Assembly: GCA_037446635.1 (NCBI GenBank)
Contig: JBBIIG010000046.1
Location: 1 to 31,780, forward strand
DNA length: 31,780 bases
Source of the DNA: a bacterium
GTDB lineage: Bacteria > Zhuqueibacterota > Zhuqueibacteria > Oceanimicrobiales > Oceanimicrobiaceae
Direction: 5' to 3'
Shown here: one piece after another, positions 1-31,780 of the stretch
Layout of the letters: every line of letters starts with the position of its first letter
Position numbering within the stretch: position 1 is the first letter of the stretch
Program-made: the position numbers and the translations under genes
The notes under the pieces: model-generated
The model's database searches: none
Told to the model about the DNA's origin: nothing
The model's input: only the letters and a program-made list of their open reading frames with translations

Positions 1-1106
1 CGGCCATCAACGCCTACATCAACCGAACGCTGGCCGATGGCGACGTTTTGTTGCAGGAAAAAAAATATAGCGACGCCGAGAAGGCATTTAAGCGCGTACT
101 GTTACTGGACAAAAACAACCGAACCGCTTTGAAACAGCTTGCCGCCATCGATCAGATTTATTCCGAGTTGGCCGACGAGCATTTTTACCGCGGGCTGGTG
201 CATTTTCGGCAAAAAAATTACGCGCTGGCGAAAGCCGATTTAGAAAAAGCGTTGGAGTATAAACCGAGCCTGGAGGAGGCGCAGGTGTATATCGAGCGCG
301 TCAACGAAAAGCTCAATCAGGCCCGAAGCCAAATTCAGGCGCTGCTGGCCAGGGGCGAGGCCTTGGAACGAAAAGGCCGATACATCGAAGCCACTAACGA
401 GTATTTGGAAGTCCTTGAAAAAGATTCCGAAAACGCCCTCGCGCGGGCGCGCATCGACAGATTGCGGCCGCGAGTTGAGCGCTACGTGCAAAATAAGTTC
501 AAAGAAGGGGTGAGCTTTTTTAATAATAAAGATTACCTCAGCGCGCGCGAAGCGTTTACAACCGTCTTGTCGATCGATCCGAATCACAAGGAGGCAAAGA
601 CGTATTTGTCGCGGGTGCGAAGCGCCATCAACGATGAAATTTCCCTGCTTTTGATGCGCGCTGAGCAGGCGGCGCAGCGCGGGGAGTGGCAAGCCGCGCT
701 GGATGCCTATTCGCAGGCGCTGAGTCTCGATCCCCAAAACAGCCGCGCTCAGAAAGGCAAACAGGAAGCGCAGACCAAAGTCGAGGTCAATTCAATTCTC
801 AACAATGGGCGCGCAAAAATGGTGGAGAAAAACTTCCGCGAGGCGGTCGCCATTTTTGAAAACGCGCTGAAGTTGGAGCCCAATAACGAATCCGTCAATA
901 CTGAACTCCGGGCTGCCCGCGCCAAATTAGAAGAAGAAACCGAGCGCAAATTTTTGGATGGCATCAACCTTTATACGTTAGACCGCTACCAGGAAGCCAT
1001 CAACAAATGGAACGAAGTGCTGGAAGTCAATCCCAACCACAAGGGCGCATTGGAGTACAAACAACAGGCCGAGGAACGGCTGCGCGCTTTGAAGGATTTA
1101 AAATGA
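1..1106 (+). CDS. Tetratricopeptide-repeat protein, 5'-truncated by window edge
   Basis: Frame is open from position 3 (AINAYINRTLADGDVLLQEKK...). Repeated TPR-like helices (YSDAEKAFKRVLLLDKNN, YQEAINKWNEVLEVNPNH). Confidence 0.85.
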   Translation, partial: AINAYINRTLADGDVLLQEKKYSDAEKAFKRVLLLDKNNRTALKQLAAIDQIYSELADEHFYRGLVHFRQKNYALAKADLEKALEYKPSLEEAQVYIERVNEKLNQARSQIQALLARGEALERKGRYIEATNEYLEVLEKDSENALARARIDRLRPRVERYVQNKFKEGVSFFNNKDYLSAREAFTTVLSIDPNHKEAKTYLSRVRSAINDEISLLLMRAEQAAQRGEWQAALDAYSQALSLDPQNSRAQKGKQEAQTKVEVNSILNNGRAKMVEKNFREAVAIFENALKLEPNNESVNTELRAARAKLEEETERKFLDGINLYTLDRYQEAINKWNEVLEVNPNHKGALEYKQQAEERLRALKDLK

Positions 1107-1495
1107 TGCTCATCAGAGAAATTTATCACACCCTCACACTGGCCGACAAAATTTTGATTGCCGTCCTGACCGCGCTTTCCGTTGCCAGCTTTTTTTTAGT
1201 CGGCTACGCCGCACAGGCCGGCGCCAATGCGCTGATTACTGTCGCTGGCCAACCGCCGACTCGCAAATCCCTTCAGCACGACGACCTGTTCATTTTAGAG
1301 GGCGCCGCCGGCCGCGCGCTGATTGAAATCAGCGACGGTTCCATTCTCATCCGCGATTCCGCCTGCCCGCAAAAACTCTGCGTTCGTCAGGGCCGGATTC
1401 GCCGGGTGGGGGAGATCATCGTTTGTGTTCCCAACAAAATCACCATCTGGATTGAGGGACGCCGTCCCAACCCCTTCGATGCCGTCACCGGCTGA
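1103..1495 (+). CDS. NusG domain II-containing membrane-anchored protein (Lin0431-like)
   Basis: ATGA overlap with upstream stop. N-terminal TM, then IEISDG..SACPQKLCVRQG.I...GEIIVCVPNKI, the typical NusG_II motif. Confidence 0.85.
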   Translation: MMLIREIYHTLTLADKILIAVLTALSVASFFLVGYAAQAGANALITVAGQPPTRKSLQHDDLFILEGAAGRALIEISDGSILIRDSACPQKLCVRQGRIRRVGEIIVCVPNKITIWIEGRRPNPFDAVTG

Positions 1496-1502
1496 ACGGA
1501 CT

Positions 1503-2024
1503 GTGAAATCGTCTCAGCCGGCCCTGTCTCATTTAACCCGATTGGCAGTGTTGGCGGCGGCGGGCTCCGTGCTGTTTTTGTTTGAGTCCGCCATTCCGCG
1601 GCCGCTGCCGTGGCTGAAACCCGGCCTCTCCAACCTGGTCTCGCTGGTTGCCCTTTATTTGTACGGTTTCCGCAGCGCGTTTTTGATCATGCTGCTGCGG
1701 GTGCTCATCGGCGCCCTGATTTTAGGAACGTTCTTCAATCCGGGTTTTGTGTTCGCACTCGGCGGCGGGTGCGTTTCTACGATTTTGATGGGGTGGGCCG
1801 TCGCCGCGTTTCGCGCCCGCTTCAGCATCATCGGCGTCAGCCTGATCGGCGCGTTTTCTCACAATCTGACCCAACTGCTGCTGGCGGCGTTTTGGATCGC
1901 CAACAGCCCGCGGCTGTTTTACCTGGCGCCGTTGATGTTGCTGTCCTCACTTTTTTCTGGATTTTTAGTGGGAATTTTTGCACATTATTTCGTTCAAAAA
2001 GCGACGAAACTGCGACTGGTATAA
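1503..2024 (+). CDS. Gx transporter family / heptaprenyl diphosphate synthase component I-like membrane protein
   Basis: FESAIPRPLPWLKPGLSN, LLRVLIG, SIIGVSLIGAFSHNLTQL motifs; usual pairing with NusG-II gene. GTG start at 1503 is inferred. Confidence 0.8.
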   Translation: MKSSQPALSHLTRLAVLAAAGSVLFLFESAIPRPLPWLKPGLSNLVSLVALYLYGFRSAFLIMLLRVLIGALILGTFFNPGFVFALGGGCVSTILMGWAVAAFRARFSIIGVSLIGAFSHNLTQLLLAAFWIANSPRLFYLAPLMLLSSLFSGFLVGIFAHYFVQKATKLRLV

Positions 2025-2028
2025 TTGA

Positions 2029-2559
2029 ATGAACGCTTTGACCTGGATCGCCGAGCAAAAAATTCTCGAAGCCGTGATGTCTGGGGAACTGGATAATTTG
2101 CCCGGCGCGGGACGGCCACTCGATTTGAATGACGATTGGGGCGGCTGCTCCGCCAATCGTCTGGCTTATAAAATTTTGAAAAACGCCGGCTATCTGCCGC
2201 TGACGCTTCTCTTGCGCAAAGAAGTAGAAGGCTTGGCGCAGGAAGCGGAATCGTTGCTCCAATCCTGCCGCGAGCGCACTGCGCCTTTTTTAACTCGCAG
2301 CAGCCTTTCCGAGGAGCAACTCGACTCCTACTGGCATGTCGTGCAAACGTTTCGCGAGCGCTACCACGAGCAGATTCAGCGCATCAATCAAAAAATAACC
2401 GAGCTGCGTCACGCCTGCATTCGCGAGGAAATTATGAGCGGTCTCCGTTATGCCGCGGCGTTGGAACTGCCGCTGCTGAATGCGGACGCGCTGCTGAAAA
2501 AATTCGACGCCGAATTTACACTTGAGCGCGCGGAACCACAGCCGCATTTTGAAGTTTAG
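2029..2559 (+). CDS. DUF1992 (DnaJC28-like conserved domain) protein
   Basis: IAEQKILEAV.SGELDNLPGAGRPLDL...RLAYKILKNAGYLP...LRKEV signature. Confidence 0.8.
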   Translation: MNALTWIAEQKILEAVMSGELDNLPGAGRPLDLNDDWGGCSANRLAYKILKNAGYLPLTLLLRKEVEGLAQEAESLLQSCRERTAPFLTRSSLSEEQLDSYWHVVQTFRERYHEQIQRINQKITELRHACIREEIMSGLRYAAALELPLLNADALLKKFDAEFTLERAEPQPHFEV

Positions 2560-2604
2560 AAGAATGGTTCTTATCTCAAAAATTCTGGGTTTGATTTCCT
2601 CGAT

Positions 2605-4731
2605 ATGAAATATAGACTCTACCTTTATCTGCTGTTGGCGTGTTGGCTCACCTCGTGCGGCGCGTATTTCAACACTTTTCACAACACCAAGAAATATTTT
2701 AACGAAGCCAAAAAAGAGCGCGAGAAGCGCGAGGGCGATATTCCCACTTCCGCCGAGCAAACCAAGTACAACCAGACGATCGAGAAGGCCTCGAAAATTT
2801 TGGAGCTCTACCCCAACAGCAAATATGTGGACGACGCGGTGATGATGCTCGGCGAGTGTTTTTATCACAAGGCCGACTACATCGCGGCGGCGCGCAAATT
2901 CGAGGAACTAATCACCTATTTCCCAGGCAGCCCCTATTTTGCCAGCGCGCAGCTTTGGCTGGGAAAAACCAAAATTAAATTGCGGGACTTTGCGGGCGCG
3001 CGTTTCACCCTGCAGGAACTGGTGAACAATCCGGCCTTCAAAAAAGAACTGCGCGACGAAGGCCAGTTTTATTTGGGTGAAATCCAATTCGAGCAGGGGT
3101 ATTTTTTGGAAGCCGAGCGCGAATACAGGAAAGCGGCGGAAACCGCCGGCAAAAAGGAGATCAAAGCTTCCGCCTATTTTCAATTGGGGAAAAGCCAAAT
3201 CAAAATTCAGGATTATCCGCAGGCGGCCGCCAGCTTCCGGCAGGCCATCAAAAGCAGCTCGGATAAGCGTTTCGTTTTCAGCGCTGAATTGAACCTGGCG
3301 ACTGCTATTAAATTGGCGGGTGATTTTCGTGAGGCCACGAGTATTTTGTCCAAGCTGCTGCAGGATCAAACATCAAAGGATCGGCACGGACTGGTTAAGT
3401 TGGAGCTCGCCGATTGCCTCTACCGCGAAGGCAAGGCGCTGCAAGAAAAATTGAAGGGGGCGAATGCCGAGCATCTCGGCAAGATCGAACAAGCGCTGGA
3501 CGAGTACAAAAAGATTTTGCTGGAGTACAAAAAAACCGAAGTCGCGGCGCAAGCTAATTTTGAGATTGCCAGAATTTATGAGGAGGACTACGGCGACTTT
3601 GCCAGCGCTAAAGATTATTATGAGAAGGTCAAGCTCGAGTCCACGAAATCGGAGTTTGTGCCGGCTTCGATAAAAAAAGCCAAAGACATCGGCGATTTGA
3701 TCCGGCTCAACGCCATGGTTAAAAAATCTCAGGGGATGCAGCTTGAAAAAAGAAAGGGCGCCAACTCTCAACAGTTGTCGGAGCTGGAACTGCTGCTTTT
3801 GGAACACGGCGTCCACCCCGAGCTGCGCTTCATACAAAAAAGGAAAAAGCAGGAGCATTTGGCGATGGCCAGCCAACCGCAGCCGAAAAACGACAGCGTC
3901 CCGCTCAAAAGCGCCAATGGCGCGCAAAGCGACGACGAGATCGATGCGCTGGTCGCTAACAAGCTGCAATTGGCGGAAATCTACCTTTTTCAATTTTCGC
4001 AAATCGATTCCGCGAGGCAGGAATATAATGAGATCATCAAACTTTTCCCCAACCATCCGGGCTGCGCCAAGGCGATTTTTTCCAACGCCCTGATTTACGA
4101 AAACCAGTATCGCGACAAATTCAAAGCCGATTCGCTTCTGTACGCGCTCATCAACCGTTTTCCCGATTCCTACCAGGCGCAGGAGGCGCGCAAAATTCTG
4201 GGCTTGCCGCTGGTGGTGAACCGCAACGAAATCGCGGCGGATTTATACAAAAGCGCGGAGCACAATCTTTTTTCCAGCCGCAACACGTCAGCGGCCATTG
4301 CCGAATTTCAGAAGCTCTATGAGAATTTTCCGACATCAGACTACGCCCCCAAAGCTTTGTTCGCGCTGGGCTGGATTTATGAGAAGATGACGCATGAAAA
4401 CCACAAAGCGGTGGCGGTCTATCGCGAGATCATGCAGAAATATCCCGACTCAGAGTATTCAAAAACCATCAAAAGAAAATTGGAGGAAGTAGAAAAAGCC
4501 GAGAAACAAGCCGCGCTTGAAAAGCAGAGGGCCGCTCAAGCTGCGGCTGAACAGCCAACCGCAACAACTGAGAAGGTTGACTCCACCGCGGCGGAAGTTA
4601 GGCTGCCAATTACGGAATCTTTGGAAGACTCGTTGCGTTCAGCGTCAAGAAAGTCGCCCGTCAAAGAAGAGGTCAAACCAGTCACGGACCAAGATCGCAT
4701 TAAAAAAGAGGCAGATAAACCGGTACCCTGA
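2605..4731 (+). CDS. Large TPR lipoprotein (BamD/CpoB-type repeats; PorW/SprE-like N-terminus)
   Basis: Lipobox-like LTSC at residues 15-18; repeated FEELITYFPGSPY / YENFPTSDYAPKALF motifs; low-complexity C-terminal tail. Confidence 0.8.
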   Translation: MKYRLYLYLLLACWLTSCGAYFNTFHNTKKYFNEAKKEREKREGDIPTSAEQTKYNQTIEKASKILELYPNSKYVDDAVMMLGECFYHKADYIAAARKFEELITYFPGSPYFASAQLWLGKTKIKLRDFAGARFTLQELVNNPAFKKELRDEGQFYLGEIQFEQGYFLEAEREYRKAAETAGKKEIKASAYFQLGKSQIKIQDYPQAAASFRQAIKSSSDKRFVFSAELNLATAIKLAGDFREATSILSKLLQDQTSKDRHGLVKLELADCLYREGKALQEKLKGANAEHLGKIEQALDEYKKILLEYKKTEVAAQANFEIARIYEEDYGDFASAKDYYEKVKLESTKSEFVPASIKKAKDIGDLIRLNAMVKKSQGMQLEKRKGANSQQLSELELLLLEHGVHPELRFIQKRKKQEHLAMASQPQPKNDSVPLKSANGAQSDDEIDALVANKLQLAEIYLFQFSQIDSARQEYNEIIKLFPNHPGCAKAIFSNALIYENQYRDKFKADSLLYALINRFPDSYQAQEARKILGLPLVVNRNEIAADLYKSAEHNLFSSRNTSAAIAEFQKLYENFPTSDYAPKALFALGWIYEKMTHENHKAVAVYREIMQKYPDSEYSKTIKRKLEEVEKAEKQAALEKQRAAQAAAEQPTATTEKVDSTAAEVRLPITESLEDSLRSASRKSPVKEEVKPVTDQDRIKKEADKPVP

Positions 4732-5555
4732 TGACTGAAACTTTTGATCGTCGTAAAGGAATTTATGATTGTCCAATCCTCTCCGTCAAAAATCTGAGCG
4801 GCGCCATTTATTTGATGCGCCTCCACTCTCCCGCCATTGCCCAAAGCGTTCATCCGGGGCAGTTTGTTAATCTGAAAGTCAATGATGAATTCATCCCTTT
4901 GCTGCGCAAGCCGTTCAGTGTTTGCCGCCGCGATCAGCGCGAAGGGTGGATTGAAGTTCTGTGGAAAATCGTCGGCAAAGGCACCGAGATCTTGGCCGGC
5001 TGCCGGGCCGGCGAACTGCTGAATGTGCTCGGCCCTTTGGGACACGGCTACACCATTCGCCCGGAGCTGGAGTTAGCGATTCTGGTGGGCGGCGGATTGG
5101 GCGTCGCGCCGCTGCCTTTTCTGTGCGAAGAAATTTTGAAAGCCGGAAAAAAAGTTGAAGTTTTTTTAGGGGCGAAGTCAGAGCCGGAGTTGGCCTTGGT
5201 GCCGGAGTTTATTGAAATGGGAGTGGAGGTGTTTGTCGCCACCGAGGACGGCAGCGTTGGCAATGCCGGTTTGGTTACCGAGATTTTGATCGAACGCCTG
5301 AAACGATCGCTGCCGCAGCGGGTCAATTTATTTAGCTGCGGCCCGACCGGATTTTTGAACCGCATGATTCAAATTACCGAAAGCTTTAACCTCGAGGGGC
5401 AGATGGCCATCGAAACCATGATGGGCTGCGGTTTCGGAATTTGCGTCGGCTGCCCGGTGCGAGTTCGCGATCCCCGGCCCGGCGAGCGTTTGTACAAATT
5501 AACCTGCATCGATGGGCCGGTGTTCGACGCGCGGGAGGTGATTCTGAGTGATTGA
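4731..5555 (+). CDS. pyrK: Dihydroorotate dehydrogenase electron transfer subunit
   Basis: PGQFV, LRKPFS, GPLGHG, GGGLGVAPL, CGP, MGCGFGICVGC...C 2Fe-2S motif; adjacent to pyrD. Confidence 0.95.
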   Translation: MTETFDRRKGIYDCPILSVKNLSGAIYLMRLHSPAIAQSVHPGQFVNLKVNDEFIPLLRKPFSVCRRDQREGWIEVLWKIVGKGTEILAGCRAGELLNVLGPLGHGYTIRPELELAILVGGGLGVAPLPFLCEEILKAGKKVEVFLGAKSEPELALVPEFIEMGVEVFVATEDGSVGNAGLVTEILIERLKRSLPQRVNLFSCGPTGFLNRMIQITESFNLEGQMAIETMMGCGFGICVGCPVRVRDPRPGERLYKLTCIDGPVFDAREVILSD

Positions 5556-6459
5556 TCTCTCCATTGAAATCGGCGGCTTGCGTTTGAAGAACCCCGTGCT
5601 GGCGGCTTCGGGCACGTTTGGCTACGGCCAGGAAAGCGCCGACCTGGTGGATCTCAACGCCCTCGGCGGCATCGTTACCAAATCGGTCACTCTCCAACCC
5701 CGCGACGGCAACCCACCGCCGCGCATCGTGGAGCTGCCGGCCGGCCTGTTAAATTCCATCGGCCTGGCGAACGTGGGCGTCGAAGGGTTCATCAAAGAGA
5801 AGCTGCCGTTTTTGCGAAGCGTGAAAACAGCGGTCATCGTGAATGTCGCGGGCAGCGCTGGCGATGAGTTTTTGAAGGTGGTGGAACGGTTGGAAAATGA
5901 GGAAGGGATTCACGCCTATGAGTTGAATTTTTCCTGTCCCAATGTCAAAGAGGGTGGATTGGAGTTCAGTCAGGAGCCGCGAGTTACGTCGCAAGTGACG
6001 TCGTTGGTTCGAAACGCAACACGCCGCCCGTTGATCGTCAAACTCACTCCCAATGTCACCCGCATCAGCGACATTGCCCGCGCCGCCAAAGAGAGCGGCG
6101 CCGACGCCGTTTCTCTCATCAACACTCTGGTGGGCATGGCGGTGGACATCCAAACCCGCCGCCCAAAAATTAACACCGTGACCGGCGGCTATTCCGGCCC
6201 GGCGATCAAGCCGGTGGCGCTGGCCAAAGTTTATGAAGTAGCGAAACACGTTGATATTCCCATCATTGGAATTGGCGGCATCATGAACGGCCGCGACGCG
6301 CTGGAATTTATCCTCACCGGCGCTGCGGCCATTCAAGTGGGCACCGCGAATTTCATCGACCCGCGAACCGGAGAAAAAATCATCGCCGAGCTGATGGATT
6401 TCTGCCAACGAAATGGGCTGCAGTCGATTCGAGAATTGGTGGGCAGCTTGCGGATTTAG
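5548..6459 (+). CDS. pyrD: Dihydroorotate dehydrogenase family 1B catalytic subunit
   Basis: NPVLAASGTFGYG, LNSIGLAN, ELNFSCPNV, KLTPNV, INTLVGM, GGYSGPAIKP. Confidence 0.96.
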   Translation: MIDLSIEIGGLRLKNPVLAASGTFGYGQESADLVDLNALGGIVTKSVTLQPRDGNPPPRIVELPAGLLNSIGLANVGVEGFIKEKLPFLRSVKTAVIVNVAGSAGDEFLKVVERLENEEGIHAYELNFSCPNVKEGGLEFSQEPRVTSQVTSLVRNATRRPLIVKLTPNVTRISDIARAAKESGADAVSLINTLVGMAVDIQTRRPKINTVTGGYSGPAIKPVALAKVYEVAKHVDIPIIGIGGIMNGRDALEFILTGAAAIQVGTANFIDPRTGEKIIAELMDFCQRNGLQSIRELVGSLRI

Positions 6460-6585
6460 GTCGTGCCGGAAGCCGCACGGATTGAAGAAAACACGCCGAT
6501 GAAACTCCAAAGAGAAAATCCGTGTGAGTCTTCAATTTGTTTGGTGTATTTGTAACGAATTAGTCAGGTTAGAAGGGAGGGAAGC

Positions 6586-7413
6586 TTGGATCTCAAAAAG
6601 TTTGGCGTTCGTGCCCTGGTCACCGTTGTCTTTGGACCGTTCATACTTTTTTGCGCCTGGAAAGGTGGCTATCTTTTTCTGGCGTTGGTAACCTCGCTAG
6701 TGATTTTAGGGGTATATGAATTTTATGGGCTGGCAGTGCAAAAAGTCACCAACCCCGAGCGCGTTCTGGGCGTAATGTTGAGCGCGGCTTTGTGTATCAT
6801 CGTGTTTTTCGGAGGTGTGTCGTCTGCCTGGATTATTTTTGCTGCGGCGATTTTTTTTCTTGGCAGCTATGAACTCTTCCGCAACGAAGTCGCTCCCATT
6901 TTAAACCTGGCCGCCACGTTGATGGGAATTCTCTACGTGGCGTTTTCACTCAGCTTTCTCATTCTAATTCGCGAGCTGCCGGGAGAGATTAATCTAAAAT
7001 ACAACCAGGGCGGGCAGATCGTGATTCTGTTTTTTCTCGCCATCTGGTTGTGCGACACCATGGCCTACATACTCGGATCGCAATTTGGCCGGCACAAGCT
7101 GTTCGAACGGGTGAGTCCCAACAAAACGGTGGAAGGGACGGTTTTGGGATTTTTGTTCGCGGTGGGGGTGGCCTACGTTTGCCAACAGACGTTTTTGAGT
7201 TACATGAGATTGCTGGATGCGTTGACCATCGGCGCCATTTGCGGGAGTGTGGGACAGGTGAGCGATTTGCTGGAGTCGCTGCTCAAGCGCGACGCGCGGG
7301 TGAAGGATTCGTCCAATCTCATTCCCGGCCACGGCGGAATTTTGGACCGCTTTGACAGCGAAATCTTGGCTGCGCCAGCGGTGTATGTTTATTTGAAATT
7401 CGTGGCGTTTTGA
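6586..7413 (+). CDS. cdsA: Phosphatidate cytidylyltransferase
   Basis: DTMAY..G..FGRHKL..RVSPNKTVEG and ESLLKRDARVKDSSNLIPGHGGILDRFDS; TTG start behind GGAGG. Confidence 0.95.
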   Translation: MDLKKFGVRALVTVVFGPFILFCAWKGGYLFLALVTSLVILGVYEFYGLAVQKVTNPERVLGVMLSAALCIIVFFGGVSSAWIIFAAAIFFLGSYELFRNEVAPILNLAATLMGILYVAFSLSFLILIRELPGEINLKYNQGGQIVILFFLAIWLCDTMAYILGSQFGRHKLFERVSPNKTVEGTVLGFLFAVGVAYVCQQTFLSYMRLLDALTIGAICGSVGQVSDLLESLLKRDARVKDSSNLIPGHGGILDRFDSEILAAPAVYVYLKFVAF

Positions 7414-7414
7414 T

Positions 7415-8362
7415 TCACGCCAAAATGTTCCCATCCTCCAATATTTTCCTGCCGTCGATCAAAATCGTGGGTTTCAGAATCACGCCTTTAATGGCCTGAA
7501 TGATTTTGCCGTGCACTTTGGTGATCTGGTATTCGCCCACAGCGACGTGAGCGGTGCCATAGACCTTTTCGTCTTCCGGCAGCGAACGCCCGAAGCTCAC
7601 CTGGTCATTGGTGCCAATTCCCAGTTCATGCAGCTTACGCCCGGCGCTGCCGTATTTGCGGAGCGCCTTGCGCAGCAACTCCGCTTCCTGTGCGCCCTTC
7701 ACCTGGGTGATGGTGCCGCTGCGGACTTTAAGAGTGATGAGTTTATTCAGCGCTTTGTTTTGCCCAGCGATGCGATCCAAAACGATCTCGCCGTCCACGT
7801 TGTTGCTCAACGCCACGCAGGCTTCGCCGGCCGGCAGGGTGGTCAATTGGCCGCTCTCTTTCGCCAGGCCGGTGTTCGCCTTGCCTTTGGTTTTCGCGAG
7901 TTTGATTTTGGCGTCCGTGCCGCTGGGAGATTTAATAATCAAATTTTTGCCGATGGAAAAAATATCGGCCAGGCGGCGGCTCAGCGTCGCCACCTTGTTG
8001 AAGTTAACCTGCAATAGTTGTTCGAAGATATTTTGCGAAGCGTAGTTGAGGAGCAGGATGCGCGTGCCTTTTTGCCGCGCTGAATCGAACAGCCGCTCCG
8101 AGATGGTTTTCGAGCTGAGGATAACCACACAATCGTTGTTGCCTAATGAATTATAAATGGAGGGCGGCAGCCCCAGATAATTGGAGAATTGATGGGAAAA
8201 AAGAGTAAGCTGCGCAAACTTGGTGCTCATGCGCGCCCGTTTCCACAGGACGGTGGCTATCTCCGAAAGCGTTTCTTCGGCGACGATGTGCAGCGACTCG
8301 TGAGGCTTCAACCCCACGCACTCTTTGAAAATGCTGCGGGCGGATTTCTCCAAGGTGTTCAT
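7415..8362 (-). CDS. M29/aminopeptidase T-like protein, apparently missing C-terminal metal ligands
   Basis: GTD, LPAGE, ELGIGTND, EDEKVYGTAHVAVG, ILKPTILIDG motifs present; the expected HxD before 'GVILKPT' reads AIK. Confidence 0.8.
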   Translation of the reverse strand: MNTLEKSARSIFKECVGLKPHESLHIVAEETLSEIATVLWKRARMSTKFAQLTLFSHQFSNYLGLPPSIYNSLGNNDCVVILSSKTISERLFDSARQKGTRILLLNYASQNIFEQLLQVNFNKVATLSRRLADIFSIGKNLIIKSPSGTDAKIKLAKTKGKANTGLAKESGQLTTLPAGEACVALSNNVDGEIVLDRIAGQNKALNKLITLKVRSGTITQVKGAQEAELLRKALRKYGSAGRKLHELGIGTNDQVSFGRSLPEDEKVYGTAHVAVGEYQITKVHGKIIQAIKGVILKPTILIDGRKILEDGNILA

Positions 8363-8368
8363 AGAGCT

Positions 8369-9607
8369 CTAAGTTTGCAGCGCGACGTGCGCAAAAACTT
8401 TGGCGTCGTCGATGATGTTTTTGATTTTCACATATTCGTTCGGCTCGTGCAGCGTCTCGTCCTGAGTAGCCCACACGGCGGCGTTGAACCCGGCCTTTCT
8501 GAAAAACGCCGCCACCGTGCCGCCGCCGATTCCGATCGCTCTGGGCTGGAGGCCGCGAATTTCGATGATGGCTTTCTCCAGCGCTTTCACCACCGGCGCG
8601 TCTGGCGGCGTGGGCGGCGCGGCCCGTCCGTCCAGCTCGCAGGTCATCTCAATTTTAACTTTGTGGCGGGTTTCCACTTCCTGGCACAGGCGTCTAACGT
8701 TTTCTAAAAAAAGATCGATATCATAATTTGGAAGAATCCGGCAGTCAAAATAAAAGACTTCCTCGTCCGGGATGGTATTAACGTTGGGAACGTTGGCCGC
8801 GTGTTTGGTCGGCTCAAAGGTGCTGGTGGGCGGCTCGAACATCGGATCGACGACATTGTACATCAGATAAAGGTTGTTCATCTTCACGATCAAATTGGCG
8901 GCCGCTTTGAATGCGTTCACGCCTTTCTCGGGTGTGGAAGCGTGAGTGGTTTTGCCCAGCACCCGGAATTTAAGCCACACGATGCTTTTCTCGGCCACTT
9001 CGATCACCGAACCGTCGGCCGCTCCGGAATCCGGAATGATGATCAAATCTTCTTTCTTAAAAATATCTTTATGGTTTTCCAGCAAAAATTGAATACCGAA
9101 CTTGTTGCCAGTCTCTTCGTCGGCGGCCAGCACCAAACCCAGATCAAAGGCCGGCGGCGCCCCTTCGTCGTAAAAGGCTTTGGCCGCAATTAACGAAGAG
9201 GTGATTCCCTGCTGATTATCCTCGACGCCGCGGCCGTAAATTTTGCCGTCCTCCACCCGCGCTTTCCAGGGATCGCTGAGCCATTTGTTCAGATTGCCCG
9301 GAGGCACCACGTCGATGTGAGACATGATCCACAGCGTGCGGGCCGAACTTTTGCCGTTCATCTTTGCGACTAAATTGGGACGATAGCCGCCGCTGACGCG
9401 CGCATCCGGCGCGTTGTAAAAAGTTGCTTCGCAATTCAGCCGGGTTTTCAGATACGATTGCAGGTACTCGGCTTTTTTCAACTCGCCGTCGCCGCCGTTT
9501 TCCGGCGCCAGCGCCGGGTTGGCGGTGAGCTGCGTTTGGATTTCAATGACTTCGTCTTGATAGGAATCGATGCGTTTGCAAATTTTGTCGAGTAGCGTTT
9601 TGTCCAT
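8369..9607 (-). CDS. M20 family metallohydrolase (DapE/ArgE-like)
   Basis: SHIDVVP, YGRGVEDNQQG, ADEETG, HASTP, IGGGT, HEPNE; metal-binding and catalytic residues intact. Confidence 0.92.
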   Translation of the reverse strand: MDKTLLDKICKRIDSYQDEVIEIQTQLTANPALAPENGGDGELKKAEYLQSYLKTRLNCEATFYNAPDARVSGGYRPNLVAKMNGKSSARTLWIMSHIDVVPPGNLNKWLSDPWKARVEDGKIYGRGVEDNQQGITSSLIAAKAFYDEGAPPAFDLGLVLAADEETGNKFGIQFLLENHKDIFKKEDLIIIPDSGAADGSVIEVAEKSIVWLKFRVLGKTTHASTPEKGVNAFKAAANLIVKMNNLYLMYNVVDPMFEPPTSTFEPTKHAANVPNVNTIPDEEVFYFDCRILPNYDIDLFLENVRRLCQEVETRHKVKIEMTCELDGRAAPPTPPDAPVVKALEKAIIEIRGLQPRAIGIGGGTVAAFFRKAGFNAAVWATQDETLHEPNEYVKIKNIIDDAKVFAHVALQT

Positions 9608-9610
9608 TGG

Positions 9611-10954
9611 TCACTTCGCTTTTGAAGCGGTAATGGTTTCCAATCCGTGGGCGTGTGGGCCGGTCTCACTTTTCCACAGCAGGTGCGCAAAAAGTAATCC
9701 GAAAAGCGCCAGCGCAGTGAAAACCCACATGCCAGGGGCGTATCCCGCCGGATTGTCCGCGCCGGCCTGGAAGGCATCGTTCAGAAGACCGATTATCCAG
9801 GGGATGGCCGCCATGCCAATTTGCTGGCAAAAGGTCATGAGCGAATAAGCGGACCCCAGCCGGCTCTGCTCGACGATGTACGCCACCGACGGCCACATGA
9901 TGGCGGGAATCAGCGAGAACGAAATCCCCAGCAAGGTCATAACAATCACCAGCGTTAACGGCACCGCAAAGCTGCCGATGAACGGCAGCCACAGCGGCAC
10001 CTCGGGCCCCGGCGGAACATAGGTTACGATGAGAAACAACGGCAGCAGAATCAACGTGCCGATTCGCATCAGAAACGCCCGTTTGCCGATTTTATCGGCT
10101 AACAACCCGAAGAGGGGCGTGGCAAACATCGCGGCGATGGGGAGGAAGCTGTTTAACGAACCCCCGACTTCGCGGGAGGCGCCGTGCGCCTCGATGAAAT
10201 ATTTGATGGCAAACGCCCGAAACGGGAAAATGGTGGAATAAAACACGACGCACAGTCCAACCACGTACCAGTAAGATTGACTGAATTTGTAGAGATTTTT
10301 TAAGTCGAGTTTTTCGGTTTCCGCCTGTTCGCCCAGATCGTACTTTTGCTCGGCGCGGCTTTCTAAAATCCAATAGAGGACGGCGCCGGCCACGCACAAG
10401 CTGGCGATCATCGTGGCCAGCCAGAGCGGGTCCTGCCAGTTGCTGAACATCGGCTTGGCCCAGGAGGGCGACCAGTCCGCCGCGACGGAGCCCAGCCGGG
10501 CAATAGTTAAATTAATTCCGAAAGCAAAGCTCAACTCTTTCCCTTTGAACCATTTTGCCAAAGCGGTGGTCACGGCGACGATGAGCGGCTCCGCCCCCAG
10601 CCCCAAAAGGAAGCGGCCGGTCAGCATGATGCCTAACTTGGGGGAGTACCCAGTGACCGCGGCCGCCACCAGGCAAATCGATCCGAATAGAAATACGGAC
10701 TTCTTCGTTCCGAAACGATCGATGATATAGCCGCCAATGAGAAGGACGAGCACCGCGGCGATGCTGTACACCGTGTACAACAGTCCCAACTGCTGATCGG
10801 AGAAGCCGAGCTGTTGTTTGAGTAAATCAAAGACCGGGCCGGTGGAGTCATAAACATAGTAGTTGCCAAACATCGGCAGACTGACGAACAGCAGCACAAT
10901 CCAGCGGTAGGCCACGGAGGGTTTGGGGCGAGTTTGCAGGTTCTGGTTAGTCAT
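9611..10954 (-). CDS. MFS transporter, MFSD1-like
   Basis: About 12 TMs; GGYIIDRFG and GLLADKIGKR motif A; FGNYYVYD and WFKGKEL.FAFG..L.IARLGS resemble eukaryotic MFSD1. Confidence 0.88.
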   Translation of the reverse strand: MTNQNLQTRPKPSVAYRWIVLLFVSLPMFGNYYVYDSTGPVFDLLKQQLGFSDQQLGLLYTVYSIAAVLVLLIGGYIIDRFGTKKSVFLFGSICLVAAAVTGYSPKLGIMLTGRFLLGLGAEPLIVAVTTALAKWFKGKELSFAFGINLTIARLGSVAADWSPSWAKPMFSNWQDPLWLATMIASLCVAGAVLYWILESRAEQKYDLGEQAETEKLDLKNLYKFSQSYWYVVGLCVVFYSTIFPFRAFAIKYFIEAHGASREVGGSLNSFLPIAAMFATPLFGLLADKIGKRAFLMRIGTLILLPLFLIVTYVPPGPEVPLWLPFIGSFAVPLTLVIVMTLLGISFSLIPAIMWPSVAYIVEQSRLGSAYSLMTFCQQIGMAAIPWIIGLLNDAFQAGADNPAGYAPGMWVFTALALFGLLFAHLLWKSETGPHAHGLETITASKAK

Positions 10955-10997
10955 TCATTTTCTTTCTGGTGAAGTTAGAATGCTGAGCTTGAGTTGA

Positions 10998-13193
10998 TCA
11001 GAGCTTGGTTTCAACTGGCTTCTTCGCAAAATAGTAGAGGGAGCCTGCCAGCAGCACGAACATCACCACAGCAAACACGTGGCTCTGCGCCAGCCCGCCA
11101 AAAAGTTTCGGCCCGAACGCCAGCACACCCGCTGGAATGAGGTTGATGCCCAGTTCCGGATCGCCCAAAACGTTGAAGACAATTCCCAGCAGTCCGATCA
11201 CGCCGCCGGCCGCAATCAACCCGCTGGAATAAAGGGAGCCCGGACTCACTTCGCTTTCGGCGTGGCCGCTGCTTTCCGACTTGCCGCGATTGACGAGCCA
11301 GTGCACGATGCCGCCGCAGAAAATCGCCAGCGTGGTGTGCAGCCCGAGATACGATCCAACTGCAAAAGAAAGTGAGCGGATGCCCAGCAACTCGACGGCA
11401 ATCACCAAAAATACCCCGAGCATCACCAGCCGCCACGGTAAACGCTGGTTGAGGATGCCGCTGATCACCGTGGCCATCAGCCGGGCTTGCGGCGCCGCAG
11501 CTTTGTCGCTGCCGATGCCCTGAATCCATTGAATTTCAATTTGCCCGGTGTTGGGGTCGTAAAGGTATTTGCCGTCCGGCACATCGGTGGCGCCGAGGGC
11601 GTTAATCAAAATATAGTTGTTGCCTTTGTATTCGTAATTCTCTTTCTCAATTTTGACTCCGCCTTCGCCGGCGCGGGCGGCTTCGATGTTGAGGGGGAGC
11701 TGCATCGGTTTGAATTCGGAGAGTCCCACGTTCATCAAAATGAGCGTGCCGCCGATGACAAACACGCTGACCAGCACCCCGATGATCAAGCCAACTTGCT
11801 GGCGGTAGGGCGTCGCGCCAACGAGGTAGCCGGTTTTCAAATCCTGCGAGGTGGCGCCGGCGTTGGCGGCGGCCACACAAACCACGCCGCCAATGGTGAT
11901 GGCCAGCGCCGAGTAGGCCGCGGCGGTCCAGCCCATCACCAAAAACATGGCGCAGGTGGCCATCAATGTGGCGATGGTCATGCCGCTGACGGGGTTGGCC
12001 GAGGTGCCGATCAACCCGCAGATGCGGGACGAAACCGTGACAAATAGAAATCCAAAAATCACCACGAAAATGCCGGCCACAATATTTTCATACCAGGTGG
12101 TAACCGCGCCCGGCACGGGCTTAAACGTCAGCAGCGCCCACATCATCACCACGATGCCCAACGAGCCAAAGATCACCCACTTCATGGAGAGATCGCGTTC
12201 GGTGCGGCCGGCGCCGGCTTCTTCGCCGGCCTGCGCAGGCAGGCCAGAGCTTTGGGCGCGCACGTCTTTCAGGCCGGCCTTCAGCGCTGCGACGATGGTG
12301 GGCATGGTTTTCATGAGCGTGATCAGGCCGGCAGCGGCCACGGCGCCCGCGCCCATGGGGCGGATGTAGCTCGCCCACAATTGATCGGGGCTCATATCCG
12401 GGATGGGGATGGTGCTGGGGTACAGCGCCAACCCCGGCGCCAGGGAGCCAAAAAATTTGATGGCCGGCATCAAAACCAGCCACGAAAAGACGCCGCCGGC
12501 GAAGATCGTTCCGGCCACGCGCGGCCCGATGATATAGCCGACGCCCAAATATTCTGAAGTGATTTCCGCGCGGAACGACGCGCCGGGGAGCCAGTTTGGC
12601 TCGTAACGCGGCCGCGAAATCCAGGCGTTGGCAATGGCCATCAAAAAAGTGTAAACGCCGCCGATGCCCAGTCCCATAAAAACCCGGCCGGCAAATGAGC
12701 CGCCGCGTTCGCCGGCGACCAGCACGTCGGCGCAGGCCGTGCCTTCGGGATAAAGCAGGTTGCCGTGTTCTTTCACAATGAGCTGGCGCCGCAGGGGAAT
12801 CATAAAGAGGACGCCGAGCGTGCCGCCAATTAACGCCAGCAAAAAGATGCGGGAGTATTCAAGCGGGAAGCCGAGAAAGATCAACGCCGGCAGGGTGAAA
12901 ATCACGCCGGCCGCCACAGATTCGCCGGCCGAGCCGGTGGTCTGCACGATGTTGTTTTCCAAAATCGTTGCTTTGCCGAACGCCCGGAGAATACTAATTG
13001 ACAGCACCGCGATGGGAATGGAGGCGCTCACCGTCAGACCGGCGCGCAACCCCACGTACACTGTGACTGCGCCGAACAGAATCCCGAACAGAGCGCCCAG
13101 CAAAACCGCCTTGACGGTAAATTCGGCAACGGTCATTTCTGTGGGTATAAAAGGCTTGAAATTTGGGGGCGACATGTTTTTTTCTTCAGCCAT
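10998..13193 (-). CDS. OPT family oligopeptide transporter
   Basis: GLTVSASIPIAV, ENNIVQTTGSAGES, YPEGTACA, NPVSGMTIAT, SQDLKTGYLVGATP, APQARLMA. Start placed at ATG 13193 behind a GAGGAG SD. Confidence 0.93.
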   Translation of the reverse strand: MAEEKNMSPPNFKPFIPTEMTVAEFTVKAVLLGALFGILFGAVTVYVGLRAGLTVSASIPIAVLSISILRAFGKATILENNIVQTTGSAGESVAAGVIFTLPALIFLGFPLEYSRIFLLALIGGTLGVLFMIPLRRQLIVKEHGNLLYPEGTACADVLVAGERGGSFAGRVFMGLGIGGVYTFLMAIANAWISRPRYEPNWLPGASFRAEITSEYLGVGYIIGPRVAGTIFAGGVFSWLVLMPAIKFFGSLAPGLALYPSTIPIPDMSPDQLWASYIRPMGAGAVAAAGLITLMKTMPTIVAALKAGLKDVRAQSSGLPAQAGEEAGAGRTERDLSMKWVIFGSLGIVVMMWALLTFKPVPGAVTTWYENIVAGIFVVIFGFLFVTVSSRICGLIGTSANPVSGMTIATLMATCAMFLVMGWTAAAYSALAITIGGVVCVAAANAGATSQDLKTGYLVGATPYRQQVGLIIGVLVSVFVIGGTLILMNVGLSEFKPMQLPLNIEAARAGEGGVKIEKENYEYKGNNYILINALGATDVPDGKYLYDPNTGQIEIQWIQGIGSDKAAAPQARLMATVISGILNQRLPWRLVMLGVFLVIAVELLGIRSLSFAVGSYLGLHTTLAIFCGGIVHWLVNRGKSESSGHAESEVSPGSLYSSGLIAAGGVIGLLGIVFNVLGDPELGINLIPAGVLAFGPKLFGGLAQSHVFAVVMFVLLAGSLYYFAKKPVETKL

Positions 13194-13266
13194 GGATACT
13201 CCTCGCAGTTTTAGTCGATCAGTAGAAGTTGTGGATAATAGAAATTGTATTGCGGGAACATCTGGC

Positions 13267-13284
13267 CTACCATCGGATACCCAT
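13267..13284 (-). other. Putative leader mini-ORF (MGIRW) in OPT operon 5' UTR
   Basis: Minus strand GGAAGGAGGAGGAACCT-ATG GGT ATC CGA TGG TAG. Confidence 0.35.
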
Positions 13285-13377
13285 AGGTTCCTCCTCCTTC
13301 CGAATGTAGGAAATTGAAATGCCGGAATTAAAGAATAGAAATGATTCGCGCTTGCCCCTCCGGCAAACGCGCCACTG

Positions 13378-13406
13378 AACATAAAGGAAATGAATTAAAA
13401 AGTCAA
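13378..13406 (-). promoter_or_regulatory. Sigma70-like promoter for OPT operon
   Basis: TTGACT-N17-TATGTT on minus strand. Confidence 0.55.
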
Positions 13407-13447
13407 GCGAAATTTCCGGCGCGCCAGCCGCCCTTTTTCTTTTTGGT

Positions 13448-13475
13448 TTGATTTTTTTAAAATTAGTTTTATATT
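13448..13475 (+). promoter_or_regulatory. Possible sigma70-like promoter for ecfT-truA
   Basis: TTGATT-N16-TATATT in an AT-rich divergent region. Confidence 0.4.
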
Positions 13476-13502
13476 TAACGTGTTTTTAAATGTAAATTCA
13501 CG

Positions 13503-14309
13503 GTGGCCTTTCTAAACGACATTACTTTAGGTCAATACTATCCGGGCGACTCGATTCTGCACCGCCTCGATCCCCGCAGCAAGCTCACCGCCAGCCTGGC
13601 GATGATGACCTGTTTGCTTATAACAACCGAATTGCATCTAATGGCGATGCCCGCAGTTGTAATTTTGATCGCCGTGGCAATCGCAAAAATTCCGCTGGCG
13701 ATCGTCTTCAAAAATTTGAAATGGTTTGCCTGGCTGTTTTTGATCACCTTGGCGATTCATGCTTTGGAGATCTCCACAAGCTCGAATTTTCCATATTTGA
13801 ATTTTGGGATCAGCCCTTCGGGACTGATGGCTGGCGGCGTTTACTCAGTGCGGCTCGCGCTGTTGATTATCGTCGCGGCGCTGCTGACGCTTACCACCTC
13901 GCCCATGGATTTGACCGACAGCCTCGAACGAATCTTTACGCCGCTCAAACGGTTGCGAATTCCGGTTCATGAGTTGGCGCTGATGATGACGCTATCGCTG
14001 CGATTTATCCCGATTTTAATTCGCGAGGCCGAGCGCATCAAAAACGCGCAGTTGTCGCGCGGCGCATCATTGGAGGGCAGCTTGCGGCAGCGGATTCACA
14101 ACATCGTCCCGATGATCCTGCCGCTGTTTATTTCCGCCATTCGCCGCGCCGACGATCTGGCGGTGGCGATGACCGCGCGCAACTATCTCGGCGGCGAGGG
14201 CCGAACGTGTTTTCAGCGGCTGGTTTTTAGGAATGCAGACTATTTGTTGTTGATTTTTTCGGCGGCGCTGATTATGGGGATCTTACTGCTGAAAAATGTA
14301 GCGCCGTAA
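13503..14309 (+). CDS. ecfT: Energy-coupling factor transporter transmembrane component T
   Basis: ITLGQYYPGDS.LHRLDPRSKL, LTTSP, LRFIP, AQLSRG, AMTARNY motifs. Confidence 0.92.
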   Translation: MAFLNDITLGQYYPGDSILHRLDPRSKLTASLAMMTCLLITTELHLMAMPAVVILIAVAIAKIPLAIVFKNLKWFAWLFLITLAIHALEISTSSNFPYLNFGISPSGLMAGGVYSVRLALLIIVAALLTLTTSPMDLTDSLERIFTPLKRLRIPVHELALMMTLSLRFIPILIREAERIKNAQLSRGASLEGSLRQRIHNIVPMILPLFISAIRRADDLAVAMTARNYLGGEGRTCFQRLVFRNADYLLLIFSAALIMGILLLKNVAP

Positions 14310-14345
14310 GGCAAACCTCTGGTTTGCGAGGGCCATGACAAAAGA

Positions 14346-14377
14346 GGTACCACGCACTTTAGGAAGTGCGTGGCACC
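14346..14377. repeat. REP-like intergenic palindrome
   Basis: GGTACCACGCACTT-TAGG-AAGTGCGTGGCACC, 14-bp arms with one mismatch. A smaller hairpin GCAAACC-TCT-GGTTTGC lies at 14311-14327. Confidence 0.7.
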
Positions 14378-14387
14378 AGGTAGAGAC

Positions 14388-15122
14388 ATGCGAAACATCA
14401 AACTCACTGTCGAATACGACGGCTCCAATTTTTCCGGCTGGCAGTGGCAGCCGAAGGACCGCACCGTGCAGGGGGCGCTGCAGCACGCCCTCAAGAAGCT
14501 GCTGCAGGAGACGCCAAAAATTTATGCCGCGGGACGAACCGACGCCGGCGTACATGCGTTGGGGCAAGTCGCTAATTTCAAAACCGCCAGCGGCCTGGAT
14601 TTGAATTCCATTCGGCTGGGCCTGAACAGCTATTTGCCGCCGGATGTGGTGGTGCTGGAAGTAGAAGAGGTGGACGAAAAATTTCACGCCCGCTACAGCG
14701 CCATCAAACGGACGTATCGATATGTCATCTCAAAACGCTTCCGCGCGATTGGGAGAAACTACTCCTGGTTTTGCAAATATGATCTCGACCTGGAGAAAAT
14801 TCGCCAGGCATCGCGCTACCTGATTGGCGAACACGTGTTTGCGGCCTTTTGCAGAGAAAGCGAGGAGGAGCCGCACTACCTCTCGCGTGTGGAAAGTCTG
14901 AACTGGAGCGAAACCGAGGACGAAGTTATTTTACAAATTTGCGCCAATCGCTTTTTGCACAGCATGGTGCGCATCATCGTGGGGACGATGGTGGACGTTG
15001 GGCGCGGCCGGCTCCAGCCAGATCAAGTCAAAACCATTTTGGAGTCGCGCGATCGCAACCGCGCAGGGTTCTCGGTGCCGCCGCAGGGGTTGTTTTTGGA
15101 GAAAGTTTACTATTTAGAATGA
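14388..15122 (+). CDS. truA: tRNA pseudouridine(38-40) synthase
   Basis: EYDGSNFSGWQ, AGRTDAGVHALGQ, FHARYSA, NRFLHSMVRIIVGT, PPQGLFL. Confidence 0.96.
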   Translation: MRNIKLTVEYDGSNFSGWQWQPKDRTVQGALQHALKKLLQETPKIYAAGRTDAGVHALGQVANFKTASGLDLNSIRLGLNSYLPPDVVVLEVEEVDEKFHARYSAIKRTYRYVISKRFRAIGRNYSWFCKYDLDLEKIRQASRYLIGEHVFAAFCRESEEEPHYLSRVESLNWSETEDEVILQICANRFLHSMVRIIVGTMVDVGRGRLQPDQVKTILESRDRNRAGFSVPPQGLFLEKVYYLE

Positions 15123-15202
15123 AAGGTTTATATATGATGACCTTACCATTTCGTCCAAAGTGATTTCAGAAAACGGCTAAACTAAACCAGAGGAGAATCA
15201 AC

Positions 15203-15856
15203 ATGAAGTTTTTTCTTGATACCGCTAATATCGATGAAATCAAACAAGCTGCCAGCATGGGCATTTTAGACGGCGTCACCACCAACCCCTCGTTGGTGGC
15301 CAAAGAAAAGGGCGGCAAATTTAAAGATATGCTGCTGCAAATTTGTGAAATCGTCAACGGGCCGGTCAACGGCGAAGTCGTCAGCACCGATTTCAAAGGC
15401 ATGATGAAAGAGGCGCGTGAATTGGCCGCTTTACATCCCAACATTTACGTGAAAATTCCCATGATCCGCGAGGGCTTGAAAGCGGTGAAGGCTTGTTCTT
15501 CCGAAGGCATTCGCACCAACGTGACGTTGTGCTTTAGCGCCACGCAAGCGCTCATGGCCGCCAAAGCCGGCGCCTCGTTCATCAGCCCCTTTGTCGGCCG
15601 CGTCGATGATATCAGCGGCGTGGGCATGGAAATCATTCAAGACATCCGCACCATTTATGACAACTACGGCTTCAAAACCGAAATCCTTGCGGCCAGCCTG
15701 CGCCACCCGGTGCACGTGCTGGAAGCGGCATTGATTGGCGCCGACATCGCCACCATGCCCTATAAAGTTTTCGATCAACTCTTCAATCATCCGCTCACCG
15801 ATATCGGCCTGAAAAACTTTTTGGCGGATTGGGAGAAAGTCAAAGATCGCGTGTAA
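15203..15856 (+). CDS. fsa: Transaldolase / fructose-6-phosphate aldolase family (TalC type)
   Basis: [21 protein letters not shown] (Schiff-base Lys), SPFVGR, HPLTDIG. Confidence 0.92.
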
Positions 15857-15879
15857 TTTTTCTGATTGGAATTTTCAAA

Positions 15880-17064
15880 ATGAAGCAAATGATTGTTTTC
15901 GCCGCGTGTCTTTTTTTGCTGAGCTGCACCAGCGAGAAACGCAGCGAAAGCGAGATCCCGGCTCAGACCGCCGCTCTGGTTTCTGCGCCGGCCCAGCCGG
16001 TGCAGGATCGCGCCAGCGTCAATAATGGCGTTGCCGCCAGCCGCCACAACGCCATCACCAACGCGGTGGCCATGGTGAGCAACGCGGTGTGCGGCATCAA
16101 TGTCATTCAAATTCGCGAGTTCGTGCGCACGCCGTTCACGTTTTATGACGATCCGTTTTTCCGCCATTTGCTGCCCGCGGAGCCGTACTATCAGCGCGTT
16201 AAAAGTCTGGGCTCCGGATTTTTAATTTCCAGCGACGGCTACATTCTCACCAACGAGCACGTGGTGCACCAGGCGATTGAAATTGTGGTGACCTTGCCCG
16301 ATGGCTCGCAGCACAACGCCACGGTGGTCGGCATGGATTTCATTACCGATATTGCCCTGCTCAAAATCAAAGGCAGCGGCTACCCTTATTTGAAATTCGG
16401 TGATTCCGAAAATATCCTGATCGGCGAATGGGTGATCGCCATTGGCAACCCGTTTGGTTTGTTTGAGCTCAACGCCAAACCCACGGTCACGGTGGGCGTG
16501 GTCAGCGCCGTTGATCGCGATTTTGGCCGGCAAAATAATGAGCGCGTTTATCAGGATATGATCCAAACCGACGCTGCCATCAACCAGGGCAACAGCGGCG
16601 GCCCGCTGGTGAACAGCCTCGGCGAAGTCATCGGCATGAACACCTTCATTTACACCAGCAGCAAAGAGAACAGCGGTTCCATTGGCCTGGGTTTCGCCAT
16701 TCCCATCAATCGCGTGAAACGGGTTTTGGATGATCTCAAGAAATACGGCGAGGTCAACCGCCGCTGGACCTCCGGCTTGCGCGTGGAGGATTTGACGCCG
16801 CTGGTGGCGCGCTATTTTCGTTTAACCACCGAGCGCGGCGTCATCGTCACCGAAGTGGACAAAAACAGTCCGGCGGCGCGCGCCGGTTTGGAAGTGGGCG
16901 ATATTATCACCGAAGTCAACGGCGAGAAAATAACCAACCGCGCCGATATCTGGGCGATTATCGAGGACTCCGATCTGCGCGGCGGCGACGTGCTGAATCT
17001 TACCGTACTCCGAGATCGCCGATTTCTGAAGCTCACATTGAGATTGGAGGGCCTCGGTAGGTAG
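15880..17064 (+). CDS. HtrA/DegQ-like serine protease lipoprotein with one PDZ domain
   Basis: Lipobox LLSC; GSGF, TNEHVV, DIALLK, QTDAAINQGNSGGPL catalytic triad; SPAARAGLEVGDII PDZ. Confidence 0.93.
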   Translation: MKQMIVFAACLFLLSCTSEKRSESEIPAQTAALVSAPAQPVQDRASVNNGVAASRHNAITNAVAMVSNAVCGINVIQIREFVRTPFTFYDDPFFRHLLPAEPYYQRVKSLGSGFLISSDGYILTNEHVVHQAIEIVVTLPDGSQHNATVVGMDFITDIALLKIKGSGYPYLKFGDSENILIGEWVIAIGNPFGLFELNAKPTVTVGVVSAVDRDFGRQNNERVYQDMIQTDAAINQGNSGGPLVNSLGEVIGMNTFIYTSSKENSGSIGLGFAIPINRVKRVLDDLKKYGEVNRRWTSGLRVEDLTPLVARYFRLTTERGVIVTEVDKNSPAARAGLEVGDIITEVNGEKITNRADIWAIIEDSDLRGGDVLNLTVLRDRRFLKLTLRLEGLGR

Positions 17065-17207
17065 AAGTTCCAGATCACCATCTCCAAATCACCAATAAAT
17101 TCCAAACTCAAAATACCGAGGCGAAGGTTAGAGGTTTGAATTTATGATTTATTTGAGAATGGTTATTTGGACTGTTTGGGATTTCGATTATCATTAAGGA
17201 TTTTGAT
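17065..17207. repeat. Degenerate short-period intergenic repeat forming an imperfect inverted repeat
   Basis: CCAAAT-like units on left, ATTTGG-like units on right; 17084-17093 pairs with 17161-17170 (9/10) and 17095-17107 with 17134-17145. Confidence 0.55.
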
Positions 17208-18533
17208 TTGATAGAACGATACACCCGGCCGGAGATGGCCCAAATTTGGAGCGAACAAAACCGCTTTCAAACCTGGTTAAAAGTGGAGCTGCTCGCCTGC
17301 GAAGCCCTGGCGGAATTAGGTGAAATTCCCAAAGCGGCGCTGGCGGAGATCAAACGCAAGGCCAATTTCGATCCCCAGCGCGTGCGGGAAATTGAACAAA
17401 CCGTCAAGCACGATGTCATCGCGTTTTTGACCAACGTCGGGGAATACGTTGGCCCGGCAAGCCGCTACATTCACCTCGGCATGACGTCGTCCGATTTGCT
17501 AGACACCGCGCTTTCCTGTTTGATGCGGGAAGCGGGGCTTCTGCTTCTGGAAAAAGCAAATCAGTTGCAGCGAATTTTGGGAAAACGCGCCATCGAATTC
17601 AAGCACACCGTTTGCATCGGCCGCTCTCACGGGGTGCACGCGGAACCGACGACCTTCGGCTTGAAGTTGGCGTTGTGGTATGATGAAATCGGGCGCGGCA
17701 TCCAGAGACTGGCGCGCGCTGTCGAGATCGTTTCCGTGGGCAAAATTTCCGGCGCGGTGGGAACTTTCGCCCACATCAGCCCGTGGGTGGAGTCGTATGT
17801 TTGCGCCAAATTGAATTTGCAACCGGCGCCGGTTTCCACCCAAATCGTGCAGCGCGATCGCCACGCCGAATATGTGGCGGCGCTGGCGCTGGTGGGCGCC
17901 TCGCTGGAAAAAATTGCCACGGAGATTCGCAATCTGCAGCGCACGGAAATTCTCGAAGCCGAGGAGCCGTTCGCCAAAGGCCAGAAGGGGTCGTCGGCGA
18001 TGCCGCACAAACGCAATCCGGTCGCCTGCGAGCGCATCGCGGGATTAGCGCGGGTCCTGCGCGCTAATGCCGTGGCGGCCATGGAAAACGTGGCGCTGTG
18101 GCACGAGCGCGACATCAGCCATTCTTCCGTGGAGCGGATCATTATTCCCGACAGCACAGCGCTTTTGGATTACATGCTGCAGCAGACGATCGACATTATT
18201 GAAAATCTAGTGGTCTATCCACAAAACATGTTGCGCAATCTCGACCAAACCAAGGGCCTGATTTTTTCGCAGGCGCTGCTGCTGGCGCTGATCAAAAAGG
18301 GCTTGCCGCGCGAGGAGGCCTATCGTCTCGTGCAAAATCGCGCTCTGGCGGTGTGGAACTCCGGCGCGAGTTTTAAGGACGCGGTTTTAGAAGAGCAGGA
18401 AATTCGAAACCATTTATCGGATAAAGAAATCGAAAGCTGTTTCGATCTCAAAAAAAGCTTGCAGCACGTGGATTACATTTTCAAGCGCGTTGGCTTGCAG
18501 GCGAAATCAAGGAAAGGAGAGAGGGAAAATTGA
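17208..18533 (+). CDS. purB: Adenylosuccinate lyase
   Basis: MIERY, HDVIAF, GRSHGVHAEPTTFG, GSSAMPHKRNP, WHERDISHSSVER. Confidence 0.97.
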   Translation: MIERYTRPEMAQIWSEQNRFQTWLKVELLACEALAELGEIPKAALAEIKRKANFDPQRVREIEQTVKHDVIAFLTNVGEYVGPASRYIHLGMTSSDLLDTALSCLMREAGLLLLEKANQLQRILGKRAIEFKHTVCIGRSHGVHAEPTTFGLKLALWYDEIGRGIQRLARAVEIVSVGKISGAVGTFAHISPWVESYVCAKLNLQPAPVSTQIVQRDRHAEYVAALALVGASLEKIATEIRNLQRTEILEAEEPFAKGQKGSSAMPHKRNPVACERIAGLARVLRANAVAAMENVALWHERDISHSSVERIIIPDSTALLDYMLQQTIDIIENLVVYPQNMLRNLDQTKGLIFSQALLLALIKKGLPREEAYRLVQNRALAVWNSGASFKDAVLEEQEIRNHLSDKEIESCFDLKKSLQHVDYIFKRVGLQAKSRKGEREN

Positions 18534-19258
18534 AAGAGGTCAGTGTTAAAAAGAAAAAGAAATTTTATGAAGGCAAGGCCAAAATTCTCTACGAAACCGA
18601 CGACGAGAATGTGCTGATTCAGGAGTTCAAAAACGACGCCACCGCCTTCGACGGCAAAAAGAAGGGCGCCATCAAAGGCAAGGGGGCGATTAACAATCAA
18701 ATCTCGGCACATCTGTTCACGTTTTTAGAAAGCTATCACATTCCCACCCACTTCATCAAAGTTCAGTCCGACGCCGCTATGGCGATCAAAAGACTGAATA
18801 TGATACCTCTGGAAGTGGTGGTGCGCAACATCGCTACGGGCAGCTACGTGAAGCGCTTCAACGTGAAAGAGGGCAAGCCGTTCGAGCAGCCGGTGATCGA
18901 GTTTTTCCTGAAGGACGACGCCAAACACGACCCGATCATTTCCAAAGATGAAATACTGGCGTCGGCGTTGGTGACGCCGGAGGAGCTGCGGATGATTGAA
19001 CGCTACGCGCAAAAAGTCAACGCGGTGCTCAAAGCATTTTTTGCCCGCCGCGACATCGTGCTGGTGGATTTCAAGCTCGAGTTCGGCCGCACCAAAAACG
19101 GCAAAATTATTTTAGCCGATGAAATTTCTCCGGACACCTGCCGCCTGTGGGACGCCAAGAGCGGCGAGAAGATGGACAAAGATCGCTTCCGCCACGATCT
19201 CGGCAAAGTCGAGGAGGCCTATCAGGAAGTGCGCCGCCGGGTTTTCAAAGAGTCATAA
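18530..19258 (+). CDS. purC: SAICAR synthase
   Basis: YEGKAK, DATAFDG, PLEVVVRN, LVDFKLEFG, ADEISPDTCRLWD, DKDRFR. Confidence 0.97.
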   Translation: MKEVSVKKKKKFYEGKAKILYETDDENVLIQEFKNDATAFDGKKKGAIKGKGAINNQISAHLFTFLESYHIPTHFIKVQSDAAMAIKRLNMIPLEVVVRNIATGSYVKRFNVKEGKPFEQPVIEFFLKDDAKHDPIISKDEILASALVTPEELRMIERYAQKVNAVLKAFFARRDIVLVDFKLEFGRTKNGKIILADEISPDTCRLWDAKSGEKMDKDRFRHDLGKVEEAYQEVRRRVFKES

Positions 19259-19264
19259 GAGGAT

Positions 19265-19915
19265 ATGAGCAAAGAAGGAATTGGGACTGTTCTCGGCGCA
19301 TTTTTGTTCACGGCGGTGCTGATCGTGGGGGCGCTGCTGACGCCCTACCTCCATCTCACCGTGTTGGCCGGGGTTTTCGCGGCGCTCACGCTGCTGCTGA
19401 TCTATTTCTTTCGCGATCCCCAGCGCGTGATTCCGCCGGGCGAGCATTTGGTGCTCTCGCCGGCGGACGGCAAGGTGATTGAGATCGTCGAAGAAAATGA
19501 ACACGAATATTTGCAAGCGCTGGCGACGCGCGTCAGCATCTTTCTTTCAGTGTTCGATGTGCACGTCAACCGCGTTCCCATTTCGGGGGTGGTGGGACAT
19601 TTTCGTTATCAGCGCGGCTCGTTCGCGCCGGCGTTCAAGAGCGAGGCTTCGGCGGTCAACGAGCAGACGGTCATCGGCATCGAAAACCAAACCCGTAAGA
19701 TTTTGTTCAAACAAATTGCTGGCATTTTGGCGCGCCGCATCGTTTGCCATCTGCGCCAAGGGCATGTGGTAACGCGCGGCGAGCGTTTCGGCATCATCAA
19801 ATTTGGATCGCGCGTCGATATTTTTTTACCCAAAAGCTGTGAAGTAAGGGTAAGCTTAAATCAAAAAGTCAGAGGCGGCGAAAGTGTCATAGGAGTATTC
19901 AATGAGGATACCTAA
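19265..19915 (+). CDS. psd: Phosphatidylserine decarboxylase proenzyme (short type)
   Basis: FFRDP.R, SPADGKV, FLSVFDVHVNR, QIAG.LARRI, KFGSRVD cleavage motif. Confidence 0.95.
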   Translation: MSKEGIGTVLGAFLFTAVLIVGALLTPYLHLTVLAGVFAALTLLLIYFFRDPQRVIPPGEHLVLSPADGKVIEIVEENEHEYLQALATRVSIFLSVFDVHVNRVPISGVVGHFRYQRGSFAPAFKSEASAVNEQTVIGIENQTRKILFKQIAGILARRIVCHLRQGHVVTRGERFGIIKFGSRVDIFLPKSCEVRVSLNQKVRGGESVIGVFNEDT

Positions 19916-20645
19916 ACGAAACATCGTTCCCAGCTTGTTCACCATGCTGAATTTGTTTTTTGGATTTTTTGCCATCGTGCATGCGCTGCGGGAAAATTAC
20001 GTCGCTGCATCGTGGTTGATTATCGTTGCCGCTATTTGGGACGTGGTGGACGGCCGCATCGCGCGCCTGACCAACAGCCCCAGCGAGTTCGGCATCGAAT
20101 TCGACTCCCTCGCCGACGTGGTGTCGTTCGGTGTGGCGCCAGCGATTTTAATTTATCAAAGCTTTTTCTATAAATTGGGCCCGGTCGGCGTCATTCTCAG
20201 TTTCTTGCCGCTGCTGTTCGGCGCGATTCGGCTGGCGCGCTTCAACGTCAGCGTGGACAGTTTTGAAAAAGAAAACTTCACTGGCCTGCCCACTCCTGCC
20301 ACCGCGCTGACGCTGGCATCTTACGTTATTTTCAATTACGATCTCTGGGAAGGATTGAAATTTGGCCCGCTGCTCATTCCCATGGTTTTGTTGTTGAGTT
20401 TTCTGATGGTCAGCAACATCGAGTACCAGACCATGCCGAAATTCTCGTTTCGCGTCAATCGCAAAAACAGCATCCAATTCATGCTGCTTATTTTGGGCGT
20501 GACCGTGATTTTGATCTTCCGCGAAAAGATTCTGTTCCCGCTGGTTTTTGGATTTGTGTTGTTTTATCTCGGGCGCGGGATTTTACATTATTTGCGGGAG
20601 GACGAAGAAGAGGAAGAAGCGTTCGATATCTCGATTTTAGATTAA
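19902..20645 (+). CDS. pssA: CDP-diacylglycerol--serine O-phosphatidyltransferase
   Basis: DVVDGRIAR...SEFGIEFDSLADVVSFGVAP, RLARFN, FTGLP. Confidence 0.95.
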   Translation: MRIPKRNIVPSLFTMLNLFFGFFAIVHALRENYVAASWLIIVAAIWDVVDGRIARLTNSPSEFGIEFDSLADVVSFGVAPAILIYQSFFYKLGPVGVILSFLPLLFGAIRLARFNVSVDSFEKENFTGLPTPATALTLASYVIFNYDLWEGLKFGPLLIPMVLLLSFLMVSNIEYQTMPKFSFRVNRKNSIQFMLLILGVTVILIFREKILFPLVFGFVLFYLGRGILHYLREDEEEEEAFDISILD

Positions 20646-20651
20646 TCGACT

Positions 20652-20682
20652 GATGCGACTCATTTCAAAAATGAGTCGCATC
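20652..20682. repeat. Perfect 14-bp inverted repeat (REP-like)
   Basis: GATGCGACTCATTT-CAA-AAATGAGTCGCATC between pssA and purS; no U-tract. Confidence 0.75.
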
Positions 20683-20694
20683 TAAAACGTGCTT

Positions 20695-20970
20695 ATGATC
20701 GAAGCCAGAATCTACGTCACCCTCAAAAGCGGCATCTTGGACCCGCAGGGTAAAACCGTGCAGCAAGCGCTGGAGAATTTGGGTTTTGCGCAAATCCGCG
20801 GCGTGCGAGTGGGGAAACTCATCGAGCTGCAATTTGCAGAGGAAGTCAGCCGCGAAGAGGCCGAGCGTTTGACCATTGATGCCTGCAAGAAGCTGCTTGC
20901 TAATCCGGTGATCGAAGATTACCGTTTCGAACTGGCTTTGAACGCCAACCAACAGGGTGCAGGCTCATGA
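20695..20970 (+). CDS. purS: FGAM synthase subunit PurS
   Basis: [28 protein letters not shown]. Confidence 0.95.
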
Positions 20971-21668
20971 AATTCGGAGTGATCGTTTTTCCCGGCTCTA
21001 ATTGCGATCACGACTGTTACCACGTTTTGCAGAACGTCTTTCAGCAGCCGACGGAATTCATCTGGCACAAAGACGACGATCTTAAAAATTGCGACGCGCT
21101 TGTTTTGCCGGGGGGATTTTCTTATGGCGACTACCTGCGCACCGGCGCCATCGCTCGCTTTTCGCCGGTGATGAACGCAGTGGTGGAATTTGCCGCCGCC
21201 GGCGGCCTCGTGGTTGGCATTTGCAACGGCTTTCAAATTTTGTGCGAGGCCGGCCTGCTGCCGGGCGCGCTGATGCGCAACGCCAGCCGGCGTTTTGTGT
21301 GCAAGTTTATTCACGTGCGAGTAGAAAATAATACGTCAGAGTTTACGAATGCTTGCGGCGAAAAAGAAATACTAAAGATACCGGTGGCGCACGCAGAAGG
21401 TTTGTACTACGCCGACGCGAATACGTTACGGCAACTCAATCAACACCAACAAATTCTTTTTCGCTATTGCAATGATCGCGGCGAGCTCACTCCCGCGGCC
21501 AATCCCAACGGCTCGCTGGAGAACATTGCCGGCATCATGAACCGCGCCGGCAATGTTATGGGGATGATGCCGCACCCCGATCGCTGCGCCGAAGAAATTT
21601 TGAACTCTGCCGACGGCGCCAAAATTTTTGCATCGATCCTAAACTGGGCAACACCGATGGCAGCATGA
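20967..21668 (+). CDS. purQ: FGAM synthase glutaminase subunit PurQ
   Basis: [40 protein letters not shown]. Confidence 0.96.
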
Positions 21669-21736
21669 TTCCAGAACCGCAGGCGGTAGTGGAATGGAGC
21701 GCAATGACTTCTATTTATTAAAGAGGAGTGGAGGAG

Positions 21737-22000
21737 ATGGCAACGCATTCATTTGGCCGCATTGTTTTGGTCATTATTTTGGGAGCGATGATCGGCACCT
21801 TGTTTGGAAAACTGATCGGGCTGGTTTTGCCGGACGGCGTGGTGAGAGAATTTTTTTTGAACGAGGCCAGTTTTGCGGTGGGGCCGGCGAACTTCGACGC
21901 GGGCTTGTTCGGCATCACCCTGGGGTTCAAAATTACCCTTAACATCGTTGGGCTTCTGGGGGTGGGCCTGGCTATTTATCTTTTGCGCTGGTATTTTTGA
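21737..22000 (+). CDS. DUF4321-like small membrane protein
   Basis: [22 protein letters not shown]...[16 protein letters not shown] pattern; GAGGAG SD. Confidence 0.7.
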
Positions 22001-22046
22001 GTTTCTGCCTTCGGTTATTTTGGATTCATTTTCAGGAGATTGTTTT

Positions 22047-22280
22047 ATGGGCACAATCGGGATGCAAGAATTGTTGGTTATTTTTCTTATCGTTTTGCTG
22101 CTCTTCGGATCGAAGCGCTTGCCAGAGTTGGCGCGCGGCCTGGGGAAAGGCCTCAGCGAATTCAAAAAGGCCGCTAACGATCTGAAAAGCGAGCTGGATT
22201 TGAGCGACGTTGAACGAGACGTCAAGAAAGAGGTGAATGAATTGAACAACGTGCAGCGAATTAAGAAACCGGAAAATTGA
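22047..22280 (+). CDS. tatA: Twin-arginine translocase TatA/TatE family subunit (copy 1)
   Basis: [46 protein letters not shown]. Confidence 0.92.
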
Positions 22281-22299
22281 CTAAACTTGGAGATCGGCT

Positions 22300-22491
22300 A
22301 TGCCAATCGGAATGACAGAGATTCTGCTTATTCTTTTTATTATTCTGCTTCTGTTCGGCGCCAAAAAACTGCCGGAGTTGGCCAGAGGATTGGGGCGGAG
22401 TTTGAAAGAATTTAAGGACGCCACCCGCGAAGGCGCTGAAAATCAGAACAAATCTCAAATCGAAACGCCGCAAAAAAAAGAGTCAACCTGA
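22300..22491 (+). CDS. tatA: Twin-arginine translocase TatA/TatE family subunit (copy 2)
   Basis: [39 protein letters not shown]. Confidence 0.92.
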
Positions 22492-22503
22492 ATCGGAGGG
22501 AAG

Positions 22504-23928
22504 TTGGAGTTTTCGAAGTCGACTTTCACCCGCGCGCGCGCGCGGCTCGCCCGCGGCGAAACCACCTGCCAAACTCTGGTCAAGCATTCTCTCTCTAAAA
22601 TAAATGAAGGCGCCGACCTCAACGCCTTCATTTCTGTTTTTGGGGAACGGGCTTTGCGCCAGGCCGAACAGGTGGACGCGAAGCTGCACGAGAACCGCGC
22701 CGGCAAATTGGCCGGGCTGGTTTTGGCGGTGAAAGATATCATCGCCATCAAAGATCAGCGGCTCACCTGCGGCTCGCGCATTTTGGAAAATTTCATCTCG
22801 CCGTACGACGCCACCGTCATCCAAAAATTAGAAGCCGAAGACGCCATCATCATTGGCAAAACCAACCTGGATGAATTTGCCATGGGCAGCTCCAACGAAA
22901 ATTCTTACTTCGGCCCGGTGAAAAATCCCCACGATCACGAACGCGTGCCGGGCGGTTCCTCCGGCGGTTCGTGCGCCGCGGTGGCCGCGGAGATGGTGAT
23001 GGCGGCGCTGGGCACCGACACCGGCGGTTCCATTCGCCAGCCGGCGTCGTTTTGCGGCGTGGTGGGCTTGAAGCCCACGTATGGCCGGGTCTCCCGTTTT
23101 GGATTGGTGGCGTTCGCCTCGTCGCTGGATCAAATCGGCCCCATCGCCCATTCCGTCGAAGATGCCGCGCGTCTTCTTGAAGTGATGGCCGGCCGCGATG
23201 AGCGCGACGCCACCTCCGCGCCAGCGGCGGTTCCGCCATTCTCCAAAGCGCTGACTCAAAACGTCAAGGGACTGCGTGTTGGTCTCCCAGTGGAATATTT
23301 CGGCGAGGGCTTGGATGATGAAATTCGCGCCGTCCTCGACGCGACGAAGGCAAAGTTAAAACAGGGCGGGGCGAAGTTGGTCGAGGTCGCGCTGCCGCAC
23401 ACGGAATACGCCATTGCCGCCTACTACATTCTCGCCACCGCGGAAGCCTCCGCGAACCTGGCGCGCTACGACGGCGTCCGCTATGGTTTTCGCGCCGAGG
23501 GAGTAAAAGATTTGGAGGAGATGTACGTTCAAACCCGCAGCCAGGGCTTTGGCGAGGAAGTGAAGCGGCGGATCATGTTGGGAACCTACGCGCTCTCCGC
23601 CGGCTACTACGACGCCTATTATCGCAAAGGCCAGCAGGCGCGCACGCTCATCAAACAGGATTTTGAGCGCGCGTTTGCCGCCTGCGATTGCTTGCTGACG
23701 CCGACCACGCCCACCACCGCATTTAAATTGGGAGAAAAAACCGACCCGCTGCAAATGTACCTCTCGGATGTTTACACCGTGTCCGTTAATTTAGCCGGCC
23801 TGCCGGCGCTGTCCGTGCCGTGCGGGTTCGACTCAAAAAAATTGCCGGTTGGCGCGCAAATCATCGGCCGGCCGTTTGACGAGGAGACGATTTTGAGGGT
23901 GGGGGATTATATTGAGAGGAATGTCTAA
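22504..23928 (+). CDS. gatA: Asp/Glu-tRNA amidotransferase subunit A
   Basis: GKTNLDEFAMGSSNE, PGGSSGGS, GTDTGGSIRQPA, NLARYDGVRYG, EVKRRIMLGTY, DPLQMYLSD. Confidence 0.97.
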   Translation: MEFSKSTFTRARARLARGETTCQTLVKHSLSKINEGADLNAFISVFGERALRQAEQVDAKLHENRAGKLAGLVLAVKDIIAIKDQRLTCGSRILENFISPYDATVIQKLEAEDAIIIGKTNLDEFAMGSSNENSYFGPVKNPHDHERVPGGSSGGSCAAVAAEMVMAALGTDTGGSIRQPASFCGVVGLKPTYGRVSRFGLVAFASSLDQIGPIAHSVEDAARLLEVMAGRDERDATSAPAAVPPFSKALTQNVKGLRVGLPVEYFGEGLDDEIRAVLDATKAKLKQGGAKLVEVALPHTEYAIAAYYILATAEASANLARYDGVRYGFRAEGVKDLEEMYVQTRSQGFGEEVKRRIMLGTYALSAGYYDAYYRKGQQARTLIKQDFERAFAACDCLLTPTTPTTAFKLGEKTDPLQMYLSDVYTVSVNLAGLPALSVPCGFDSKKLPVGAQIIGRPFDEETILRVGDYIERNV

Positions 23929-24135
23929 GTGGCGCTCAATAAAGACCAGCGAAAGAAGGCAGCCGATATTTTCGAAAAACTCGGCGTCACAGTGTTGATT
24001 GCCTCGATAGGCGACATAATCGTTAGTAAGCTTTCAGATGCCAGAATTTATTGGGACATCTCCGGGCTTTTTTTGGGTGTAACTTTACTGGTGCTTTCAA
24101 TTATTATCTTAGGAGGTACACGATATGACGAGTAG
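23929..24135 (+). CDS. Small hypothetical membrane protein (68 aa, 2 hydrophobic segments)
   Basis: GTG start immediately after gatA stop; AT-richer composition. Confidence 0.6.
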   Translation: MALNKDQRKKAADIFEKLGVTVLIASIGDIIVSKLSDARIYWDISGLFLGVTLLVLSIIILGGTRYDE

Positions 24136-24235
24136 CATGTTCATTGCTTTGGCGGGGATGATTTTTGTGATTTTTGCGCTTGTTGTTCTATATATTGATC
24201 GCAAAGGTCGAAAAACATCCACCAAAAAAAATTAG
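24125..24235 (+). CDS. Small single-TM protein (36 aa), absent from ORF track
   Basis: AGGAGGT SD at 24111-24117, then MTSSMFIALAGMIFVIFALVVLYIDRKGRKTSTKKN*. Confidence 0.6.
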   Translation: MTSSMFIALAGMIFVIFALVVLYIDRKGRKTSTKKN

Positions 24236-24305
24236 ACTCGATGCTAAAAATCAATTGCCGTACAATGGGAGTACTTTAGCCGTCTTGGGTGCGCGACAAA
24301 AACGC

Positions 24306-24334
24306 TTGCTTTTCTAAACCTGATCGACTAATTT
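24306..24334 (+). promoter_or_regulatory. Possible sigma70-like promoter for gdhA
   Basis: TTGCTT-N17-TAATTT. Confidence 0.4.
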
Positions 24335-24382
24335 TGCCGCACGATTCGACGGGCAATTTTTAACCAACAAAAGGGCACACGT

Positions 24383-25801
24383 ATGGCCGCTCATAAACTC
24401 TCCTTCTTTGAAACCGTTTTGACATTTTTTGATAAGGCCGCCGCTTACACCAATCACCCCAAAGGCCTCCTCGATCAAATCAAATACTGCAACAGCGTTT
24501 ATACATTTAAATTTCCGCTAAAAAAAGAAGACGGCTCCATTGAAATCATTCAGGCTTTTCGGGTGGAACATAGCCATCACCAGTTGCCGGTGAAGGGCGG
24601 CATTCGCTACAGCGAAGTGACCACCGAAGACGAAGTGAAGGCGCTGGCCGCGCTGATGACGTACAAATGCGCCATTGTTGATGCCCCGTTTGGCGGCGCA
24701 AAAGGCGGGGTCAAAATCGAGCCGCGCAAATATTCCGTGAACCAGTTGGAGCGCATCACCCGGCGTTACACCGCCGAGTTGGTGAAGAAAAATTTCATCG
24801 GCCCCGGCGTGGACGTGCCGGCGCCGGATTACGGCACCGGGCCGCGCGAAATGGCGTGGATTGTGGATACCTACAGCGCGTTTCATCCCGGACAAATCGA
24901 CGCCAGCGCTTGCGTCACCGGCAAGCCCATTGAGCAGGGCGGCATCCACGGGCGGGTGGAGGCCACCGGCCGCGGCGTTTATTTCGGCGTGCGCCACGCG
25001 CTTTCCCACGCCGAAGATTTAAAGCCGCTAGGGCTGACCCCCGGCGTGGAAGGCAAACGCGTGGTGGTGCAGGGACTTGGCAACGTGGGCTACTACGCCG
25101 CGCGATTTTTTGAGGACGCCGGCGCGCGCGTGGTGGCGATTGCCGAATACGACGGCGCCATTTACAATCCCGAAGGCCTGGACGTGGCCGCGGTTCAAAA
25201 ACACCGGCAGGAAAGCGGCTCGATTTTGAATTTTCCGAAAGCAAAAAATTTTTCCGCCAGCAAAGAGGCGCTCGAATACGAGTGCGACATTTTAGTGCCG
25301 GCGGCGCTGGAGCGGCAAATCACCGACGAAAATGCGCCGCGCATCAAAGCCAAAATCATTGCGGAAGGCGCCAACGGTCCGGTGACCGCCGAGGCCGAAG
25401 AGATTCTCAAAAAGAAGGGAGTGCTGATTATCCCGGACATGTTTTTAAACGCCGGCGGCGTGACCGTCTCTTATTTTGAATGGCTGAAAAACCTCAGCCA
25501 CGTGAAATTCGGACGCATGAGCAAGCGTTTTGAAGAAGCCTCCAACCTCTCTTTTCTGAACGCGATGGAACACATGACCGGCAAGCAGCTCACGCCCGAA
25601 GAACGCAGCCGCATCGCCCGCGGCGCCGACGAGATCGATCTCGTTAACTCCGGCTTGGAAGAAACGATGATCACCGCTTACGAGAACATTCGCGACACCA
25701 AGCTGCGCACCAAAGGCGTGCCGGATTTGCGCACCGCGGCGTATGTTTTATCCATCAACAAAATTGCCGTGGCGTACATGCAGTTGGGAATTTTCCCGTG
25801 A
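24383..25801 (+). CDS. gdhA: Glutamate dehydrogenase (Glu/Leu/Phe/Val dehydrogenase family)
   Basis: [57 protein letters not shown]. Confidence 0.93.
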
Positions 25802-25805
25802 GTTT
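25697..25805 (+). repeat. Direct repeat copy 1 (gdhA 3' end, 109 bp)
   Basis: Matches 26385-26493 with 2 substitutions; offset 688 bp. Confidence 0.97.
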
Positions 25806-25832
25806 AAACCATATTTTTCGGGGAGTTAAAAG

Positions 25833-26036
25833 ATGCTAAAAACGATTTGGGCTGTTGCAAAAGAGGGAAAGTTTGAACCTCTTGAAGAGATTGAAGCGGC
25901 AGATGGCACGAAGGTCCTCGTGACTTTAATCGAAGAGTATGATACAAAATTCTGGTTGAAAGCAAGCCAATCTTCGCTTGATGCCATTTGGAATAATTCA
26001 GAAGATGATGTCTATGAACAGCTACTTCAAAAATGA
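25833..26036 (+). CDS. Putative antitoxin for the downstream PemK/MazF toxin
   Basis: 67 aa, acidic C-terminus (SLDAIWNNSEDDVYEQLL) overlapping the toxin start; GGAG SD. Confidence 0.7.
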   Translation: MLKTIWAVAKEGKFEPLEEIEAADGTKVLVTLIEEYDTKFWLKASQSSLDAIWNNSEDDVYEQLLQK

Positions 26037-26347
26037 TGTTGTTTTAGTCCGCTATCCTTTCTCGGACTTAACCAGTTCAAAAATCAGGCCAGCGGTTATT
26101 GTAAGTTCTCCGCACATTTCGATGGATTTTATAATAGTTCCGCTTACCAGCAAGACTCAAACTCTTTTCTCCGGGGAGTTTCTCCTATCTAACTGGCGTC
26201 AATCAGGGTTGAACGTTGAGTCCCGCAGTTAAACGTGGTGTTTACACAGTTCATCAAAATTTGATTATCCGGAAAGTTGGAAAACTCACCAAAGCTGACT
26301 CCGAGAGTCTGGAGAATTCGTTGCGCGAATGGTTGGGGTTCAACTAA
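26014..26347 (+). pseudogene. PemK/MazF family toxin, frameshifted
   Basis: DVVLVRYPFSDLTSSKIRPAVIVS..VPLTS motif. An extra C in TCCC (26221-26224) gives an early stop at 26232; the shifted frame continues AVKRGVYTVHQNLIIRKVGKL...LREWLGFN* to 26347. Confidence 0.85.
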
Positions 26348-26384
26348 TAACTTGCGAGACGGTGTAATGTCCTAAACTTCGAAA

Positions 26385-26493
26385 ACCAAGCTGCGCACCA
26401 AAGGCGTGCCGGATTTGCGCACCGCGGCGTACGTTTTATCCATCAACAAAATTGCCGTGGCGTACATGCAGTTGGGGATTTTCCCGTGAGTTT
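26385..26493 (+). repeat. Direct repeat copy 2: orphan gdhA 3' fragment including stop codon
   Basis: Encodes [34 protein letters not shown], identical to GdhA; only TAT>TAC and GGA>GGG differ. Confidence 0.97.
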
Positions 26494-26510
26494 TATTTTG
26501 GGAGAAAATC

Positions 26511-26696
26511 ATGCACAACGTAAAAGAAGAAGCTATAAAACTAATTCAGCAGTTGAGTGATGATTGCACGTATGAGGACATCCAATATCACCTCTACGTA
26601 AAGCAGAAAGTTATGCGTGGTTTGAAAGCCCTTGAAGAAGGACGCTACATTAGCCACGAAGAGGTAAAACAAAAACTTTCTAAGTGGTTGAAGTGA
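26511..26696 (+). CDS. Putative antitoxin for RelE/ParE toxin
   Basis: KEEAIKLIQQL.DDCT.EDIQYHLYV.QKV.RGL..LEEGR.ISHEEVK..L.KW pattern; overlaps toxin gene. Confidence 0.78.
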   Translation: MHNVKEEAIKLIQQLSDDCTYEDIQYHLYVKQKVMRGLKALEEGRYISHEEVKQKLSKWLK

Positions 26697-27028
26697 TCAA
26701 ACGACGAAGGGAGAAGTGGCGATTAATCTGGACGGATCCAGCGGTGGAGAGTCTGTCTGAAATAGTCGAATTTATTAGTCGAGACTCCGAATATTATGCA
26801 GCCAATGTGGCCAAAGGTATCTATGAAACAGCCGAGAATCTTACTCTATTTCCTTTAATGGGAAGAACCGTACCTGAATTTAATCGAGAGGACTTCAGAG
26901 AACTCTTTTATCAATCCTATCGAATTATTTACAAAGTAGAATCTGACCGTATTGCCGTGTTGACCATTGTCCATTGCAGCCGTGATTTGTTGGCGTTGGC
27001 GCGCAGAGAATCCTGGGAGATTGGCTGA
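26684..27028 (+). CDS. RelE/ParE family type II toxin
   Basis: IWTDPA..SL.EI.EFI.RDS..YA, L..FP.MGR.VPE, RELFYQSYRIIY, VLTIVH.SR. Confidence 0.88.
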   Translation: MVEVIKRRREKWRLIWTDPAVESLSEIVEFISRDSEYYAANVAKGIYETAENLTLFPLMGRTVPEFNREDFRELFYQSYRIIYKVESDRIAVLTIVHCSRDLLALARRESWEIG

Positions 27029-27030
27029 TA

Positions 27031-27840
27031 ATGGACCAAAAGCTAATTTCCTACTGGTCCAACAAATCCGTCCTCATCACCGGCGCCTCCTCCGGCCTCG
27101 GCTGGGCGCTCACCGAAGCGCTGGCGCCCTTCAAAATTCAATTTGCCCTGCTGGCCCGCCGCGAAGAAAAACTCAAAGAACTAGCCGATAAACTCAAAGA
27201 CAGCGGCAGCACGTTTTGGCTGCGCGCCTGCGACGTCCGCCAGCGCGAGCAGGTAGTGAGCGCGGTGCGCGATTTTCACCAGCACGCCGGGCGCATCGAC
27301 GCGGCGTGGATCAACAGCGGCATCAGCCTCGATTCTTCCTTTGAAAAATGGAACTGGGATGGCTTCGAAAATCTAATTGATACCAATTTGAAGGGCGCGA
27401 TTTACACCATTCAAGCTTGCCTGGAGGTGATGGTTCCGCAGAAGTCCGGAGCGATTGTGGGAATCGGCTCGGCGGCCTCGATGCGCGGGCTGCCCAGCCG
27501 CGGGGTTTATAGTCTCACCAAAATTGGCCTCGATTATTTTTTGCAAAGCAAAGCCGCGGAGCTGCCGGAGATTCAATTCACGATGATTCACCCCGGCTTC
27601 GTGGATACGCCCATCAACGCCGGCAACCCCAATCGTTTCTGGCTTTTGACGCCGGAGAAAGCGGCGCAGATTATGATCAAAGCCGTGGCCCAACGCCGGC
27701 GGCTGATCATCTACCCGCTTCCAATGAAGTTACTTTATCGATTCGTGCAGACGCTGCCGCGGCCGCTGTTTCTGTGGCTGGCGCAGCGGACGCTGGAACT
27801 CAGCCGGCCCAGGTCATCGCAAAAATCTGTGAAAGTGTAA
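27031..27840 (+). CDS. Short-chain dehydrogenase/reductase
   Basis: ITGASSGLG, NSG, catalytic S and YSLTK, HPGFVDT. Confidence 0.92.
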   Translation: MDQKLISYWSNKSVLITGASSGLGWALTEALAPFKIQFALLARREEKLKELADKLKDSGSTFWLRACDVRQREQVVSAVRDFHQHAGRIDAAWINSGISLDSSFEKWNWDGFENLIDTNLKGAIYTIQACLEVMVPQKSGAIVGIGSAASMRGLPSRGVYSLTKIGLDYFLQSKAAELPEIQFTMIHPGFVDTPINAGNPNRFWLLTPEKAAQIMIKAVAQRRRLIIYPLPMKLLYRFVQTLPRPLFLWLAQRTLELSRPRSSQKSVKV

Positions 27841-27850
27841 AGTGCCAAAA

Positions 27851-27920
27851 TTTGAATTCTGCAATTTACCATTTTCATTTTGCACTTGATTTTCGCCTCT
27901 GCCTTTTGCCCTTTGCCGTT
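27851..27920. repeat. Degenerate heptamer tandem repeats between convergent genes
   Basis: TTTGAAT TCTGCAA TTTACCA TTTTCAT TTTGCAC, then TGCC at 27900, 27907, 27914. Confidence 0.55.
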
Positions 27921-27925
27921 TCACA

Positions 27926-28489
27926 TCAAAACAGCGGCCAGCGCACACCCACCACCAGCCCTTTGTATTCTTTCCCGAATTGAAACTGCGCCAGGTAGTT
28001 GTTGATGCCCACACCCAGCGATCCCACCGGCCGCCAACTGGCGCCCGGCGGGTCGATTAAGCCGACGCCCGCGGTCAGTGAAAAGGTGTTCAGACCGGTA
28101 ATTTTTTTCAAATCCGTGTAAAGCGATTTGTAGCCGGAGTAGAGACTATCGGCGGTGGCGATCAACTTTTGTTGAGCTTGAATGTTGTCGTCAGCCTTTT
28201 GTTGGTAATTTTCGAAGCGATTGAGCAGCGTGTCTTTTGCCGCTATGACTTTTTCGTACAGGGTTTTGTCGTTTTCCAGCAGTTCGATTTTCTTAGCGAG
28301 GTCGGCCACAACATTCTTTTTCAAAAGTAGAAACGGCTCGCCGTTGATGGTGAACTCCCAGGTTTCCGCGTCAAGTTGGCGGCCGGCAATTTGCTGGTTT
28401 GCGATCGTGAGAGTTGCAGTTGGCTGGGCAAGCAACGCCAGCGGCGCAAACAATGAGATCAGCAAAATTATCAAGTAAGTGCGTTTCAT
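27926..28489 (-). CDS. Hypothetical secreted protein (signal peptide, coiled coil, C-terminal beta strands)
   Basis: MKRTYLIILLISLFAPLALLA-QP signal peptide; central heptad helix; C-terminus FSLTAGVGL...GSLGVGI...LVVGVRWPLF. Confidence 0.8.
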   Translation of the reverse strand: MKRTYLIILLISLFAPLALLAQPTATLTIANQQIAGRQLDAETWEFTINGEPFLLLKKNVVADLAKKIELLENDKTLYEKVIAAKDTLLNRFENYQQKADDNIQAQQKLIATADSLYSGYKSLYTDLKKITGLNTFSLTAGVGLIDPPGASWRPVGSLGVGINNYLAQFQFGKEYKGLVVGVRWPLF

Positions 28490-28497
28490 TTTTTCCT

Positions 28498-28947
28498 CTA
28501 ATTTTGTAGGATGCCCCTTACTTTGGCAACCAATTCGTCTGAAGAAATATTTTGATACTCGTTTTCGATTTCCACCGCTCTGGCGGCGTGTTCTTCCTGC
28601 GCCCGCAAAATAGCCAGCGCCGCATCCACTTTGGCGCGATCCAACTCGCTCTTGGCTTTTTCATAAGCGGCTTGCGAGAGTTGTTGTTGATTTTTTAATT
28701 CCTCGTAGCGGCTTTCGATTTTTTTCAACTCGTCCTCGCGGCGCTGCAACTCTTCGAGAAGTTTTTTACGGCGATAGGCTTTAAAAATGAACAGGCCGCC
28801 GAGCGCCGACAGACCGAGCAGTACTGCCCAGGAATTTTTGCTGCCGAGCTTGAACTCTCGCAAAAAGAAAAACAGGACGATCGCAAACAGGGCGATGAAG
28901 ATGAGATGCTCGCCGTAGTCCCTCATAAATCTGAGAATGCCGATCAT
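28498..28947 (-). CDS. Hypothetical membrane protein (2 TM + long coiled coil)
   Basis: Two N-terminal hydrophobic segments followed by an E/K/Q/L-rich helix; ATGA overlap with upstream gene. Confidence 0.8.
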   Translation of the reverse strand: MIGILRFMRDYGEHLIFIALFAIVLFFFLREFKLGSKNSWAVLLGLSALGGLFIFKAYRRKKLLEELQRREDELKKIESRYEELKNQQQLSQAAYEKAKSELDRAKVDAALAILRAQEEHAARAVEIENEYQNISSDELVAKVRGILQN

Positions 28948-29549
28948 GATTTTGTCCCTCCCGTCGCGGCGGTTTTGCTGGCCGCTAATTTTTCGATTTG
29001 ACTGATCAATGAATGCAAAGGTTCGGTGCCGATGGAAATCGCCGCTGCCGTGATGATGACGCGCAAAATTGGGTAGTCTGAAATGTTGCCTAAAACTTTG
29101 TAAACCACGCCGCCTGTGCCGGTGAGCATGCTTTCTACCAACAGCACCAGATCGATCCCCAATTTAACCTCGAGCGCGATGGTGAAGGCCAGCGATAAAA
29201 TGAAGGCGAGGATGCGCGACCCCACTCGCAAATAACTCAAACGGATGAGCGCGGCTGGGATGATTTCCTTGCCGCCGACGTAGGGCCGTTCCGTCACCAC
29301 TTTCCACAGCACCCAATTAAGGACTTTTTCGGTTTTGGGCGCGTCCCCGCCCTGAAAACCATAGAGGCGATCGAAGCGTTGCTGTAGAACGCGCGCGCGG
29401 CGGTTCCAGAAGGTATGCAAATTCCATTTGAGTTCGATGTAGCCGAAGACGCTCACCAGCACCTCCAGCAGACGCTCCACAAAAATCGCCATGATCAAGT
29501 AAATGAAAAATAAAAACGTGATGCGGGTGATGACTTCGATGTTTTCCAT
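28944..29549 (-). CDS. Hypothetical multi-TM membrane protein
   Basis: AGGAG SD; AIFVERLLEV and IITAAAISIGTEPLHSLI motifs shared with the upstream gene's N-terminal domain. Confidence 0.8.
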   Translation of the reverse strand: MENIEVITRITFLFFIYLIMAIFVERLLEVLVSVFGYIELKWNLHTFWNRRARVLQQRFDRLYGFQGGDAPKTEKVLNWVLWKVVTERPYVGGKEIIPAALIRLSYLRVGSRILAFILSLAFTIALEVKLGIDLVLLVESMLTGTGGVVYKVLGNISDYPILRVIITAAAISIGTEPLHSLISQIEKLAASKTAATGGTKS

Positions 29550-29559
29550 TGCGTTCTCC

Positions 29560-30867
29560 TTAAGCCATGACCATCGGTTGAGCCTTAAAGGCGTTCACAG
29601 CGGTTTGAAATTCTTCATCCGCTTTCCAAAGTTTTGCGTAACGTTCCACGGCTTGTTTGAATTCCGCGTAAGGAAAATTGCCGCCGGGGCAAGCTTTCTG
29701 CGCGACGTACATGTGGGGGATAATCCCCTTGGGAAAAGTCGGGCTGGTTTTTTCCGGAAAGGCGACTTCGATTTGATGCATCAAAGCCCAGAGCGCGGTC
29801 ACCCGCGCTGCGGCATCCACTTGCTCGGCGGTGGGCCGCAGGATGCCTAAGCGGCCGTTGTGATTGGAAAACGGCACCTTCGGGCTGGTTTCAAAATTTC
29901 CTTGCAACGCGATGCCCAAAGAGTGGTTGTTATAACCGACAGCGTGGTTACCAAAACGGTCCCAGCGGCAGAGCACGCGAATGGCGCCGTCTTTGAACAC
30001 CACGCAGTTGTAGCCGGTGAGCCAGCCTTTGCGGTCGAATTCTTTGACCAACTCCTCGAACGGCGCGTCGGAGTGCATGGCGGTGTGATGATACACAATC
30101 ATGTCGATGGGTTTTTTGAACAGGTGGCTGTGCTCCAACCGTTCTGGCCGGTCGCCGCCGTCGTAAACGAAGCCGATGATCTGTTCGATAGATTTTGTTT
30201 TTGGTGGTTCGAGATCCGGTGCAGGCTCGGGTTTGCGTACAAGAACGGGTTTGGCCTCCGGCGCCGTTTCGGGTTTCGCTTCTTCGGCCGCTTTTTCTCG
30301 GGTCACCACCAGCCGCCGGTTGATAAGGAAGTTCATTAAAAAGTTGACCGGTTTGCTGCCGGCGCCAATGATGATACCGGTGAAGATGTACTCCAACGCC
30401 GTTGATTGAATGCTTTCTAGGCTGCCTTCACCCATTGCCCATCTCACAAAAATCCAGATGGAAAATTTCATGTAATAGCAGCCGGTCACGGCCACCAGCG
30501 TTCCCAAAATTTGCAGCCAGAATTCTTTGGTTACTTTGAGACGATCTGGGGCGGCCATTTCGTTGACGTCAAAACGGGAGTCGGGTTGAGCGTGAGTGGG
30601 GTTGGGCTCAATTTCGCGGGAATCGGCAGTTGCGGCGGCTGGCTGGGCCTGAAGAAGGGCGGCCTCCGCAAGGGCCAACTCGATGGATTGCAATTTTTGA
30701 TTTTCCTTTGCAATGGCCTCCTGTTCGCCGGTGACCTGCACCATGAACAGGCGGTTGATGATCCAGTTGAAAATGGTAAGAAAGCGTTCCACCATCAAAG
30801 CCAGCGTCAGCATCACACCCAATTTGGTGAGCAACGGAGCTAAGGGGATAAGCTCTCCATTCGGCAT
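29560..30867 (-). CDS. Membrane-domain / N-acetylmuramoyl-L-alanine amidase (Amidase_2/PGRP) fusion
   Basis: IVYHHTA, GYNCVV..DG, GNHAVGYN..SLGIALQGNF, PTAEQ, IIPH....KACPG (Zn ligands H260/H385/C393, Y286); N-terminal ~185 aa hydrophobic; P/E/K-rich linker; GAGGAG SD. Confidence 0.88.
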   Translation of the reverse strand: MPNGELIPLAPLLTKLGVMLTLALMVERFLTIFNWIINRLFMVQVTGEQEAIAKENQKLQSIELALAEAALLQAQPAAATADSREIEPNPTHAQPDSRFDVNEMAAPDRLKVTKEFWLQILGTLVAVTGCYYMKFSIWIFVRWAMGEGSLESIQSTALEYIFTGIIIGAGSKPVNFLMNFLINRRLVVTREKAAEEAKPETAPEAKPVLVRKPEPAPDLEPPKTKSIEQIIGFVYDGGDRPERLEHSHLFKKPIDMIVYHHTAMHSDAPFEELVKEFDRKGWLTGYNCVVFKDGAIRVLCRWDRFGNHAVGYNNHSLGIALQGNFETSPKVPFSNHNGRLGILRPTAEQVDAAARVTALWALMHQIEVAFPEKTSPTFPKGIIPHMYVAQKACPGGNFPYAEFKQAVERYAKLWKADEEFQTAVNAFKAQPMVMA

Positions 30868-31001
30868 CGGATTCTCCTCAGTTTGTGTGTGGAAAACTCA
30901 ACAGCTTATATTAAGCCTGCGTCCCGCTTGAGAATGCGAGTTAGTTAGTAGGACGTGGGTATTTCGGTGTATGATTTGAAGTGTTCAGAAATTTTGTGCT
31001 G

Positions 31002-31030
31002 AAAATAACGATGTCTCTTTTGAAAGTCAA
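31002..31030 (-). promoter_or_regulatory. Possible sigma70-like promoter for amidase operon
   Basis: TTGACT-N17-TATTTT on minus strand. Confidence 0.45.
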
Positions 31031-31244
31031 GTGAAATGATGCACAATCAGTTAGTGTTTTTTATCTGACAATTTTCTACGACAAAAAAGTAAGAATTTTA
31101 TTGGCTCGGATTTTCCATATTCTGGATATTGTTGGTATAAGACGAGTCGTATTGTTTTCCGCTGCTGGTATCTCTCGGATTTTTTTATGCGGGATTTCAA
31201 ATTTCTCTCAAAATTTTGGTTCCCGCAGAAAACTAAGAAAATTC

Positions 31245-31273
31245 TTGACTATATTGCGTCTTTATTATATATT
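31245..31273 (+). promoter_or_regulatory. Sigma70-like promoter for divergent gene
   Basis: TTGACT-N17-TATATT. Confidence 0.55.
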
Positions 31274-31404
31274 TGTTTCCATTTCATACCTCTTCTGAGG
31301 AAAGTGTTTTAATTTGCCCACCCAGCGTAATCTCATGTCGTATCTGAGGAAAGATATAGCGTAGGGGTTCTTATTTATAAAATTCATTTTTAAGGGGGAA
31401 AGCG

Positions 31405-31780
31405 ATGAGCTTTAATTCCAGGCTCACGGCAGACATTATTTTGTGTTGGCGTGTCATGGCAAAACATTTTTTTTGTTTGTGTGTTACGGTGGCAGCAGCG
31501 ATGAATGTCCATGCGCAAAATATTGCAATGGATTTCGATATTATTGGCGACACCAAAAACCGGCTGCGCCCCGGTGAAACTGCCAGCCTGGTCGTTATCG
31601 CACAAGCGCCAGTCCCCGGCTTTTTGAAACTTAGGATCAAACCGGAACCCCCACCATTCGGATTCAATTGGGATGCGAAGTCGCAAAACTGCCAACAGAT
31701 CTGCACGTTACGGGATACCCTGACTCTCAGCCCCACCATTGAGCACGGCGGGGTTTACATCTTCAATATTGTTGCGGAAT
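31405..31780 (+). CDS. Hypothetical secreted protein, 3'-truncated (not in ORF track)
   Basis: AAGGGGGA SD, then MSFNSRLTADIILCWRVMAKHFFCLCVTVAAAMNVHA-QNIAMDF...LRPGETASLVVIA...HGGVYIFNIVAE, open to window end; beta-rich. Confidence 0.7.
   Translation, partial: MSFNSRLTADIILCWRVMAKHFFCLCVTVAAAMNVHAQNIAMDFDIIGDTKNRLRPGETASLVVIAQAPVPGFLKLRIKPEPPPFGFNWDAKSQNCQQICTLRDTLTLSPTIEHGGVYIFNIVAE

Follow-up and report, generated by a model that had tools for sequence, protein, structure and literature searches.

A conserved phage-free four-gene cassette as a candidate type 10-like lysis machine in environmental bacteria

Gene layout and sequence signals

We analyzed a 31,780-nt stretch of a Zhuqueibacterota contig (JBBIIG010000046.1; hereafter, the window), in which four genes, A to D, lie side by side on the minus strand. 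The features are as follows:

Gene A, 29560..30867, minus strand, 435 aa: membrane domain, linker and Amidase_2
Membrane domain of A, 30313..30867, minus strand: hhalign matches to B and to a phage family, with charge counts
Amidase_2 (PF01510) of A, 29683..30114, minus strand: profile match with conserved H260, Y286, H385 and C393
Gene B, 28944..29549, minus strand, 201 aa: stand-alone holin-like membrane protein
Gene C, 28498..28947, minus strand, 149 aa: two hydrophobic segments and a coiled coil of about 90 residues; candidate i-spanin-like subunit
Gene D, 27926..28489, minus strand, 187 aa: signal peptide, coil and four strands; candidate outer-membrane partner
Four C-terminal beta strands of D, 27944..28084, minus strand: residues 136–182; predicted outer-membrane anchor, model-based
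Candidate sigma-70-type promoter, 31002..31030, minus strand: score 9/12, about 135 nt upstream of A

A preliminary description, made from the sequence alone, had noted the tight coupling of the genes, and this was borne out (gaps of 10 nt, a 4-nt overlap and 8 nt); the reported SDs were also found, with a purine-rich SD-like stretch before each gene. The promoter described ahead of A stood in part: the site at 31030–31002 exists, with a score of 9/12, but is barely above chance. Since the region has seven promoter-like sites, against 3.2 ± 1.6 in shuffled sequences, we treat this site as a candidate only. Upstream of A, 913 nt of contig remain, and the context of the window copy is visible only that far. 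Rfam gave no match within positions 25800–31780, and in a search of 66 upstream regions for a conserved operator, only A/T-run dyads beat the shuffles. A ParE-type toxin–antitoxin pair lies 0.9 kb from the cassette in the window.

Conservation, spread and genomic context

All four genes were found together in 14 of 14 relative loci. In a wider search, the complete set A to D was present, in unchanged order, at 66 of 78 related loci from approximately ten phyla (the 66 include 9 of the 14 relative loci), with median intergenic gaps of 9, −1 and 12 nt, so that the homologues proved to be linked as a unit when their co-occurrence was checked. Of the 12 partial loci, nine run into a contig edge. 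Four loci (L069, L076, L113 and L115) hold A and B only, with genes on both sides, indicating that some lineages can do without C and D. dN/dS was 0.02–0.28 in 30 of 32 gene comparisons (eight unsaturated pairs) and near 0.5 for B in two Gemmatimonadales pairs; all four genes are under purifying selection. Broken copies do occur: A carries an in-frame TAG in L053 and L094, and A or B is split in L106 and L103.

The surroundings are almost always free of phage genes, in agreement with what the preliminary description had stated for the window copy. None was found among the 26 other window ORFs scanned with Pfam, Terminase_6N was not found in the host genome (97% complete; control positive in 5 of 14), and no phage structural or integrase Pfam family was present in the 125 nearest flanking ORFs. 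A PHROG tail label fell on 2 of the 110 next-nearest ORFs, one of which is a beta-lactamase-family host gene and the other a true tail sheath. The homologous loci do not lie inside prophages, a check on which the earlier reading depended; one of the 78 lies next to an eCIS-like tail cluster. Most flanking genes are housekeeping genes, and no fifth gene is common to the loci. No viral or plasmid copy of the cassette was found in searches needing close or exact matches, and close-match searches of viral contigs and annotated phages returned no relatives of A, B or D, except for the amidase domain alone. The window copy and that of L017, from two genera, are inserted at the same site, next to genes for an SDR and a glutamate dehydrogenase. 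The phage relatives of the components and the few broken copies would be in line with a prophage remnant that is decaying and of no use to the host. Purifying selection on all four genes, invariant catalytic residues, the insertion site shared by two genera and the lack of prophage flanks already contradict this explanation, and we consider it extremely improbable.

The cassette was present in approximately 30 of 133 genomes of the KSB1 phylum, where the copies are scattered over several clades, and in 3 of 201 genomes of the family of L102. We read this distribution as probable horizontal spread (tree: FastTree, 55 concatenated alignments, midpoint-rooted). Such a patchy, mobile distribution is typical of defence systems, and together with the ParE-type pair 0.9 kb away it may suggest an abortive-infection or stress suicide module, in which early lysis of infected cells halts phage spread. 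However, the genes around the cassette do not form defence islands (by Pfam, a single Mrr_N domain in the 125 nearest ORFs) and the cassette has no sensor domain, which makes this explanation improbable.

Membrane domains of A and B and the fused amidase

Gene A encodes, in order, a three-helix holin-like domain (approximately residues 1–185), a Pro/charged linker, a conserved YxGG motif and a zinc amidase. Residues 252–395 match Amidase_2 (Pfam, E = 2.5e-16), and this domain can be aligned to the solved amidase 6srt. The Zn ligands, described earlier as intact, are indeed invariant (H260, H385 and C393 in 68 of 68 homologues), and Y286 is kept in 67 of 68; we take these four residues to have the roles known in the T7 lysozyme/PGRP family. 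A is thus predicted from its sequence to be a peptidoglycan hydrolase with an intact active site. The linker is 47–81 residues long across homologues. An internal start yielding a free amidase was considered and rejected: 10 of 53 genes had an SD with ATG/GTG within the linker, the sites being scattered and all GTG.

The paralogy of A and B proposed in the preliminary description emerges clearly from profile comparison (hhalign probability 97.4, E = 1e-11) but is invisible in pairwise comparison, in which the best BLASTP E-value was 0.99 and 155 of 1000 shuffles scored equally high. B has an enlarged basic loop, cytoplasmic in the predicted topology, and invariant E25, R26, W48, R103, G174 and H179. 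In 75 B and 68 A sequences, the N-terminus is acidic, loop 1 basic, loop 2 acidic and the C-flank basic, from which an N-out, C-in membrane domain is predicted. By this charge bias, the amidase is predicted to rest in the cytoplasm; the earlier idea of a local wall cutter is retained, with its resting place corrected to the cytoplasmic side. Tethering on that side is more readily expected of a gated endolysin than of an enzyme that edits the wall permanently from the periplasm.

Both membrane domains match the phage family phrog_20258, which has no annotated function (hhalign probability 95.8, E = 7e-9 for A; 96.7, E = 4e-10 for B). An earlier motif scan for viral homologues had given 7 loci and no homologue. 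In the present viral set, which was chosen by motif, includes related phages and has hosts of mostly monoderm type by appearance, 65 of 67 loci hold an ORF of 56–147 aa (most 90–125 aa) matched by the A/B membrane-domain profiles, and 18 of the 18 ORFs tested were assigned to phrog_20258. Of the 55 loci submitted, 31 encode the catalytic domain of a wall hydrolase in the adjoining gene; the other 24 have no such domain there, three of these carrying CW_7, VanY or C39 only. In the annotated phage MZ503613, the homologue is placed 2 nt ahead of the endolysin gene. Given this homology and the wall hydrolase encoded next door in 31 of the 55 viral loci, a holin identity is likely for the membrane domains of A and B; the holin guess of the preliminary description thereby gains direct comparative support from homologues beside endolysin genes.

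A and B share with phrog_20258 a three-helix membrane domain with E..E and G-x-G-S-x-x-x-H motifs. Conversely, the phage proteins are approximately 95–125 aa long, have neither a cytoplasmic insertion nor a fusion, and have no C/D-like neighbours at E < 1e-3, whereas A and B hold large conserved cytoplasmic insertions absent from these relatives. No shorter homologues of B were found, and no curated holin, spanin or outer-membrane family matched A, B, C or D above cut-off. A fold search with the B model (pLDDT 84.7) gave no match at E ≤ 0.001 (best Z 6.3), the rows being generic helices. An ExbB/TolQ/MotA motor, which would combine a MotA/ExbB fold in A/B with an Asp-bearing single-TM partner, may still apply but was set aside: no member of that family was among the significant rows, and sequence homology of A and B points instead to the 95-aa phage family.

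A natural holin–endolysin fusion is described in the accessible part of PMC9527704, namely the TpeE-family protein of Clostridium sporogenes, with one TM and found in six genomes of one species. Like that fusion, A carries its wall hydrolase C-terminal to the holin, on the (for A, predicted) cytoplasmic side. Unlike it, A has a three-TM domain of another family, is fixed across phyla, and is accompanied by a paralogue and envelope partners.

Envelope proteins C and D and the proposed lysis mechanism

C was described as a two-TM coiled-coil protein, and two hydrophobic segments followed by a coil were found; a conserved S-x-E-E motif lies at its C-terminus. In the two-TM form, the topology is ambiguous, both flanks of TM2 being basic (2.6 and 3.5 K/R). 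Homologues of C gave weak Rz-like PHROG matches (E = 6e-6 to 4e-3, best 6.4e-6) that share the listing with generic coils, and C also weakly matches ATP synthase b (E = 0.0065). In four KSB1 loci, a variant of C (probability of homology to C 87.8; Rz-like match E = 0.002) has a single TM, preceded by a basic N-terminus and followed by acidic residues, and so reads as a type II membrane protein; the D proteins of the same loci have a hydrophobic helix at their C-terminus in place of strands. C is likely i-spanin-like. Longer C proteins tend to go with longer D proteins (rho = 0.72, n = 54, uncorrected for kinship).

The preliminary account of D as a secreted coiled-coil protein ending in amphipathic strands agrees with its signal peptide and with an AlphaFold2 model (mean pLDDT 81.5), in which a small beta domain (residues 26–56) is followed by a helix (58–131) and four strands (136–182). 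The strands have an alternating pattern with many inward Gly, and the terminal Phe noted earlier is present in 47 of 64 homologues. D is predicted to anchor in the outer membrane by these strands, and an oligomer would be needed to close the barrel. The part of the spanin-toolkit reading that concerned D failed: D of the window has no Cys, a lipobox-like pattern occurs in 3 of 64 homologues and is never conserved, and for want of a lipobox D is not an o-spanin. A unimolecular spanin combines a lipobox and a C-terminal TM in one protein, as given in the accessible part of PMC12596118; neither C nor D has a lipobox. Compared with the Rz/Rz1 spanins as described in the available portion of PMC6139136, C is similar in its membrane anchor plus coil, its weak Rz-like matches and its last-but-one place in a lysis-type order, and differs in its usual additional N-terminal TM; D differs in its cleavable-type signal peptide, lack of Cys and predicted beta-strand anchor.

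In autotransporters, the anchor consists of a coil followed by strands with inward Gly and a terminal Phe, a layout that D has, with four strands. Trimeric (type Vc) members form a barrel of 12 strands with the coil inside. In YadA_anchor (PF03895) proteins and DUF6808 (PF20647), too, short amphipathic strands at the C-terminus come after a coil. There may be no bridge: D would be a very small surface protein akin to trimeric autotransporters, threading its coil outward through the barrel that it forms itself, and C, with its strongly basic flank after TM2, would form a cytoplasmic scaffold for A and B. However, no sequence match of D to either family was found; YadA_anchor was absent for D of the window and from the 25 families listed for 64 members, and comparison with one YadA-anchor-like protein gave an hhalign probability of 1.8 (single sequence, a weak test). 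The helix ahead of strand 1 has bulky Tyr/Leu and Lys and no small residues, and the four KSB1 loci pair a D with a hydrophobic-helix end with a plain type II C. We therefore give this explanation little credence. Fold searches with D gave no significant match, the rows being generic helices and filled by the long helix; its look-alikes by language-model features were phage-rich clusters and a DUF6808 cluster (feature score 0.91; 40% of its members carry DUF6808).

Our main reading, with a probability of roughly one half, is that A to D form a conserved phage-free cassette, a domesticated type 10-like lysis machine through which some cells of a population would burst and set free what they contain. 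Linkage, phage-free context and the homology of A and B to phrog_20258 support and sharpen the lysis-toolkit reading; of the four uses suggested earlier, programmed lysis or type 10-like release fits best, and cell–cell junctions found no support. A and B would sit in the inner membrane, N-out and C-in, probably as mixed oligomers, with B perhaps setting the timing. The amidase would be held in the cytoplasm on its 47–81-residue tether, and thereby kept from peptidoglycan until a lesion forms. Once the predicted A/B holins open the inner membrane, the amidase would pass or flip through the lesion, or be freed by cleavage, and cut the wall. D would be exported by Sec and inserted as an oligomer in the outer membrane via its four strands, its coil directed inward to meet that of C, which would point into the periplasm (helices of approximately 13 nm and 11 nm when joined end to end). 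We infer that C and D bridge the two membranes; after wall removal, their coils would zip up and fuse both membranes.

The same hardware could be used without lysis, with a local amidase hole and C–D forming a lasting channel or constriction by which living cells would export folded proteins or shed vesicles. The covalent tether allows one enzyme per membrane domain and a short reach (47–81 residues), a "single event" flipping model is given for the TpeE-holin/endolysin fusion in the accessible part of PMC9527704, and the cassette, with conserved insertions in A and B absent from phage relatives, has long been retained under purifying selection. In addition, some type 10 systems, including that of Salmonella, are reported as non-lytic in the available text of PMC13284979, which counts against a lytic reading of A to D. 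However, the same text describes the non-lytic Salmonella systems as lacking spanins and ties spanins to full disruption, whereas most cassette copies retain the spanin-like pair; moreover, no cargo neighbour is conserved. On balance, non-lytic use seems rather unlikely.

The lysis reading has precedents in Serratia chiWXYZ and Yersinia entomophaga YenLC (holA, pepB, Rz, Rz1), type 10 or domesticated lysis cassettes covered in the accessible parts of PMC10847048 and PMC13284979; the former describes lytic, prophage-free holin/endolysin/spanin operons apart from their cargo, that of YenLC being encoded away from the cassette. Likewise, A to D form a four-gene prophage-free operon with a holin-like protein, a wall hydrolase and two envelope coiled-coil proteins, and may stand apart from their cargo. 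Unlike these systems, the hydrolase is an Amidase_2 fused to a membrane domain, there are two paralogous membrane proteins and neither a lipoprotein nor an adjacent regulator, the sequence families are unrelated, and the cassette occurs in approximately ten mostly uncultured phyla.

Domesticated lysis cassettes are known chiefly from a few enteric and clostridial pathogens. The A–D cassette occurs across environmental diderm phyla that are largely uncultured, and is best read as built from new families, which no library names. The preliminary description did not recognize the architecture, and we found no curated family or paper covering the four-gene unit; nothing on it appeared among the listings and abstract openings of the open literature, and no papers on DUF6808 or phrog_20258 were found. 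A broader proposal, possible rather than probable in our view, is that C and D represent a new class of spanin-like fusogen with an oligomeric beta-barrel outer-membrane subunit, that A and B belong to an unannotated holin family with a cytoplasmically leashed endolysin, and that the whole is a stand-alone programmed-lysis organ exchanged across approximately ten phyla, in at least one case releasing a contractile injection particle. If true, this would give a holin function to the widespread phage gene family phrog_20258 and a candidate answer for outer-membrane breach without a lipoprotein spanin; in the available portion of PMC6139136, no spanin was found in 91 of 677 phages. A natural multi-TM holin–endolysin fusion would also allow a test of large holes versus flipping for holin cargo passage, and in harmless cultured hosts (L100 and L102) the debate on whether type 10 systems act by lysis could be tested directly.

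The cargo would probably be lineage-specific and encoded elsewhere; an eCIS-like particle is possible in one genome. No conserved regulator, upstream dyad or cargo gene was found across the cassette loci. eCIS as a general cargo was rejected: tail-tube genes were present in 5 of 30 cassette-bearing versus 25 of 103 other genomes of the KSB1 phylum (tallies that include the unpublished genomes G132 and G135, with G063 and G064 of the 30 taken from paired matches). For L096, such a particle may nevertheless be the cargo. Tube genes were also present in 4 of 5 Gemmatimonadota genomes, among which cassette-bearing genomes only were counted.

A conserved four-gene cassette

The four open reading frames of the preliminary description, their intergenic spacing and SD-like stretches were all confirmed on the window sequence. 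Gene A, a membrane domain joined to Amidase_2 (residues 252-395), is alignable to solved amidases and T7 lysozyme, and curated family searches gave zero matches for B (membrane protein), C (membrane coiled coil) and D (signal peptide, coil and beta strands). The proposed paralogy of A and B was not recovered in pairwise comparison but was recovered by profile comparison. Each gene occurs once in the genome; the window spans an entire contig, and its remaining genes are housekeeping.

We detected B in 15 of 61 relatives (own genome counted), and all 14 other loci of these relatives carry A-B-C-D in the same order. A wider pattern search (one genome per species; exact patterns, hence a lower bound) yielded 78 loci, assigned by record titles, which can err, to KSB1, Calditrichota, Bacteroidota, Acidobacteriota, Gemmatimonadota, Gammaproteobacteria, Desulfobacterota, Myxococcota, Fibrobacterota, SAR324 and CSSED10-310. 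This neighbourhood survey, proposed in the preliminary description, found the complete set co-occurring as a unit in 66 of the 78; among the 12 partial loci, nine are cut off by the end of their contig, a frameshift seems to have joined C and D in one, and two contain A and B only. No fifth co-travelling gene family was found in the flanks of surveyed loci. Pairwise distances of the four proteins were correlated (54 loci and the window; rho = 0.67-0.83). The cassette is real, conserved and undescribed in the literature searched: the architecture, not recognised at first reading, was absent from the matched text of PMC12596118, PMC10847048, PMC9527704, PMC6139136, PMC13284979, PMC10367356 and bioRxiv 2024.07.02.601686.

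Within the phylum the cassette is patchy, in about 30 of 133 genomes (20 full-length B matches and 10 diverged variants; the tally counts unpublished genome G132), and in the family of one surveyed locus (L102) it occurs in 3 of 201. KSB1 copies are spread over several clades of the tree, intermixed with other phyla, which suggests that the entire cassette may have moved horizontally between lineages. In 30 of 32 gene comparisons, from pairs not mutually independent, dN/dS was 0.02-0.28; B reached about 0.5 in two related pairs, and two further pairs were partly or wholly saturated. Decay of the cassette is contradicted by the low dN/dS and by flanks that are not prophage.

A holin-like membrane domain

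Weak matches led to 120-aa stand-alone forms of the A/B membrane domain, which match phrog_20258, a phage family of no annotated function. Scanning viral contigs for a motif yielded 67 loci, and in 65 of them the A/B membrane-domain profiles matched a short ORF; all 18 viral short ORFs tested were assigned to phrog_20258, and their alignment matched B and A by hhalign across TM2-TM3. Among 55 loci analysed for neighbours (8 near-duplicates, 2 without the ORF and 2 without an extracted neighbour were omitted), the adjacent gene encoded Amidase_2, Amidase_3, GH25, M15, M23 or CHAP in 31, and a CW_7, VanY or C39 domain in 3 more. In the annotated phage MZ503613, the homologue sits between tail genes and endolysin. 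Such a place in the genome is the holin position, which makes a holin role likely for A and B; their function cannot be read from homology alone, since the membrane domain recurs in unrelated settings.

Stand-alone copies at six KSB1 loci (L117, L119, L121, L122, L123 and L126) have CAAX-protease-like (verified at L117) and helicase-like neighbours, which looks like a further role of the domain outside lysis. Protein P0155 (916 aa) is a subtilase flanked by two membrane-domain copies, and one viral contig (L160 and L161) carries two holin-like genes about 3.7 kb apart.

Charge counts over 75 B and 68 A sequences predict N-out, three TM and C-in, the layout of class I holins. The C-in end would place the amidase in the cytoplasm, tethered by a linker of 47-81 residues. 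One precedent for a holin-endolysin fusion was found in the matched text of PMC9527704; its holin has one TM, whereas A has three predicted.

C and D

C (second TM and coil) weakly matched several Rz-like PHROGs. Charge does not settle the direction of two-TM C, because TM2 has basic residues on both flanks. At four KSB1 loci C keeps the second TM only, preceded by a basic N-terminus and followed by acidic residues, a layout matching an i-spanin; D there keeps signal, beta domain and coil, and ends in a hydrophobic helix. Three other loci encode an unrelated membrane protein and a protein with a beta-strand end after A and B:

L109-L111: variant cassette in which A and B precede a membrane protein of 240 aa and an exported protein of 300 aa with beta strands at its end

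These partners had no Pfam or PHROG match. As partners are swapped at several loci, the slot is conserved while its occupants vary: by sequence prediction, an inner-membrane protein, then an exported outer-membrane-type protein.

We infer that C and D may form a trans-envelope bridge. The main form of D has four predicted amphipathic strands and no lipobox, and departs from the definitions of o-spanin and u-spanin in the matched text of PMC12596118 and PMC6139136; that D is instead a surface autotransporter-like protein, with no C-D bridge, seems improbable. Its language-model neighbours (phage-rich clusters and DUF6808) are a lead only.

Genomic setting and possible working

Neither phage structural nor integrase domains occurred in the 125 nearest flanking ORFs, picked mechanically and many matchless. 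Two of 110 next-nearest ORFs bore tail labels: a beta-lactamase-family gene, and a tail sheath in a Gemmatimonadales genome (L096) that begins some 770 nt beyond the D gene:

L096:11731-16726, D's strand: eCIS-like cluster of tail sheath, T4 gp19 tube, baseplate and Pvc16_N genes

With one genuine tail gene among these ORFs, nearest and next-nearest, the earlier label "phage-free" holds, and the cassette is not prophage.

The simplest reading (probability about 0.5) is a host-retained lysis cassette, in which gated wall cutting would come first and fusion of the two membranes after it. Such a sequence was demonstrated for YenLC, the Yersinia entomophaga type 10 lysis cassette, in the matched text of PMC10847048. 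The main rival, a non-lytic, local version of the same machinery drawn from passages of PMC9527704 and PMC13284979, is appreciably less probable. An abortive infection device is unlikely. Neither cargo nor trigger was found in the flank survey; across the phylum, tail-tube genes are not enriched alongside the cassette (the window's own genome has zero). A host-retained lysis cassette would work similarly to type 10 systems and lambda-type cassettes, a likeness that does not establish membership. The resemblance to holin-endolysin-spanin or type 10 machinery noted earlier stood for the hydrolase and the prophage-free setting, both as in type 10 systems, but not for the o-spanin of a two-component spanin, which D does not match; the holin and the i-spanin are candidate assignments.

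Envelope-related neighbours confined to single lineages were a PG_binding_1 protein (L082, L089:7013-7792, L090), Amidase_3 (L060:156-695), DUF1353 (L047:7389-7985) and outer-membrane phospholipase A1 (L072:10894-11823). In-frame TAG codons lie inside A (L053:8427, L094:392) and a B match (G131:C130), and may reflect broken genes, assembly errors or read-through. Two further window features were recorded:

31405-31779 (+): divergent ORF, its start resembling a signal peptide, truncated by the contig end, without Pfam or NCBIfam match
26511-27028 (+): small antitoxin-like ORF and ParE_toxin gene, between glutamate dehydrogenase and SDR genes

The latter pair is missing from the matching site of L017. 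The SDR and glutamate dehydrogenase genes beside the window cassette also neighbour the cassettes of L017 and L021 (= L058); that of L021 lies in the opposite orientation and is placed far off in the tree.
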